Below are positions 1 through 57,465 of a stretch of DNA of 57,465 bases, in pieces. The stretch comes from a virus (taxonomy: Duplodnaviria; Caudoviricetes), in IMG/VR virus record IMGVR_UViG_3300013132_000059, positions 1 to 57,465 of that record, one strand, 5' to 3'. A program made the translations under genes and the position numbers. Numbering within the stretch: position 1 is the first letter of the stretch; every line of letters begins with the position of its first letter. Below the pieces are notes generated by a model. The model was not told the DNA's origin. It saw only the letters and a program-made list of their open reading frames with translations, and searched no databases.

Positions 1-1330
1 CAGATAAATTTGGAAAGGTGGTGTAAAAATTTTTATTTCGTCGTTGATCATATTGTAAGTAAAATGATTTAAAATCCTTTTCTGCTTTGATTTTATCAAA
101 ATTCTCACCGTGAGGAATTTCAATTATGTTTAGATAATCAATCAATCTTTCAATATGATTCTTTTCAAATTCGCTTAACATGTTCTTTTCTTCAAAGCCT
201 TGACTCCACTCTATAAGTTTTTGTTTATAGTTTTCCTTAATTTTATTTGGTAATACTATTGGTCCTTGAAAACTAGGAAATCTCATAATGTTTAAACTAA
301 AAGATATGGATTGAACACCATATTGTTTTTTCCACGCTATTATCTGGCTTAAAAAGTCTGTCAAACTGTCTAAACATAAAGCATTAATTGTACACATAAC
401 ATTCAAACTTCGTAATTTTTTAGATTCTAACAAAAAACACATGTTAGATTTCCAATCCTCCCAATTTAATCCATCTCTTATATATTCAGATTGTTTTCCA
501 AAAGATTCATTACTAGTATACAAAGTTAAAGAAATTCCTTCTGTAGAAGATAACATTTTTTCAAGAACTGATACGTCAAACCCTAGGTTACTGTTTATGG
601 CTAGTCTAGTTTTACTTTGACCTTTATGTTCTTTAAACCATTCAAATAACTTCCAAGTGTGACCACTCATTAAAGGTTCACCACCTGTAATTCTTAATTC
701 AGTTAAAGTTCTATGTAAATCACTTTCCCACCATTTAAAAAATGCTTCAATATATGGATTAGTATCATTATAATCATATAATTGATCTAATTCGTGTATA
801 TGAGTAAAATGCCCACGACCATCTGAAGTTAAATTAATATATGGACCATTTTTTTTAATATCTTTAACCCAAGTTGTACTGAATGCTGGATTGCAATAAC
901 TACAAGCAAATTGACATGTGCGATCAAAAGCAATTTCTAAAGTTCGCAGATCTACATCAGCATCAATTGGGGTTTGAGTTGCTATGTATAATTCCTCATC
1001 TGTATACGTCATACTTTTAAAAGGTCTATCACTAATAGCATCCACACCCATATCTTCTATTTTCCAACAATAATCACATCCTGGTGGACGTTCACCTGAT
1101 AACATCATCTTACGGTCTGCTTTTTTTTGTGGAGTATTATGTAATGTTTTATAATTTTCTTTAACACTTTCAACACTAACATAATGTGCTGGTGGATGAT
1201 GACAACTTGTAGTTCTACCGGATCCTAACCAAATTGTAGCATTATACCATTTAGCTCCACAAAAACTGGCGCTTATGGGGTCCAGCACTCTTTTTTTATA
1301 TTCTAAATTAGTTTCGTTATCTTTTTTCAT
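1..1330 (-). CDS. Twitch/SPASM-domain radical SAM protein (3' end beyond window; missing from ORF track)
   Basis: Manual translation from ATG at 1330: MKKDNETNLEYKKRVLDPISASFCGAKW...SCHH...CDYCW (N-terminal Cys cluster), then CQFACSYC (CxxxCxxC) and ITGGEP. The frame stays open to position 1. Confidence 0.9.
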   Translation of the reverse strand, partial: MKKDNETNLEYKKRVLDPISASFCGAKWYNATIWLGSGRTTSCHHPPAHYVSVESVKENYKTLHNTPQKKADRKMMLSGERPPGCDYCWKIEDMGVDAISDRPFKSMTYTDEELYIATQTPIDADVDLRTLEIAFDRTCQFACSYCNPAFSTTWVKDIKKNGPYINLTSDGRGHFTHIHELDQLYDYNDTNPYIEAFFKWWESDLHRTLTELRITGGEPLMSGHTWKLFEWFKEHKGQSKTRLAINSNLGFDVSVLEKMLSSTEGISLTLYTSNESFGKQSEYIRDGLNWEDWKSNMCFLLESKKLRSLNVMCTINALCLDSLTDFLSQIIAWKKQYGVQSISFSLNIMRFPSFQGPIVLPNKIKENYKQKLIEWSQGFEEKNMLSEFEKNHIERLIDYLNIIEIPHGENFDKIKAEKDFKSFYLQYDQRRNKNFYTTFPNLS

Positions 1331-2245
1331 TTAATCAATTTCTATTTTATCAACTCTATTATGCGGTTTATAAACTTTCTTAAAAAAGTTCGACTGCTCT
1401 TTATTAAATGTAACAATATCTAAATCTAAATTGTTATGCAATTCTTTAGCATAAAAATCTAATTTTTCGTTTACTTTTACTAAATCATAACTTTTTATAT
1501 GTTCATCCCAGTATTCAGTAAGATAATCAAAATCTCTTACATTACGATAGTCCCACTCTGTTAGATTAGTCATATAACAACCTTCTCGTGCACCTAACAT
1601 TGCCCATATACCATTAGATACATCAGCACCAATATTACACCAAATAAGAAGTCTATGAAGATTTTTCCAATGTATACCTTCTTTTACAGTAGTTTTAGTT
1701 AGTTTAACACCACGATCTAGACTCATTTTGACGCCTTCGCGAAATCCAGCACGCCATGCTTGAAAAGGTGTGGCATTGTTATACACATCACTATAACAGT
1801 CGTTCATCTGTATATATTTATTATCCCAACAAAAATCAACTTGACCTATTTTATCTTTTGGATCACTGTTTTCATGTGTACGCATATCCATGACGAATTC
1901 TACAGTCCAACATTTCAATCCGCCGTTACCGTACATTAGGCCATTTATAATATTATACCCACACCAACTGATTACACTATTTTCTAGGGTAGGATATTTT
2001 TCCATATCTATTTCTACATTTAGAAATTCTGGTTTAATAATATTATCACCATCTACTGTAGTAAAACGGGGTGTCTCACTTAACTTAGCACAGGCTTTAT
2101 GTGCTGCATCACTGCCTTTTACTCCATGCACACGTTTAGCCCAAGGTACTTTGGTTAATAGGTCAGCATAATTTTTCTCAGCATTTGGCTCGTCATAACT
2201 GAGATAAATGATATCATAGTCAATAGGTCTAAAAATTTTACTCAT
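1331..2245 (-). CDS. Glycosyltransferase-like protein (GT-A fold)
   Basis: DIIYLSYDEP N-terminal strand, AHKACA, VDGD (DxD) motif, and AWRAGFREG, as in phage GT2-like proteins. Confidence 0.7.
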   Translation of the reverse strand: MSKIFRPIDYDIIYLSYDEPNAEKNYADLLTKVPWAKRVHGVKGSDAAHKACAKLSETPRFTTVDGDNIIKPEFLNVEIDMEKYPTLENSVISWCGYNIINGLMYGNGGLKCWTVEFVMDMRTHENSDPKDKIGQVDFCWDNKYIQMNDCYSDVYNNATPFQAWRAGFREGVKMSLDRGVKLTKTTVKEGIHWKNLHRLLIWCNIGADVSNGIWAMLGAREGCYMTNLTEWDYRNVRDFDYLTEYWDEHIKSYDLVKVNEKLDFYAKELHNNLDLDIVTFNKEQSNFFKKVYKPHNRVDKIEID

Positions 2246-2910
2246 AGTTTTGTTTTAATATATTGGTATTTTGAAAATAATTTACGTGAATAGATACTTA
2301 TTTTAGTTTCATTATAATCTAAATCATCAAAAGGTAAAATATAATGAAAATTAGTGATTAATTCTTTAAGAGGGATTCTCATAATTTTTAATAAAATATT
2401 AGGATCATTAAATGCAGTTACATATAATTCATGAACATTATCAAAATAAAGTTTTCTTTTTCCTAACTTGTAGGCAAGATCATTATTAATATAAAATTTC
2501 CAACATGTATCTGTATAGTCTTGTATTACTGTTATATCATTAGTTGGATCGTAAACTAAAGGAATACTAGTATCTATTTTAAAAGGATATTGATAAATGA
2601 CTTCATGTATAGATTGTAATACATCCTCCTCCTCATCTATATGAATTAATACAAATTCTTTTTCATTTGGGCTGAATACGACCTTATATTCGTGCATCGG
2701 ATGTTTACCGTCTATAATACTATTAATTTCATCGACACTAAGGCTTATATAAGGCAGATCTAACTCATTATTTTGATTTGATATAGCCTTAATACTGCCA
2801 TCAGTATCGTAAAAGATATATTGATCTAATACAGGATTAGATATTTTATTTTGATATTCAGTTAGAACTTTTTCTTCGATATCCCATACTACAGTTAATA
2901 CTTCACTCAT
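2242..2910 (-). CDS. Hypothetical protein in the glycosyltransferase cluster
   Basis: 222-aa ORF abutting or overlapping both neighbours. No motif recognised. Confidence 0.7.
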   Translation of the reverse strand: MSEVLTVVWDIEEKVLTEYQNKISNPVLDQYIFYDTDGSIKAISNQNNELDLPYISLSVDEINSIIDGKHPMHEYKVVFSPNEKEFVLIHIDEEEDVLQSIHEVIYQYPFKIDTSIPLVYDPTNDITVIQDYTDTCWKFYINNDLAYKLGKRKLYFDNVHELYVTAFNDPNILLKIMRIPLKELITNFHYILPFDDLDYNETKISIYSRKLFSKYQYIKTKL

Positions 2911-3753
2911 TTAGTTCAATCCTAAGTCTTTTTCTAATTGGCTGATTATATATTCATTTAAAAAACTGTATTCTGTATAATGAAAAACACCAGTTTGCTG
3001 ATAGTTACCTATTTTTAAATGACAGTCTTCATTAAAATATACACCTACGCTGTCTTGCCAAGATTCTGTTGGATACTCCCAATTTTGTATCATTGACTTC
3101 ATATGGGTAAATGTAATTATAGAATTTTTACTGCTTGTTTCTATTTCACAATCCAAAATTTTGGCTACTAAACTTGATGTGACGTCCATACTTGGAGTTT
3201 TTGGATAGTTATTTTTTACAAATCTACCATAAAATAATTCCCAATTTTTAGTTATATCCTCTATCCATTTAAAATATTCTTTAGCATATTCAGTTTTTTT
3301 AAAATAGCATAAACCAAAATAATAATTAGGTAAATCATTAGAGTCAAATGCTTTTCTATAATATCTACCTGTTGCAATTTTTCCTCTATAATCCTTAACT
3401 TCACTAGTAAAATAAGCATCATATTTTTTTAAATAATCCCACCAGTGGGTTAAGTCAGAAAGCACAATCATATCAGAATCTAGAATAATAGTTTCATCGT
3501 ATGGGCTACAATGATATAACTTCCAACGATCTTCAACCTTCAATATTGTTTGAGCATTATTTTTCCAAGGAATATCTATAATATTATCAAAAATTAAATT
3601 ATATTTTTTTGGTAAATCATTATCTGTTACTAAACTAATATTTGCATTAGGCATTTGTTTTTTAATACTCAATGCCAATACATATGCACATTTTGTATAC
3701 TTTTTTAACTTAGCATCAGTTGCATATATTAAAAAACCTTTAGACATACTCAA
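2911..3753 (-). CDS. GT8-like glycosyltransferase
   Basis: KGFLIYA...LALSIK...LVTD, then SPYDETIILDSD (DxD) and a late FTHMK motif. Confidence 0.75.
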   Translation of the reverse strand: MSMSKGFLIYATDAKLKKYTKCAYVLALSIKKQMPNANISLVTDNDLPKKYNLIFDNIIDIPWKNNAQTILKVEDRWKLYHCSPYDETIILDSDMIVLSDLTHWWDYLKKYDAYFTSEVKDYRGKIATGRYYRKAFDSNDLPNYYFGLCYFKKTEYAKEYFKWIEDITKNWELFYGRFVKNNYPKTPSMDVTSSLVAKILDCEIETSSKNSIITFTHMKSMIQNWEYPTESWQDSVGVYFNEDCHLKIGNYQQTGVFHYTEYSFLNEYIISQLEKDLGLN

Positions 3754-5656
3754 CTTCCTTAAAAATTCTAGATAAACTAAACTTATTCATAACATGAATA
3801 TTTAAATTTTTAGTTTTTAATAAAGTATATTCTCCATTATATTTTTCTTTTTCAATTAGAAATTTCATTGAAGCATCTTTATATTCAATAAGTATGTCTC
3901 GATCAGTAACATAATACAATTTACTAGGTAAAGGATGTGCCCAATTACCTTCCTGATAACCATTCATAACATGAATTGCTATACTAAAAGCAAAGTCATT
4001 CCTATATATACTATTTTGAATTTGGTAGACATATCTATAATAATCCCAATTATCTTGAATATGACCTAAATAATTGAAAAATATTTCTGTATTTTTATTT
4101 TTTCTAAAAAAGAACACTGTGGCCCAATAAAAATCAATGCTTTTATCACTAAGAGTATGTACTCTTGGATCGTAACGATAACCTGATAAATCCAAAGCCT
4201 CTTTGAAAATTAAAAAATCATGAGATTGATTCCAACAATAGTTTAATGTATTATTGTTAATAAAATAATCGCAATCAATAACTAAAGTTTCATCAAAAGG
4301 ACTAAGTTCAAAACTTTTTATTCTAATATCATTCTTAAATTTTAAACGCTTATTAGATAGCGTACCATCAAAATATCTTCTGTATTGATTACTTGGATTG
4401 TAGACAACATGTCTTTCTTTTGTATCTTCCCAAATATCATCCCTAATTTTATCATCATTCAGAGTAGAATCATAATTAACTTTACTCATCCATAAAACAC
4501 GATCGTGCAGTACAATATTACCTATGCTAAATTTTACTAAATTAAGTAAGTCTTTAACATCATTAAGGACAATATCATATTTGTCTATACTAAATTCATC
4601 TTGTTCTTTATAATCAGTATGACATATATAAAGTGTGTTGTCATACCATACATGTTGACCTTTTAAATAAGGTAAATTTGGGTACCATTTGTCTATATCA
4701 ATACCTTCATACACTCTTTCTAAATCTTCCATATTATACCAAACTGATACTAGTTCATTATCTAACCCAATACTAGTATTGGCTTGCCAAATAGTTCTAT
4801 TATGTATTATTAGATCGCCTTTATTATACTTTTCTATTTGTTCTAATTCATAAACATTTTCAACTAATACAATATATTTGTTTTTGCTAAAAGTATCTTG
4901 TTCAGTATATCCAAGTTCACAACGATATAGAGTATTTTCGTACCATACATGTTGTCCTTTAAGGTAAGGTAAATTTGGATACCATTTGTCTATATCGATG
5001 CCTACATACACTGGATCAAAATTTTCAGATACAAAATGTAAAACTTCTTCTTCATTTTTATTCTTATTTGCTTGCCATAATGTTCTATTGTAAAGAATTA
5101 TATCTCCTGAAATATAAGATGGCTCATCATCATAATCTAATACTTTTTCTATTAGTACGTCGTATTTGTCTATACTAAATTCATCTTGTTCTTCATAATC
5201 AGTATGGCACTTGTATAGTATGTTTTCATACCAAACATGTTGACCAGCAAGATAAGGTAAATTTGGGTACCATTTGTCTATATCAATGCCTACATACACT
5301 GGATCAAACTTAGACTTATCAAATACTTTTTTATAAATTTTATTAATAATATTTACGGTTTCATGACCATCTTTTATTTTGCGCCATATAGTTCCATTGT
5401 GAAATGCTAAACTTCCCACACCATAATGTTTGTTGCTTTGCCAATTTTCAACAGTACTTTCATGAACGATTTTTATGACCATATCAAAAACTTTTTTGTA
5501 ATCTGGAAATTTATGATATAGCCAATCAGCACTATCTGTTATAATAGCCACTGGTAAGTTAAGATGATTTTTAGCACGTAGGGCAGCATGATATGCTATT
5601 TCAACATAATCAATTTGTTCATTGTTCAAAGCATAAATTAGAATGCCTTGTTTCAT
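3740..5656 (-). CDS. GT8-like glycosyltransferase with an inserted tandem array of CBM5/12-like aromatic repeats
   Basis: N-terminal GILIYA...IITD and C-terminal SPFDETLVIDCD...YRNDFAFSIA...HVMNKFSL flank about 350 aa of W-x4-Y-x2-G-x2-V-x-Y repeats. Confidence 0.75.
   Translation of the reverse strand: MKQGILIYALNNEQIDYVEIAYHAALRAKNHLNLPVAIITDSADWLYHKFPDYKKVFDMVIKIVHESTVENWQSNKHYGVGSLAFHNGTIWRKIKDGHETVNIINKIYKKVFDKSKFDPVYVGIDIDKWYPNLPYLAGQHVWYENILYKCHTDYEEQDEFSIDKYDVLIEKVLDYDDEPSYISGDIILYNRTLWQANKNKNEEEVLHFVSENFDPVYVGIDIDKWYPNLPYLKGQHVWYENTLYRCELGYTEQDTFSKNKYIVLVENVYELEQIEKYNKGDLIIHNRTIWQANTSIGLDNELVSVWYNMEDLERVYEGIDIDKWYPNLPYLKGQHVWYDNTLYICHTDYKEQDEFSIDKYDIVLNDVKDLLNLVKFSIGNIVLHDRVLWMSKVNYDSTLNDDKIRDDIWEDTKERHVVYNPSNQYRRYFDGTLSNKRLKFKNDIRIKSFELSPFDETLVIDCDYFINNNTLNYCWNQSHDFLIFKEALDLSGYRYDPRVHTLSDKSIDFYWATVFFFRKNKNTEIFFNYLGHIQDNWDYYRYVYQIQNSIYRNDFAFSIAIHVMNGYQEGNWAHPLPSKLYYVTDRDILIEYKDASMKFLIEKEKYNGEYTLLKTKNLNIHVMNKFSLSRIFKEVEYV
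4480..5320 (-). repeat. Intragenic tandem domain triplication (~300-bp period)
   Basis: GIDIDKWYPNLPYLxGQHVWYxNxLY occurs three times. DNA tttgggtaccatttgtctatatc recurs near 4677 and 5262, with a variant near 4974. Confidence 0.9.
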
Positions 5657-6000
5657 TTAACAAGTGCCTCTACATTTCTATTTTTCTTAAGTAATTGATA
5701 ATCATTATAGTATGAATTCGAAGCAATAAAATACTGATCGATAATATTATCTAAAAATATTTTTAAATTATCTACTCTAATAGGTAGATCATTGTCATCA
5801 ATTACAGTTGTTTCTTGCTCATTGCCAAGATCAATAAGAACTTTAATAAAAGTAATTAAATCCTTAGTAATTTTAAAAGTTCCACCATTGTGGTAATACA
5901 TACAATCAGTATAGTATTTTTCTTTTAAACTTCTTTTTTGATTATTAAGAGTTACCATAAAATTGGCGAACTCTAGTGCTTTTTCAAGGCGCTCGTCCAT
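5653..6000 (-). CDS. Hypothetical protein, first gene of the GT cluster (possible fibre assembly factor)
   Basis: 115-aa ORF with an AGGAG RBS at 6006-6010 on the minus strand. Confidence 0.7.
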   Translation of the reverse strand: MDERLEKALEFANFMVTLNNQKRSLKEKYYTDCMYYHNGGTFKITKDLITFIKVLIDLGNEQETTVIDDNDLPIRVDNLKIFLDNIIDQYFIASNSYYNDYQLLKKNRNVEALVK

Positions 6001-6057
6001 ATAATCTCCTACAGTTTAATTAATTATCTGTATGATTAGGACGAACTTATTTTTTTT

Positions 6058-6996
6058 TTACATTGCTACAGCAGTTATTGTTGGCGCTGCTACTGATACA
6101 TAACTTCCTGTTGCTCTAAAAGATCCCACACTGCTAGTAGTAGTTCCATCAACTGCATCGTCTATAGTTCTTGAACCTGCTGGTTCTAGAGGAGTATCAT
6201 CTCTAAACATAATGTTAATGATCATTTCACCTGGTGTTGCAGTTGTTCTTGCTGTTACATTAAAATCATTGCCAGAATATAGTCCAAAATCAATAACTTC
6301 ATAAATCTTTTGTGCAGTAGTGGTTAATTGATAATACCCACCTACATATGTTGCAGCAGTATATGATGGTGCTGTAGAAGTAGGTGCAGTGGTTGCATTC
6401 GCCCCTATTCTTACACCTTTAGCACCAATAAAATCAAATATTGCTTTCCATCTTCCGCCCTTGGTGACACTACTAGAATTTCCGCTATGGCGTGGTACTA
6501 TCCTTATTTCACCACCAGTATTGAAAAAATATCTAGCAGCCGCAGCACTACCAAAATTTACTGTAACCACGTGTGTTCTATCACCGTTCCAGTTTGAAAT
6601 GGCTGATGTAACAACGTCAAGTAGCCAAGTACTTTGGGCAGTAACCACTGGACTTGTACCTTCTTGTCCTACTCCAAAAATAGTTAAACGTGTATTGGTT
6701 AAGTTAGTGATCTGTGAGTTATAAGTCTGCCAATCACTAGCCAATATTGTTCCACCTACACTAACTGATGGCGCACTACTTGCTGCATTAGTTTGATGAA
6801 AAGATATTTTATCAATATCTGTTTTAAGATTAACCATGTGTTGTGCAGTAATTAAATTTCCTGCACTAACTTGAGCACTTGTTACAGTTTGACCATATCC
6901 TCTGTCACCTGATCCTACTCCTAAAGTATTCTGTACAGAGGATTGTATTCCATTATAATCTGCTGCTAAAATTAATGAATTTTGTGCTATTGTCAT
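6058..6996 (-). CDS. Virion structural, tail-fibre-associated protein
   Basis: Ser/Thr/Gly-rich, repeated I-x-A-x-D/H N-terminal motifs, ARYFFNTGGEI motif, located after the fibre genes. Confidence 0.6.
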   Translation of the reverse strand: MTIAQNSLILAADYNGIQSSVQNTLGVGSGDRGYGQTVTSAQVSAGNLITAQHMVNLKTDIDKISFHQTNAASSAPSVSVGGTILASDWQTYNSQITNLTNTRLTIFGVGQEGTSPVVTAQSTWLLDVVTSAISNWNGDRTHVVTVNFGSAAAARYFFNTGGEIRIVPRHSGNSSSVTKGGRWKAIFDFIGAKGVRIGANATTAPTSTAPSYTAATYVGGYYQLTTTAQKIYEVIDFGLYSGNDFNVTARTTATPGEMIINIMFRDDTPLEPAGSRTIDDAVDGTTTSSVGSFRATGSYVSVAAPTITAVAM

Positions 6997-7005
6997 AACT
7001 GTTCC

Positions 7006-8835
7006 TTATAACACCACACATTCTACTAAATGAATGCCAATATCTATATTAGTTTCTAATGCTATTGCAAATACATCTAAGCTAGTTTGTCCTTTAATAG
7101 CAGTTCCTTCACTGTGTGCTACTAACTTATCACCTTTATTAATAGGGCATACAACTTTGACTGGTACTCGACCTTTCAAAGCAACTGCTGTACCATTTTC
7201 ACATTTATCATTCATTAAAAATGCAGGATCTTCACTTACAACACCAATAGCCCTTTGTCCAATATTAGAGGAAGTTACCTCTTTTTCCCCACCAACTACT
7301 AATACAGTACCTACTTCATAGTCCTTATCAGCAACAAATTTTTCTGCCAAGTCAGCATATGCTGCTCTTGATGATTGACCTGTAAAGAACTGTGTGGTTA
7401 AAGTATTTGTATTAGGATTATATGTAAGTCCTGTAGCATCAATTTTTAAATCTTGATATCCTGAACTACCACTTGTGAATGTTAAATAATGAGTTGCATC
7501 TACTATATTAGCAGTCAATACGCTGATTCTATCAGCATCACCCGCATTAACTAAACTTGTAATAGGTACCCAATCTAATAATCCTGAACTACTAACGCTC
7601 AAGATTTCATTTACATTGCCAATACTTAAAAAAGATGTACTATTTGGACTTGATTGATATGGTATTGCGTTAGACGTCCCACCGTTTAAATTAGTTGTTC
7701 TTGAAGATAACCCTATAAATTGAGTAGCTGTCAATGCTCCGTTGCTATCTCTTGCTGCAACAGTATTAGCATCTGCTGCTACACTACCTTCTCTATAAGT
7801 TCCATTAACATTTAAATATTCTGCATTAAGGGCAGTTCCCCTTAAAGTTCCATAAAAATCTAATGCATATACACTATTAAATTTTAAATCACTTCGACCT
7901 ATATTGCTTATTAAATTTGACCCAGGTAATATATCATTACCTTGTAACTTCATAGGGGTTTTATCTGTGGCTCCTTGATCTGCTGTAACTCTTGTTAAGA
8001 AATTTATAATACCATCAAGTTTTATAGACCTAAAAGAAACATCACCATTATTATTGATAAATGTTTGTAGTGTATCTTGAGATCCCAATGTAAATCCATT
8101 ATTACTAAAACTTACTGTACCAGTAAATTCAGGGCTATTAGATAAAACAAAATCAGAAGCAGTCTTACCACTAAGTTTTAAACTATTACTGCTAGTGCCC
8201 CAAAATCTGTAATCAGAACTTGTAACACCATAATTAATATCAGAACTTGACGTAATCATTGTGTCTACAAGAGTGATACCCTTTTTAATTACTTTAAACC
8301 CATCAATAATTCCGTCTGGTAATATAAATTCTGCACTGCTTGTAACAAAAATAGTTTTATTATTGACTAAGGCTTTAACAATAGCGTGTACAGTACCATT
8401 TGTATCAGTTATGCTAACACTCTTAAGTTCTGTAGTGCCTGCATTTTCAACAGCCTGTGGACCTACTAAAATAAAACTAGCACCACCCCAAGCATAAAGT
8501 TGGTTAGTTTCTGTATTAAACCAAAAGTCACCAGTAGTCAATCCGCTAGGTTCATTACCACCTACCTCTGCACCACCAGTAGTTCTAAACTTTGTTCCGT
8601 CGTAAAATTTTAATTTTTTATTACCGCTATCGTACCAAATTTGACCTGATATTCTACGGGGTGGCTCACTAGTACTGGCAAAATTTTCCAGTAAATGAAC
8701 CATGTTTTCATTTTGTACCTCGCCATAACCGGCATAATTCCTACCGATTAATTTGATATCTAAGGTATTATCAACGGTACCATCTTCAACTGTAGTAAGA
8801 ATTGTACCATTGTACCTATTAATATTGTATGGCAT
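7006..8835 (-). CDS. Tail fibre-like protein, paralog 3, with a C-terminal peptidase G2/chaperone-like domain
   Basis: Shared N-terminal GxNY.GYGE..NEN..HLLENFA...GQIWYD domain. C-terminus YADLAEKF...GVVS...ALKGRVPVKV...KGD.L. Confidence 0.7.
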   Translation of the reverse strand: MPYNINRYNGTILTTVEDGTVDNTLDIKLIGRNYAGYGEVQNENMVHLLENFASTSEPPRRISGQIWYDSGNKKLKFYDGTKFRTTGGAEVGGNEPSGLTTGDFWFNTETNQLYAWGGASFILVGPQAVENAGTTELKSVSITDTNGTVHAIVKALVNNKTIFVTSSAEFILPDGIIDGFKVIKKGITLVDTMITSSSDINYGVTSSDYRFWGTSSNSLKLSGKTASDFVLSNSPEFTGTVSFSNNGFTLGSQDTLQTFINNNGDVSFRSIKLDGIINFLTRVTADQGATDKTPMKLQGNDILPGSNLISNIGRSDLKFNSVYALDFYGTLRGTALNAEYLNVNGTYREGSVAADANTVAARDSNGALTATQFIGLSSRTTNLNGGTSNAIPYQSSPNSTSFLSIGNVNEILSVSSSGLLDWVPITSLVNAGDADRISVLTANIVDATHYLTFTSGSSGYQDLKIDATGLTYNPNTNTLTTQFFTGQSSRAAYADLAEKFVADKDYEVGTVLVVGGEKEVTSSNIGQRAIGVVSEDPAFLMNDKCENGTAVALKGRVPVKVVCPINKGDKLVAHSEGTAIKGQTSLDVFAIALETNIDIGIHLVECVVL

Positions 8836-8853
8836 TACTAGACCCCTTTGAAA

Positions 8854-8859
8854 TATTTA
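8854..8859 (-). promoter_or_regulatory. Late promoter core TAAATA
   Basis: In the short gap upstream of the 609-aa fibre gene, followed by an AGGGG RBS-like run. Confidence 0.6.
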
Positions 8860-8864
8860 TCAAT

Positions 8865-11800
8865 TTAAGCATTATCATAGCACCAACCCCTTGTAGTACC
8901 TGTATAAACTAGTTTAAATGCTGCTCCAGCAGTTGAAATAGTAAGATCACTGTTTGCTCCATTAATTAAACTACCATTTCTTAGTATTATTAATGGTTTA
9001 AGTGCTGTTAATCCTTTTTGATCCATGAACTGTATAGTATCACTTATTGCAGGAGTTGCTGGTAATGTTACAGTAATATTGGATATTAATGGGGCAGAAT
9101 TATCTATTAATAATTTATCACCATCTACTGCTGTATAATTAGCCTTAATTTCCTTCCAAAATTCTTTATCCCAACACCATCCTCTAACAACACCAGTATA
9201 AGTTAGACTGAATATTCTATTTGGAGTAGTAATTTCAAGATCAGATTCTATACCATTAATCTTGTGACCATTGCGATTAATAACTAATTTTCTAGTTCCT
9301 ATGCCATTTTTATCAGCAAAGTGAATAACATCACCAAAATCTGCTGTGGCAGGTAATGTCACTGTAACATTAAAACTAGTTGTATCAACTAATAAAAAGT
9401 CGCCTGAAACTGCTGTTCTTGTAGTCGTAACAGTTTTCCATGTACGTTTAATATATCCAGGCACATTTAGTATGCTGGTATTTGAACCAATGTTTAAAGT
9501 ACTTGCTGGTTTACCACCGAAATTAATAGTTTCTACACCAGTATTAAGAATACTAACAGTTGTAGTTGTTTCATCTGGAATAATGTCACCTTTAAGGACT
9601 AGAGTAGTTATGATAGGTCTTGGGATATTTACTGAACCTAATGGGTCTAGAGAGGAAACATTACCAGCTACCCATATGTCCCCACCAATACTGAGCCCAG
9701 TACCAATCATACGAACAAACTTACTGGCATCTAGTTCATTATAACTGTTTCTAAACAATACTCCTGCGCCTGAACCAGGACCTAATTCAATATCTACTTC
9801 AGGGATAATTAACCTATCTCTAACTAGTACGTTTTGTCTAAAAATTACAACAGGTAATTGGTTACTTCCAGGATATAGTTCACTCCAAGTTTTGTCAGTT
9901 CCACTTAATAAGCCAGGTTGCCATAGAGTAGGTTCACTTTCAGGAACTGTACCTCTGCCTATTTCTATAACATCTGCACTTGCACCAAATTTTAAATCTA
10001 ACACATTAGTTGGCAATAAGTTGAAGAAAGCAGTTGTCTCACCTACAGTCATGTTGCCGATACTGGCTGTGCCACTACCAGGATCCACACCTAATGCAAT
10101 TTCACCAGCAACTTGGCCAATCTTAATATTATTACCCACACGTACAGTTGTAGCACTACCACCTAATTCAATCAAGTTACTGGCGCCACCTATAGTGACA
10201 CGACTTGCACCAGTATTAAATAATGTTACGTTAGGAATACCTAATGGTACACTAATGTCACCGCCTCTTAGTATAATATCACCATCAAAGTAGCTATCTT
10301 CGGCATATACATTAAAGGTCTTACCAATAGTAGGGTTTGGATCTCCTGGTACTTGTGGTTCAAATAATATATTCACTTCATCGGCTTGTCCACCAATAAA
10401 GATCTCTTTAGCCACAGTATTAAACAAATGTACCAAAGGACCATTACTATCTATAGTAGCAGGACTACTATCTATTTCACCTATTGAAATATCACCATTT
10501 ATTTGTAGATTATTTTGTACTGTAGTTGTTCCTACAAAACTACCTATTTTAATATCTGTAGCAGCACCACCAAAATTAATTTTATCAACTATACTGTCAA
10601 GTAATTGAAAGGTTCTAGTAAACCCTGCAGGAACTGTTATGGTACCTAATCCGTCAAAAATAAGTCGTTCTTGTATAAAAAAATCTTGTTCTGCGGTAGT
10701 ATCTTTTTGTAGAAATATAGTACCAGAGAATGCATTTAATTTTAGATCATGACCAGTTACTGCGGTTACGCTGTCATCTTTAATTAACACTTGGTCAATT
10801 TGCATTTGTCCAGTTATACTCAATGTGCCAGAAATATTAACATTGTTAGCAAAATTAACATTACTGATTACACTACCTACATTGATAGTATTAGCAGTTC
10901 CACCAAAATTAATAGTTGTAGCAGTATCATTTATCAAGTTAAAAGTAGTTGTAGCCGAATTAAGATCACCGCCTTCTATTAATAAATCCTTTCTAACAAC
11001 TAGATTATTATGAACTATAGTTTCACCTAAACTAGAACCTATGTTCATTAATGTGGATGCACCGGCAAAATTTATAGTTGTAGCAGTAGTATTAAAAACG
11101 TTTATACTAGTTTTGTTAGTAATTAAACTTTGTCTAAAGTTAACATTTCCATCTATGTCTAAAGTAGATAAGGGATCAGTAATGTATATGCCAACTCGTG
11201 AATTATTTGCATCAACAAATACAGCATCTTTAAATCCTAAACTATTTCTAACTGTTAAAGCAAGATTTTGATCAGTAACTTGATTTTTAATTCTTACTGG
11301 TGGTATATCAAGACCTGTTTGTGTTGCAATTTCAAATGTCAAATTGCTGGCTGTTCCTAATGTTAATGGCTTAGAAAAATTTGGATCTGCTTGATCATTT
11401 CCTGTAATTTCTAAACGTCCATTTATGTTATTATTACCAGTAGTTTTAACAAACTGATCTACGTTAATAGGTTCACCAAACTGTGTTACCAAGTTTTCAG
11501 CATTTTTTACCGTAACATTAAACTTAAAATCAATGCTGATAGGATTAAATCCATTAATAATAGCACCAGTAAATCCTTCTGATTCTAAAATTTTGGCTTC
11601 AGTAGTTTGATAATTTGGGGTAAAATTTGCTTTGGCAAAAACGCCTACTAAACTATTTCCAATTTTTAACTTAACAACAGTATGTGTAACACCATTTATA
11701 TCAATAATATTAACTACTTGGTGTCCTGATAACCCTTGTTGAGCAGTATATATTGGTCCAGCAAGCCTGTTTCCTTGCCCATCATTAAAGTATAGTTGTC

Positions 11801-12131
11801 GACGATTGTTATCTATCCATAAATCACCTGGTAAAAGAGTTGGTTCAGTAGATCCGACAAAAGGCCTATTAAATTCTTTAAATGCACTACCATTGTAAAA
11901 CTTAAGTTTATTTTCCCCACTATCATACCATAATTGGCCTTTTATAGGGGCTCTTGGTGGATCAGTATTAGCAAAATTTTCTAAAAGTCTTATAAAGTTT
12001 TCGTTAAAATATTCACCGTAATTTGCAGTATTTTTTCCTACTAGAACTAAATCTGTAGTGACTCTGTCTATACTATTATCAAGTACATCAGTTAAAATAG
12101 TGCCGTCAGTTTTGTTTATAGTATAGGCCAT
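8865..12131 (-). CDS. Long tail fibre-like protein, paralog 2
   Basis: Same N-terminal domain, internal (F/L)NT.AT.INFGG.A repeats, and two C-terminal gp34-like repeats (TAVxGD.LL.D...VTLPA...RGW). Confidence 0.7.
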   Translation of the reverse strand: MAYTINKTDGTILTDVLDNSIDRVTTDLVLVGKNTANYGEYFNENFIRLLENFANTDPPRAPIKGQLWYDSGENKLKFYNGSAFKEFNRPFVGSTEPTLLPGDLWIDNNRRQLYFNDGQGNRLAGPIYTAQQGLSGHQVVNIIDINGVTHTVVKLKIGNSLVGVFAKANFTPNYQTTEAKILESEGFTGAIINGFNPISIDFKFNVTVKNAENLVTQFGEPINVDQFVKTTGNNNINGRLEITGNDQADPNFSKPLTLGTASNLTFEIATQTGLDIPPVRIKNQVTDQNLALTVRNSLGFKDAVFVDANNSRVGIYITDPLSTLDIDGNVNFRQSLITNKTSINVFNTTATTINFAGASTLMNIGSSLGETIVHNNLVVRKDLLIEGGDLNSATTTFNLINDTATTINFGGTANTINVGSVISNVNFANNVNISGTLSITGQMQIDQVLIKDDSVTAVTGHDLKLNAFSGTIFLQKDTTAEQDFFIQERLIFDGLGTITVPAGFTRTFQLLDSIVDKINFGGAATDIKIGSFVGTTTVQNNLQINGDISIGEIDSSPATIDSNGPLVHLFNTVAKEIFIGGQADEVNILFEPQVPGDPNPTIGKTFNVYAEDSYFDGDIILRGGDISVPLGIPNVTLFNTGASRVTIGGASNLIELGGSATTVRVGNNIKIGQVAGEIALGVDPGSGTASIGNMTVGETTAFFNLLPTNVLDLKFGASADVIEIGRGTVPESEPTLWQPGLLSGTDKTWSELYPGSNQLPVVIFRQNVLVRDRLIIPEVDIELGPGSGAGVLFRNSYNELDASKFVRMIGTGLSIGGDIWVAGNVSSLDPLGSVNIPRPIITTLVLKGDIIPDETTTTVSILNTGVETINFGGKPASTLNIGSNTSILNVPGYIKRTWKTVTTTRTAVSGDFLLVDTTSFNVTVTLPATADFGDVIHFADKNGIGTRKLVINRNGHKINGIESDLEITTPNRIFSLTYTGVVRGWCWDKEFWKEIKANYTAVDGDKLLIDNSAPLISNITVTLPATPAISDTIQFMDQKGLTALKPLIILRNGSLINGANSDLTISTAGAAFKLVYTGTTRGWCYDNA

Positions 12132-13912
12132 TATATAATCTTCCCAGTATAAATTATATACGAAGTGTTAACAAGTGGAATGTCGCTTGTAAGATTAGGC
12201 AGTGCAAATGTTAGTATTCCTAAAGGCGGGCCTATTAGTTGTTCATAAGGTTTATAATTATATCCAATAACACTGAATAAGGCTTGGTACTGATTTTGAC
12301 TAATTTCTGAACCGTCACAAACTAGATAACCATTAGGTAATTGACTACTGTTACCAGAAAAAAGTAAAATGGAACCTGTGGGAACTAGTGGCAATTGACT
12401 AGCAATGCTAGATTTTTTGATCTTATATAGCGTTTGGTTTCTTTCTACTAGAAAAAGATCATTTGGTTGGTACAATGATGTTTCTGCTTTTTGACTAATA
12501 AAATCTGTTTTAAGTGCTGTTGAAATATTTTTGGTATCACCATCATCTTTAATAGTTATAGTGGCTTCAATATCACCAACTAAACTTAATGTCAAAGTAT
12601 CCTTAAATCCACCTGAGTATCCAGTTACGTTACCATTTACGTCACCGTTTAGTGTGCCGTTAACAGTTACTTTCCTAGTATTAGTTCCAATTTTCACAGC
12701 ATAAATGGTGTCCCATCTTGCGGTTTCAGTACCTAAATTTTGGGCGCTGTCTTGTAAAGGTTCTAAAGAATTCGTTCTTGTCAATCCACTTACAGTTAAT
12801 GAACCGCCTACAAGAGCATTTGTTGTAACATTAATACCACCATTAGTGCTTATGCTGTTAGCACTAGTACTTGTTGTTATAAACCTATCTGTAGTCTTAA
12901 TATTTCCTACTACATCTAAACTTTCTACTGGTACTAGATTGTTGACTCCTACTGCTCCAGTATTTGCATTAGTAGTTGCTATTCTTAGTATATTTTTAAT
13001 TTGATTATTTTGACGTAGTCTTAAATCAATGCTAGCACCTTCAAGTTTATTATAGATATAAGATCCTGAAGTATCAGTACCTAAAGAAAAAGATAAATCA
13101 TTACCAATGTTTATACCATTATTGTTTCTTACGTTAAAATTAAAATTAGTAGTACTGCTTTGATCACTGCGTATAAAATTTCTAGCAGATACAATTTCAT
13201 CACCACTGATCAATGATTCTGCTTTTTCTGCGATACCCCAATATTTTGTTTCTGTAGTCGATGTGTTTAAAACTGCTGTACTTAAATTAATGCCTTGTCT
13301 AATAATTCTAAAACCTGATATTAATGACTTTGGTGTAAATTCAAAATCACTGATAATTACAACTCTCTTAGTTTTAACAAATATACTTAATATTGGTCTG
13401 GGCGTAGAAGCATTGGCATCTTCAATATATTCAATTTCTGCACCAGTTTTCTCAGCAGCATTAAATGTAGGTCCTACAAGAGTCCAGCCCTTATCTCCAT
13501 TACTAATATAAAGTTGTTGCCTTTCAGTATCAACAAATAAGTCACCAGTTTTTAAATTACTACCACCACTTGTAGGATTTTCAGCATATTTTTTAATAAA
13601 CCCTATAGGTAACCAAGTTTGTCCATCAAATATTTTTAATCCATAACTATCACGAGAGTTATCACTTAAAGAATCTGATACTAGATCTGCATTATTATTA
13701 AACCATATTTGTCCCTGTACTGGATTTTGTGGTGGGGTTGAAAAAGCAAAATTTTCTAATAAGTGTAAAAAATTTTCACCTATTGGTTGTGTATATCCTT
13801 GAGTATAATTTTTGCCCAAAAAACTTAAGGAAGTATTTGAATTATTAATCTGTCCGTCTAGAACTACTACGCTAGGATTAGCAGAATCTGACTTATTCAA
13901 TATTGTGGACAT
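12131..13912 (-). CDS. Tail fibre-like protein, paralog 1, with a C-terminal tail collar domain
   Basis: Same N-terminal domain. C-terminal PTGSILLF...PNGYLVCDGS...YQALFSVIGY...TFALPNL is the tail collar signature. Confidence 0.75.
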   Translation of the reverse strand: MSTILNKSDSANPSVVVLDGQINNSNTSLSFLGKNYTQGYTQPIGENFLHLLENFAFSTPPQNPVQGQIWFNNNADLVSDSLSDNSRDSYGLKIFDGQTWLPIGFIKKYAENPTSGGSNLKTGDLFVDTERQQLYISNGDKGWTLVGPTFNAAEKTGAEIEYIEDANASTPRPILSIFVKTKRVVIISDFEFTPKSLISGFRIIRQGINLSTAVLNTSTTETKYWGIAEKAESLISGDEIVSARNFIRSDQSSTTNFNFNVRNNNGINIGNDLSFSLGTDTSGSYIYNKLEGASIDLRLRQNNQIKNILRIATTNANTGAVGVNNLVPVESLDVVGNIKTTDRFITTSTSANSISTNGGINVTTNALVGGSLTVSGLTRTNSLEPLQDSAQNLGTETARWDTIYAVKIGTNTRKVTVNGTLNGDVNGNVTGYSGGFKDTLTLSLVGDIEATITIKDDGDTKNISTALKTDFISQKAETSLYQPNDLFLVERNQTLYKIKKSSIASQLPLVPTGSILLFSGNSSQLPNGYLVCDGSEISQNQYQALFSVIGYNYKPYEQLIGPPLGILTFALPNLTSDIPLVNTSYIIYTGKII

Positions 13913-13915
13913 TTA

Positions 13916-14524
13916 TTAGGCTCCCATAAGTCCTGTTAGACTCTGAATTCTTACAGTATAGTCGATTTGTATAAGTCTATTAAGACTTTTTTGTACAGGA
14001 TGAAATATCACATGAGTTAATATCCTTTTTTGCCCAGATTCATTATTGGCTATTAGTCCTAATTCATCGAAAGTAAACAAACTGTTATTATCATTAGTGT
14101 TATCAAATGCTTCTTGACCATCAGGCTCACCATAGTCCAATAAACAAGTTATAAAAACGTCTGTATAATTAGTGCCAGTTACATGTCTAGTTTCTAAATA
14201 ATTTCTTAAAGGATTACTATTAGCACTACTTGTATCATCTACTACTTTACTATAAGTTTCGTTGTATAAACTAGCATTTATACCAGTAGTATTCGGTGTC
14301 AAATATGTAATGATCCCGGTAGGATCCACAGCAGTTCCGCCGTTGCCAAAAGCCATTTCATTGATTACTCCACTTCCAGAATTCGCTATACTATTGGCCA
14401 ATGCTACACTCATATTTTCGTAGTGTATGGCATTACGTTTATTCACGTAGATTTCTTGTGAATTTGGATCCCAAATTTTAATGTGTCCTTCTACATGTAT
14501 CCCACCAAAATCTTTGTTTTGCAT
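13916..14524 (-). CDS. Putative baseplate/fibre attachment protein
   Basis: MAFGNGG...FDELGL...HVIFHPVQKS pattern like fibre-attachment domains. Upstream TAAATA. Confidence 0.55.
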   Translation of the reverse strand: MQNKDFGGIHVEGHIKIWDPNSQEIYVNKRNAIHYENMSVALANSIANSGSGVINEMAFGNGGTAVDPTGIITYLTPNTTGINASLYNETYSKVVDDTSSANSNPLRNYLETRHVTGTNYTDVFITCLLDYGEPDGQEAFDNTNDNNSLFTFDELGLIANNESGQKRILTHVIFHPVQKSLNRLIQIDYTVRIQSLTGLMGA

Positions 14525-14542
14525 ATTATTTCTCTATCAAAA

Positions 14543-14548
14543 TATTTA
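14543..14548 (-). promoter_or_regulatory. Late promoter core TAAATA
   Basis: AATAAATA upstream of ATG 14524. Confidence 0.6.
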
Positions 14549-14570
14549 TTAATATTAAAAAGTGCTAATA

Positions 14571-16172
14571 TTACCTTCTAACTTTAACTCTTGGATATAA
14601 TCTTCCTGAACTTGGTCTAGGCAAGTAATTTAACTTAGGCCAAGTTTTTCCTGTTTCTGAACGCTCCTTGTTGTAGTAAAGGTATCTATTTGAGGATCCT
14701 TGTAGGCTAAAAACATCATTATAACTACCGTTAGTGTCGGTGATTTGGTCATATTTGCTAGTTTTATTTAGATAATCCACTATATCATTTTGAGTAAAAT
14801 TTGGATATATTTCTAATAAACAGGCCAAAACTCCACAAACCTGAGGACTTGCCATACTAGTCCCGTTATACTTACTGATTCTAAATAACGAACTTCTAAG
14901 ATCAATAACACCACCAGTATGCACGCTACTCATTATAGCGACTCCTGGTGCATATATATTAACCCTTGGACCACAATTACTAAAATTAGCCTTTGAATCA
15001 TCGTTACTTGTGCCTATAGCCCCTACACAAATACCAGTTCCTGCATTGGTTGGTGCCATACCTTGGTGATAATATATAGTATACCCATACCAAATGAAAT
15101 AATTATTGTAATCTAAACCGCCTTCTACGTCAATTTTATAACTTTCGTTGCCAGCGGCACCGACAAAAATTATACCATCATTAATAGCATCTATTTGATC
15201 TGCTTCTAAACTTGAATATGTAGCAGGAGTATCTGCATATAAACCATCATTCATTACTCCAAGACTATTTAAAAATACACTAGTTAATCCTGTAGTGTAA
15301 TTTACTCCCCTTAGGTTAACGCTGCTAATTCCAGAAATAAGCAACGAATATCCATAACCCCAACTATTATTAACAATAGTCGGGTTTTTTCTTCCTGTAG
15401 CAGGATTAACAGGTTTATTTTTATGAAATTCTATTATATAGTTGAATATAAACAGTGAATTGATACCATTAGGATCCGTAGAATAAGGATTAATATTGTA
15501 GATGTTGGCTTTTCTAGCCCAACCTTGTGTATTACCTGCTACAGTGCCAGCAACATGCATACCATGATTATTATCGGCGCCACTATAAGGACCATATACA
15601 TAAGTGTTTCCAATATTATCAGTATCTCCAACTGTTGATGCATGTTGAAACCAATTGTATTGAATTACCTTAGTGCCGCCACTTCCATCACTATTTACGG
15701 ACATTTCAGGATGATCAGGATTTATAAATCCATCGACTATTACCACGTCTACATTGCGTCCTTCTGCATTGGCTGTTATTGTTGCTGTTTGAGTAGCAGT
15801 ACCATTACTACCCCAATTACTTCTTTGAGCACCTTCTAAACAACGTAATAACCCCCAATTTTTATAATTACTATCATTTATCCCAGACTTATCCCAGTAA
15901 CTACTGGTTTGAGTCCACAAGGGCTTAACTATTATACCTAAATCTCTTGGTGTTAGTTCAACACTTAATACTCTTGGATCATTCTTAAGAAGGTCTGCTT
16001 CTTCATAAGTCAGCATATAATGCGTACTACGACTGATTGGTCTACGTAATGCTATATCAACTTCTCTATCTGGTATGTATAAATCCCCACCAGGAGTTTC
16101 CATATCATCATAAAAACTTTCTAGATCCTCAAATCTTTTTAATGTAACTACATATTCTCTTTGATCGCTCAT
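14571..16172 (-). CDS. Subtilisin-like S8 serine protease
   Basis: Complete triad VDVVIVDG (D), HGMHVAGTVAG (H), GTSMASPQV (S), oxyanion AAGN, and an N-terminal I9-like propeptide region. Confidence 0.92.
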   Translation of the reverse strand: MSDQREYVVTLKRFEDLESFYDDMETPGGDLYIPDREVDIALRRPISRSTHYMLTYEEADLLKNDPRVLSVELTPRDLGIIVKPLWTQTSSYWDKSGINDSNYKNWGLLRCLEGAQRSNWGSNGTATQTATITANAEGRNVDVVIVDGFINPDHPEMSVNSDGSGGTKVIQYNWFQHASTVGDTDNIGNTYVYGPYSGADNNHGMHVAGTVAGNTQGWARKANIYNINPYSTDPNGINSLFIFNYIIEFHKNKPVNPATGRKNPTIVNNSWGYGYSLLISGISSVNLRGVNYTTGLTSVFLNSLGVMNDGLYADTPATYSSLEADQIDAINDGIIFVGAAGNESYKIDVEGGLDYNNYFIWYGYTIYYHQGMAPTNAGTGICVGAIGTSNDDSKANFSNCGPRVNIYAPGVAIMSSVHTGGVIDLRSSLFRISKYNGTSMASPQVCGVLACLLEIYPNFTQNDIVDYLNKTSKYDQITDTNGSYNDVFSLQGSSNRYLYYNKERSETGKTWPKLNYLPRPSSGRLYPRVKVRR

Positions 16173-17545
16173 TGTTCCGCCTGCAATACAGTTAAACTTA
16201 CTATGATATTATTATTACTGCCACTTATATTCTTTACGCTTACTGGTATATTTGTGGTGGGTGTTGCTTCATCATTAAACCCAAAAATAGCAGGAGCCAT
16301 AACAACTGTTTGATCACCAGTTGTGATAACTTCTGTTATAACACCTGCATCATAACTAGGATCGGCGCCTTGAGCACGACCTACATCTGCGCTTCTATTT
16401 GAAGTTGTAGTATAAATCCTTACCCATGCTGCATGAGTTGTAGTAATTTTGTATAGGACATATCCTTTAAATCCAGTAAATTCTAAATTTACTGCTGCTC
16501 CATCATTAATGCTGCCAGTATTAAGACTTAGTGTAGTTCTACTTCCTACAAATCCAGTACCAGTTGTTCCAGTACTACCTTGTGTACCAGTACTACCTTG
16601 TGTACCAGTACTACCTTGAATACCATCTGCTCCTGGTAATCCTTGTGCAGCCTGTGTACCTTGACGCCCTTGTACACCTTGAAAACCAGTTGTACCTATT
16701 GGTCCTACTGGACCTTGTGCTCCAAAATCACCTTGTAATCCTTGACTACCTTGTACACCTTGAGGTCCTTGTAGGCCCTGTGTTCCCTGTGCACCTGTGG
16801 GACCAAGATTACTGATATTAATAGTACCTGCCATTGACCCATGTAATTCGCAATTATAATATAATGTATTTGGTGCATCATAAGGTACAACAAATGTAAT
16901 GGTACCATTAGCAGTACCATTATTGGTTACTCCAGTGTTGTATTGGTTACCTGTACCAGTAGTTTGAGTAGTTTTAATCCAAAATGGATGACCACTAGCA
17001 GATATAGAAAAATAATAGGTAAATCCCCTTATAAGATTAAGAGTAGGATTATTGGATCCATTAATTACATACGCACCACTTCCAGAATTATTAACAGTAA
17101 AGGTAGCACCTCCTGATAATCCTTGGGCGCCTTGACCACCTTGAAGTCCTTGTGTACCATTTGTACCTTGACTACCTGTAGTACCTTGAGTGCCACTACC
17201 TAAACTTGGATCACCTGCTGGACCTTGTACTCCTTGTGATCCTTGTACTCCATCGGCACCTAAGTATCCATCAGCACCTTGGGCACCTTGGATACCTACA
17301 CCATCATTTCCTTGTAGACCTTGACGCCCTTGTATACCCTGTGTACCTTGTCTACCATTAGAACCAGCACTACCAGGTGTTCCTTGACGTCCTTGTATAC
17401 CTTGTACACCTTGCTGAAATTGTATATTTTGTATACTGTCATAGACTTCGGTAAAGTTTTCATTAATTTTAATGGCGGCCCGTCTTAGAGTATCCCCACT
17501 ACCATCATTGGGTCTAGTACCTACATTGATCGTTTGTTTAGCCAT
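16169..17545 (-). CDS. gp9/gp10-like anchored collagen fibre with a cupredoxin-like domain
   Basis: N-terminal MAKQTINVG..PNDGSGD.LR.A..KINENF (T4 gp9/gp10-type). Two Gly-X-Gln tracts flank GHPFWI...LYYNCELHGSM. Confidence 0.75.
   Translation of the reverse strand: MAKQTINVGTRPNDGSGDTLRRAAIKINENFTEVYDSIQNIQFQQGVQGIQGRQGTPGSAGSNGRQGTQGIQGRQGLQGNDGVGIQGAQGADGYLGADGVQGSQGVQGPAGDPSLGSGTQGTTGSQGTNGTQGLQGGQGAQGLSGGATFTVNNSGSGAYVINGSNNPTLNLIRGFTYYFSISASGHPFWIKTTQTTGTGNQYNTGVTNNGTANGTITFVVPYDAPNTLYYNCELHGSMAGTINISNLGPTGAQGTQGLQGPQGVQGSQGLQGDFGAQGPVGPIGTTGFQGVQGRQGTQAAQGLPGADGIQGSTGTQGSTGTQGSTGTTGTGFVGSRTTLSLNTGSINDGAAVNLEFTGFKGYVLYKITTTHAAWVRIYTTTSNRSADVGRAQGADPSYDAGVITEVITTGDQTVVMAPAIFGFNDEATPTTNIPVSVKNISGSNNNIIVSLTVLQAEQ
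16569..16618. repeat. 18-bp tandem repeat (~2.8 copies) encoding QGSTGT collagen units
   Basis: ccagtactaccttgtgta starts at 16569 and 16587, with a partial copy at 16605. Confidence 0.9.
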
Positions 17546-17547
17546 TT

Positions 17548-20500
17548 TTATTCCTCATCCATGATTATATCATCTGAATCAGCAGAATATAATCCGCTAT
17601 CAGCACTTAATTCTGTTCCTACTATATTTTCAACATTATATTTTAAGAAATATGCCACTTTATTATTAGATTCTGACAAACTTTTATCAGGATCTCCCCA
17701 ATAAGTTAATTTTTTAATAACAACAGTAATAGGTATATTAGGCAAAGGCATTTCTTTTAATACAACATACCCAATTCTATTACTTGTTGTGCCATGATTT
17801 ATGCCGTCAGTAGTGAATTCTGCCAATTGTACCTCATCACCTTCTGGGCTTTCTGGATGCACATCTTTATTATGTAAGATATATTGATTTTTCTTTAGTC
17901 TGCGAGTACCAATAAAAACTTCTATGTTGTTTTTATTTGCTACAAAAGGTATAGTAATAGTCTTAGTTGAATCATTAAAATCAACATCACTTATACGATA
18001 TATAATATCCTCATCTTCATATGGTACAGTCTCAGAATCACCTATATCATAAACTTTGGTAAACTTTTTATGCACGGTAGGTACACCAGTTCCATAAGTG
18101 CCTCTTCTAAGTTGTCCAATTCTATTGCCTACTCTAAAGTAATATTCAATTCTTTCACCATTAACATATAGTACCCCTGGTGCATTATTAATTTTACTTG
18201 GATCTTCTACAAATAATTCTTTATCATTATAGTGTAAATCTACTTCTAAATTAGTAGTTCTATTTCTAGTAATACGCTTATAATGGAATCTATTCAACAT
18301 ATCTTTAAACTTCATAAAACTTACTGGGTTTCTAACTACATTACCGCTAAAAGTTATAATGCCAAACTTATCTGTAGGGCTCGGTTGACCAGCGATTCTA
18401 ATGCTTTTTTTGTCGTCAAGTAGAATATAATCAATATTTGGTGTTAATAGTTTTTTATTTTTTGTTACCCAAATATAACTACTGTCTAAAACTTCTCTAT
18501 CAAAAGTAAATATTCCAGCACTAATTTGAACTAAACTCAAATAATATACACTATTAAAAAAGTTATTAAGTTTTGGCTCAATAATATAGTACTTTCTTTC
18601 TATGTTTAAAATATCGTGATTAAACATAGCAATAACTTCTATCTCAGAACCAGCAGTGTAAGCCGATTTAAATTGAATATAAGTACCATCTGTATCAGTT
18701 CTTATAAAATAATCAGCATCTTTAATTACTGTTACAATAACTTCTGCTTGATCTTTATAATAATTGGTTTTAATATTCAGTTTTGAATTAATTAAATCCA
18801 ACGTATACCCAATACCTAATTCAACTTGTTCTCCATTAATGTAAATTATGTAATCATTAAGTGAATAGATATCAATATCAGCTTTACCTGCCGGTATATC
18901 GTATACTAAATTATTGTTACTTAAGGTATATTTGAAAGAATCAGTAGAATTTAATATAATATCATTAATTCTAACAATAGTATTAGGATCTAACGGTATT
19001 TTTTTACCAACTGGATTATTGAGATAATACTTTTTACTAGTACCATTACTTACAATAGTTTCTCTACTAACTATACTTTGATTTAATGTATCCCCTAAAA
19101 ATATTGAATAATTTACTACTTGTCCTATTTCTAATTCAAATGGAAATCTAATTCCTATTTTGTTGTCTAAAGTTTGTAAATTTTCAGTTCTAAATAGTTC
19201 ATGATTGGTTATATCACCAGATACTAAGGTATATGCAACAATATTTTCTTGCCAATCAACATCCGTTATTATAGTATTTGTGTTTTCAGAGACTACTTGT
19301 AAATCATTTATTAATAGATTTTCACCATTAAAACCTAAACTCGTAACACTTATTACACTGCTAATAGGTGCTGGATCATTTAATATTACTATTAAGTTGT
19401 CATAGTTAAACTTATAATCTATATTTGGTTTTAGTATATGATTGTTAATTTTGACAATTATAGCATTTTTATTATTGGGATATTGACTAATTTTGAAAGA
19501 CTTATTAACTCCATCACTAACAAAGTTATTGCTAGTTATGTTAGAACTTGTTGTTAATGATCTTTCAAAAACTGTAATTGCTACACTATCAACTACGTGT
19601 CCTGGTAACATTTCTTCTGGGGCAGGACTTGTATTAGGAGTTATAAATCCGTCACCATCTATAATAATGTCATCTGCACGTAAACCACTGGCTGTTCTAT
19701 AGGCACTGCTAGCATTTAAATTTCCACCGTCAATAATAGTATCGTAGATTTCGTCATCTGTAGGTACTGAAGCATCCCATGCTTTCTCTCCCCAACCATA
19801 AACTCCGTCCCAACTATTTGGTTTTTCAAATCCTACACCTATTATATTGACACCACCATAATCAATACCGTTCATTAGTTGTGCAAAATCACGGCCAATC
19901 ATACCTGATTGAGGGTCATAATAATGATATATTCTTTCTAGAGCATTAAGATGTACAAAATCTTTTTGGTATGTAACTTTAATAATGCTATTATCGTCAG
20001 GTGGTTCTACAAATACTATTTCAGCATAGTATTCTGTAAATCCTCTGCTTAAACTAGTCAGGGGGTTAATATTAAAAGATCCAATAACTTGGTCTTGCTC
20101 ATTTATTTTTACAACAACGGTGTTGGAATTTAAATTGGGTTTATATCTTAGCCTAAATATTGTTTGAACATTGTTGCCTTCAAATGTGTCTTCTATAGTT
20201 ATAGGTCTAATATCTTCAAACTTTTCTTTTAAATATCTATCAAATTTCATAGAAATTTTATTTGTTCTAATAAGATTACTACCTATTACAGCATATGCTT
20301 TGGCTATAGTTCCATCTTTAGATATATTACTGTTAATGATCACTTTAGGTGGTATAAAGTATCCTTCTCCTTGATCAAGTATTTCTATTTTTGCTATGGA
20401 TCCTTTTACGATAAATGCTCTCGCTTTTGCAGGTCTAGTACAAGGTCCTTCAAATTCTATTATAGGTCGGTTTAAGTAGCCACTACCAGAATCACTTATT

Positions 20501-23500
20501 TTAATTTCAGTTATATTAAAGCCGATGTTTGAATACCATGATTTCCAAGGTTCTTGATTTACTAAGTCTAAGTCGTTAACAGTTACTAGACTATTTTGAA
20601 AATTAGTAGATAATGCCTGTATTTTTAAATCTTTAAGATATGAAGGCAAGTCAAAATCTGTAATTAGACTTTGACTATTTTCTATATTAGAGTATATACT
20701 GGTAAATTCTCTAATTTTTGATCTATATGGCTTTACTTCTTGAATATATTTTTCAAAATCAGGTAAATTATCGCTATTATAATTAATTTTTTGACGTAAA
20801 GATCCTACATTATGCAGTGCTTTAATAAAACTAGTTTTACTAATCCAATCTACAAATAACTGTTCTGATAACACATATCTTAATGTAACAAAGAATAATT
20901 TAAGATAAATTTGTCTACGATCATCAACTAATAGTTTGTTTTTAAGACTGTTTAAAATTATTCTAAATTCTATAGAACCAAACCCATCATATAAATTAAT
21001 GTCATATAATGATCCATCAAAACCTAAACTAGTTAAAGGGTAATCATAAAATTTTGCACTTAATTGTATGCTCCCATTTTGTCTACCAATAACTTTATAT
21101 GATCTAGTATAGTCAATGTCAATGGTATCTGAATATTTTTGTAGCAATAACCAATCTGAACCAGGATTGTTAACTTTAACCAACTGACCTATATTTACAT
21201 TTAATGTGAAAAGTTCATAAGTAGCATTAATAATATAGTCAACTTTAGTAAATTGGTTATATCCATCACTATACCAATCTACATAATTCCAAAAGTTAGT
21301 TACATCATATTCCTGAGTTTTAATTTTAGTCCAAGTTCTACTATTAGAATTATATGAAAACATTGACCATAAATTAGATTCATTGGTTCTAACTAATGCA
21401 GTCAAAGGTCTAATAGTTAGACTGGTTGAATTAATATCATATCCTTGACCAGGATTTACTATAATAATTTTAATGATTATGCCCTGATCATTAATTTCGC
21501 TTTTTAGAACAGCATCTTTTCCTAATCCAGTTATTTTTATTTCAGGAGCAAATTTATAATTTAATCCACGATTAGTAAATTCAACATCTATAATTTTACC
21601 ACTTTTTATAATTGGTTTTATAAATGCTTGTCTGTGTGATTCTGCACTTATAAATTGTAATTCATCTTCGGTATCAATAATATAGTCGTATAGCCCATAG
21701 ATACTGTTTGGTATTTCGTCTTTTTTAAAGAAATCACTTAAGTCTAGATTATCAATTTGAATATTTTTTATTTCGTAATTAAATCTTTCAATAAATTGTT
21801 TTACTGCTTCTATTCTATTAATGAACATGCTTTGTCTAGGTTTAAACTTAACACCATACTTTTGTTTAGGGCTAAGATTTATATCAGGTACAGTATACCC
21901 ATTTTCATCTGATCCAATCAAACTATCAAACCATTTCCTTTCTAATTCAGTAGGAATTTTAGTTTTTTCATTTTCACTTATAATTTTCCATTCATTATGA
22001 ATAATAAGTTTTTCTTTTTCAGGTACAGTCCAATATTGAACACTTAGAACAACATTTTTATCTTCTACAACATTATATACGTTGGCTAACCCAAACGAAT
22101 TAGGACTTAAAAATTGTATGTATTTGATACCATAGTTAATTGGATTGGCTATTTGACCAGTTATATCAACTGCATTTACTTTTCTACCATTTACTGCTGG
22201 GGTTATTTTTTTATTTTTTACCCAAAAATAGTACACATTGCTGAATGTTTTACTTATAGAATCAAATTTTCTTTTTACACTATAAATTTTATTTCCGTAA
22301 AGACTAGTTCCGCTTATATTTCTAGTGAATCCTTCTTCTGTGCCTGATAGTGTATCCCATTGATCAGGGGTATATCTAGATTCTACCCATTCATAAATAT
22401 CTATGCTAGCAGTTGGGTATAAAGAATTCCAAGTAAAATTCCTAAAGGTTACATCACCCATAGTGCTATCTAGGAACTTGGCCCTTCTTAAATCCCACCA
22501 TAACATACCTACGTGTTTATCTAACCAATTCATACCATCATCTATATTAACTTTTATAGTATTTGAGTTAGTTTGAAAATTATAAATTGCTGGATCGTAG
22601 TATGTTTTGTATTTTATTTCTTGTTCAGCAACTCCTGCAATTTTACCCTGTACTGGATCTATTATATCTACATATGATACAAGTTGACTTGTCTTTTTAT
22701 TATATAAAAATATCTTCTTAAAACCATTAATGTCAATTTTAGGTTGTTGTTCTAAATAAAGGCGCCAACTATATTCGTTATTTTTCTTTGAATACACATA
22801 AACTTTGCCGATAGAATTTGCAGCAGGAGCACCAATTATAATATTATTATTACAAGCATCAAACCCTATACCGTATTCTTCTATTGAGTTTGGGGTAGGT
22901 AACGATTCTGAGAATATATACTTAGTAATATATCTATCATATACATCAATACGTCCAGAATCTCTGTTAATTCTACTAGAATCCTCACCTATTAATAGAT
23001 CCTTACTACTATCTCCGTACTTACTAAAAATTACCAATGTTTTTTCATCGTTGGCAAATTTTAGATAATAACCATATTGTTCACCTAACACTTCATCTGA
23101 TTCTGCATTTCTATTATCAATTGTTTGTAACAATGTATAGTTTACAGGCGGGACGGTTGAATCATCTAATGCATTTTCAGTTTTATAAATTCTTACTCTA
23201 CCTTGATTAGTATAATCAACAGTTTCATATGTGCTAGATATTGCTAGAAGTTCACCACTGTCTGAAATTGCCATTGCAAAGCCAAAACGTTCAGTGCGTC
23301 CTGGCAAGTCTAATATTTGTTGTCTTTGATAAAAATCAACTTTTCTTTCATAAGCGTAAACTTTACCGCCATCATTTAAACATGCACTTAAAACCAGTAT
23401 AGATCCATCTTTATTAACATCAAAATCATATGCAAACGGTTCTTCATCACAGTCACTAGGTTCTAGTCTATCAAATATTTGAAATGGTATTTGGTTAGTG

Positions 23501-26500
23501 CTAAGGTTAATATCGGATAATGTAGCATCGTATATGTAAATTTTACCAGAAATGCTTACTCCATTGGTAGAACTTATAAACAAACTATATTGGTAACTTT
23601 CTCCTACTTGCTTTTTTGTAAATCTTATTTTGTATCCATAAAAATTATCTAAGATTGGTGTATTAGTATAAACTTGTTCAGGATTAACAAGAGATTGTCT
23701 TAAATCATAATCACCTGTTATAGATAATTTGTATATTTTAACACATCCATTAGAATTTAAATTACAACCTATGGCAATTAAGGTATTATCTTCTGATATA
23801 GATAAGGATTTACCAAAATTTGTTGTATTAGAATCTTCTATGACCTGTGATTTTATCCAGTTTAGATTACTTTTTTTATAGACTCTTACTTGATTATTAG
23901 ATGAAATTAGTAATATGTTAGCATCTTTACTGATACAAACATATTGTCCCAGTCTAGATCCAATTGTTAATATAGAATCTGATATTTCTTTTTGAGAATA
24001 TACTGGTAAGTTTTGCCATATTATATGATCGCTATTGTTATTAAACCAAACTATTTCACCATAAGGCCAAAGTTCAGTTACTGGTCTAATATATTTAGGG
24101 ACTTCTAATTGATCAATATTTTCAAATCTATATTTTGCTATTTTAAAGGTTTTAAGTGGTGCAATTCCAGGTACTTCAATTTTAGAAATTAAATTAAATT
24201 GTACAACTTTATCATTAACTTGAACAACTTTTTCTATAACTCCAATGCCTTGATTATTTTTGAAAATTATTATATCGTTTACCATTAGTTTAGGATTAAT
24301 ATTGAAAGTAACTTGCGTTCTTTTGTTAACATTTACTATATTTGTTATTACTAAATCTAAATGATTTACCCTATATATTGACCAATCATCTTTAAACTCA
24401 TTGATCTTATTTTCAAATGCACACCATATATAATCACCATCTTCTAAAATCAAAGGATCTACTAGTAAAATATCATCTTTTTTGTCTAAAGCATATTTTA
24501 CCATGTCTAATCTACAAAATCCTGGTGTTTTTAGAAATGGCCTATAATTTTCATTCACAGGCCATATATTATCAGAATAATTTTTTGGTTTTAAATATAC
24601 ATCGTTCTTAGTTTGTCGTATAACATAGTCAGTAAGAGCATTATTAATAGTTGGTACTAATTCTAATGCTTGCGGTTCTATTTTAAATTGTGATTCATCT
24701 AAGACAAATTCAACTTCTTCAAATGCATCACTTGCTCCATATTCTCCAACTCTAACAGCCCATTCTTCAATAAAGTCAATACTATCAGTATTATTAGCAC
24801 TTAGTACATCAAAAAGTTTGTTTAAACTATTTACAGTACCTTTTTCAGTAATCATTCCTTGATAAAACTTAAATTCGCTAACATCATTTTTAATAATATT
24901 TTCTAAATATTGTCTTTTTTGATAACCAATTAAATGTTGCGCTATTCTTTGTTGGTTAATATCAAAGTTATCACTGTCTAAGTCATAAAAATCAGTGAAT
25001 TGAAGAGCCTTATAATCCCAATTAGGAAGCAGGCTAGATTCAGGCTTATCCTCTATTCTTATCCAGTAATTATTATCAAATTCCTCTGATCCAGGTATCG
25101 TTTCATTTGCAGTATAATAAAATTCTTTATACTTAATGATATCACCAAGACTATAATCTGTCCAAGGAATCCATTCTTTAATTATAGATTGGTCATAGAT
25201 AAATCCTGGGGCATCAAAACTTCCATTCCAATCGATAGTCTTATACCCCGCAATTCTTATTTTTTCTTGTCTATACCCTGTTTCAAGATTATAAATTATG
25301 TCATTAAATTGACTTGTATTATCAATAATCAATACATGCTCTTTTTGAACTAGGTAAATTGCTGCACCATATATTCCAGTTTCAGTTTTAGGATATAGAC
25401 TAAACTTATTATCATATCTAACGTAACTTAGTAATTGAGGATCATATTTGACACCATCAGCACTAAAAATTTCATAAACATTATTAGTTTCTCTAAGATC
25501 ATCTACTACACTATATGAAAGATTTAAGTTAATTTTTAAGGCACTAGGACTTAATGAAATTGCTGCTGCACCACTAGAGTTTAATTCATTTAATTTAATA
25601 TAATAATTAATATCAAAAAATGAGGAAGTTATATGGTCTCTTATAGCACGATAAAATTCGCCTTCGTAGTAAACTATATTATCTTCTTTATAACTTTTAT
25701 CTGATTCCCATTCAGTATATTGATCAACTCCTGAACTCCAATTTTGTGTAGTCCAAAATAAAAATTCTTTTATACTTGTATCCCAATTAGTTATTACTTT
25801 TAAATTTGTGTTAAATTCATCAAATTCAAATCCTTGATCTTTTAAATATTCGCCATAACCTTGTAAAAAGTCTACTACCTCTTGAATACTTAACAATATA
25901 GTACCATAGTTTAACATTACAGATTCTTTAATGAACGATGATCTTAAGTTAGCATCACGTCCACCAACTATAGGCAATTCAGGTATCTTTTGTAATAAAT
26001 CATAACTTGGTAATGTGCTACTAGTATGACTTATTTTGACTCTATAAAATAAATTATTAATTTTTACTATATTACCTGCTACATATCTTTGATTAGAATT
26101 CCACTCGATATAACTCTCACTAATTCCACCAACATTAATATTATACCCAGGTTTGTCCCATGAATAATAGTAAAAATAAGGTTGTGTTTGACTATATCCT
26201 TTTATTTCATAACCCAATCCACTTTTAGTTAAGAGTTTAGTTATTATAACACCACTATAGAATAACTTTTTAATAGGAGAACTTGAATTTAAGAAAATCT
26301 TATAATTTTCTTTCGGAACAAATACCCCAGATGATGAACTTACGCTCTTACTATCTAAAATTAAATTAAATTTTTCTCTACTACTAAATCCTCCCAATCT
26401 ATGACTTAATTTGTTAGTTAAGTTTTTTAAATCATATCTATATTGATTAATTGCATTGGTATTATCACTAATCAAATAATCTGTAACATAATTAACTAAT

Positions 26501-29500
26501 CCAGATGTTTGTACTCTTGAATTATCAGAAAATATACTTGTTGTTAAAATATCCTTAAGTCTTAAACGTAGTCCTGTATCTTTATAAACAAGTTGATCTG
26601 CTTGATTTCTTATAATTTTAGATCTATCATATAATAATGCAAAAACTTTATTTGGCTGCATTAGTAAAATTGTTTTAATTAAACTGAATGCATAGTAACT
26701 ACTTCTACGCCAAGTGTTTTCTACAGGTCCTTGATCCCCAAATATAAACCCTTTATCAGTTTTTATATTAAAGATACTGGAAGTGATATTAGTTTCTATA
26801 GGATTTAATAAATTACCAATTTCGTCTACAGGAATATTTACTAAGTGTGGTCTTATAAATTTAGGATGTTTTTTAATAGGTTTATTTGGCTCTCTTACTA
26901 TAGCATCTTTTAAATCGTTCCATAGAATTAAATTGTTATTGGTATATGGTGCAGGGCCATAAACTTGATCCCACCAACTTGGTTTTATACTAAACCCTAA
27001 ACTTTCCCATGGACAAATATGTATACGATCTGTATCATAATACCATTTGTAAATACCTCTCCAAAAACCTTGTAAACTATCGCCATCATTGTTTACAGCC
27101 TCATTGTAATTGTAGGTAAAAGGATTAGAATTTAAAAAAAGTAACTGTTTAGTATAATCAGTATCAATTAATGTAGTCCATTTAAAAAAGTTAGGTGATA
27201 ATATTTTATTAAATTCTTGGAAACTGTAGGCTGTGTTTCTGTTTATACCAGGTATATAGTCGTAAATATCAAATAATTTAGGATCATATTCAACTTTAAT
27301 ATTGTTAAAAATTCTTTTTTCTAATTCTAAAATTAAATCATCTCTATTGTCATCATATGCTAATATGATACTGCCATCATGTCCTTGTATTACATTTCTT
27401 GGCTCAATTAATGTAGTATCTAAATACTTTTTAGGTTCATATTTTGGATACATTCCTAAACTTGTAGGAGTAGATGGTATAAAACAACCATCTGTTCTTT
27501 CATATTCTACTAAGGTTATTAGATCATTTTCGTTTTTTAAAGCAGTAATTCTAACAAATCCATCACCTGTAAATATGTAATCTCTGTCATGAACTAATTG
27601 TACTTCATTTAAGTACACATATAAACTTTTTGGACTGATTTCTTTTAGAGTAAAATTGCTTGACAAAGGATATTTTTCTGTTTTAGGATCTTTTACTGTA
27701 AAATTAAAAACACTTTTAGCACCATATCCTATCATGTCACTAAAATAATAAGGACTTTGTTTTGTTTTTCCTTTATTAACTATGTCTAAAACTTCGTCAA
27801 TTATTTCTCTAACTAACAGAGTTTCATTTACATTAGTGATATTGTATAAAAAACTTCTTTTAAATTTACCATAATCGTCTCTAGCCTGATCAATGCTTTT
27901 TACAATACTGGCATTTTTATCAGTTAAATGATATAAACTTAAATTTAAACTTCCACTGTGTTGTACGAACTTAGTTCCAAAACTGCTTAAATTAGATATA
28001 TCTCTTAAATTTCCACTACCTGGATATATTCCCTCAAAGTTAGGCAAATGATCAATTATTGAGTCAACATGATCAATAATTTCACCTAAAGTAAAATTTC
28101 TAATTTTATTATTTTCAGGATTATTTTGAAAATTTAACGGAAATTCATAGTGACCATTGTTGTTCTTTCTCTGTTTAGCATAACATTTTATTGATACAAT
28201 ATCAGATTCTAAAATATCATTATCAAGTATAACAATTTTATATTCAATATCGTTTAGAACATTGTAATATTTTTTATCTAATCTTATACCATTAATATAA
28301 ACTTTTACAATTAAGTCATCTAAATTATTAATATCATCATAAACATCAATTAAAAATTCATTCCTAGTATTATCATTGTATATTCTTATAATAGGTTGTG
28401 TATTTTCTATTCTGCACTTAGTCCATCCATTTACTAGTTTTTCTTCTCCTACTGGGGAGAAAACTTTTAGAAATTTATTATCAATATTTTCTACAACAAT
28501 AGATTCATTAACTTTGTATTGATAAGTTTGATCACTTAAATCAAAATTAAATAAAATATCGCCTATATTATTGATATTCTTATAACTAAGTGCAAAGCCA
28601 AGTTCCTTATCCTGTGTTCCTGAATTTTGTGAATAAGAAAATATTTTTGTTCCTTTAAAAGTTGAACCAGTATATTTAAAATTATCATTTAAAGAAATAC
28701 TGTCTTGATCAAATAGATCAAAAAATGGACTTTGATTTACTGAGGATTTAGTTTGGGCAAAGATCCAATCGCTGCCATCAAACCAAAACATCTGACCGGC
28801 ATATTGGTTTCCTAACATGACCAATGCACATTCATTTAACATAGGCTCAGTATCTGGTTCTAATGCTAAATGTATTCTTCTTGAAGTTACTCCTGTATCT
28901 TCATCGTATAAATTCAGAAATTCTACTTTATAAACTCTGTTTTTAACCAGTATATCTTTATCTGCATTAAAGATTACTCTATGACCGCTTACTAGTTCTA
29001 CACCATCTATATAAAAACCTAAAGCACCTTCTACAGTACTAAATGCATCTTTAGTAAAATTATCAACTAAATCTACATTCTTTTTACTAAAAGATCCAAA
29101 ATTAAATAATTTAATATTAGGTTTAAATTCAATTATCGGTCTTGTGCCCCTTTGTGCTTGATCAAATATTGGCTGTTTTCCTAAAATTTCAGCAGTTTTT
29201 ACTATGACATCTTGATGAAACCATCTATTGTACCTACTCCAAGGGTTACGATCTCTACTTGCTCTATTAATTGTTATATAATCTTTTTTAAGAGCAGCAT
29301 ACTTTACTTCGCTGTATGGTAATTGATCAAAATTAGATTCATCAAAGTTCACAGTAAAATTTTCTGTGTAAGTTGCGGCTAGTTCTAAACTTTTTTCTCT
29401 AATTAATTGTATTGACTCACCTACACCTTCAACATAAAATATTTCATCTTCATATTCTTTTGGTGTCACTTGTCCTACAAACTTAATCTTCATGCCGTTT

Positions 29501-30390
29501 GTTAGACTAATACCGTTACTCAAACTAAAATTTTTCTTTCCTATAAATTCTTCTTCAACATTAATTTTAGTATTTTCAATTATATCAAATATTTTTATTA
29601 TACCACTTGTATCAATATTATTTTCACTAACATAATATAAGACATCTGGAGCATCCATAGGAACTTGAAAAGTTATTACACCTTCAGTTACAGCAAAATT
29701 ATCTATTCCTTCTAGATATCTAAATTCGGACCCAGTAACTCTATCAGTCTTAATACTAAATGGCTCCGTCAATGAAGATATATCAAACTTATAAGTTTCA
29801 CCTCTATATAATTTTAGTACTGGATTTCTTGTTAATCCATCTGGGCTAAAGAGATAAGCAAAATTATCGCCTTCATCTACTGTGGTAATTGTATAGGTAC
29901 TAACGGTATTAAGTATTTTTGTTCCACTAACAGGTACAATATCAGGACCAAAAGGTAACCAATAATACTGTAAGTAGTTTACAATTTTATCCCAATCAAT
30001 ATGAGGTTCCCAACTATACATCTCTTGTTGATTAAGTCTTTGATGATTATCAGTAATTCCACCTAATACATTAATGGTATTGATATAATCCAAGTAGTCC
30101 TTAAAAAAGTTTATATTTCCTAGATTATCTTGAGAAACTAAAGATGGTTCTAGTTGATAATCTTGTCTATCTTTTAAGGGTGCTTGCAAAAATACATCTG
30201 ATTTTGTTACAGACTTAGCATTTTGTCTACCAATGTAACCATTAAGACGCCGTACAGTTCCATTTTGAATTAAATTATCTACAGTTGCAGCAAGGAATTT
30301 TTTGTTAGAATCAGATCTGAAAAATCTTGGTAGAAATCTTTCTGATTTTCTTTTTTCATTACCATCAATAGGAACTCCAAACTCTTCCAT
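17548..30390 (-). CDS. Giant (4,280 aa) baseplate wedge/structural protein, gp7-like by position
   Basis: Uninterrupted ORF between gp6 and a gp9-like gene. It has FG-GAP-like propeller repeats, G.GY...P repeats, CBM-like modules, V.ING Ig-like repeats and a KPYRSKIREF motif. Confidence 0.7.
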   Translation of the reverse strand: MEEFGVPIDGNEKRKSERFLPRFFRSDSNKKFLAATVDNLIQNGTVRRLNGYIGRQNAKSVTKSDVFLQAPLKDRQDYQLEPSLVSQDNLGNINFFKDYLDYINTINVLGGITDNHQRLNQQEMYSWEPHIDWDKIVNYLQYYWLPFGPDIVPVSGTKILNTVSTYTITTVDEGDNFAYLFSPDGLTRNPVLKLYRGETYKFDISSLTEPFSIKTDRVTGSEFRYLEGIDNFAVTEGVITFQVPMDAPDVLYYVSENNIDTSGIIKIFDIIENTKINVEEEFIGKKNFSLSNGISLTNGMKIKFVGQVTPKEYEDEIFYVEGVGESIQLIREKSLELAATYTENFTVNFDESNFDQLPYSEVKYAALKKDYITINRASRDRNPWSRYNRWFHQDVIVKTAEILGKQPIFDQAQRGTRPIIEFKPNIKLFNFGSFSKKNVDLVDNFTKDAFSTVEGALGFYIDGVELVSGHRVIFNADKDILVKNRVYKVEFLNLYDEDTGVTSRRIHLALEPDTEPMLNECALVMLGNQYAGQMFWFDGSDWIFAQTKSSVNQSPFFDLFDQDSISLNDNFKYTGSTFKGTKIFSYSQNSGTQDKELGFALSYKNINNIGDILFNFDLSDQTYQYKVNESIVVENIDNKFLKVFSPVGEEKLVNGWTKCRIENTQPIIRIYNDNTRNEFLIDVYDDINNLDDLIVKVYINGIRLDKKYYNVLNDIEYKIVILDNDILESDIVSIKCYAKQRKNNNGHYEFPLNFQNNPENNKIRNFTLGEIIDHVDSIIDHLPNFEGIYPGSGNLRDISNLSSFGTKFVQHSGSLNLSLYHLTDKNASIVKSIDQARDDYGKFKRSFLYNITNVNETLLVREIIDEVLDIVNKGKTKQSPYYFSDMIGYGAKSVFNFTVKDPKTEKYPLSSNFTLKEISPKSLYVYLNEVQLVHDRDYIFTGDGFVRITALKNENDLITLVEYERTDGCFIPSTPTSLGMYPKYEPKKYLDTTLIEPRNVIQGHDGSIILAYDDNRDDLILELEKRIFNNIKVEYDPKLFDIYDYIPGINRNTAYSFQEFNKILSPNFFKWTTLIDTDYTKQLLFLNSNPFTYNYNEAVNNDGDSLQGFWRGIYKWYYDTDRIHICPWESLGFSIKPSWWDQVYGPAPYTNNNLILWNDLKDAIVREPNKPIKKHPKFIRPHLVNIPVDEIGNLLNPIETNITSSIFNIKTDKGFIFGDQGPVENTWRRSSYYAFSLIKTILLMQPNKVFALLYDRSKIIRNQADQLVYKDTGLRLRLKDILTTSIFSDNSRVQTSGLVNYVTDYLISDNTNAINQYRYDLKNLTNKLSHRLGGFSSREKFNLILDSKSVSSSSGVFVPKENYKIFLNSSSPIKKLFYSGVIITKLLTKSGLGYEIKGYSQTQPYFYYYSWDKPGYNINVGGISESYIEWNSNQRYVAGNIVKINNLFYRVKISHTSSTLPSYDLLQKIPELPIVGGRDANLRSSFIKESVMLNYGTILLSIQEVVDFLQGYGEYLKDQGFEFDEFNTNLKVITNWDTSIKEFLFWTTQNWSSGVDQYTEWESDKSYKEDNIVYYEGEFYRAIRDHITSSFFDINYYIKLNELNSSGAAAISLSPSALKINLNLSYSVVDDLRETNNVYEIFSADGVKYDPQLLSYVRYDNKFSLYPKTETGIYGAAIYLVQKEHVLIIDNTSQFNDIIYNLETGYRQEKIRIAGYKTIDWNGSFDAPGFIYDQSIIKEWIPWTDYSLGDIIKYKEFYYTANETIPGSEEFDNNYWIRIEDKPESSLLPNWDYKALQFTDFYDLDSDNFDINQQRIAQHLIGYQKRQYLENIIKNDVSEFKFYQGMITEKGTVNSLNKLFDVLSANNTDSIDFIEEWAVRVGEYGASDAFEEVEFVLDESQFKIEPQALELVPTINNALTDYVIRQTKNDVYLKPKNYSDNIWPVNENYRPFLKTPGFCRLDMVKYALDKKDDILLVDPLILEDGDYIWCAFENKINEFKDDWSIYRVNHLDLVITNIVNVNKRTQVTFNINPKLMVNDIIIFKNNQGIGVIEKVVQVNDKVVQFNLISKIEVPGIAPLKTFKIAKYRFENIDQLEVPKYIRPVTELWPYGEIVWFNNNSDHIIWQNLPVYSQKEISDSILTIGSRLGQYVCISKDANILLISSNNQVRVYKKSNLNWIKSQVIEDSNTTNFGKSLSISEDNTLIAIGCNLNSNGCVKIYKLSITGDYDLRQSLVNPEQVYTNTPILDNFYGYKIRFTKKQVGESYQYSLFISSTNGVSISGKIYIYDATLSDINLSTNQIPFQIFDRLEPSDCDEEPFAYDFDVNKDGSILVLSACLNDGGKVYAYERKVDFYQRQQILDLPGRTERFGFAMAISDSGELLAISSTYETVDYTNQGRVRIYKTENALDDSTVPPVNYTLLQTIDNRNAESDEVLGEQYGYYLKFANDEKTLVIFSKYGDSSKDLLIGEDSSRINRDSGRIDVYDRYITKYIFSESLPTPNSIEEYGIGFDACNNNIIIGAPAANSIGKVYVYSKKNNEYSWRLYLEQQPKIDINGFKKIFLYNKKTSQLVSYVDIIDPVQGKIAGVAEQEIKYKTYYDPAIYNFQTNSNTIKVNIDDGMNWLDKHVGMLWWDLRRAKFLDSTMGDVTFRNFTWNSLYPTASIDIYEWVESRYTPDQWDTLSGTEEGFTRNISGTSLYGNKIYSVKRKFDSISKTFSNVYYFWVKNKKITPAVNGRKVNAVDITGQIANPINYGIKYIQFLSPNSFGLANVYNVVEDKNVVLSVQYWTVPEKEKLIIHNEWKIISENEKTKIPTELERKWFDSLIGSDENGYTVPDINLSPKQKYGVKFKPRQSMFINRIEAVKQFIERFNYEIKNIQIDNLDLSDFFKKDEIPNSIYGLYDYIIDTEDELQFISAESHRQAFIKPIIKSGKIIDVEFTNRGLNYKFAPEIKITGLGKDAVLKSEINDQGIIIKIIIVNPGQGYDINSTSLTIRPLTALVRTNESNLWSMFSYNSNSRTWTKIKTQEYDVTNFWNYVDWYSDGYNQFTKVDYIINATYELFTLNVNIGQLVKVNNPGSDWLLLQKYSDTIDIDYTRSYKVIGRQNGSIQLSAKFYDYPLTSLGFDGSLYDINLYDGFGSIEFRIILNSLKNKLLVDDRRQIYLKLFFVTLRYVLSEQLFVDWISKTSFIKALHNVGSLRQKINYNSDNLPDFEKYIQEVKPYRSKIREFTSIYSNIENSQSLITDFDLPSYLKDLKIQALSTNFQNSLVTVNDLDLVNQEPWKSWYSNIGFNITEIKISDSGSGYLNRPIIEFEGPCTRPAKARAFIVKGSIAKIEILDQGEGYFIPPKVIINSNISKDGTIAKAYAVIGSNLIRTNKISMKFDRYLKEKFEDIRPITIEDTFEGNNVQTIFRLRYKPNLNSNTVVVKINEQDQVIGSFNINPLTSLSRGFTEYYAEIVFVEPPDDNSIIKVTYQKDFVHLNALERIYHYYDPQSGMIGRDFAQLMNGIDYGGVNIIGVGFEKPNSWDGVYGWGEKAWDASVPTDDEIYDTIIDGGNLNASSAYRTASGLRADDIIIDGDGFITPNTSPAPEEMLPGHVVDSVAITVFERSLTTSSNITSNNFVSDGVNKSFKISQYPNNKNAIIVKINNHILKPNIDYKFNYDNLIVILNDPAPISSVISVTSLGFNGENLLINDLQVVSENTNTIITDVDWQENIVAYTLVSGDITNHELFRTENLQTLDNKIGIRFPFELEIGQVVNYSIFLGDTLNQSIVSRETIVSNGTSKKYYLNNPVGKKIPLDPNTIVRINDIILNSTDSFKYTLSNNNLVYDIPAGKADIDIYSLNDYIIYINGEQVELGIGYTLDLINSKLNIKTNYYKDQAEVIVTVIKDADYFIRTDTDGTYIQFKSAYTAGSEIEVIAMFNHDILNIERKYYIIEPKLNNFFNSVYYLSLVQISAGIFTFDREVLDSSYIWVTKNKKLLTPNIDYILLDDKKSIRIAGQPSPTDKFGIITFSGNVVRNPVSFMKFKDMLNRFHYKRITRNRTTNLEVDLHYNDKELFVEDPSKINNAPGVLYVNGERIEYYFRVGNRIGQLRRGTYGTGVPTVHKKFTKVYDIGDSETVPYEDEDIIYRISDVDFNDSTKTITIPFVANKNNIEVFIGTRRLKKNQYILHNKDVHPESPEGDEVQLAEFTTDGINHGTTSNRIGYVVLKEMPLPNIPITVVIKKLTYWGDPDKSLSESNNKVAYFLKYNVENIVGTELSADSGLYSADSDDIIMDEE

Positions 30391-33300
30391 TAATAATTCC
30401 CTAATCCACTTATAATTCTTTGTTGACTTACAATATTTGAACTAATTGATATTGCACCTTCAGCATTAAGTTGACTGGCTGTAAGTGTATCTATGACTTC
30501 AATATCATCACTTGTAGTACCATTTATAAAAATTTGATCACTTTCACTAGTAATTTCAAATAAACTTCCAAATTTTAAATTACTTTGACGGGGCACTATT
30601 ACTACATTAACAAGATAAGGAACCACTCTATTCATTATGTACGTGACTAATTCACTAAAATAAAAACTATCCCCAAAATCCCAATTTTCAACAGTAAAAA
30701 ATTCATTAATTGCAGCCAAAACTTTTGCTTTTATTTCATTATCACTAATAGTTTGTTCTGAATTTTTTACTAATTTAAAAATAGCACGTAAATTAGGATT
30801 GGCTTGTGGCCCAAATAAAACTTTATATTTTACTGAATGATAAACGATTTCATCACTCATTGCCTTAATAGAATTTAATGATGAACTCATTGTGATACTT
30901 AATTGATCACTACTAGGTGGTAATGGTTCTGTATCTAAAGAACCTGCTAGCCATCTTCTAAATTCTAAATCATAATTTCTTGTCAGTACATAAAGATCAA
31001 TAATATTTGTTTGACCAGGATCTAATCTTGTTTCATAATCTGCACTATGAACATATTGAAACTTAAGATCAGATCTTCCTAAAAACACTTTATAATCTAA
31101 ATTATAAACCAATCTACCTTCTTTTGTACTATATTTGGCCACTGTATTATTGTCAATAAAATAATAATATTGACCATCACTGCTGCTTAAAGGTGCTTGT
31201 GATTCAGTTTCAAAAATAATAATATTTGAACTACTTGTGTATCTGTAATCATATTGACCTGTTAGAGTTTCATACTTTTCTAATACAACAAAATTACCAT
31301 AGTCTAATTTCCATTTAGAATTATTTACTATGGATACTAGACCAATTTTTAATACTGGTTCGTTGTTTAGATTATTATCTATTTGACTAATATATATGTT
31401 ATTATTATACAGTACAAAATCATCTTTAGAATATGTGGATGTTGCATTCCATACAGTATAGTAAGGTACAACTAGTGTATCAAATAAATCAGGATCATCA
31501 ACAACTCCGTCATCATTGCTATCGAAAAAACTTAATTCTATTTTTTTATTGTCAACATAGCCATCAGAACCAATAAAATCATTGATTATTTCCCACTCCA
31601 AATCGTAAGTAAATGATTTAGTGGAGTTTGGTTTATTATTGATTGATAGGAGTTTGATCTTATCCTTTACAATTGTATTTGATCTTGTATCAAATACCTT
31701 ATTTGTGCTGTCAAAATAAAATCTAACTTTTTTATCACTTTCAAAAATATACCTAAGTCTTCTAGAAGTTACAGTATAAAATTCGCTATTAGTTGTAAAA
31801 AGTAATAACCAACTAGCGTCTAATTTTTGATTAGTTGTGTCCCCTGCTTTACCTATATTAAAGCTACTAACTATGTTTAAATCATTTTCAAATATAATTT
31901 TCCATGATTTAGTAGGTACATCATATCTCAGTCCAAATGGTTTATTTGAAAATATTAAATTAACCATTGTACTAATTATAGTATCTGTTAAATTAGTTTT
32001 CCAACTAGGGATAATTTGTTCTAAAATAGCATTTGATGGTATTTCATTACTGAGTTTTATTGGTCCAGTACCATCCGTTAATTCTGCTACACTGCCATTT
32101 TCACTAACACTTATTACTTTGGCCCATACATATTCACAAGCATAAGGTGTATTTTCTGATACTGTTTCTAAAATATTACCTTTATTTTTATTAAAATATT
32201 TTCCTGTTGGTGGTATGAATTTTAATATGGAGCCAACTTCTAAATTCCTTAATATGGTCGTAACATCGTAGCCTACAATATTATTACTGGCATCTGTAAG
32301 ATATCCAGTACTTTCATTTGAACTTGATGTTTTTTGGACCCATTTATAATTTAAATCAGTACCAATTCTTATTCTACTAAACTTATTATAATAATAATTT
32401 CTTATACTAGTTTCTTTTAGAATAGGTAAAATTTTATTATAAATTATACCTTCAATATCCACAGTAGTAGAGTAACTAAATTTATAAGTATCTTCAAACT
32501 CTTCTTTGTAGATTATACCATCATCACTAAACAAATTTGTACTACTATACTTTCCAGTAGGATCTATTAAATCAAAATATCTACTAATACCACTGCTACT
32601 TCTATTAATTGCTTTAACTTTTAGTATATCTTGGTTAACACTAAGAGGACTTAAATTATAGTCCTCACCAGTTATCATTCTATTTTGAGTATAATAAGTA
32701 CTTGGTGCTTTTAATTTAATTTGTTCATTAGATTCAGGACCAGCACTATTACTAACTGATGTTTGTAAATTCATTGCAATGCTAAGAACTTCTAATTGAC
32801 CACTATTACTAAAATAGGGAACGTCAATAGTAACACTACGCATATCTTTAGGATTAATTATGTAAGATAAAGCGTTGCTAGTTCTATAGTATATTCTAAA
32901 AGTTCCTAAAGGTAAATTACCAAAAGTGCCATCACTAAATGCAACACTAACCCTATCATTTACTCTTGTAATTACGCTGTATATGTTTCTTATATTTTTA
33001 TCTAAACTATTGTAAATTACATTATTAGCCTCAAAATTAGGCACCTGGGCCCAATATTCCATTTCTACACCTCTTGAGTCTAATTTATAGAGCCAAACAT
33101 CTGTATCATTGATGTTCACTGCATCAATATCTATAATTTCATTAGTACTTGGCTGGTCGATAGTAAATGAACCAGTCTGTAAAGTACCTTGTCTAAAATG
33201 ACTGAAAAATCCGTTGGCTGTACTTGCACTACCTTTACCATCATCTCTATAGATAAAACTTAAGTTGTTTCCACCTAATGGGGGATCTTCTACAATGTCC

Positions 33301-33968
33301 TTGCCATCTTTAATTATAGTACTGGTAATTTCAAACTGCATAGTTCTACCATCAACAGTTTTATTAAATCCATAAACTGGTATAGTAGTTCCAGTAGTTT
33401 GTATTCTATATTGTTCTGTAGGAATACTATAAACCACAGCCTTATTATTTGGAGATCCAAATTGGGCAGTGATAGGCATAGCACTATTAATTACTCTTAT
33501 GAATTGATCGAACCACTCATTGTTGCTAGGGTCATTCCATAAAATTTCTTGTCCTGCTAAGTTTCTACCATTACTATCAATTACAGTTTCCGTAGTAGTG
33601 ACACTTTGCCATTTTAATAACCCATTAGCAGCTATATTTCTTTTGGCATTATAACTCAATGTACGTGCTAGTCTTAGTATACTTTCCCTACGTTCAGCAA
33701 GTTCTAAGAAGTTTTCTCTAGCATTAAGATCTACACGAAATGCTATACTTTGTCCTAAAAAAGCAATCATATCTATTAGAGCAAGATATTCACTGCTTTC
33801 TATATAATCGTTAAAATCTTCTGGGTAATTTTGTCTCAAATAGTCAATCATTACTCTGCGTAAATTTTCAAAATCATAACTTTGAAAATCAGCATTACGA
33901 AAACTTTGATATATTCTACGCCAGTCTTCGGCTACTAGTAATCTATTTTGTCTATCAGTAGATGACAT
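30390..33968 (-). CDS. Baseplate wedge subunit, gp6-like
   Basis: DFENLR...F.DY.ESS...ENFL..A.RRES...LA..LSY, FSDG.FG..P, and ES.EQIK..AP..Y.TQNR.IT.EDY. Confidence 0.85.
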   Translation of the reverse strand: MSSTDRQNRLLVAEDWRRIYQSFRNADFQSYDFENLRRVMIDYLRQNYPEDFNDYIESSEYLALIDMIAFLGQSIAFRVDLNARENFLELAERRESILRLARTLSYNAKRNIAANGLLKWQSVTTTETVIDSNGRNLAGQEILWNDPSNNEWFDQFIRVINSAMPITAQFGSPNNKAVVYSIPTEQYRIQTTGTTIPVYGFNKTVDGRTMQFEITSTIIKDGKDIVEDPPLGGNNLSFIYRDDGKGSASTANGFFSHFRQGTLQTGSFTIDQPSTNEIIDIDAVNINDTDVWLYKLDSRGVEMEYWAQVPNFEANNVIYNSLDKNIRNIYSVITRVNDRVSVAFSDGTFGNLPLGTFRIYYRTSNALSYIINPKDMRSVTIDVPYFSNSGQLEVLSIAMNLQTSVSNSAGPESNEQIKLKAPSTYYTQNRMITGEDYNLSPLSVNQDILKVKAINRSSSGISRYFDLIDPTGKYSSTNLFSDDGIIYKEEFEDTYKFSYSTTVDIEGIIYNKILPILKETSIRNYYYNKFSRIRIGTDLNYKWVQKTSSSNESTGYLTDASNNIVGYDVTTILRNLEVGSILKFIPPTGKYFNKNKGNILETVSENTPYACEYVWAKVISVSENGSVAELTDGTGPIKLSNEIPSNAILEQIIPSWKTNLTDTIISTMVNLIFSNKPFGLRYDVPTKSWKIIFENDLNIVSSFNIGKAGDTTNQKLDASWLLLFTTNSEFYTVTSRRLRYIFESDKKVRFYFDSTNKVFDTRSNTIVKDKIKLLSINNKPNSTKSFTYDLEWEIINDFIGSDGYVDNKKIELSFFDSNDDGVVDDPDLFDTLVVPYYTVWNATSTYSKDDFVLYNNNIYISQIDNNLNNEPVLKIGLVSIVNNSKWKLDYGNFVVLEKYETLTGQYDYRYTSSSNIIIFETESQAPLSSSDGQYYYFIDNNTVAKYSTKEGRLVYNLDYKVFLGRSDLKFQYVHSADYETRLDPGQTNIIDLYVLTRNYDLEFRRWLAGSLDTEPLPPSSDQLSITMSSSLNSIKAMSDEIVYHSVKYKVLFGPQANPNLRAIFKLVKNSEQTISDNEIKAKVLAAINEFFTVENWDFGDSFYFSELVTYIMNRVVPYLVNVVIVPRQSNLKFGSLFEITSESDQIFINGTTSDDIEVIDTLTASQLNAEGAISISSNIVSQQRIISGLGNY

Positions 33969-33986
33969 ATATTATCCTTATCGCAA

Positions 33987-33992
33987 TATTTA
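33987..33992 (-). promoter_or_regulatory. Late promoter core TAAATA
   Basis: AATAAATA upstream of gp6, followed by an AAGGA RBS. Confidence 0.65.
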
Positions 33993-34014
33993 TTTGCAAT
34001 TTAAAACTGCTAGT

Positions 34015-34455
34015 TTAACCAGTTAGCCCTGCACTTTGATCAAATCTAAAACGTAATACTTCACTCACGTTATAAGGTGAATAAGTTAGTTGACATTCAA
34101 TTTGAATCCCTGATTCATATGCTGTGATGACAACTTCATCTGCTGTAACTCTTGGGTCATAATTAATAATTCTTTCTACATCTTTTATTATTAATTCTTT
34201 TAAATCTTCAGTCATAGGTTCAAAAATACAGTCCCAAATAATAGTGCCAAAGGTGGGATCACTGAGTTTTTCACCTTGTTTTATGTGAAAATGGTTAATT
34301 ATATCCTGTTTTATAAGGCTCATATCATATAAACTATAGTTTTCGCTATCCTCACTTATAGTACTGAATCCCCTATAAGTCCTTGGTAGAGGTGGTAAAT
34401 CTTTAGGTGGATTACCTTTTACAACTATTTTTTCATATAATCTTTGAATTGCCAT
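34015..34455 (-). CDS. Baseplate wedge subunit, gp25-like
   Basis: YRGFST...IKQDI.NH...QGEK...PTFG...FEP...YDPRV. Confidence 0.88.
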   Translation of the reverse strand: MAIQRLYEKIVVKGNPPKDLPPLPRTYRGFSTISEDSENYSLYDMSLIKQDIINHFHIKQGEKLSDPTFGTIIWDCIFEPMTEDLKELIIKDVERIINYDPRVTADEVVITAYESGIQIECQLTYSPYNVSEVLRFRFDQSAGLTG

Positions 34456-34460
34456 ACTAG

Positions 34461-34466
34461 TATTTA
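34461..34466 (-). promoter_or_regulatory. Late promoter core TAAATA
   Basis: Overlaps the gp5 stop codon, 5 nt before the gp25 ATG. Confidence 0.6.
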
Positions 34467-36110
34467 ATCACGTTTGTTCTTGGCAAAGGTATCTAGTTTT
34501 GTTGTATACTTTTTAAAATATTCAGGCTTGAATAAGAAATCGCCTGTATCCTCATTTCTTCCTTCAATATCCCTATCAGTTTTATCAGGCTTAAATTCTA
34601 AAGGATCCAAGTTCTCATGATGCTGCCAGGGCTCTTTAATAGGCACTCTACGCATAATAGTTTGAAATAATTCATTACCTTCTTGGTCTGGAACACTGTG
34701 AACTTTGAGTAATTTGGGTAATTCTGCTTCATCTGCTACACTGGCCTGTGATGCTCCTGGGCCATTCATATGTATATTTGGTGCTGTTTCTATAATATTA
34801 CCACCAGATCTAGTTTCGTTAGTACCACCGCTGGTCATATAAATGTGTCCACCTACACTGATATCATAGTAATCAGCAGCATAGTGTCTAAAAGCATTGC
34901 TATGATAAATGTCAACTCTACCTACAACCTTTTGTTTATATTCTTGTTCTATAGTTTCATCACGTTTCATTTTAATGTGTATTTTTTGATTTTCGTCAAC
35001 CATTAAAATATGATCTTTTAGAACATGAGTATGCATTTCTTCCTTAACTTTAATATTAAAGTTGCGTCCTGCTTCCATATTAATATCACGATCCGCATAT
35101 AGATTAAAGTCATTTTTAGTATGCACACTGATACTATCTTCACAGAATATGTCCATTTTACCATCACTGCTTAATTCTATCCAACTTGTGCCCCTAGCAT
35201 TACCTATATAGATGAGATCTTCACTGTTATGTAATAAGATTTGATGCCCAGTACGTGTACGTATGCGTATGAGTTCATTATGTGGTATTTTGTTGTCACC
35301 TTTTTCACCATCTTCTACAGTGGCATAATCTGGTGGTCCTTCACTAGCATTAGTTTTACGTTCAAACTTGTCATCACCGTCATCCATAACAAAACTACTG
35401 CCACCTAATCTGCTTATAGGAGCACCGGTAATTTCATGTTCTGCCTTACCTACTTTGCCTGTTGGACCATCTTTGTCTATAGGTCCAGGTGTACTAATAC
35501 CAAATACCATGCTAGGTACTTCACGTCTAGCACTGGTTGTAGTTATACCTCTTATGTCATCTAACATCAACCCTTGTTCTTTTAAGCGATCCACAAAATA
35601 TTTGTGTTTAGGTTTTTTAACTTTGGTAGTATCTTTGGGCAGGGGTTGATCAATTTTTTTATTATATTCTGCTACTGGTTCACGTTCTTCCTCACCATCA
35701 ACATGAAATCCTGTACTTGCATATCCAGGAGTCATAAAATTCATGTCTAAATCTAAAGTACATGCTATCCAATAGCCTTGTTTAGGATCACTGTCAATAA
35801 AAATTACAATTACAGTGCTGCCTACATCTGGTGGTATAGCCCAAAAGCCATAACTTTTTTGTGTACCATCATAGGTATTCTCTTGGCTATTAAATTCAAG
35901 TCCAGTTTGTCCCCAAAAAGGACTAGCATATTTTACAACATATAATTGTCCTTCGGCTTTGGGAGCATTACCAACTTGTCTTAATAATTGTACTTCCAAA
36001 CTACCCATGTACTTTGGATCTAAGTGACTGACTACTTTAGCAAGATAAGGTCCTGTAAGATTACTACCACTTTCTATCGAACCACGTGACTCTTCACTCA
36101 TTAGGTCCAC
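34464..36110 (-). CDS. Baseplate hub/central spike, gp5-like (no lysozyme domain seen)
   Basis: OB-fold DP..MG.L.V...PPDVGS.V.V.F, then RTRTGHQ and beta-helix repeats ending IHMNG. Confidence 0.85.
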   Translation of the reverse strand: MDLMSEESRGSIESGSNLTGPYLAKVVSHLDPKYMGSLEVQLLRQVGNAPKAEGQLYVVKYASPFWGQTGLEFNSQENTYDGTQKSYGFWAIPPDVGSTVIVIFIDSDPKQGYWIACTLDLDMNFMTPGYASTGFHVDGEEEREPVAEYNKKIDQPLPKDTTKVKKPKHKYFVDRLKEQGLMLDDIRGITTTSARREVPSMVFGISTPGPIDKDGPTGKVGKAEHEITGAPISRLGGSSFVMDDGDDKFERKTNASEGPPDYATVEDGEKGDNKIPHNELIRIRTRTGHQILLHNSEDLIYIGNARGTSWIELSSDGKMDIFCEDSISVHTKNDFNLYADRDINMEAGRNFNIKVKEEMHTHVLKDHILMVDENQKIHIKMKRDETIEQEYKQKVVGRVDIYHSNAFRHYAADYYDISVGGHIYMTSGGTNETRSGGNIIETAPNIHMNGPGASQASVADEAELPKLLKVHSVPDQEGNELFQTIMRRVPIKEPWQHHENLDPLEFKPDKTDRDIEGRNEDTGDFLFKPEYFKKYTTKLDTFAKNKRD

Positions 36111-38617
36111 TCTCCTGAATTTTCATCATCACTAACTACTCCTGAAATAGGTTTAGGTGGTTTATGTCCATCTCTTACCTTTGTGGCCACAGTATCTGGC
36201 GGAACACTTGGACCACCGTCTGGTTTTTGGTTTGGTAAACGTACTACATTCAGCAACTGAGTAAAAACTCCTCTATCAAAAGTGCTTTCAACTTGACCTA
36301 CACGATATAGCCCACTAAAACTGGGTGATAGTTCACCTTTAGGAAAATCATATAATCCAGTTTGATGATTTATATCTATAGGATTTCTAAAATTTACTTC
36401 TATAAAAACTTGTCCACGTTGATAATTTATAGCCCAATCTGAGTTCATACCTTTAACATTGGTTTCTCCTGCTGTATAGTTGCCCATACCGCTATCACCT
36501 AAGTAAAAAGGATCCCCTAATATCTTCATTTGTAGTTGAACCATATCTGTAGCAGTGTTTATAGCCTTATGAAATTGACGAGCAGCAATAGTACTTGGAT
36601 CATCACCTTTAGCAGGTCCACCTTGATTACTGCTAAGACTAATTTCTGTATTTCTAATTTGTACTATATTACTCAGTGTATCACCTGGTTTTAAATTTCC
36701 ATACTTACCACTTGCATATTCCTCACTGGCATCATACTTATTACCATTCGAGTCTATGCGTTGATTAGATAGTTTACCATTTTCTATTACGGGTTTACTT
36801 TCAGTGGCATCACTGGCTTGTTGACTTCTATTTTGAATATCCTTATTAAATCTTCCTGCATCTGCTGTTAGGGCTGTGTAAAAACTAGTATTAAAATTAA
36901 TACTAAAATCTAAAATGTCTATATTTTTACTAGTATAAATGTAGTCATATTTTTTAATTGGTACTTTTTGTATTGATGCCGTTGCAGCAGGTTGATCAGG
37001 TTTAACAAATATACTATGATGAATAGTATGTGGAATAACTCTATATACTGTTAAGAAAGGATATTTACCATGCTCTGCCATATTTCCTTCACCTTCTAGC
37101 ATATAGATTTGTGTATCTATTCTCCACCAATTCACATTACCATCGTTATCAAAGTTTTTTGAATCAAGAGCATTACGACCATATTCACTGGCCAATATCA
37201 CTTGATTGATTACATTAGGTATACTAGTTCCTTGTGTAAATTTAGCAGTACCTTCCTTACTGGATATTGTGATTTCACCTCTGACAAATACCTTTTTATC
37301 AGGATCCCAAACAGCATTATCCTTACCAAACACTGCTTCAGGTTTATTTTGATCAATAAATCCCATGTCTGCTAGACCAATAGGACTTACATTAGTATTT
37401 TGTACGAAATTGATACCTTCAATATCAACACCTAGTCTTTCTGCCACACCTTTATTATTTTGTCCACCACCAGCACCGGAAGTAGTGGCACTAGGAGGAT
37501 TACTAGTATCATCACTTTGTGCAGTGCCTGAACTAGTAGCTATATCTAAAGGAAATAGTATTAGTACTCTATCTGGAACTATAGGAGCACCACCTTGACT
37601 TTGTGCTATGGCTTGACTGGCTAATGCGTCATTTAACACACTTTGAAAACTGTTCGGACCTTTTTGTAGCATTTCTTGTACTGTGGATCCTGTACAATTA
37701 ATATCATTTTTAATATTAGATACTTGTTTACTGTAGGCACGTTCGTTCCATGGTATAGCACGGCAACTATAAGTACTTCCTCGATCAGTTACTTTCATTT
37801 CTATACCTGTAATTTTTATAGGAAAGTGTTTTTTTCTAATACTTTTAAAATTTTGATTATTTGGGTCTTTATGTCCTATAAACTCTAAAGTCAGTAACAA
37901 AGGCATCTCCACCCAATTTTTATATTTTACAATACTGGCAGCAACTTGTAGACTTTGAAAAAATTGACCTATACTATAAGGCTCTATAATATTAAATTCA
38001 AGACCAGTACTATTAGTATTGCCAGTCATTTTATCTAAACCTGTTACCCCTTTTATTCTTATATTATCTATAAAATAATCATATTTGCCTTCAGGGTTAG
38101 CAGGACTAGTATAGGTGGATAGTGCTATTCTTTCCATAGGCTTACCACTACCAGATTTAAAAATTATAGGTTCTATTATACCCTTTTTATAACTGTCGTC
38201 TGGAAAATTAATATGACTCCTACTTAGAGCACTTAATGTCCAAATACAATTATAACTAGCAAAATCATGTAGTTCATTTGGAAAAGGTGGACTGGCCGAT
38301 ATTTGAGTTTTATTTTTATTTTCAGCATTAGGGTTAGTAATACTTACATTATTTCCAGCAGTAAAATCTACAGCATAGTCACCATTTGTGGCACCTGTAC
38401 CACCTGGTCCGCCTAAATTAGGAACACCTGGAAGACCTAATCCATTGTTTATGGCATTGTTTAAATTTTGTCCTATGCTATTAAGAGCGTTACTTGCTCC
38501 TGATAGTGCAGATTGTATACTGGATGCTGCACTAGTTCCTGTTAAAACTTTTGTAGCAGCATTAACACCTGCTGCAATTACAGCACCTTTTACTGCATTT
38601 TTAAAACTTAGGCCCAT
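36101..38617 (-). CDS. Baseplate hub protein, gp27-like
   Basis: F.I.EPYS, I.GDPFYL and FSGLYRV..V.S.F..G.FTQ.L motifs. Lies between gp53-like and gp5-like genes. Confidence 0.65.
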   Translation of the reverse strand: MGLSFKNAVKGAVIAAGVNAATKVLTGTSAASSIQSALSGASNALNSIGQNLNNAINNGLGLPGVPNLGGPGGTGATNGDYAVDFTAGNNVSITNPNAENKNKTQISASPPFPNELHDFASYNCIWTLSALSRSHINFPDDSYKKGIIEPIIFKSGSGKPMERIALSTYTSPANPEGKYDYFIDNIRIKGVTGLDKMTGNTNSTGLEFNIIEPYSIGQFFQSLQVAASIVKYKNWVEMPLLLTLEFIGHKDPNNQNFKSIRKKHFPIKITGIEMKVTDRGSTYSCRAIPWNERAYSKQVSNIKNDINCTGSTVQEMLQKGPNSFQSVLNDALASQAIAQSQGGAPIVPDRVLILFPLDIATSSGTAQSDDTSNPPSATTSGAGGGQNNKGVAERLGVDIEGINFVQNTNVSPIGLADMGFIDQNKPEAVFGKDNAVWDPDKKVFVRGEITISSKEGTAKFTQGTSIPNVINQVILASEYGRNALDSKNFDNDGNVNWWRIDTQIYMLEGEGNMAEHGKYPFLTVYRVIPHTIHHSIFVKPDQPAATASIQKVPIKKYDYIYTSKNIDILDFSINFNTSFYTALTADAGRFNKDIQNRSQQASDATESKPVIENGKLSNQRIDSNGNKYDASEEYASGKYGNLKPGDTLSNIVQIRNTEISLSSNQGGPAKGDDPSTIAARQFHKAINTATDMVQLQMKILGDPFYLGDSGMGNYTAGETNVKGMNSDWAINYQRGQVFIEVNFRNPIDINHQTGLYDFPKGELSPSFSGLYRVGQVESTFDRGVFTQLLNVVRLPNQKPDGGPSVPPDTVATKVRDGHKPPKPISGVVSDDENSGEWT

Positions 38618-38618
38618 G

Positions 38619-38921
38619 TTATAGTCCCAATGCTCTAGTCAAACTTGTAGGCTTTGGTATGTAAATTTGAGTACCTGCTACAAAGTCAAAAATAGGATCT
38701 TGAAGTACATCCAGATTACGTTGTGTAAACACCCACCATAGTTTATGATCTTGGTATAGGTCAAATGCTAACAAGTCTGGTCTATAAGCATATTGACTTT
38801 CTATGGTATACAAATAGTCATCAGACTCAGCACTAACTGGCCTAATACTCAAAATACTTAATTGGTCCCTTATAATAGGTGTATTATACCAAGGGCTTGA
38901 ACTGGAATATACTGCTGGCAT
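38619..38921 (-). CDS. gp53-like, LysM-like baseplate wedge protein
   Basis: YRPDLLA.DLY....LWWVF..RN...G..IYIP. Confidence 0.8.
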   Translation of the reverse strand: MPAVYSSSSPWYNTPIIRDQLSILSIRPVSAESDDYLYTIESQYAYRPDLLAFDLYQDHKLWWVFTQRNLDVLQDPIFDFVAGTQIYIPKPTSLTRALGL

Positions 38922-39886
38922 TATAGGTACCCATCCTTTACATAACCGCCTTGTATGAATTTGGCTAAACTGAATTCTCTAATTTTAGTTCTACTATACA
39001 CAGGCATTATAGTCACTGTAAAACTACTTTGAGTAGGAACATGGCTGTCATTTTCAGTACCAGTACCGCTAGGACTTACGCTGCCACCAAACCCTCTGCT
39101 AACTGATTTTCCATTTATGATATCACTAATTGCGCCTGCTGCATTAATCAATCCTGCTGCTTTAGTTTGTCCTGCTGCACCTAATACCCCGCTGGCTAGC
39201 CTAGCAAACCCACCAAGATTGTCCAAAGGTCCTCCCCCCGTATCAGCAGCACCTGCTTTTGGTCTAGGTAATTCATTTATTTTTGTGGTGATATAGTCTA
39301 CTTCTTTAGGTAAACTAACACTAAAACTTTTTACAACTACTGGAATATTTTTAAACACATAATCCCCGTAAGCGTTAAATACTAGTAGAGGTGGAGGGTT
39401 CCCTGCTGTTTGTTGATCTTCACCAGTGTACATTTTAGTAACACTGCGTAAAAAATGTAGAGCAGATAGCCAATACTGTGCTTGTTCAGCATCTTCAACT
39501 ACAAAATCACCCACTATAGTTATATCACTGACCCTACTGTATTGATAAGCAACAAATTGATAGTTTTGATGAGTAATTGGTTGGTCATTATAGTTAGCAG
39601 TGTGATTGATACTAATTGTTGGTGTGTAGGGAAAAATTAACCCACCCGCATTACGCAAAGGAGCAAATAATGGACTATTCCAAGTATCTCCAGGCGGTAT
39701 ACTTAATCTTACACGCCAATCAGCACCGTCCGCCATTGAAGCACTTGCTGGAGTTTTAGGACCTTGTAGTACATTAGGTAAGACATTTTGTGCTCTTATA
39801 CCACTCATAAAATTATTAATTCCAGAAGATAACGTATTTTTTATAGTACCTACAGCATTAGCAAGATTTGGTATATTGATTGGCAT
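38921..39886 (-). CDS. Tail tube initiator/baseplate cap (gp48/gp54-like). ATG 39886 preferred over TTG 39904
   Basis: LIFPYTP...FLRS.TK...GNPPP...F.AYG...IPVVV.SF. The late promoter at 39906-39911 sits only 1 nt from the TTG, so that start is unlikely. Confidence 0.65.
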   Translation of the reverse strand: MPINIPNLANAVGTIKNTLSSGINNFMSGIRAQNVLPNVLQGPKTPASASMADGADWRVRLSIPPGDTWNSPLFAPLRNAGGLIFPYTPTISINHTANYNDQPITHQNYQFVAYQYSRVSDITIVGDFVVEDAEQAQYWLSALHFLRSVTKMYTGEDQQTAGNPPPLLVFNAYGDYVFKNIPVVVKSFSVSLPKEVDYITTKINELPRPKAGAADTGGGPLDNLGGFARLASGVLGAAGQTKAAGLINAAGAISDIINGKSVSRGFGGSVSPSGTGTENDSHVPTQSSFTVTIMPVYSRTKIREFSLAKFIQGGYVKDGYL

Positions 39887-39905
39887 ATTAGTAGTCCTCG
39901 GCAAA

Positions 39906-39911
39906 TATTTA
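39906..39911 (-). promoter_or_regulatory. Late promoter core TAAATA heading the baseplate operon
   Basis: AATAAATA directly adjacent to the -35 box of the divergent sigma70 promoter. Confidence 0.65.
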
Positions 39912-39912
39912 T

Positions 39913-39941
39913 TTGACTTTTTTAACTGCGTAGTTTATAAT
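39913..39941 (+). promoter_or_regulatory. sigma70-type promoter for the gp55-gp47-gp46 operon
   Basis: TTGACT (39913-39918), 17 bp, TATAAT (39936-39941). An AGGA RBS precedes ATG 39963. Confidence 0.85.
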
Positions 39942-39962
39942 AAACCAAACTAGGAATAATCA

Positions 39963-40784
39963 ATGACTGTAAATTATCTCAATAACAAAGATTTATTAGA
40001 AGAAATACACAAAAGTAAGAATACTTACTGTAGTTACAGTAAACCAGAATATCATCAATATGATATTATTCTCACCAGTAAGGATAAAATCAATATAAGA
40101 ACAATTGCAGAAGCCAAACGTAATCGTGCTAAAAGATTGGGTGATGAGATATTTGTTCAGAGGAAACAAGCAGGTGAAAAAGTTAAACTGGCTGAATGTG
40201 AAGTCGATTATAAGAAAATGATTAAGACTGATTTGGTCTTTAGAATCATGACTTATGAACACATTCCTGTGAATAAAACAAGAAAAAAGAGTCAAAAAAC
40301 TGAAGCGGATGGGCACGATCGTGTAAATTTTCCCCCGTTCCAACATTGGAAGTTTGATGAAAATGACGAACTAATATGTGTTGGTAAAAGTCATTGGCGT
40401 GGCGGAGTAAAAAGCGGTAAGTTTAGCAAGGATCACGGCCAAATAACTAATACTCTAGCACGTATGTATATGAAACTATGTGAACGCTATGCTACCCGTG
40501 GTAATGTACGTGGCTACACTTACAATGATGAAATGCGAGCACAGGCCATATTACAACTCACACAGGTAGGACTACAATTTAATGAAGCTAAGTCGAACAA
40601 TCCTTTTGCTTATTTTACTGCTGCTGTTACTAACAGTTTTGTTCGAATAATCAATATTGAAAAACGTAACCAAAATATTAGAGATGATATTTTAGAGATG
40701 AATGATATGACACCGAGTTATACTAGAACTAGCAATGCTGAACATGCTGCTAGTTTGAAACGATTCGAAAGAGAAGAAGAATGA
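39963..40784 (+). CDS. Late transcription sigma factor, gp55-like
   Basis: YLNNKDL N-terminus and N.RGYTY.DEM...F...KS.NPFAYFT. Adjacent to gp47/46 as in T4-like phages. Confidence 0.88.
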   Translation: MTVNYLNNKDLLEEIHKSKNTYCSYSKPEYHQYDIILTSKDKINIRTIAEAKRNRAKRLGDEIFVQRKQAGEKVKLAECEVDYKKMIKTDLVFRIMTYEHIPVNKTRKKSQKTEADGHDRVNFPPFQHWKFDENDELICVGKSHWRGGVKSGKFSKDHGQITNTLARMYMKLCERYATRGNVRGYTYNDEMRAQAILQLTQVGLQFNEAKSNNPFAYFTAAVTNSFVRIINIEKRNQNIRDDILEMNDMTPSYTRTSNAEHAASLKRFEREEE

Positions 40785-41791
40785 GTTTATTTAAAAAGGC
40801 AGCATTTTTTACAGACATACACTTTGGCCTTAAATCTAATAGTCAAATACATAATCAAGACTGTGAAGATTTTGTAGATTGGTTTATTAAAACAGCAAAA
40901 GAGAATGGTTGTGATACTGGATTTTTTCTTGGTGATTGGCATCATAATCGTAACAGTCTTAATATTGTTACTATGGATTACAGCCTTAGAAGTTTAGAAA
41001 AACTAGGCCAAGCATTTGATCAGTTCTACTTCTTTCCTGGTAATCATGATCTATACTATAAAGATAAACGAGATATTCATAGTGTGGAGTTTGGCAAATA
41101 TATACCAGGTATCACCGTTGTACATAAACCTATGACACAAGGTGAAGTTACTATGTGTCCTTGGCTTGTAGGTGATGAGTGGAAAACTGTAGGAAAAAAA
41201 GATGCACGTTATATCTTTGGTCACTTTGAACTGCCCAGTTTCTTTATGAATGCCATGGTACAGATGCCTGATCATGGTGAAATACAATTGAGCCAATTTA
41301 AAAAATATGAAGTTGGCCTAAGTGGACATTTTCATAAACGCCAAAATAAACAGAACATGCACTATATTGGCAATGCCTTTCCACATAACTATGCTGATGC
41401 TTGGGATGATGATAGAGGTATGATGATCTTAGAGTGGGGAGGCGAACCTGAATACTATGCTTGGCCCGATCAACCTACCTTTAGAACTATTTCATTGAGT
41501 AGGCTTATTGATGAAAAAGATACATTAATTAAACCTAAACAACATCTTAGAGTAACATTGGACATACCTATTAGTTATGAGGAAGGCAGTTTGATCAAAG
41601 AAGATTTTATTGGAAATTATAACATTCGTGAACTCACACTGATTCCTGAAAAGCGTGATGTTGAAATTAATAGCGATTTAGAAATTACAGCGTTTGAAAG
41701 TTTAGACCAAATTGTAATAAATCAGTTGACAAGTTTAGAAAGTGACACTTATAATATTAAACTTCTTATGGATATCTATAAAAATATATGA
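40781..41791 (+). CDS. Recombination endonuclease, gp47/Mre11/SbcD-like
   Basis: Metallophosphoesterase motifs TDIHFG, GDWHH, GNHD, GHFE, SGHFH. Confidence 0.93.
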   Translation: MSLFKKAAFFTDIHFGLKSNSQIHNQDCEDFVDWFIKTAKENGCDTGFFLGDWHHNRNSLNIVTMDYSLRSLEKLGQAFDQFYFFPGNHDLYYKDKRDIHSVEFGKYIPGITVVHKPMTQGEVTMCPWLVGDEWKTVGKKDARYIFGHFELPSFFMNAMVQMPDHGEIQLSQFKKYEVGLSGHFHKRQNKQNMHYIGNAFPHNYADAWDDDRGMMILEWGGEPEYYAWPDQPTFRTISLSRLIDEKDTLIKPKQHLRVTLDIPISYEEGSLIKEDFIGNYNIRELTLIPEKRDVEINSDLEITAFESLDQIVINQLTSLESDTYNIKLLMDIYKNI

Positions 41792-43560
41792 TAAAAATAA
41801 AAGACTTAACCGTTAGAAATTTTATGAGCGTGGGTAATAATACTCAGGCAGTAGATTTTTGTAAGGAACAACTGACATTGGTCTTAGGCGAGAATCTGGA
41901 CCAGGGTGGTGATGATAGTGGCAGTCGTAATGGTACAGGTAAAACTACCATCATTAATGCTCTAAGCTACGCTCTTTTTGGACAGGCACTGACCAACATC
42001 AAGAAGGATAATCTCGTCAACAAGACCAATAATAAAAATATGTTAGTCACACTGAACTTTGAAAAGAATGGCACTACTTACAAAGTAGAACGTGGGCGTA
42101 GACCTAATGTTTTCAAGTTCTATATCAATGGTGAAGAACAAGAAATCATTGATGAAAGTCAAGGTGATGTAAGAGAAACACAGAAGGACTTGGATGATCT
42201 ACTGGGTATGACGCACGATATGTTTAAAAATATTGTTGCTCTAAATACTTACACAGAGCCTTTTCTCAGTATGAGGGCTGCTGACCAACGTATGATTATT
42301 GAGCAATTGCTGGGTATTACCTTACTCAGTGAAAAAAGTGATGCACTGAAAGAATTAGTTAGACAAAGTAAAGAAGCCATACAGCAGGAAACTGCCAACA
42401 TTGAAGCCACTAAGAAAAGTAATGATCGTATTGAACAAAGTATCCTCAGCCTACAATCAAAACAACGGGCTTGGAGTAAACAGCAGCAGGATGACATTGA
42501 AAAATTAGCATCTAATATTGAGGAACTACAAAATATAGACATTGAGGAAGAATTGGGTCAGCATAAACGTCTTAAAAGTTATCTTGACCTAAGTAATCGT
42601 ATCAGTAGTTTGAACAAAGAAAGTGCTACTCTTGAGACTGCTCTAATGCAGGCTGAAAAGAATTGGAAGAAGTTTGTTAAGGAAGTAGAAGACTTGGCAA
42701 CTCATAATTGTCCCAAGTGTAACAATCCAATTCACGATGCCCAACATAAAGAAATGAAAAAGGCTGCTCAAAAAAGTGTAAGTGAATCAGCCCTCTATAT
42801 GGAAAATGTAGGACAAAAATTAGAACTTGTGATCAGTGAACTAAATGAAATTGGTGATATAAATGGTAGACCAGAAACTTTTTATGACACTGTGGAAGAG
42901 GCTCTAAAGCATCAAAACAATCTTAAAACATTAGAAGATGCCTTGATACGACGCAGTGAAGAAACTGATCCATATCAAGAACAGATTGATGAACTACGCA
43001 ATACAGCAATGGAAGAAATTAATTGGGATCGTGTCAATGAACTCACTGCTATAAAAGATCATCAAGAGTTTTTAATTAAATTGTTGACCAGCAAGGATAG
43101 TTTTATTCGTAAAAAGATTATTGATCAAAACTTGAACTATCTCAATAATAGGCTAAGTTATTACTTGGATCGTATGGGATTGCCACATCAAGTGTTATTT
43201 CAGAATGACCTCACTGTAGAAATTACTCAACTAGGACAGGACTTAGACTTTGATAATTTAAGCAGAGGTGAACGCAATAGATTAATCTTAGGACTAAGTT
43301 GGGCATTTAGAGATGTTTGGGAAAGTTTATATCAGAATATTAATTTATTATTCATTGATGAACTTATTGACAACGGATTAGATTCAAGTGGAGTAGAAAG
43401 TGCTCTTGCTGTGTTGAAAAAGATGGCCAGAGAGCGTAATAAAAATATCTACTTGATCAGTCATAAAGATGAGCTACAGGGTAGAGTAAACAATGTACTC
43501 AAGGTCATTAAGGAAAATGGTTATACTAGTTATGCTACAGACTTGGAGATCATAGATTGA
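41788..43560 (+). CDS. Recombination ATPase, gp46/Rad50/SbcC-like
   Basis: Walker A NGTGKTT, coiled coil with CPKC zinc hook, LSRGE signature, IDE Walker B, ISH. Confidence 0.95.
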   Translation: MIKIKDLTVRNFMSVGNNTQAVDFCKEQLTLVLGENLDQGGDDSGSRNGTGKTTIINALSYALFGQALTNIKKDNLVNKTNNKNMLVTLNFEKNGTTYKVERGRRPNVFKFYINGEEQEIIDESQGDVRETQKDLDDLLGMTHDMFKNIVALNTYTEPFLSMRAADQRMIIEQLLGITLLSEKSDALKELVRQSKEAIQQETANIEATKKSNDRIEQSILSLQSKQRAWSKQQQDDIEKLASNIEELQNIDIEEELGQHKRLKSYLDLSNRISSLNKESATLETALMQAEKNWKKFVKEVEDLATHNCPKCNNPIHDAQHKEMKKAAQKSVSESALYMENVGQKLELVISELNEIGDINGRPETFYDTVEEALKHQNNLKTLEDALIRRSEETDPYQEQIDELRNTAMEEINWDRVNELTAIKDHQEFLIKLLTSKDSFIRKKIIDQNLNYLNNRLSYYLDRMGLPHQVLFQNDLTVEITQLGQDLDFDNLSRGERNRLILGLSWAFRDVWESLYQNINLLFIDELIDNGLDSSGVESALAVLKKMARERNKNIYLISHKDELQGRVNNVLKVIKENGYTSYATDLEIID

Positions 43561-43793
43561 TGCATAGAGATGATAGGCTGCACGATGAATTAATGGCAGC
43601 ATTTAGGGAGTATTTTAAGGCACATACTGATTGGGTAGAGAAAGGCACACGAGTCTCAGGCTTAAAAACACGAAAGACATTAAGTACAATTAAAAAATTA
43701 GCCATGCTGCGTAGAGAAGAAATTATGCAATGGCGCTATGCAATAGATAGAGAAAAGGCAGCACGCAAGGCACTTCAGAAGGATTTAAAATGA
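43557..43793 (+). CDS. Hc1-like (histone H1-like) small basic protein
   Basis: EKG.R.SG...RK.L..I.KLA..RR.EI pattern resembling the Hc1 family. Confidence 0.55.
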   Translation: MMHRDDRLHDELMAAFREYFKAHTDWVEKGTRVSGLKTRKTLSTIKKLAMLRREEIMQWRYAIDREKAARKALQKDLK

Positions 43794-44680
43794 AGATTTT
43801 GCTCACTGGTAGAAAAGAAACTCCTGAAGGATGTGATTATTTGATTGATCCTGTTTTACATGGATTGAGAAATACTATTGGCATAGAAGTTGTTGATGAT
43901 CCTAAAGTGCATAATATGTATTTTTTTGATGATGAAAAAAAATTACAAAAAATGTATGGTCGTGGATTTACCATATACGGGACACTTCCTGATATAGATA
44001 TCGATAGATCAAATATTAATGAAAAAATTAAGGATAACTATTTTGATTATATCTTTATTGGTGGGGCATGGAATAGGCCTACTCCGCATTTGAAAACAAT
44101 ATTATCATGTTACCAAAAAAATAAGATTGTTATATTGGACAGCAGGTTAGATTCAACAGTTCCACAACACTTAGTTGATAATTCAATTTATTTTAAAACT
44201 GCTCTTTATAATGAAATTTCAGGAGTTATTCCAATCAGCTTTGGGTTTCCTAAAGAAAAGATTCAATCTCCTTTAGAAAAAATAAGAAAGGATTCTTTAG
44301 TAAAACCTTCTAACCACTGGCACGGTTCGCAAAGCTATATCTATACAAAAGAACAGGATTACTATGATGATTATAGATACAGTTTATTTGGTCTTACTAA
44401 AAAAAGAGGGCAATGGGAATGTTTAAGACATTATGAAATTATGGCTTGTAGATGTATTCCATATTGGCCTAGTATAGATGACTGTCCATCTACTACATGT
44501 ATAACAATGCCTAAAGAATTATTTAAATGTGCTAATATTTTATATAAAGAATCTTTTGATTTTTTTAAAACAGATATAGGATTGACAGAATATAATGATT
44601 TAGAAGTACAAATTTTTGAACATTTTAACAATAATTGTACAACAGAATCTTTAGTAAAATATATTTTTGACAAACTATGA
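43790..44680 (+). CDS. Glycosyltransferase-like protein (GT-B-like C-terminus)
   Basis: Y..D...S.F.LT.K.G.WECLRHYEI.A..CIP motif. Confidence 0.6.
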   Translation: MKILLTGRKETPEGCDYLIDPVLHGLRNTIGIEVVDDPKVHNMYFFDDEKKLQKMYGRGFTIYGTLPDIDIDRSNINEKIKDNYFDYIFIGGAWNRPTPHLKTILSCYQKNKIVILDSRLDSTVPQHLVDNSIYFKTALYNEISGVIPISFGFPKEKIQSPLEKIRKDSLVKPSNHWHGSQSYIYTKEQDYYDDYRYSLFGLTKKRGQWECLRHYEIMACRCIPYWPSIDDCPSTTCITMPKELFKCANILYKESFDFFKTDIGLTEYNDLEVQIFEHFNNNCTTESLVKYIFDKL

Positions 44681-45321
44681 ATATTGAATTACATTTATTC
44701 ACGAATAGTTCAATTAGTTCACCATCAACTTCTCTAATTGAAAAAACTTATAAATCGTTTCTAAAGACTTTTAAAATTAATTTAGAGACTTTTGTATGGG
44801 TAGATCCTAATCCTAATATTAAAGAATTTGAAGAATATCAAAAAAATTTAAAAAAAATATTTAAAAATATACAAGTATCAAATAGTTTGAGTGATGGTTA
44901 TGTTAGAGGAGTTGATCAATCTAATAAAGACTTCTTGTTCATGTTGGAACATGATTGGATTTTTACAGAAAACTTGAAACACTCTTTAGAAGATATATTA
45001 AAAGTAATGTATGATAATAATTTGATACATTTAAGATTTAATAAAAGAAACAATATAGTAAAAAATTGGGACAAAGAATTATTGGAAGTGAAAACTCCTA
45101 TATTTGATTATTGCTTAACTTCAAATATTAGCAATAATCCACATATTATTAATAGAAGTATATGGCTTACTGAGGCAAAAAAATATATTAAAATTCAAAA
45201 AGGCAATACAGGCATTGAACAAGAACTAATAAAGGCAAACTTAAAAGGCGCTATATATGGTGGATTAAATTATCCAAACACTATACAACACTTAGATGGA
45301 AAGGCAAATAAAAATTTTTGA
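44677..45321 (+). CDS. GT-A-like glycosyltransferase
   Basis: FLFMLEHDW acidic motif, SNNPHI and C-terminal HLDG. Confidence 0.6.
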   Translation: MNIELHLFTNSSISSPSTSLIEKTYKSFLKTFKINLETFVWVDPNPNIKEFEEYQKNLKKIFKNIQVSNSLSDGYVRGVDQSNKDFLFMLEHDWIFTENLKHSLEDILKVMYDNNLIHLRFNKRNNIVKNWDKELLEVKTPIFDYCLTSNISNNPHIINRSIWLTEAKKYIKIQKGNTGIEQELIKANLKGAIYGGLNYPNTIQHLDGKANKNF

Positions 45322-45337
45322 CCATGATATATAATAG

Positions 45338-45775
45338 ATGTCATGGACACATCAAGGCCAACTAGTCACAGAAATCCTAGAGGAATATATAGGCTTCGTT
45401 TATCTTATAACCAATACAATATCAGGCAAAATGTATATTGGCAAAAAGTTATCAAAGTTTGCCAAAACTACTTACAAGGTCGTAAAATTAAAAAATGGCA
45501 CTAAGAAACGTAAAAAAATTAAAGGCAAAATAGAAAGTGATTGGCAAGATTATTATGGCTCAAACGACGCATTAAAGGCAGATGTAATAAAATTAGGTCC
45601 AGAAAAATTCCAACGAGAAATATTATACTATTGTAAAAGTAAGGCAGAATGTAGTTACATAGAGGCAAGAGAACAATTCTCAAGGCGTGTATTGGAAAGC
45701 GATGACTACTATAACGGACAGATCAGTGTTCGTGTTCATGGTAGTCATATCAAAGGCAAAATTTTAAACGGTTAA
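45338..45775 (+). CDS. Small free-standing GIY-YIG (Seg-like) endonuclease
   Basis: GFVYLITN...GKMYIGKK, YYGS, conserved E (YIEARE) and YYN. Carries a basic insert KLKNGTKKRKKIK. Confidence 0.85.
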   Translation: MSWTHQGQLVTEILEEYIGFVYLITNTISGKMYIGKKLSKFAKTTYKVVKLKNGTKKRKKIKGKIESDWQDYYGSNDALKADVIKLGPEKFQREILYYCKSKAECSYIEAREQFSRRVLESDDYYNGQISVRVHGSHIKGKILNG

Positions 45776-46195
45776 GGCTTGGCACCGGCTAAACTTCAGG
45801 TGCCTCTATACCTGGACAAATGTATCGCAGGGATGATTTCGCTGCCGTAGCGAGGACTCAGCCACTACCCGCAAGGATGACGATCACTTAACTGCCGTGA
45901 TTTGGCTGTTTGAATAGGATAAAGGCCAAAAGACGCTGATTTTCAGCACGTTTTACAAATATGTTAGCGTATATTTGTAAAGCCGCCGTTGTATGAAGAC
46001 TGTGCTCGAGGTACCGGACAACCGCCTCTGTAATGCACTAACGCTAATGACCGAGCAACTCGCATAATGTTCTTCGCCCTGTGTGGGCGAAGTGTGACGT
46101 CACAATCTGCATAATATTAAAAAAAACAAAAGACGAAGAAAAAACTTTTTAGGACGACTAAGTCCTAAAAAAGAGTGAGCGTAGCATCACTCTCC
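45776..46195 (+). ncRNA. Candidate large structured non-coding RNA (family not recognised)
   Basis: ORF-free and GC-rich (65/120 GC by hand count in 45781-45900). About ten helices, nested multi-stem domains, a GCAA tetraloop, and loop 45963-45970 complementary to 46041-46048. Confidence 0.65.
46146..46192. terminator. Two tandem hairpins, possible terminator or RNA 3' end
   Basis: tttttaggac/gtcctaaaaa (46146-46171) and gagtga/tcactc (46173-46192) follow an A-rich tract. Confidence 0.45.
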
Positions 46196-46199
46196 TTAA

Positions 46200-46205
46200 T
46201 AAATA
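46200..46205 (+). promoter_or_regulatory. Late promoter core TAAATA
   Basis: 4 nt before ATG 46210. Confidence 0.65.
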
Positions 46206-46209
46206 CAAG

Positions 46210-47142
46210 ATGAAAATCTTAGAAATAATTGGTGCTTTATCAAGAGTTGGTGGATATTTAATGAATCCTGTAACTACTAAAGGAATATCTCAAACGGCTA
46301 AACTGTCTAAAGACACATTGCCTTTTAAAAATGCTGCTAAAGCAACTAAAGCTGGAGAAAAGGCTGCAAAAAACATGCGTAAGGTTATACCTTTCGCTAG
46401 TAAAGGTGGGTGGATTGAGAAAACTCTGACTAAGTCTTTTGTAAACAGAAATCTTAAAGCTCTCAATGCTGCTAAAGCAGAAATTGCTCGTAATGGAACA
46501 CAGGTATTTGGTGATACCATATTCAAATTATTTTGGGCAGCGAACATTTGGGACGCAGTCACTGATTATTATGCAGCAAAGCAAATATTATTAGAAAATC
46601 CACCTCCTGATGCTGATGCTCAGTTGAAAAAATTACAAGGTCAATTTATGGCACAAGTTTTATTACCTGGAATAGCCATGGGTGGTGCAAAATTATTAGG
46701 AATGATTCCTAATGCATTGGCCAGCGTAGCAAAGTCATCACCGGGAACTACATTACCTAAATTGGGTATGACTATAAATGTAGCCACTGATTTCATAGTT
46801 AGAGCAGGAGCAGCCGGTGCACTGGCAGTATTCATGACTGATGAAGGTAAACAAAAAATTTCAGAATGGTTAGGTGGAGTTATAGATGGTCTAGGATTTG
46901 TTAGTTCTCCATTGTTTACTCTACTTGAATATGCAGTACCGGCATTAGAAATGGCCACAGGTATGAAGGCTCCACAGGTGGTTAAGAATTTTGTAGCGCA
47001 ACCAAAAGCACCTGCTGCTGGTGCTCAAGGTGGTTCAGATCAAAGTGGAGTTGCAGGATCTGTACTAGGCGCACTGGCAGGTGGCGGCACCTTGGATGAT
47101 ATTGCAGCCACCAAATTTGCAGATATGGTCACTAAAAAATAA
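46210..47142 (+). CDS. Hypothetical late protein, possible internal head/ejection protein
   Basis: TAAATA 4 nt upstream, MKILEII N-terminus, basic first third, Ala/Gly-rich hydrophobic helices. Confidence 0.6.
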   Translation: MKILEIIGALSRVGGYLMNPVTTKGISQTAKLSKDTLPFKNAAKATKAGEKAAKNMRKVIPFASKGGWIEKTLTKSFVNRNLKALNAAKAEIARNGTQVFGDTIFKLFWAANIWDAVTDYYAAKQILLENPPPDADAQLKKLQGQFMAQVLLPGIAMGGAKLLGMIPNALASVAKSSPGTTLPKLGMTINVATDFIVRAGAAGALAVFMTDEGKQKISEWLGGVIDGLGFVSSPLFTLLEYAVPALEMATGMKAPQVVKNFVAQPKAPAAGAQGGSDQSGVAGSVLGALAGGGTLDDIAATKFADMVTKK

Positions 47143-47143
47143 A

Positions 47144-47323
47144 TCACACTAAAGGTAACCCACTCTTTTTAGTATTTTCTATATTGTTCTTGATAATGTC
47201 ATTGAGTATGGCACGATCTTCTGCGCTATATACATGAAACAAATCCTCGGCAGTGACACCACCTCTCATGTACCAACTTATAGTAAAAATATCGTCTTTA
47301 ATTCTTTTTGTGGCTAATTCCAT
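47144..47323 (-). CDS. Small gp51-like ORF, probable -1 frameshift extension of the gp26-like gene (missing from ORF track)
   Basis: Manual translation MELATKRIKDDIFTISWYMRGGVTAEDLFHVYSAEDRAILNDIIKNNIENTKKSGLPLV*. The frame is open upstream through the gp26 slippery site. Confidence 0.75.
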   Translation of the reverse strand: MELATKRIKDDIFTISWYMRGGVTAEDLFHVYSAEDRAILNDIIKNNIENTKKSGLPLV

Positions 47324-47364
47324 ATCCTTGAAAAAATCTTCAAGTTCAGAATCTGGGATATAAA

Positions 47365-48204
47365 TTAGCCTCTGGCGAAAAAATTTGCCTGATCCATTGT
47401 TATACTGATTTTACTTTGATGACTGCACTCTGGACATTGTACATCTTGTTCTGGAATATCCCATTGACGTTTATTTGCTTCTAGTTTTTCTTTTATTTTT
47501 TTATAAAATTCTTTGTCACTATTTCTAATCCATTCACTGATCATTTCTTTATCATCTACCAGTTGATCAGGTAATTGAACATGTTCTATACTAATTTCAA
47601 ATAGTTCAACTTGCATTTCTGCTATACGTTTGTAGATATCATCTTGAGTTTGCAGTGTTTGTTCTTCGTTGCCAGCACTTTCCATCTTGCTAAGTTGATA
47701 TAGCATTTTTTGTAGTTTGTAATTTTCTACATTAAACTTAGTAACTTCTTCATAGCGCAAAGGTCTAATTGTTACTTGTAGTTCACCTAGATCAATTTTT
47801 CCATCGTAGACCTGTTCACTTAGGTATGATAATACTTGCCCCAAATTCACAGTGTAATCATTCATACTTTGACAGTTTGGACATCTATGCATAACGTCCA
47901 TCTCACTGCCATAAGTGGCTATTCTTATAGCAACAAGTAAGCAGTCAACATCAATACTGGGCATATTCCAAGCATTTTTAATATATGGGCAGCAACTTTC
48001 AATAACTTTTACACTACTTTCACCGTTAAATAAAGCATCAGGCGTTTTCATCAATATTTCGTCCATACCAGTCATACCAAAAATTGGGGCATTTGCACTG
48101 TTACCGACAAAATCTTGTTCACCATAGTAGGCACCTTTGCTGGGTAAAGCAATGTAAATTTTAGGTTGTCTAAAGTATTTCTGTAGAGGGTTTCCTTGTG
48201 CCAT
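47365..48204 (-). CDS. Baseplate hub/tail assembly chaperone, gp26-like
   Basis: LPS.G, MT..DE, D...LL.AIR.A.YG, CPNC...CPEC, and an ending ..NFF. Confidence 0.8.
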   Translation of the reverse strand: MAQGNPLQKYFRQPKIYIALPSKGAYYGEQDFVGNSANAPIFGMTGMDEILMKTPDALFNGESSVKVIESCCPYIKNAWNMPSIDVDCLLVAIRIATYGSEMDVMHRCPNCQSMNDYTVNLGQVLSYLSEQVYDGKIDLGELQVTIRPLRYEEVTKFNVENYKLQKMLYQLSKMESAGNEEQTLQTQDDIYKRIAEMQVELFEISIEHVQLPDQLVDDKEMISEWIRNSDKEFYKKIKEKLEANKRQWDIPEQDVQCPECSHQSKISITMDQANFFARG

Positions 48205-48215
48205 AAAAACTCCGA

Positions 48216-48237
48216 TAAATAATTAATGTTATTTATA
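48216..48237. promoter_or_regulatory. Overlapping, oppositely oriented late promoters
   Basis: TAAATA on + at 48216-48221 and a perfect T4 late consensus TATAAATA on - at 48230-48237. Confidence 0.7.
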
Positions 48238-48261
48238 AACACACATATCTGGTAAAAAAAT

Positions 48262-51200
48262 ATGGCCAATGATGACGATAGAAAAGCCGCAGCAGCGGCC
48301 AAAGAAGTCAGCAGTGCCTTTGGAGGTGTATCCAAGGTCATAGGTAGAATTGTACCTGGTTTTAGTCAATTGGGTACAGAACTCGATGGCATGACTAAGG
48401 CCTTTACTATCTTAAGTAATACAGGTAACGCATTTAACAATGATATGATAGGTATGCGTGCGGCTGCTGCTCAGGCACGCATGACATTGGATGAATATGC
48501 CAAGGTTGTTGAAGATAATCGTAAAGCATTTACAGGTTTAGGTGGTAGTGTTAGCCAAGGTACTAAGGTATTTGGTGAATTTAGTAAATCATTTTTTGAA
48601 AGTGGAATTACTGAAAATCTTAGACAGATGGGTTATACCAGTAAAGACCTAAATGAAATACTGGCAACACAAATAGGATTTCAAAAATCTACTACAGATA
48701 ATAGCATAGATGGCCAAATGCGTACGGCTAAGGCTGCTACTGAACTTGGTCAAGAAATGGATCTTGTGGCCAAGTTAACTGGTGTTAGTCGTAGAGAGCA
48801 GGAAGAAAAACTTAAAAAGGCTGCTGTAGATGGTCAAGTAGAAGCCAAGTTTAGGTTAATCGGTGCTCAACAAGGTGCCGATGCAGAAAAAGAAGCACGG
48901 GCCAATTATGCCAAACAGATCCTTGCTGCTGATGCAATGGGACAAGGACAACTGTTTAAAGAATTCTTTGCCACAGGAACAGCAACCAGTCAAGAAGCGC
49001 AGGAGCAACTAGCATTATTTGGTGATGCTAGTATGAAAACCGCAGAGAGTGCTCAGCAATTGAGTCAGGCTCAAATAGAACTTAGCAAGAGTTCAATGGA
49101 ATCTGCCAAGATTGCTAACATGAAGAATCAGTCAGATACTACACTAATGACCATTGCTGCCACCGGTGTAGGTAGTGCCAGTAAGGCTGTTATAAAGAAT
49201 ATTGAAATTAATGATGCTGCTTATCAAGGCATGAAAACTTTCATGAAGGGTACAGAAGATGTAATCGAAGCCATGAAAAAGCAGAAAGATGCTATCATTG
49301 CAGAACAACAGAAACGAAATACATTTACTGAAACACTAATTACAACCAATAATAGGCTACAGGATTTTAGAGCAGGTCTTGTTAAGGCATTTGTTGAGAT
49401 TGTTAATAAGAGTGGTGAAACAGGTACTCTCAAAACTGTTAATACTTTTGTAAAACAACTACCTGGATCAGTTGATGCTAAAACAACCAATCAAGAATTA
49501 CTGGATAAGTTCAAGATTGATAAAGGCAAGGATAACCTTGCCAATAGAACAGAAAATGTTCTAACTGAAGGACCTATTGCTGATTTCTTCCAGGGTGTTG
49601 ATACACTGGCAAAAGAAGGTATACAGGCAGTAATCAAAGGTGGTCTAAAGTTAATTGAAGTTGGCAGTGATTTACAAAAGAGTGTGGAAGCAAATCGTCA
49701 ACAGGCATCAGGTATCCCGACAAAAACTGAACCAACAAAAACTGATCAACCTCCACTCAAGAGTCGTGAAGGTGGCAGTATTGAAATGGCTGGTACCATG
49801 TTTGAGGATTGGGGCAAAGGCACTCTAGCAGAATTACACGGACTAGAATCAGTAATTAAGCCAGATCAAATGATGAACTTTGCTAAGGGTATGAGTCAAC
49901 AAGGTGCTAGCACTGCCTTTAACAATATGAAAGGTATGTTGGCAGGTCAAAATAAAGACACAACAAAAGGTATCGATATTGCCAAACTTGTTGGTGATAT
50001 TAAGACTAGTGTAGGCAAAGTTGAGATCATTAATTGGCCCAAAGATTTAATTAGTGAAGTAGAAATTAAAGCACCACCAGCAGCAGGTGCAGCAGCAAAA
50101 CCTGCTGAATCTAAACCCAGTACAACAGAAGAAGATAAAGCCAAGGCTGCTGCTGAGGCTAAGGAAAGAGAAAAAAGAACAGCAGAAGAAAGAAGAAAAG
50201 ACGAAGAACAAGAAGCCAAGTTTAGAATAATTGGCATTCGTGATGGTGCTGAAGCAGAGAAAAAGGCTCGTGATGATTATAACAAACAAAGAGAACAACA
50301 AGAATCTAGTACACAATCACGCACAGAAAAGGCTGCTCGTGCTGCTGAAGAAGTTACAATTAAGAGTGGTGATACATTAACAAGTCTTGCTAAAAAATAT
50401 AATATCAGTGTAGAAGAATTGATGAAGGCTAATCCTGCTATCAAGGATGCTAATAAGTTTACAGCAGGTGCAAAATTAATTATACCAAGTGTAGAGAAAA
50501 AAGAAACAACTACTAATGATATTGCCAAGAAGGCACAGACAGAAGCAGAACAAGCGCAGGTTAAACAGCAAGAACAAGAAGCCAAGTTTAGAATGATTGG
50601 CATAGAAAAAGGCGAGCAAGCAGAGAAAAAAGCTCGTGAAGATTATGCTAAAGAACAAGCACAACAAGCAGCCCTAGCCAAGTGGCGTGAGGATGAGTTA
50701 AAGATTAGAATAACAGGTATACGTGAAGGTGCTGATGCAGCCCAACGTATGCGTGATGCTATAGAAAAAAGAAATCAAGAAGACACAGTCAAAGTTTCTA
50801 AAACTAGTGAAACTAAGGTAACTGTAAATGGTAAAGATGTAGATCCTAATAGTAAAGAAGGTCAGATAGTTTTAAAACAAATGGAAGATAGTAAGGCCAG
50901 ATTAGAAACTATGATGAATAGTCTAATGAATGGTGTTGTAGAAAAACGCACTGAACCAAAGCAACGACCTACAGAAGTAAAAATGTCTGATATGCCAAAC
51001 TTTGACAATTTTATAGCAAAGTTACAAGGCAAGTTGACTACAAGTTTTGAATCAAAAAATACTGAAACAAAATTAACTGTAAATGGTAAAGATGTAGATC
51101 CCGATAGTGCAGAAGGCAAAGAGGCTATGGCTCAATTAGATGAAGCCAAGTCAAGAATGTTTGGACTTTTTGGAAATATAAAAACTAATTTTGAGGATGT

Positions 51201-52731
51201 AGAGAAACTGTCCAAAGAAAGTAATGAAGAATTAAAAAGTATGTTCACTGACATGATTCCTATAACAGAAATGCAGAGTCAGCAAAGTGAATTTAAGAGT
51301 AACTTTACTGATGAGCAGAAAAAATTCATAGATGATTATCAAGGTATGAGCAAAGATAATCAAGATTTTATGAAGTCTGCACTAGAAAGAAGCAATGGTA
51401 TTGATCGTGAAAGTATAGAAAAACACAATGATATTGTAGCAGATTTACAAAAGAAGAAAAACGAAAGAGAATTAACTGCTGAAGAAGAACATCAATTAAG
51501 TGAAAGTGAAGCCATAGCACGAAATATTTCTGATGATGTTAGACGACGTCAAGAACAACTTGATATGATCAATAATATGTCTTCTCTAGCAGATCAAGTT
51601 GAGTTGGAAAGATTAGATGATTATGCACGTAAAGAACTAGCAACGATGCAAGCATCAGATGCAGAAAAGTTAGATGCAACTAAGGCTGCTAATGATCTGA
51701 TACATGCACAATTCTTATTAGCTAATGATGCCATACTTGATAGTGTTGGAGGTATGACAGATGCTGCCATTGCTGCTCAAGATGTTTTTATGCAGGAGAT
51801 CAATACATTATTTGATATGCCTAGTGATGCAGCAGCAGAACATCAACAAGCATTATTAGAAGAAGCCAATGCATTATTTGATATTCCTGAGAGTGCTGAT
51901 ACTGCGGTTAAAACCAGAGGTATAGGAGGTCTAGGTGGTGAAGCCATAAATCAAGCAGTACAGGATCTAGCAGATCAAGTACAAGGGTTAAAAGAGTTTG
52001 AAGAAGATGAAGGTGGTGAAGCCATTGGTGGAGAAATGGACAGTGCCTTTGCAAAGGATGAGGATAGTTATGTAGCACAAGCACTTCAAGATTTTCAAGA
52101 TTTAATTCCTGATAGTATTGTAGATGATGCAGCCTTTGCATCAGGTCCCGGTGATGCCAGTGCAGCGGGATTTGATGCATATGCGCCAAGCGATGTAAAT
52201 GCAGCAGGTATAGATTTTGCTGACGGTGGTCCTAATGATGCTAGCGTAGCAGGTATTGATTTTGTTGCAGAAGGAACTAAAAAGATTGAATCTGCAATGA
52301 AGTCTTTAGAAGGTAGCTTGCCTCAGGCCAAGTCATTAGAAAAAGAAGGCCCTAAATCTACTCCAAACTATAGTAGTATTGACATGGGAGCATTTACATT
52401 AGGTCCAGATGGTATGCCTATTCCCAAGGCTAAAGCACAAGGACAGGCTGCTGCCAATGCTGCAAAACAAGAAAAAGATGAAAAGAAATCTGAGGATAAA
52501 AAGGCTACGCAAGCCAGTGTTCGTGCAGCAGATAATGAAATAGACAAAGATAATGAAACTAAAAAAGAAGGTGAAGGTGAGAAAAAAGTCACTAAAACTC
52601 TAGATGATGTAGTAAAGGCTCTAGAAGTATTAAATAGTAACGTAGGAAAATTGACCAGCAAGGTTGAAGAGTCTGCCAAACAACAGGTACAGGCTACAAG
52701 GAGTTTGAATGGCAATCTTTACAATATGTAA
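48262..52731 (+). CDS. Tape measure-like protein with an internal LysM domain
   Basis: Long Ala/Gln/Lys-rich helical protein next to gp26. LysM: VTIKSGDTLTSLAKKYNISVEELMKANPAIKDANKFTAGAKLIIP. Confidence 0.7.
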   Translation: MANDDDRKAAAAAKEVSSAFGGVSKVIGRIVPGFSQLGTELDGMTKAFTILSNTGNAFNNDMIGMRAAAAQARMTLDEYAKVVEDNRKAFTGLGGSVSQGTKVFGEFSKSFFESGITENLRQMGYTSKDLNEILATQIGFQKSTTDNSIDGQMRTAKAATELGQEMDLVAKLTGVSRREQEEKLKKAAVDGQVEAKFRLIGAQQGADAEKEARANYAKQILAADAMGQGQLFKEFFATGTATSQEAQEQLALFGDASMKTAESAQQLSQAQIELSKSSMESAKIANMKNQSDTTLMTIAATGVGSASKAVIKNIEINDAAYQGMKTFMKGTEDVIEAMKKQKDAIIAEQQKRNTFTETLITTNNRLQDFRAGLVKAFVEIVNKSGETGTLKTVNTFVKQLPGSVDAKTTNQELLDKFKIDKGKDNLANRTENVLTEGPIADFFQGVDTLAKEGIQAVIKGGLKLIEVGSDLQKSVEANRQQASGIPTKTEPTKTDQPPLKSREGGSIEMAGTMFEDWGKGTLAELHGLESVIKPDQMMNFAKGMSQQGASTAFNNMKGMLAGQNKDTTKGIDIAKLVGDIKTSVGKVEIINWPKDLISEVEIKAPPAAGAAAKPAESKPSTTEEDKAKAAAEAKEREKRTAEERRKDEEQEAKFRIIGIRDGAEAEKKARDDYNKQREQQESSTQSRTEKAARAAEEVTIKSGDTLTSLAKKYNISVEELMKANPAIKDANKFTAGAKLIIPSVEKKETTTNDIAKKAQTEAEQAQVKQQEQEAKFRMIGIEKGEQAEKKAREDYAKEQAQQAALAKWREDELKIRITGIREGADAAQRMRDAIEKRNQEDTVKVSKTSETKVTVNGKDVDPNSKEGQIVLKQMEDSKARLETMMNSLMNGVVEKRTEPKQRPTEVKMSDMPNFDNFIAKLQGKLTTSFESKNTETKLTVNGKDVDPDSAEGKEAMAQLDEAKSRMFGLFGNIKTNFEDVEKLSKESNEELKSMFTDMIPITEMQSQQSEFKSNFTDEQKKFIDDYQGMSKDNQDFMKSALERSNGIDRESIEKHNDIVADLQKKKNERELTAEEEHQLSESEAIARNISDDVRRRQEQLDMINNMSSLADQVELERLDDYARKELATMQASDAEKLDATKAANDLIHAQFLLANDAILDSVGGMTDAAIAAQDVFMQEINTLFDMPSDAAAEHQQALLEEANALFDIPESADTAVKTRGIGGLGGEAINQAVQDLADQVQGLKEFEEDEGGEAIGGEMDSAFAKDEDSYVAQALQDFQDLIPDSIVDDAAFASGPGDASAAGFDAYAPSDVNAAGIDFADGGPNDASVAGIDFVAEGTKKIESAMKSLEGSLPQAKSLEKEGPKSTPNYSSIDMGAFTLGPDGMPIPKAKAQGQAAANAAKQEKDEKKSEDKKATQASVRAADNEIDKDNETKKEGEGEKKVTKTLDDVVKALEVLNSNVGKLTSKVEESAKQQVQATRSLNGNLYNM

Positions 52732-52741
52732 GGCATAATAT

Positions 52742-54481
52742 ATGAGTTGGCGAAGATATTTCACACCTGTTAACAACGATGATCAAGGTGGTAATTTAAG
52801 TCCATTAACTACTAAAAATGGTAATAGACCTGGACCTGCACGTAGCAACTACAGCAGTTTTCTTCCTGACATTTACACTGGTACCCCTAATCGTATTGAA
52901 AGATATATGCAATATGATACAATGGATATGGATCCAGAAGTTAATAGTGCCCTTGACATACTTGCAGAATTTTGTACACAAAAGAATAGAGAAAATAATA
53001 CAACTTTTAGCCTAAGTTTTAAAGATCGTGCCACAAATACAGAGATACGTGTGCTACGTGAATACTTACAACAATGGTTTAAACTACAACAATTTGACAC
53101 AAGATTTTTCCGTATAGTAAGAAATACTTTAAAGTTTGGTGATGCTTTTTTTATTCGTGATCCTGAAACACAAAAGTGGTTTTATATAGATCCTAGCAAA
53201 TTAGTTAAAATTATTGTTAACGAAAGTGATGGTAAAAAGCCAGAACAATATGTTATACGTGACATAAATCCTAATTTTAAAAATCTTGTAGCAACTCAAA
53301 TACAACAAAGTCCGCATCAAACTAACAATAGAGGTAGTAATTATATTGCTGGTGGTGGTATGGCTCGTGGGGCTACAGGAGCATATCCAACTCAGTATGG
53401 TGATCGTTTTAGTTTGAACGAAAATGAGCAGGCAATTGATGCTGCTCATGTAATACACTTGAGTTTAAGTGAAGGCCTTGACAACAACTATCCATTTGGT
53501 AATAGTCTTCTTGAACAAGTTTTTAAAACATACAAGCAAAAAGAATTACTTGAAGATGCTATTCTAATCTATCGTATACAACGTGCTCCAGAACGTAGAA
53601 TTTTCTATATTGATGTGGGAAATATGCCCAGTCATATGGCTATGAGCTTTGTTGAGCGTGTAAAGAATGAAATACATCAGAGACGTATACCTAGTCAAAA
53701 TGGTGGCGGCGCCAACATTATTGACAGTGCCTATAACCCATTAAGCATAGGTGAAGACTACTTCTTCCCACAGACAGAAGGAGGTAGAGGAAGTAAAGTA
53801 GATACACTAGCAGGTGGTACAAACCTTGGTGAAATTGATGATTTAAGATATTTTACAAATAAATTATTTAGAGCATTACGTATACCCAGCAGTTATTTGC
53901 CCAGTGGTCCAGATGATGGACAGCAACAGTACAATGATGGTCGTGTAGGCACTGCTTATATTCAAGAACTACGTTTTAACAATTACTGTATGCGACTACA
54001 AAACCTGTTGACTAGTGTGTTTGATGAGGAATTTAAGAGATTTTTACATTATCGTGGTGTAAACATTGATACTAGTCTATTTGAATTAAAGTTTCAAGCA
54101 CCACTTAATTTTGCTGCTTATCGTCAAAGTGAGATGGATGGACAGCGCATCAACACCTTCAATACCATACAGGCTGTGCCCTATATCAGTAAGCGTTTTG
54201 CCTTGAAGAGATTCCTTGGTTTAAGTGAAGAAGAGATGGCGGAAAACGAAAACTTATGGCGTCAAGAGAAAGGCATGGCACCTATTACTGGCACTGATGC
54301 TAGTGGTGAACTACGTGGTGCAGGACTAAGTGCAGCAGGTATTGACAGCGATTTGGAGATGGCAAGTGATACTACAGCACCAGAGGATATGACAGCAGGT
54401 ATGCCTGGAAGTATGCCTCCAGGAACCGATACAGGTATGGGAATGGCGGCTCCAGCAGCGGCCAGCCCAGTGCCAATGTAA
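52742..54481 (+). CDS. Portal vertex protein, gp20-like
   Basis: LLEDAILIYRIQRAPERRIFYIDVGNMP, EDYFFP...GGRG..V.TL.GG.NLGEIDD..YF..KL..AL.IP.S. Confidence 0.95.
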   Translation: MSWRRYFTPVNNDDQGGNLSPLTTKNGNRPGPARSNYSSFLPDIYTGTPNRIERYMQYDTMDMDPEVNSALDILAEFCTQKNRENNTTFSLSFKDRATNTEIRVLREYLQQWFKLQQFDTRFFRIVRNTLKFGDAFFIRDPETQKWFYIDPSKLVKIIVNESDGKKPEQYVIRDINPNFKNLVATQIQQSPHQTNNRGSNYIAGGGMARGATGAYPTQYGDRFSLNENEQAIDAAHVIHLSLSEGLDNNYPFGNSLLEQVFKTYKQKELLEDAILIYRIQRAPERRIFYIDVGNMPSHMAMSFVERVKNEIHQRRIPSQNGGGANIIDSAYNPLSIGEDYFFPQTEGGRGSKVDTLAGGTNLGEIDDLRYFTNKLFRALRIPSSYLPSGPDDGQQQYNDGRVGTAYIQELRFNNYCMRLQNLLTSVFDEEFKRFLHYRGVNIDTSLFELKFQAPLNFAAYRQSEMDGQRINTFNTIQAVPYISKRFALKRFLGLSEEEMAENENLWRQEKGMAPITGTDASGELRGAGLSAAGIDSDLEMASDTTAPEDMTAGMPGSMPPGTDTGMGMAAPAAASPVPM

Positions 54482-54487
54482 TAAATA
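54482..54487 (+). promoter_or_regulatory. Late promoter core TAAATA
   Basis: 4 nt before ATG 54492. Further copies at 54732-54737 and 55982-55987. Confidence 0.65.
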
Positions 54488-54491
54488 CACT

Positions 54492-54734
54492 ATGATTCTT
54501 CGAGAACTTTTTTACTTAGATCCTGAAACAAACAAAGTAGGCAACGACTTTAGGTTTGATTCAGCACGGGATCTTGAAGAATTACAGCGTAGTGACACAA
54601 GAAAAACTAGGTTGACACTAAAACAGATAAATGATTTACGTAAGTCTTCGGAAGCACACATTTTAGAAACAGAAGAAGAAATGGAATTTGTTCAAAAAAT
54701 GTATGGTACTGAACCTGCGCAGCCTGCCGCCTAA
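54492..54734 (+). CDS. Small head-module protein
   Basis: Follows the portal gene with TAAATA 4 nt upstream. DTRKTRLTL..IN.LRK...MYG. Confidence 0.7.
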   Translation: MILRELFYLDPETNKVGNDFRFDSARDLEELQRSDTRKTRLTLKQINDLRKSSEAHILETEEEMEFVQKMYGTEPAQPAA

Positions 54735-54754
54735 ATAATTTATAAGGAACAATT

Positions 54755-55360
54755 ATGCAACCATTTGAACATGGGCCTATTGAAGGTCTAATCTGTCAAC
54801 AACACAAAAATTTTCAACATCCTTTTCGTAAATTTTTCAATGAAGTAAAACCTACAACAGTAGTAGAAATTGGTATTGGACAAGGTGCTACAAGTCTAGC
54901 ATTAAACAGAATTTTAAAAGAAGTTGGTCATGAATATGAAATGATCAGTTATGAATTATACCCACAAGGATGGTATAGTAAGCTTAGTAATGAAGGCATT
55001 ACTGTTAGAATTTGTAATCTTTTTACAGATGATTATCAAAATATTCGTGATAGCAATCGAGATGAAATTGTAAATAACCTACAACGACCAGGTACAACTG
55101 TCCTACTCTGTGATGGTGGTTTAAAGAAAATGGAAGTAAATTTGCTTACAGATTATTTGAAGCCAGGTGACTTTGTAATGGCACATGATTATGTAAGAAA
55201 TAAAGAATATTTTGAAGAAGCCATTCATCGTCGCATATGGAATTGGTGTGAGATTACTGATGCTGACATTCAAGAAACTATTGATAGGAATAATCTTGAA
55301 GTTTATATGCGTGATGAATTTCAAAATGTAGCTTGGATGTGTCGTCGTAAACCACTATGA
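54755..55360 (+). CDS. Class I SAM-dependent methyltransferase-like protein
   Basis: VVEIGIGQG motif I, then CDGG and LKPGDFVMAHD. Confidence 0.75.
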   Translation: MQPFEHGPIEGLICQQHKNFQHPFRKFFNEVKPTTVVEIGIGQGATSLALNRILKEVGHEYEMISYELYPQGWYSKLSNEGITVRICNLFTDDYQNIRDSNRDEIVNNLQRPGTTVLLCDGGLKKMEVNLLTDYLKPGDFVMAHDYVRNKEYFEEAIHRRIWNWCEITDADIQETIDRNNLEVYMRDEFQNVAWMCRRKPL

Positions 55361-55944
55361 GACGAAATTTCGTGTTCGGCAATGGCAGAACACGATTAAA
55401 CATAGATTTCGATGAGGTTAGGCCGTATGGTTTAATCTACGCTTGTAATGCAGTATACAGAGAATATACTCCAGATTTTCTAGTATCAGTTGATCGTAAA
55501 ATGATTGATGAAATTGCTAAAAGCAATTATCAACTTAAACACGAAGTCTGGACTTATCCATTTGTGTCAAAATCTCATTATAAAAAATTTAATTTTATAG
55601 ATCCTAATTTAGGATGGAGCAGTGGTCCCACTGCTCTAAATTTGGCTACCAAAAATAAGCCTAATGAAATTTATATTTTTGGTTTTGATTTTGAAGGTTT
55701 AGAAGGCAAGTTAAACAATGTTTTTGCTGATACTGAAAACTATAAACGTAATGTGGACCCAGCAACCTACTATGGTAATTGGCACAAGCAAACAGAAACT
55801 ATAATTAAAGATAATCCTAATTTGAACTATATAAGAGTAAGCATTCCAAATTTCTTTAAACCAAAGTGGAGGTATGATAACTATTCTGAAATAAGTTATG
55901 AAGAATTTAGGAAATTATTAGAAGGATGGAAGAAAATACGCTAA
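55357..55944 (+). CDS. GT29/Maf-like (sialyltransferase-like fold) transferase
   Basis: VFGNG..R, YACNA, PDFLV.VD, SSG..A...A and IYIFGFD motifs. Confidence 0.6.
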   Translation: MRRNFVFGNGRTRLNIDFDEVRPYGLIYACNAVYREYTPDFLVSVDRKMIDEIAKSNYQLKHEVWTYPFVSKSHYKKFNFIDPNLGWSSGPTALNLATKNKPNEIYIFGFDFEGLEGKLNNVFADTENYKRNVDPATYYGNWHKQTETIIKDNPNLNYIRVSIPNFFKPKWRYDNYSEISYEEFRKLLEGWKKIR

Positions 55945-56021
55945 TTTTCTGCCATTATATACCGTTTTTTACAGATATATGTAAATATTAGTTGACAGCT
56001 CATTACCTATAGGAGACCAAA

Positions 56022-57125
56022 ATGGGAGATCGTTCAAAGTTCGAACAGATGCTTGAATACCTTATTAATGATGAGGAAACAAAAGCACGAGAGTTATTTC
56101 ATGATATAGTTGTGGCCAAGAGCCGCGAAATCTACGAGAATTTGTTAGCCGAAGACTTCGAAGAGGAAGAAGAAAGCCAAGAAGAAGGTCGTTATAACGA
56201 TGATGATGACGTAGAAGAGAATATGGGCATGATGCCACCTCCTGAAGAGGAAGGCATGATGGGTATGCAAGACGCCACAGATGACATGTTAGGCGACATA
56301 GAAGGCGGCGACGACATGGACGGTGACATGGACGATATGGGCGGCGACGACATGGACGGTGACATGGACATGGGTGCTGGTGGAGAAGAAGAACTTGGTG
56401 ACCGTCTAGATGACCTAGAATCAGAATTAGAAGCCTTAAGAGACGAATTCGAAAGCCTAATGGGTGACGAAGGCGGTGAAGAAGGTGATGACATGGGCGA
56501 CATGGACGATATGGGCGACATGGACGACGAAGCAGAAAAAGAGAATTTAGTTGTTGAACCAACAGTAGCTGGTGGTGCTACACCTGTAAGACAAGGTCCA
56601 CATGGCAATATCAAACAAGATACAAGAGACCGTGCTGCTATGGAAAAGCGTGGTGACGATGACGACGACGATGATGATGATGAGAAAACTGACGAAGATT
56701 TTATTCGTGAATATGTAGAAAAAGTAGGTGGTGGTAACTATAACACCTGGGGTAAGATGGGTGATGATGGTGCTAACACAAAGAGTATTATCGACAATAT
56801 GAAGAATGATATGGGCGGTACAACTGCTAACATTCTAAATGGCGGTGAATACAAGGGTAAAGAAGTAGGTGCTGGTAGTACAATTGAAGGCAATGGTGTT
56901 TTCAAACAAGGAAAGCCACAACTACAAGATGGTGGTAACATCAATGTTCCAGGCGGCAAGGCTGGTAAAACAGCGTTCAAGAAGAGAGAGCCAGGACATG
57001 GACCAGAGAAGAAAGGTCCAGCAGAAGGCCAAGGTTGGGGTTCAGGATCAGGTGGTCCACAAGGACAAGTAGGTGGTATTAATACTAAGAGTCCTATTAA
57101 TGGCGCACCAAAAAGAGCCAAGTAA
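56022..57125 (+). CDS. Acidic prohead core/scaffold-like protein
   Basis: Asp/Glu/Met/Gly-rich, between portal and protease. TAAATA at 55982-55987 and an AGGAG RBS. Confidence 0.7.
   Translation: MGDRSKFEQMLEYLINDEETKARELFHDIVVAKSREIYENLLAEDFEEEEESQEEGRYNDDDDVEENMGMMPPPEEEGMMGMQDATDDMLGDIEGGDDMDGDMDDMGGDDMDGDMDMGAGGEEELGDRLDDLESELEALRDEFESLMGDEGGEEGDDMGDMDDMGDMDDEAEKENLVVEPTVAGGATPVRQGPHGNIKQDTRDRAAMEKRGDDDDDDDDDEKTDEDFIREYVEKVGGGNYNTWGKMGDDGANTKSIIDNMKNDMGGTTANILNGGEYKGKEVGAGSTIEGNGVFKQGKPQLQDGGNINVPGGKAGKTAFKKREPGHGPEKKGPAEGQGWGSGSGGPQGQVGGINTKSPINGAPKRAK
56304..56369 (+). repeat. 30-bp direct repeat in the acidic core gene
   Basis: ggcggcgacgacatggacggtgacatggac at 56304 and 56340 (GGDDMDGDMD twice). 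Confidence 0.9.
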
Positions 57126-57135
57126 ACACAGATAG

Positions 57136-57465
57136 ATGAGTTACTTACGAGAAAACTTGAGTTTCGATCAGGCGAGAGTCGTGGTCGAAAGTCAAGGTGA
57201 AAACGGCAAAGACCTTTATATGAAAGGTATTTGTATTCAAGGTGGTATCAAAAATGCCAACCAGAGAGTATATCCTGTTGATGAGATAGAGCGAGCTGTC
57301 AAAACTTTGAACGATCAAATCGCAGGAGGTTACAGCGTTCTCGGTGAAGTAGATCATCCAGATGACCTAAAGATCAATTTGGACCGTGTCAGTCACATGA
57401 TTACAGAAATGTGGATGGACGGTCCAAATGGTTATGGCAAGTTTAAGATACTGCCAACACCCATG
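57136..57465 (+). CDS. Prohead protease, gp21-like (truncated by window end; missing from ORF track)
   Basis: Manual translation MSYLRENL...LYMKGICIQG..KNANQRVYP...LGEVDHP...INLDRVSH.I...GYGK.KIL.TP. Confidence 0.93.
   Translation, partial: MSYLRENLSFDQARVVVESQGENGKDLYMKGICIQGGIKNANQRVYPVDEIERAVKTLNDQIAGGYSVLGEVDHPDDLKINLDRVSHMITEMWMDGPNGYGKFKILPTPM

What the first reader, a model, noticed from the sequence alone, without database searches (positions are those of the whole stretch)
45338..46195. Compact GIY-YIG nuclease followed immediately by a ~420-nt highly structured ncRNA candidate: possible nuclease-RNA system
Seen: this is the only long ORF-free stretch in a tightly packed window. It starts at the nuclease stop codon and is much more GC-rich than its flanks. 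Helices: ggcacc/ggtgcc (45781-45804); cctg/cagg (45811-45831); ttcgct/agcgag (45838-45854); a multistem closed by cagcca/tggctg (45859-45908) containing cc-GCAA-gg and atcac/gtgat; gctga/tcagc (45935-45947); an 11-bp perfect stem (45952-45981); gtgc/gcac enclosing gagg/cctc and cgg-acaa-ccg (46002-46038); cgag/ctcg; ttcgccc/gggcgaa (46073-46091). The 145-aa protein is essentially a bare catalytic domain plus a very basic insert (KLKNGTKKRKKIK). Known: GIY-YIG homing nucleases such as I-TevI use C-terminal DNA-binding domains, and compact nucleases such as TnpB and IscB get specificity from an adjacent structured RNA. Inference: the protein and RNA form an RNP, possibly RNA-guided or RNA-scaffolded. 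Alternatively the element is a replication or packaging origin nicked by the nuclease.
Basis: partly seen in the sequence, partly recalled or inferred. Interest (0 to 1): 0.9.

Follow-up and report, generated by a model that had tools for sequence, protein, structure and literature searches.

The report
Large pseudoknotted phage RNA behind nuclease gene
The gap after a small phage nuclease gene encodes a real, roughly 350-base folded RNA whose first third is an already catalogued orphan RNA motif; its job is unknown, and nothing tested so far shows that it guides the nuclease.

Summary
Window 45776-46209 is the longest ORF-free stretch, is GC-rich (0.48 against 0.33 overall) and folds better than shuffles.

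The first 135 nt (45777-45911) are Rfam RF01718, Polynucleobacter-1, at 88.9 bits. RF01718 is only the 5' domain of a ~350-nt RNA (45768-46115) with two covarying pseudoknots. I found this RNA in 128 further IMG/VR phage contigs.

On 60 diverse copies, 91% of cells pair, against 31-42% in slid controls. 54 of 75 pairs show compensatory change.

Two single-stranded segments 47 nt apart, X and X', carry the same variable 7-mer in 100 of 101 unique copies (11 alleles). No complementary partner was found in cis or in a 99%-complete 345-kb phage genome. This is unexplained.

A SegE-type GIY-YIG gene lies directly upstream in 107 of 116 assessable loci, all in one syntenic neighbourhood. The same protein family occurs without the RNA in 9 of 74 close relatives and in 3 of 3 cultured phages tested, with the same basic hairpin.

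Best reading: an autonomous phage ncRNA made as the 3' tail of the nuclease transcript. An RNA-nuclease RNP remains possible, at about 13%.

The parts
45338..45775 (+). GIY-YIG nuclease gene, 145 aa, catalytic domain only, with a long basic beta-hairpin insert
   Evidence: PF19835 SegE_GIY-YIG, E 2.1e-32, residues 3-129 on profile 1-123/123. phrog_447, E 1.3e-35. AF2 model pLDDT 88.5, strands 40-50 and 56-66 form the insert. Best PDB fold match is the I-TevI catalytic domain, prob 0.97 and TM 0.65 on the target, but E only 0.1.
45768..46115 (+). Full structured RNA, about 350 nt, from the 5' pseudoknot strand to the end of segment X'
   Evidence: Conserved end to end in loci found with either the 5' or the 3' pattern. 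On 60 copies, 91.1% of cells pair against 31-42% in slid controls; 54 of 75 pairs show change on both sides; 0 of 500 shuffles reach this. Many G-U pairs fit the + strand only.
45777..45911 (+). 5' domain, a member of Rfam RF01718 (Polynucleobacter-1 RNA)
   Evidence: cmscan 88.9 bits, gathering score 37, E 1.2e-17, model 1-141/141.
45768..45771 (+). 5' strand of pseudoknot PK1, inside the last two sense codons of the nuclease ORF; it pairs with 45845-45848 in the loop of hairpin P3
   Evidence: Mutual information for 45770-45846 and 45768-45848. Helix 1: 4 of 4 pairs with change on both sides, 86% paired.
45935..45947 (+). Hairpin P5 in the linker between the two domains
   Evidence: Covariation at 45936-45946, 45937-45945 and 45938-45944. 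In the 60-copy MAFFT alignment this helix (helix 10) is poorly aligned: 54 of 60 sequences are gapped at three of its four pairs.
45952..45981 (+). 11-bp hairpin P6; its loop (45964-45970) forms pseudoknot PK2 with 46041-46047
   Evidence: Helix 11: 11 of 11 pairs with change on both sides. Helix 12 (PK2): 7 of 7 pairs with change on both sides, 97.6% paired.
46002..46038 (+). P7 three-tier stem holding the most invariant core of the RNA (about 46010-46026)
   Evidence: Helices 13-15. Invariant columns listed. This core was the search pattern that found at least 120 contigs.
46055..46068 (+). Segment X, single-stranded, with 4 variable positions that always equal those of X'
   Evidence: the 7-mer is identical in 100 of 101 unique sequences, with 11 alleles; shuffled mean 16.5, maximum 29.
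46073..46091 (+). Hairpin P8 between X and X'; position 45995 covaries with its pair 46075-46089
   Evidence: helix 16, 87% paired.
46102..46115 (+). Segment X', a direct-repeat twin of X 47 nt downstream. The three bases before the variable 7-mer are CUC in X and UCU in X' in 101 of 101 sequences
46145..46192 (.). Two hairpins after the RNA. They score as terminator-like only on the minus strand; no T-run follows them on the + strand
   Evidence: Comparable hairpin pairs follow the RNA in other loci.
46197..46205 (+). T4-late-promoter-like ATAAATA motif just before the ATG of the downstream 310-aa ORF (46210-47142)
   Evidence: The motif lies between the RNA and the next same-strand gene in 36 of 47 loci, against 8 of 62 loci where the next gene is convergent. 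The T4 late promoter consensus TATAAATA is recalled knowledge.

Best explanation
The gap encodes an autonomous, phage-specific, complex-folded non-coding RNA of about 350 nt (45768-46115). Its 5' third is the orphan Rfam motif RF01718.

The RNA is transcribed as the 3' continuation of the GIY-YIG nuclease message, at the end of a rightward block (gp47/gp46-like genes, small variable genes, nuclease). It is not a leader of the next gene.

The fold is a rigid scaffold: eight covarying helices and two pseudoknots. It presents two single-stranded arms, X and X', that are kept identical at their variable positions. I infer that both arms are read by one and the same trans-acting partner. That partner could be a nucleic acid able to pair with both arms (a GGG-containing strand could pair with CUC and with UCU by wobble) or a dimeric protein. 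The partner is probably host-encoded, because no complement exists in a near-complete phage genome.

The nuclease is a conserved single-copy phage enzyme that works without this RNA in many phages. Its adjacency to the RNA reflects a shared transcription unit and inherited synteny.

Shown: the RNA's existence, extent, fold and strand, its position, the X = X' rule, and the separability of protein and RNA. Inferred: co-transcription, trans action, and the nature of the partner.
For: RNA reality and extent.
- RF01718 hit.
- The region downstream of that hit is conserved in all loci with enough sequence.
- Pair counts on 60 copies: 91.1% paired, 54 of 75 pairs compensatory, 0 of 500 shuffles as good, slid controls 31-42%.
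- Both pseudoknots covary.

Not a 5' leader.
- The next gene is convergent in 70 of 119 loci that have a called downstream ORF.
- Same-strand downstream genes mostly carry their own ATAAATA motif: 36 of 47.

Contiguity with the nuclease message.
- PK1's 5' strand lies in the ORF's last codons.
- Contigs from RNA libraries of relatives bridge the ORF end and the RNA: 45608-45915 in X19 and 45577-45828 in X20. This is weak, because contigs cannot exclude DNA.

Twin arms.
- The 7-mer is identical in 100 of 101 unique copies, with 11 alleles and a fixed CUC/UCU difference.
- X's variable positions covary with nothing else in the RNA.

Protein independent of RNA.
- 414 cultured-phage records hold one copy each of the protein family.
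- Melnitz, phiN3 and P-HM1 have no RF01718 in their whole genomes, 0 of 3, and the next CDS follows directly.
- 9 of 74 assessable close-homolog loci lack the RNA within 1.5 kb. Their proteins keep the same insert and C-terminus.
- All RNA loci share one neighbourhood, so the adjacency could trace to a single ancestral event.
Against: - No partner for X and X' was found, so the central mechanistic step is pure inference.
- Adjacency to the nuclease is very tight (107 of 116 directly adjacent, 7 more with one ORF between). It survives turnover of genes on both sides and replacement of the RNA's 5' domain (types B and C). That is more than most neighbours show.
- In the one clear locus without the GIY-YIG gene (L004), a different nuclease, PF24608 PDDEXK_15 at E 4e-26, sits in the same place. 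This hints that 'a nuclease next to this RNA' may matter.
- No + strand terminator defines a 3' end. No read-level data define the ends or the abundance of a discrete RNA (one search was contigs only).
- The RNA-less contigs are fragments, 9-32% complete, so the RNA could lie elsewhere in those genomes.
Confidence: 0.45

Rival explanations
1. RNA-nuclease RNP. The domain-only GIY-YIG enzyme binds the RNA encoded at its own 3' end. X and X' act as guide or bridging arms that aim the nuclease at complementary DNA or RNA.
For: - Adjacency in 107 of 116 loci, plus 7 with one ORF between.
- The RNA starts inside the ORF end, as TnpB omega-RNAs do (recalled).
- The whole 145-aa protein is catalytic domain, with no DNA-binding domain.
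- It carries a confidently modelled basic beta-hairpin.
- X and X' behave like strands read by base pairing.
- L004 has another nuclease family in the same slot.
Against: - The same protein subfamily, with the same insert and tail, stands without the RNA in 9 of 74 loci.
- More distant homologs in 3 of 3 complete cultured phage genomes lack the RNA.
- The basic insert is conserved in those homologs too.
- Only 11 alleles occur over 4 variable positions, which is not guide-like diversity.
- No complementary site was found in the window, within +/-3 kb in 122 loci, or allele-matched in 5 large contigs including a 99%-complete genome.
- All loci share one syntenic neighbourhood, so there is no independent re-association.
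Confidence: 0.13
2. A free-standing homing-type endonuclease parked beside its target. The conserved RNA gene supplies the long invariant recognition sequence, and the nuclease gene spreads with it.
For: - The Pfam family is named after T4 SegE.
- PHROG relatives are annotated as homing endonucleases.
- Weak NCBIfam hit to group I intron endonucleases.
- An unrelated nuclease gene occupies the same slot in L004. This pattern is known for homing endonuclease hot spots in T4-like phages (recalled).
- ORFs are inserted between nuclease and RNA in 7 loci, so this is a plastic site.
Against: - The distribution is not sporadic. The gene is present in 114 of 116 RNA loci and as one copy in each of 414 cultured-phage records, which looks like a core gene.
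- There is no DNA-binding domain.
- Nuclease-positive, RNA-negative genomes exist.
Confidence: 0.12
3. A cis-acting 3' UTR device. The fold stabilises or times the nuclease message. PK1 and P1 can form only when no ribosome sits on the stop codon, which couples translation to RNA folding.
For: - PK1's 5' strand lies in the last codons.
- The RNA sits at the end of the transcription unit.
- Contigs from RNA libraries bridge ORF and RNA.
Against: - 350 nt with two pseudoknots, an invariant core and twin arms is far more than known 3' stabilisers need.
- The RNA stays intact when another ORF separates it from the nuclease (7 loci).
- It also stays intact when the nuclease is replaced (L004).
- This reading does not explain X = X'.
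Confidence: 0.1
4. A primer or R-loop RNA of a replication origin, like ColE1 RNA II or the T4 R-loop origins. The folded transcript keeps an upstream segment (X) able to pair with the template strand at the identical downstream site (X'), fixing a persistent RNA-DNA hybrid next to an A/T-rich stretch.
For: - An RNA segment that must pair with the template DNA of a second site needs exactly the X = X' identity seen.
- In the window an A-rich tract follows X'.
- R-loop origins are established for T4 and ColE1 (recalled).
- The locus lies beside the recombination genes gp46/gp47.
Against: - The GC-skew turn in the window is at about 40 kb and follows gene strand; it is not at this locus.
- The A-rich tract is not conserved in other loci.
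- No initiator or iteron array is present.
- There is no experimental handle.
Confidence: 0.08
5. A cis-regulatory 5' leader or riboswitch of the downstream gene. This is the proposal attached to RF01718 by its describers: Table 1 of PMC2864571 marks it as probably cis-regulatory, and the 5' UTR detail is recalled.
For: - In the window and in 48 other loci a same-strand gene follows.
- The table entry in PMC2864571 gives 'y' for cis-regulatory (passage only).
Against: - The next gene is convergent in 70 of 119 loci.
- Same-strand followers belong to at least 6 unrelated clusters.
- Most of them have their own late-promoter-like motif between the RNA and the ATG (36 of 47).
Confidence: 0.03

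Closest known systems
Rfam RF01718, Polynucleobacter-1 RNA (Weinberg et al. 2010, PMC2864571)
   Same: Window 45777-45911 matches the whole model at 88.9 bits. All 12 loci found with a pattern from this domain also score 78.8-121.1 bits. Freshwater origin agrees with the table entry 'Burkholderiales, fresh water/estuary' and with the run labels.
   Different: The Rfam model covers only the 5' 135 nt. Here it is one domain of a ~350-nt RNA, joined by a pseudoknot strand upstream of the model and by about 200 nt downstream. It is carried by T4-like phage contigs and lies 3' of a nuclease gene rather than 5' of a regulated gene. In related loci the same 3' core carries a different 5' domain with no Rfam match (types B and C).
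OMEGA systems: TnpB and IscB with their omega-RNAs
   Same: A compact nuclease gene with a long structured RNA encoded at, and overlapping, its end.
   Different: The nuclease fold is GIY-YIG, not RuvC or HNH. There is no transposon context and no hypervariable guide. The protein family exists widely without the RNA. No Rfam omega-RNA family hits.
Seg-type free-standing GIY-YIG homing endonucleases of T4, and the I-TevI catalytic domain
   Same: The Pfam family is named for SegE. The best fold match is the I-TevI catalytic domain. The gene sits beside a highly conserved gene.
   Different: There is no DNA-binding domain. It is single-copy and near-universal rather than sporadic. A long basic beta-hairpin is inserted between the motifs.
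Large ornate bacterial and phage RNAs of unknown function (GOLLD, ROOL, OLE, raiA class)
   Same: Several hundred nucleotides, multi-pseudoknotted, strongly covarying, phage-borne and of environmental origin, with no known biochemical role. The class is described in PMC12286853 (listing and abstract seen).
   Different: No sequence or structure match to any of those Rfam families. It is smaller, and has twin identical single-stranded arms. Oligomerisation was not tested.
Rfam RF02947, cow-rumen-2 RNA
   Same: Window 45951-46047 aligns over the full model, with a hairpin bearing a similar loop followed by a similar purine-GCCGCC stretch.
   Different: Only 22 bits against a gathering score of 66, E 0.11. 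This is not a member, at most a distant echo.

Membership tests
Rfam RF01718 Polynucleobacter-1 | Covariance-model score at or above the curated gathering score (37 bits) over the full model | tested here: met
   88.9 bits, model 1-141/141, not truncated.
Rfam RF01718 Polynucleobacter-1 | Consensus helices of the model kept by compensatory change | tested here: met
   Helices 2-9 lie in this domain: 75-100% of cells paired, and most pairs show change on both sides.
Rfam RF01718 Polynucleobacter-1 | Position in the 5' UTR of a conserved downstream gene (the describers' proposal; the detail is recalled) | tested here: not met
   The next gene is convergent in 70 of 119 loci, and the followers are of several unrelated clusters. 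This bears on the proposed role, not on membership by sequence and structure.
GIY-YIG nuclease superfamily (Pfam PF19835 SegE_GIY-YIG) | Profile match above the curated cut-off | tested here: met
   112.4 bits against a cut-off of 25, E 2.1e-32.
GIY-YIG nuclease superfamily (Pfam PF19835 SegE_GIY-YIG) | Conserved motif residues: the two Tyr-bearing strands, Arg, Glu and Asn of the active site (the residue roles are recalled from I-TevI) | tested here: met
   Y22, Y33-I34-G35, R58, R93-E94 and N126 are invariant or nearly so across RNA-linked and RNA-less homologs. Their catalytic role is inferred.
GIY-YIG nuclease superfamily (Pfam PF19835 SegE_GIY-YIG) | GIY-YIG alpha/beta fold | tested here: inconclusive
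   Model pLDDT 88.5. The top two PDB hits are the I-TevI catalytic domain, prob 0.96-0.97 and target TM 0.65-0.66, but E 0.1-0.2 and rmsd about 10.5 A because of the insert.
Free-standing homing endonuclease (Seg/Mob type) | Separate DNA-binding domain that gives long-site specificity | tested here: not met
   The 145-aa protein is covered end to end by the catalytic-domain profile.
Free-standing homing endonuclease (Seg/Mob type) | Sporadic presence among closely related genomes | tested here: not met
   Present in 114 of 116 RNA loci. One copy in each of 414 cultured-phage records.
RNA-guided nuclease of the OMEGA or CRISPR kind | Variable guide segment complementary to a target, beside a conserved scaffold | tested here: not met
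   The only variable unpaired positions have 11 alleles and are duplicated in the RNA. No complement was found.
RNA-guided nuclease of the OMEGA or CRISPR kind | Obligate co-occurrence of effector and RNA | tested here: not met
   The RNA is absent next to 9 of 74 close homologs and from 3 of 3 cultured phage genomes that carry the protein.
RNA-guided nuclease of the OMEGA or CRISPR kind | Physical RNA-protein complex and RNA-dependent cleavage | not testable with these tools
   Needs biochemistry.
Group I intron, tRNA, tmRNA or another catalogued RNA | Match to the family model | tested here: not met
   No Rfam family other than RF01718 at E below 0.1 in 45700-46260. ARAGORN finds 0 genes in the window.

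The most novel reading that the evidence does not exclude
The RNA and the domain-only GIY-YIG enzyme form an RNP. The two identical 13-nt arms X and X' pair with two copies of one DNA sequence. The complex thereby aims the nuclease, or brings two homologous DNA molecules together for it. That would be an RNA-directed GIY-YIG nuclease, used by T4-like phages next to their gp46/gp47 recombination genes.
Probability: 0.1. Interest if true: 0.95.

Novelty: new variant of a known kind. Interest (0 to 1): 0.58.

Why it matters
RF01718 has sat in Rfam since 2010 as a short orphan motif, thought to be a bacterial cis-regulator.

Here it turns out to be the 5' domain of a much larger, doubly pseudoknotted RNA. 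That RNA belongs to uncultured freshwater T4-like, partly jumbo, phages. It has sister forms (types B and C) that share only the 3' core.

Large complex-folded RNAs of this kind have repeatedly turned out to be ribozymes, RNP scaffolds or self-assembling particles, so this one is a concrete candidate for structural and biochemical work.

The rule that two arms 47 nt apart must carry the same variable bases is an unusual signal. It is covariation by identity, not by complement. It points to a single external reader and makes the function testable by mutating one arm.

For annotation, the result says two things. The 434-nt gap is an RNA gene, not junk. The neighbouring 'NAD synthetase' or 'homing endonuclease' labels on the protein family are unsafe.

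Tried and rejected
Searches for relatives that found nothing.
- blastn of the RNA against 50,697 cultured phage records: type A, type B, type C.
- tblastn and pattern search for relatives of the downstream 310-aa protein. It also has no Pfam, PHROG or NCBIfam family.
- The strict 5' pattern in 185,579 species genomes gave 0 hits. The 3' pattern hit 2 MAG contigs. The Polynucleobacter genome named in the Rfam family was therefore not recovered. I did not run the covariance model over bacterial genomes.

Search for a partner of X and X'.
- Complement with G-U allowed within +/-3 kb: no consistent site.
- In the whole window: only the antisense of X and X' themselves, plus 2 chance-level sites.
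- A degenerate complement pattern in 5 large contigs: allele-matched hits were only the RNA gene's own opposite strand, and totals were below the reversed-pattern control.
- A 9-mer scan found that X can pair by wobble with the U/G-rich joint at about 45906-45914 in 43 of 122 loci. That joint is absent from types B and C, X' does not fit it, and it cannot explain the identity. I rejected it as the reason.

Other ideas rejected.
- A coding reading of X to X'. In the window a 15-codon frame runs from the ATG in X to the stop in X' (read by eye). The frame is not kept in other loci.
- GC skew as an origin signal: the turn is at about 40 kb, with gene strand.

Weak or inconclusive evidence.
- RNA-library contigs cover only the ORF and the RNA. 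They were laid at 85% likeness, so flanks that relatives do not share could not be covered. This says nothing about transcript ends.
- The RNA core pattern is absent from 5 RNA-less contigs, but those are 9-32% complete.

Not available.
- Supplementary tables of PMC2864571 and PMC10690425 could not be opened. The latter lists 8,495 short phage RNA candidates and discarded regions overlapping Rfam hits (passages). Pieces of the 3' domain may be among them.
Full report
What is at the coordinates

The window is an IMG/VR virus record of 57,465 bases, estimated 16% complete. It carries T4-like genes: an SbcC/gp46-like gene at 41788-43560 and a baseplate-hub gene at 47365-48204 on the minus strand.

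ORF 45338-45775 (+, 145 aa) is followed by 434 nt without an ORF of 90 aa or more. This is the longest such gap in the window. GC is 0.478 in 45776-46120 against 0.33 overall (profile). The stretch folds at -125.3 kcal/mol against -105.9 +/- 5.9 for shuffles, and 0 of 100 shuffles fold as well.

A third of it is a known family

cmscan places Rfam RF01718 (Polynucleobacter-1 RNA) on 45777-45911, over the full model, at 88.9 bits against a gathering score of 37. Nothing else in 45700-46260 reaches E below 0.1. The next best hit is cow-rumen-2 at 22 bits, E 0.11, on 45951-46047. ARAGORN finds no tRNA or tmRNA in the window.

In the library, RF01718 appears only in the 2010 catalogue paper. I saw its table line there: probable RNA, probably cis-regulatory, 'Burkholderiales, fresh water/estuary'. 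The statement that it lies in 5' UTRs of genes related to a cyanophage gene is my recollection, not a call.

The RNA is much larger than the Rfam model

A pattern from the 5' domain found 12 IMG/VR contigs, all of which score as RF01718. In every one with enough sequence, the next ~210 nt are conserved as well.

Together with the window, 129 sources carry it, but only 10 match the strict 5' pattern. A viewed sample of 22 still shows a recognisable, more diverged 5' domain.

It also adds two pseudoknots:
- PK1 pairs 45768-45771 with 45845-45848, in the loop of the third hairpin.
- PK2 pairs 45964-45970, in the loop of the 11-bp hairpin, with 46041-46047.

I then aligned 60 diverse copies and counted pairs for a structure written from the window:
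- 91.1% of 4,280 cells are standard pairs, against 31-42% when partners are slid by 1-3 columns.
- 54 of 75 pairs have changes on both sides.
- 0 of 500 shuffles reach the observed values.
- PK1 has 4 of 4 pairs and PK2 has 7 of 7 pairs with changes on both sides.
- Frequent G-U pairs fit the + strand only.

The structure was derived from one of these sequences and from their covariation. That inflates the contrast somewhat, but not on this scale.

PK1's 5' strand lies in the last two sense codons of the nuclease ORF. The RNA therefore starts inside the gene.

An unexplained rule: X equals X'

Two unpaired segments, X (46055-46068) and X' (46102-46115), flank hairpin P8. Each follows a similar short motif. 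Their four variable positions covary by identity, not by complement.

The 7-mer is the same in 100 of 101 unique copies. It has 11 alleles. Shuffling X' among sequences gives a mean of 16.5 matches and a maximum of 29. The three bases before the 7-mer are always CUC in X and always UCU in X' (101 of 101). That argues against simple gene conversion. It is compatible with one partner strand carrying GGG, which is my inference.

X's variable positions covary with nothing else in the RNA. I found no complement in any of these places:
- Within +/-3 kb of the RNA.
- In the window.
- In five large contigs, one of them 345 kb and 99% complete. Allele-matched hits there were only the gene's own opposite strand, and totals were below the control.

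A wobble pairing of X with the U/G-rich joint near 45906-45914 is possible in 43 of 122 loci. It does not apply to X' or to the variant RNAs.

One locus (L015) has lost exactly the segment between X and X'.

The rule also holds in two diverged forms of the RNA:
- Type B has another 5' domain and the same 3' core.
- Type C shares little beyond the module of X, hairpin and X', with a further allele.

These were seen in the sequences printed. Neither type has an Rfam match or a blastn match in cultured phages.

The nuclease

The protein is PF19835 (SegE_GIY-YIG), E 2.1e-32, covered end to end by the catalytic-domain profile. It is also phrog_447. There is a weak hit to group I intron endonucleases and no significant PDB sequence hit.

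An AlphaFold model built on 34 sequences has pLDDT 88.5. The basic stretch forms a long beta-hairpin, residues 40-66. The best PDB fold matches are the I-TevI catalytic domain, with prob 0.96-0.97 but E only 0.1-0.2.

The family is not rare or sporadic. 414 cultured-phage records hold one copy each, mostly cyanomyoviruses, with Sinorhizobium, Stenotrophomonas, Methylophilales and other phages. It is often mislabelled 'NAD synthetase'.

In Melnitz-3, phiN3 and P-HM1 the next CDS follows directly, and RF01718 is absent from the whole genomes, 0 of 3. The basic segment and the motif residues are conserved in these RNA-less homologs.

How tight is the link?

Starting from the RNA: of 129 loci, 13 are cut too close to judge. 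Of the other 116:
- 107 have the nuclease gene ending at the RNA start.
- 7 have one ORF between them.
- 2 have no nuclease gene.

One of those two, L004, has a PF24608 PDDEXK endonuclease gene in the same position. The other, L034, has only about 570 nt of upstream sequence.

All loci share one neighbourhood: gp47-like, gp46-like, variable small genes, nuclease, RNA, variable genes, then a minus-strand baseplate-hub gene and a giant plus-strand gene. The many loci are therefore not independent associations.

Starting from the protein: 80 loci were chosen by protein similarity alone, at 61-79% identity. Their status is as follows:
- 62 have an nhmmer hit to the RNA.
- 3 more carry type C, judged by eye.
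- 6 are too short to judge.
- 9 have no RNA within 1.5 kb.

In 7 of those 9, a membrane-protein ORF overlaps the stop codon. In one locus (L222) the RNA hit lies upstream on the other strand.

The proteins of RNA-less loci do not differ in the insert or the C-terminus. Their contigs lack the RNA core, but are only 9-32% complete. The two sets of loci overlap in part.

Transcription context

The next gene after the RNA is convergent in 70 of 119 loci with a called downstream ORF. Same-strand followers fall into several unrelated clusters. They usually have an ATAAATA motif between the RNA and the start codon: 36 of 47, against 8 of 62 where the follower is convergent. This resembles the T4 late promoter (recalled). 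The RNA is therefore the end of a rightward unit, not a leader.

The two hairpins after the RNA score as terminators only on the minus strand.

Logan contigs from four metatranscriptome runs of four studies were laid at 85% likeness. They cover the ORF and the RNA of relatives. Two contigs bridge the ORF end and the 5' domain. One 522-nt contig, at depth 50.6, carries the RNA core of a relative. Contigs cannot show strand, ends or level, and DNA carry-over is possible, so this is only a weak hint of expression and contiguity.

DNA runs that hold the stretch are labelled lake water and freshwater, with one subsurface and one aquatic. The best holder may be the source sample.

Weighing the explanations

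The RNA is certainly real and certainly more than RF01718.

The protein family plainly works without the RNA. Close relatives lack the RNA without any change in the protein. Nothing guide-like or target-like was found.

Three results speak for some functional tie. The adjacency survives gene turnover on both sides and even replacement of the RNA's 5' domain. The RNA begins inside the ORF. A different nuclease sits in the same slot in L004.

I therefore rank the readings as follows:
- Autonomous ncRNA made as the 3' tail of the nuclease message, with twin arms read by one external partner: 0.45.
- RNP: 0.13.
- Homing-type nuclease beside its target: 0.12.
- 3' UTR device: 0.10.
- R-loop or primer RNA: 0.08.
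- 5' leader: 0.03.
- Something not thought of: the remainder.

Novelty and limits

Known: the 5' domain as an orphan motif, and the protein family.

New here, as far as my searches show (passages of PMC10690425; supplements closed):
- The full extent of the RNA.
- The two pseudoknots.
- The phage carriage and the 3'-of-nuclease position.
- The variant forms.
- The X = X' rule.

Limits: loci were gathered with exact patterns, so diverged copies are under-sampled. The pair counts rest on MAFFT alignments. No read-level RNA data were available.

Noticed in passing
window 45173-45775: The tetramer AGGC, mostly as AAGGCA or AGGCAAA, occurs 16 times in about 600 nt, in all three reading frames of two adjacent genes. 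That is 17 in this 1-kb bin against 0-9 in the other bins. In the nuclease genes of other loci the density varies from 0 to 20 per kb (median 7.0 against a locus background of 3.75). The same motif is a conserved piece of the RNA linker (about 45921-45930). Unexplained.
   Followed up: partly
L004:1257-1769 (+), directly before the RNA: In this one locus the GIY-YIG gene is replaced by a PF24608 'phage putative PDDEXK endonuclease' gene (E 4e-26) that ends 11 nt before the RF01718 match. The RNA itself is intact (109 bits).
   Followed up: partly
L192, L198, L211, L217, L223, L229, L231, L237, L246 (type B); L230, L244, L174 (type C): These are sister RNAs after the same nuclease gene. Type B has a different ~180-nt 5' domain on the same 3' core. 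Type C shares mainly the tail module (X, hairpin, X'). Neither has an Rfam match or a match in cultured phages.
   Followed up: partly
L015 (RNA about 8270-8600): This copy lacks exactly the segment from just before X to just before X'. It looks like a deletion between the two direct repeats.
   Followed up: no
window 45951-46047: Full-length but sub-threshold alignment to Rfam RF02947 cow-rumen-2 (22 bits, E 0.11). It shares a hairpin loop and the following GCCGCC stretch, and may be a distant relative of the 3' domain.
   Followed up: no
window 46145-46192: Two hairpins after the RNA score as intrinsic terminators only for the minus strand (T-runs on that strand), although the gene to their right is on the plus strand.
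   Followed up: no
L204, L212, L224, L227, L232, L236, L239: In seven close-homolog loci without the RNA, the nuclease stop codon overlaps the start (ATGA) of a conserved ORF that begins with hydrophobic, membrane-like segments followed by a coiled-coil-like part.
   Followed up: no
G001 (contig of L027/L215), 345,154 bases: A 99%-complete jumbo T4-like phage genome carries the nuclease-RNA pair. It would be the best reference genome for follow-up.
   Followed up: no
window 46210-47142: The downstream 310-aa ORF has no Pfam, PHROG or NCBIfam family and no relative in cultured phages. At this position different loci carry unrelated genes, so this is a hyperplastic slot.
   Followed up: partly
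L222:1046-1206 (-): In one protein-selected locus the RNA 3' core lies upstream of the nuclease gene on the opposite strand. This is the only rearranged pair seen.
   Followed up: no

Follow-up and report, generated by a model that had tools for sequence, protein, structure and literature searches.

A covarying pseudoknot within a structured RNA of T4-like freshwater jumbo phages that extends the Polynucleobacter-1 motif

H-type pseudoknots, in which the loop of a hairpin pairs further downstream, the helices can stack coaxially and a domain is locked, are found in tmRNA, RNase P, glmS and the group I intron core. In phage T4, genes for free-standing homing endonucleases adjoin stable RNA genes, as segB does in the tRNA cluster. 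Few RNAs of unknown function are both large and conserved, and new biochemistry has repeatedly come from such RNAs. Among those linked to phages and prophages are GOLLD and ROOL, which are characterized as large, ornate and of unknown function in the abstract of 10.1101/2024.12.08.627333. The motif Polynucleobacter-1 (Rfam RF01718) is named in the main article of Weinberg et al. 2010 (PMC2864571) only in a table, where it is given as a probable cis-regulator of Burkholderiales with a freshwater association.

The RNA described here lies in a window of 57,465 nt (the whole stretch of DNA analysed, IMG/VR record IMGVR_UViG_3300013132_000059), which is a fragment of a T4-like phage with an estimated completeness of 16%. 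T4-like genes (baseplate wedge and hub, tail fibres, portal) fill the window, and a gp55-like late sigma factor and SbcD/SbcC-like nuclease genes are also present. A 4,280-aa ORF (17548-30390, minus strand) is situated among the baseplate and tail-fibre genes. Positions 45776-46209 are free of ORFs, and their G+C content is above that of the flanks.

The plus strand of the window matches RF01718 at 45777-45911 (135 nt, the 5′ domain of the RNA) over the full model, positions 1-141, scoring 88.9 bits where the gathering score is 37. The family was also above threshold in 20 of 20 other loci tested (64-121 bits), and its freshwater association fits the present phages. In contrast to the catalogued motif, which stops at this point, about 200 more conserved nucleotides begin here, and the RNA is a phage gene, often convergent with its neighbour, rather than the listed cis-regulator of Burkholderiales. 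No Rfam family was above threshold in this 3′ domain (~200 nt). Taken together, the RF01718 match and the conservation of the 3′ domain across homologues indicate that the 141-nt ‘orphan’ motif is the front third of a larger, doubly pseudoknotted plus-strand RNA of approximately 340 nt (45777-46115), a core gene of uncultured freshwater jumbo phages. The 3′ ~200 nt, comprising helices P7 to P11, both pseudoknots and a heptamer repeat, had not been catalogued before. Two 3′ hairpins probably extend the RNA to about 46193.

Rfam searches over the RNA at E values of up to 10 returned only RF01718 and chance-level matches; at the pseudoknot, the sole other match was a weak one to cow-rumen-2 (RF02947; 22 bits, E 0.13, against a gathering score of 66). 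The latter alignment spans exactly 45951-46047 with the same order of elements, namely a UUAGC-loop hairpin, GCCGCC, nested hairpins and an end at the loop-pairing strand. None of the 20 other loci tested matched cow-rumen-2 at E values of up to 1, and the resemblance may be a lead for distant kinship with an RNA of rumen metagenomes rather than a sign of membership. GOLLD and ROOL, as that abstract presents them, are likewise large, highly conserved, structured and found by comparative genomics. Unlike them, the phage RNA described here is smaller, has no Rfam match to either and is found in lytic T4-like jumbo phages.

Homologues were collected from IMG/VR by pattern scans, with one pattern for each half of the RNA (at least 118 and at least 120 stretches, respectively), and with nhmmer using 334 nt of the window (at least 41 matches, at least 37 of them extending to the 3′ end of the query). 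With a profile derived from the first alignment, nhmmer gave 172 matches among the 235 loci listed. Both halves of the RNA are covered in 150 of the 172 matches listed, and 10 further ones end within 5 nt of the end of the locus; most of the remaining 12 listed start close to an end, contain an insert or have diverged too far. In one weak partial match (L005), reading by eye recovers the 3′ domain together with its pseudoknot and repeat. The resulting set of at least 151 full-length copies (150 loci and that of the window itself) comprises at least 142 distinct sequences in approximately 114 clusters at 90% identity, a set that defines the fold sufficiently for probing, activity assays and cryo-EM.

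Each of four relatives of 262-355 kb carries one copy of the RNA. Among species-representative genomes the pattern matched seven places, of which three were chance matches. The four true copies are each on a short MAG contig, with the same phage genes next to them. A blastn search of 45700-46250 against 50,697 GenBank phage records gave no match, and thus no cultured phage with the RNA. A search of the main texts of articles turned up no account of this phage RNA or of a longer form of the Polynucleobacter-1 RNA. The order SbcD, SbcC, nuclease, RNA and baseplate hub is common to all of the loci listed except one (L179). The RNA is a single-copy, syntenic gene of a freshwater T4-like jumbo phage lineage.

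The initial annotation had pointed to a perfect stem, tttacaaatat/atatttgtaaa, the whole 8-nt loop of which would pair with a downstream 8-mer. The stem sequence is as claimed. Repeat searches identified an inverted repeat of 11 nt (45952-45962/45971-45981; 100% complementary, 8-nt loop) and another of 7 nt (45964-45970/46041-46047; also 100% complementary). The first forms the perfect 11 bp of hairpin P8 (45951-45982, plus strand), which can be extended by a U-G and a G-C pair, and the loop of which (45963-45970) is GTTAGCGT. The second joins the loop bases TTAGCGT (45964-45970) to ACGCTAA (46041-46047), a strand that begins one base after the 3′ strand of helix P9; this pairing is designated PK1. 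An extra G-U pair between G45963 and T46048 would also be possible. The word ACGCTAAY occurs three times on the two strands of the window, against 1.44 expected from shuffles, and one of these occurrences is the P8 loop itself on the opposite strand. Given this rarity, a same-strand copy within about 100 nt downstream would be expected approximately once per thousand trials. A match in a single sequence cannot, of course, prove pairing by itself, and covariation is the decisive test.

For that analysis, 105 sequences were picked from the at least 142 distinct full-length homologues and aligned with MAFFT from the sequences only (alignment A2). The members of A2 are mutually less than 90% identical over the aligned stretch; four sequences with inserts of more than 175 nt were left out, as were redundant ones (at least 90% identical to a chosen sequence). 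In P8, 11 of 11 pairs have changed on both sides, and 87.6% of cells are paired (105 homologues). All seven Watson-Crick pairs of PK1 likewise show changes on both sides, with 92.1% of cells paired. Double-change cells in PK1 numbered 103, against 29.8 in shuffles, and its covariation score of 0.447 (0.198 in shuffles) was reached by none of 500 shuffles. When the 3′ strand was slid by one to three columns, pairing was between 24 and 53%. Two of the five shuffle measures were modestly above the shuffles; these are coarser counts, one of the pairs that show double changes (7, compared with 5.6 in shuffles and reached by 53 of 500) and one of extra pair types (17, compared with 13.9 and reached by 12 of 500). 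In an independent, blind scan that combined mutual information with a helix search, PK1 took fifth place among all helices of the RNA, and the second pseudoknot, PK2, took seventh.

The joint changes in loop and partner are also apparent by eye. The window has GTTAGCGT with ACGCTAA, and homologues have GATAGCAT with ATGCTAT, GATAGTGT with ACACTAT and GCTAGTAT with ATACTAG; in a divergent clade the pair is TTCAACT with AGTTGAA. PK1 is a genuine, conserved H-type RNA pseudoknot between the loop of P8 and a strand 3′ of P9. Of the eight pairs proposed in the initial annotation, seven keep pairing across homologues and the eighth does not. The G45963-U46048 pair is peculiar to the clade of the window, being formable in 31 of 105 homologues, and G stands opposite G in 70 of 105; 84 of the 105 can form the seventh pair, T45964-A46047. 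The conserved pseudoknot is thus one of 6-7 bp, not 8.

These data also bear on the idea that the locus is a DNA-level palindrome, such as a cruciform or an operator, with a chance match to a distant 8-mer. The stem is indeed AT-rich and perfect. However, its sequence varies freely while pairing is kept, the frequent G-U pairs would be C-A mismatches on the other strand, and a distant 7-mer covaries with the loop. This explanation, vanishingly improbable in our estimation, is refuted by the covariation.

Compensatory changes in P1 (45782-45786/45799-45803), P3 (45838-45842/45850-45854), P4 (45859-45864/45903-45908) and P6 (45882-45887/45897-45902) show that the helices of the RF01718 motif are kept in the 5′ domain, which also contains P2 (45811-45819/45823-45830) and P5 (45868-45870/45875-45877). 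A conserved linker (GUUUGAA...AAAAGAC) and a variable hairpin, P7, follow at 45912-45950 (alignment A1), and P7 itself (45934-45938/45944-45948) covaries. Alternative loop modules, CCC-GNAA-GGAU and UCC-UUGACA-GGAC, were seen at P5 (45868-45877) in alignment A1; through them, profile columns 92 and 103 covary in a non-Watson-Crick manner (TC 92, CT 50).

The initial annotation had placed the 3′ strand of PK1 just after another structured domain, and this proved correct. P9 (46001-46005/46035-46039) encloses P10 (46008-46012/46024-46028) within 46001-46039; five of five P9 pairs show double changes, and P10 is 100% paired, with an invariant U-G (105 of 105). The loop of P10 carries the 3′ strand of PK2, ACAAC (46018-46022), which pairs with GTTGT at 45988-45992. 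This second pseudoknot (GUUGU/ACAAC), which had not been noted in the initial annotation, has double changes in three of five pairs (UA/CG 62/43, GC/AU 65/35), and 99.4% of its cells are paired. Further downstream, a conserved and covarying hairpin, P11 (CTTCGCCC / GGGCGAAG), is formed by 46072-46079/46085-46092 (46072-46092). Over the 33 pairs of the 3′ domain, 92.2% of cells are paired against 70.5% in shuffles, and the covariation score is 0.599 against 0.206. A long-range helix between 45907-45913 and 46060-46066 would be possible, but its changes are only between G-U and A-U. Many unpaired bases of the RNA are invariant in alignments A1 and A2.

The topology of the 3′ domain resembles that of the classical H-type pseudoknots in that a loop pairs downstream through short or absent linkers: within the loop, a single unpaired base (G45963) lies 5′ of the PK1 strand and none lies 3′ of it, and the gap between P9 and PK1 is one base. 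With such linkers, P9, PK1 and P8 can stack as one long pseudo-continuous helix. Judged from the topology, this stack would close the 3′ domain into a compact double-pseudoknot core, in which PK2 would tie the strand after P8 to the P10 loop. The RNA differs from those classical RNAs in having no sequence or family match to them and a helix crossing order of its own.

G-U pairs occur at the base of P9 in 54 of 105 homologues and at four P8 positions in 19-34 of 105. Many conserved G-U pairs would be C-A mismatches on the minus strand, and the RNA is therefore assigned to the plus strand. The plus strand had been chosen earlier on the basis of the G45963-U46048 pair; that choice is borne out by the other G-U pairs, and the pair from which it was made is not conserved. 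Together with the covariation of PK1, these pairs uphold the earlier view of a tertiary pairing at the RNA level within a structured plus-strand non-coding RNA.

A pseudoknotted RNA of this size beside a homing-endonuclease-like gene might suggest a known catalytic or housekeeping RNA, namely a group I or group II intron, tmRNA or RNase P. Between 45600 and 46300, however, no Rfam family except RF01718 reaches an E value of 0.1; in particular, there is no match to Intron_gpI at E values of up to 10 and none to the Rfam tmRNA models, and ARAGORN finds no tRNA or tmRNA genes in the window. The ORFs flanking the RNA are complete, each with its own stop and start, which argues against an intron. 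Group I introns are built around a P3/P7 knot, and the helix crossing order here is unlike it. Membership in any of these classes is accordingly regarded as extremely improbable. No known ribozyme family matched the RNA in Rfam at E values of up to 10.

The 3′ domain ends in a repeat. Unit A (46058-46068, plus strand) consists of an invariant ACTC and the heptamer GCATAAT (46062-46068), and unit B (46104-46115, plus strand) of AATCT, of which ATCT is invariant, and again GCATAAT (46109-46115); P11 lies between the two heptamer copies, and unit B is the last stretch conserved in all homologues. Across homologues the copies are 47 to 65 nt apart. The hexamers of both copies are identical in 124 of the 125 distinct homologues listed, despite the existence of seven variants, and the four variable positions of the heptamer match in 98-100% of sequences. 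Relatives approximately 92% identical differ at both copies at once, and the divergent clade has other heptamer words, again alike in both copies. This identity-type covariation represents a constraint beyond ordinary base-pairing models.

A pairing partner for the heptamer was sought. Within 800 nt, no conserved site carries its Watson-Crick complement, and the only wobble partner is an invariant AUUGUUU that overlaps P4. Complements are not in excess over a swapped-heptamer control upstream of, inside or downstream of the RNA, and the window contains 17 copies against 15 expected. The heptamer stretch is non-coding. A mini-ORF or ribosome-hop role (a sense codon followed by UGA or UAA) was considered and rejected: the spacer before the heptamer is 15, 16 or 17 nt across homologues, and the divergent clade uses GGTCAAG.

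The repeat raises the idea, quite unlikely in our judgement, that the RNA is a large phage ribozyme or a conformational switch of a class not seen before. PK1 and PK2 would then build a core that reads the heptamers, and the heptamers might compete for one docking site or be the two substrates of a single reaction that, for instance, excises or exchanges the P11 segment. Even a parallel, homo-paired helix between the two is conceivable.

Downstream of unit B, two further hairpins (46145-46173 and 46172-46193; together 46145-46193, plus strand), for which covariation was judged by eye only, probably form the 3′ end of the transcript. In relatives, a hairpin with a conserved GAGCG-N-GCGAA cap and a covarying stem is found beside a strong hairpin, and the motif is present in 61 of 88 sequences. 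No canonical terminator was found on the plus strand. A hammerhead-like reading of the GAGCG..GCGAA hairpin was rejected, as its core misfits the hammerhead ribozyme consensus.

It was of interest whether the RNA could be a riboswitch or other 5′ leader that controls the downstream gene, as the ‘y’ for cis-regulatory beside the motif in Table 1 of PMC2864571 would suggest. In the window, the next ORF (46210-47142) is indeed on the plus strand, 95 nt after unit B. However, in at least 71 of the 138 loci listed the next gene is on the opposite strand, which is not the 5′ UTR position proposed for RF01718, and the downstream genes belong to many families.

The word TATAAATA is that of T4 late promoters. 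In the window, TAATAAATA (46197-46205, plus strand), one mismatch away from it, lies between the RNA and the next ORF. Such a word (at most one mismatch, at most 60 nt from the start codon) is found in 45 of the 59 loci listed in which the next gene is on the plus strand, against 11.3 in shuffles. Since the next gene is often on the opposite strand or is separated from the RNA by a late-promoter-like word, the RNA is not regarded as a leader, and control of the downstream gene is highly improbable.

On the upstream side, a 145-aa plus-strand ORF (45338-45775) ends 1 nt before the RNA. It consists solely of a SegE-type GIY-YIG nuclease domain (PF19835, E 2.1e-32), and it also matches PHROG 447 and homing-endonuclease PHROGs. 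Among the 149 loci listed with enough flank, a GIY-YIG ORF of this kind (PF19835, 141-148 aa) is directly upstream on the plus strand in 131, with a median gap of 16 nt; a PD-(D/E)XK nuclease (PF24608) takes that place in nine, and another ORF in the remaining nine. The PD-(D/E)XK examples are L095:4127-4642, L006:3963-4484 and seven other loci. Two unrelated nuclease folds thus occur at one site.

In RNA libraries of four studies, contigs from relatives (85-99% identical) cover 45351-46045, with no cover beyond 46080. Neither joints nor ends were seen in the contigs over 45351-46045. Contigs of two studies bridge the stop of the ORF and the start of the RNA; they are a weak hint of co-transcription with the upstream ORF, as carry-over of DNA is possible.

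These observations are pertinent to the notion that the RNA serves the nuclease operon in cis, as a 3′ UTR element with no function in trans that would guard the mRNA from 3′ exonucleases, set its 3′ end or regulate the upstream gene. Such a role would be in keeping with the position of the RNA directly after the GIY-YIG ORF in 131 of the 149 loci listed, with the bridging contigs and with the hairpins that come after the RNA. On the other hand, approximately 340 nt with two pseudoknots and invariant unpaired bases is far beyond the needs of a stabiliser, and the RNA follows three kinds of genes (GIY-YIG, PD-(D/E)XK and unrelated ORFs), with a different neighbourhood again in L179. A purely cis-acting element is considered unlikely, although it is the most serious of the alternatives.

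The joint explanation that best accommodates the data, and which we hold to be very probably correct, is that PK1 belongs to a doubly pseudoknotted phage RNA, which would lie at the 3′ end of an operon and act as a folded RNA in trans. The RNA would be transcribed with the upstream genes (late sigma factor, SbcD, SbcC and GIY-YIG nuclease) and would form the 3′ end of that operon. It would then act as a protein scaffold or decoy, or as a ribozyme, rather than as the leader of the next gene. As read from the sequence comparisons, the favoured interpretation is thus a compact RNA that would work in trans, whether as an RNP scaffold or as a ribozyme. Genes for TROVE/Ro60 proteins and reverse transcriptases were looked for in four relatives of 262-355 kb, and none were found.

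The nuclease gene itself suggests another possible partner, in that the adjacent small nuclease, which has no DNA-binding domain, might use the RNA as its guide or scaffold and would then be RNA-dependent. A nuclease (PF19835 or PF24608) is directly upstream in 140 of the 149 loci listed, and insertions flank the nuclease/RNA pair more often than they split it. Adjacency within one syntenic phage lineage is, however, not independent evidence of joint function, and in nine of the 149 loci listed an ORF intervenes or no nuclease is nearby. The latter is the case in L179 (homologue at 8419-8760, 77 bits), where an amidoligase-like ORF of 649 aa is upstream and a kinase-like ORF downstream; the RNA there keeps the pseudoknot and the identical heptamers with no nuclease beside it. 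Conversely, homologues of the GIY-YIG protein are present, once each, in 457 GenBank phage records, and in the three examined (Melnitz, P-HM1 and phiM12) there is neither the RNA nor room for it. These three phages and L179 break the obligate co-occurrence of nuclease and RNA that characterizes RNA-guided (OMEGA-like) systems. Nor was a variable single-stranded guide segment or a free variable end found in the homologues, the only lineage-variable single-stranded words being the two identical heptamers. A dependence of the nuclease on this RNA is therefore judged very unlikely.

The arrangement is reminiscent of segB in T4: a GIY-YIG gene of the Seg type directly adjoins a conserved RNA gene, and in some genomes a nuclease of another fold takes its place. 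It differs in that the GIY-YIG gene is nearly fixed (131 of the 149 loci listed) and has no DNA-binding domain. Homologues that consist of the GIY-YIG domain only carry the label ‘NAD synthetase’ in PHROG 447 as well as in many phage records. Given the Pfam assignment to SegE GIY-YIG, that label appears to be a propagated annotation error.

The ORFs in the homologous loci discussed above are simple longest-ORF calls.
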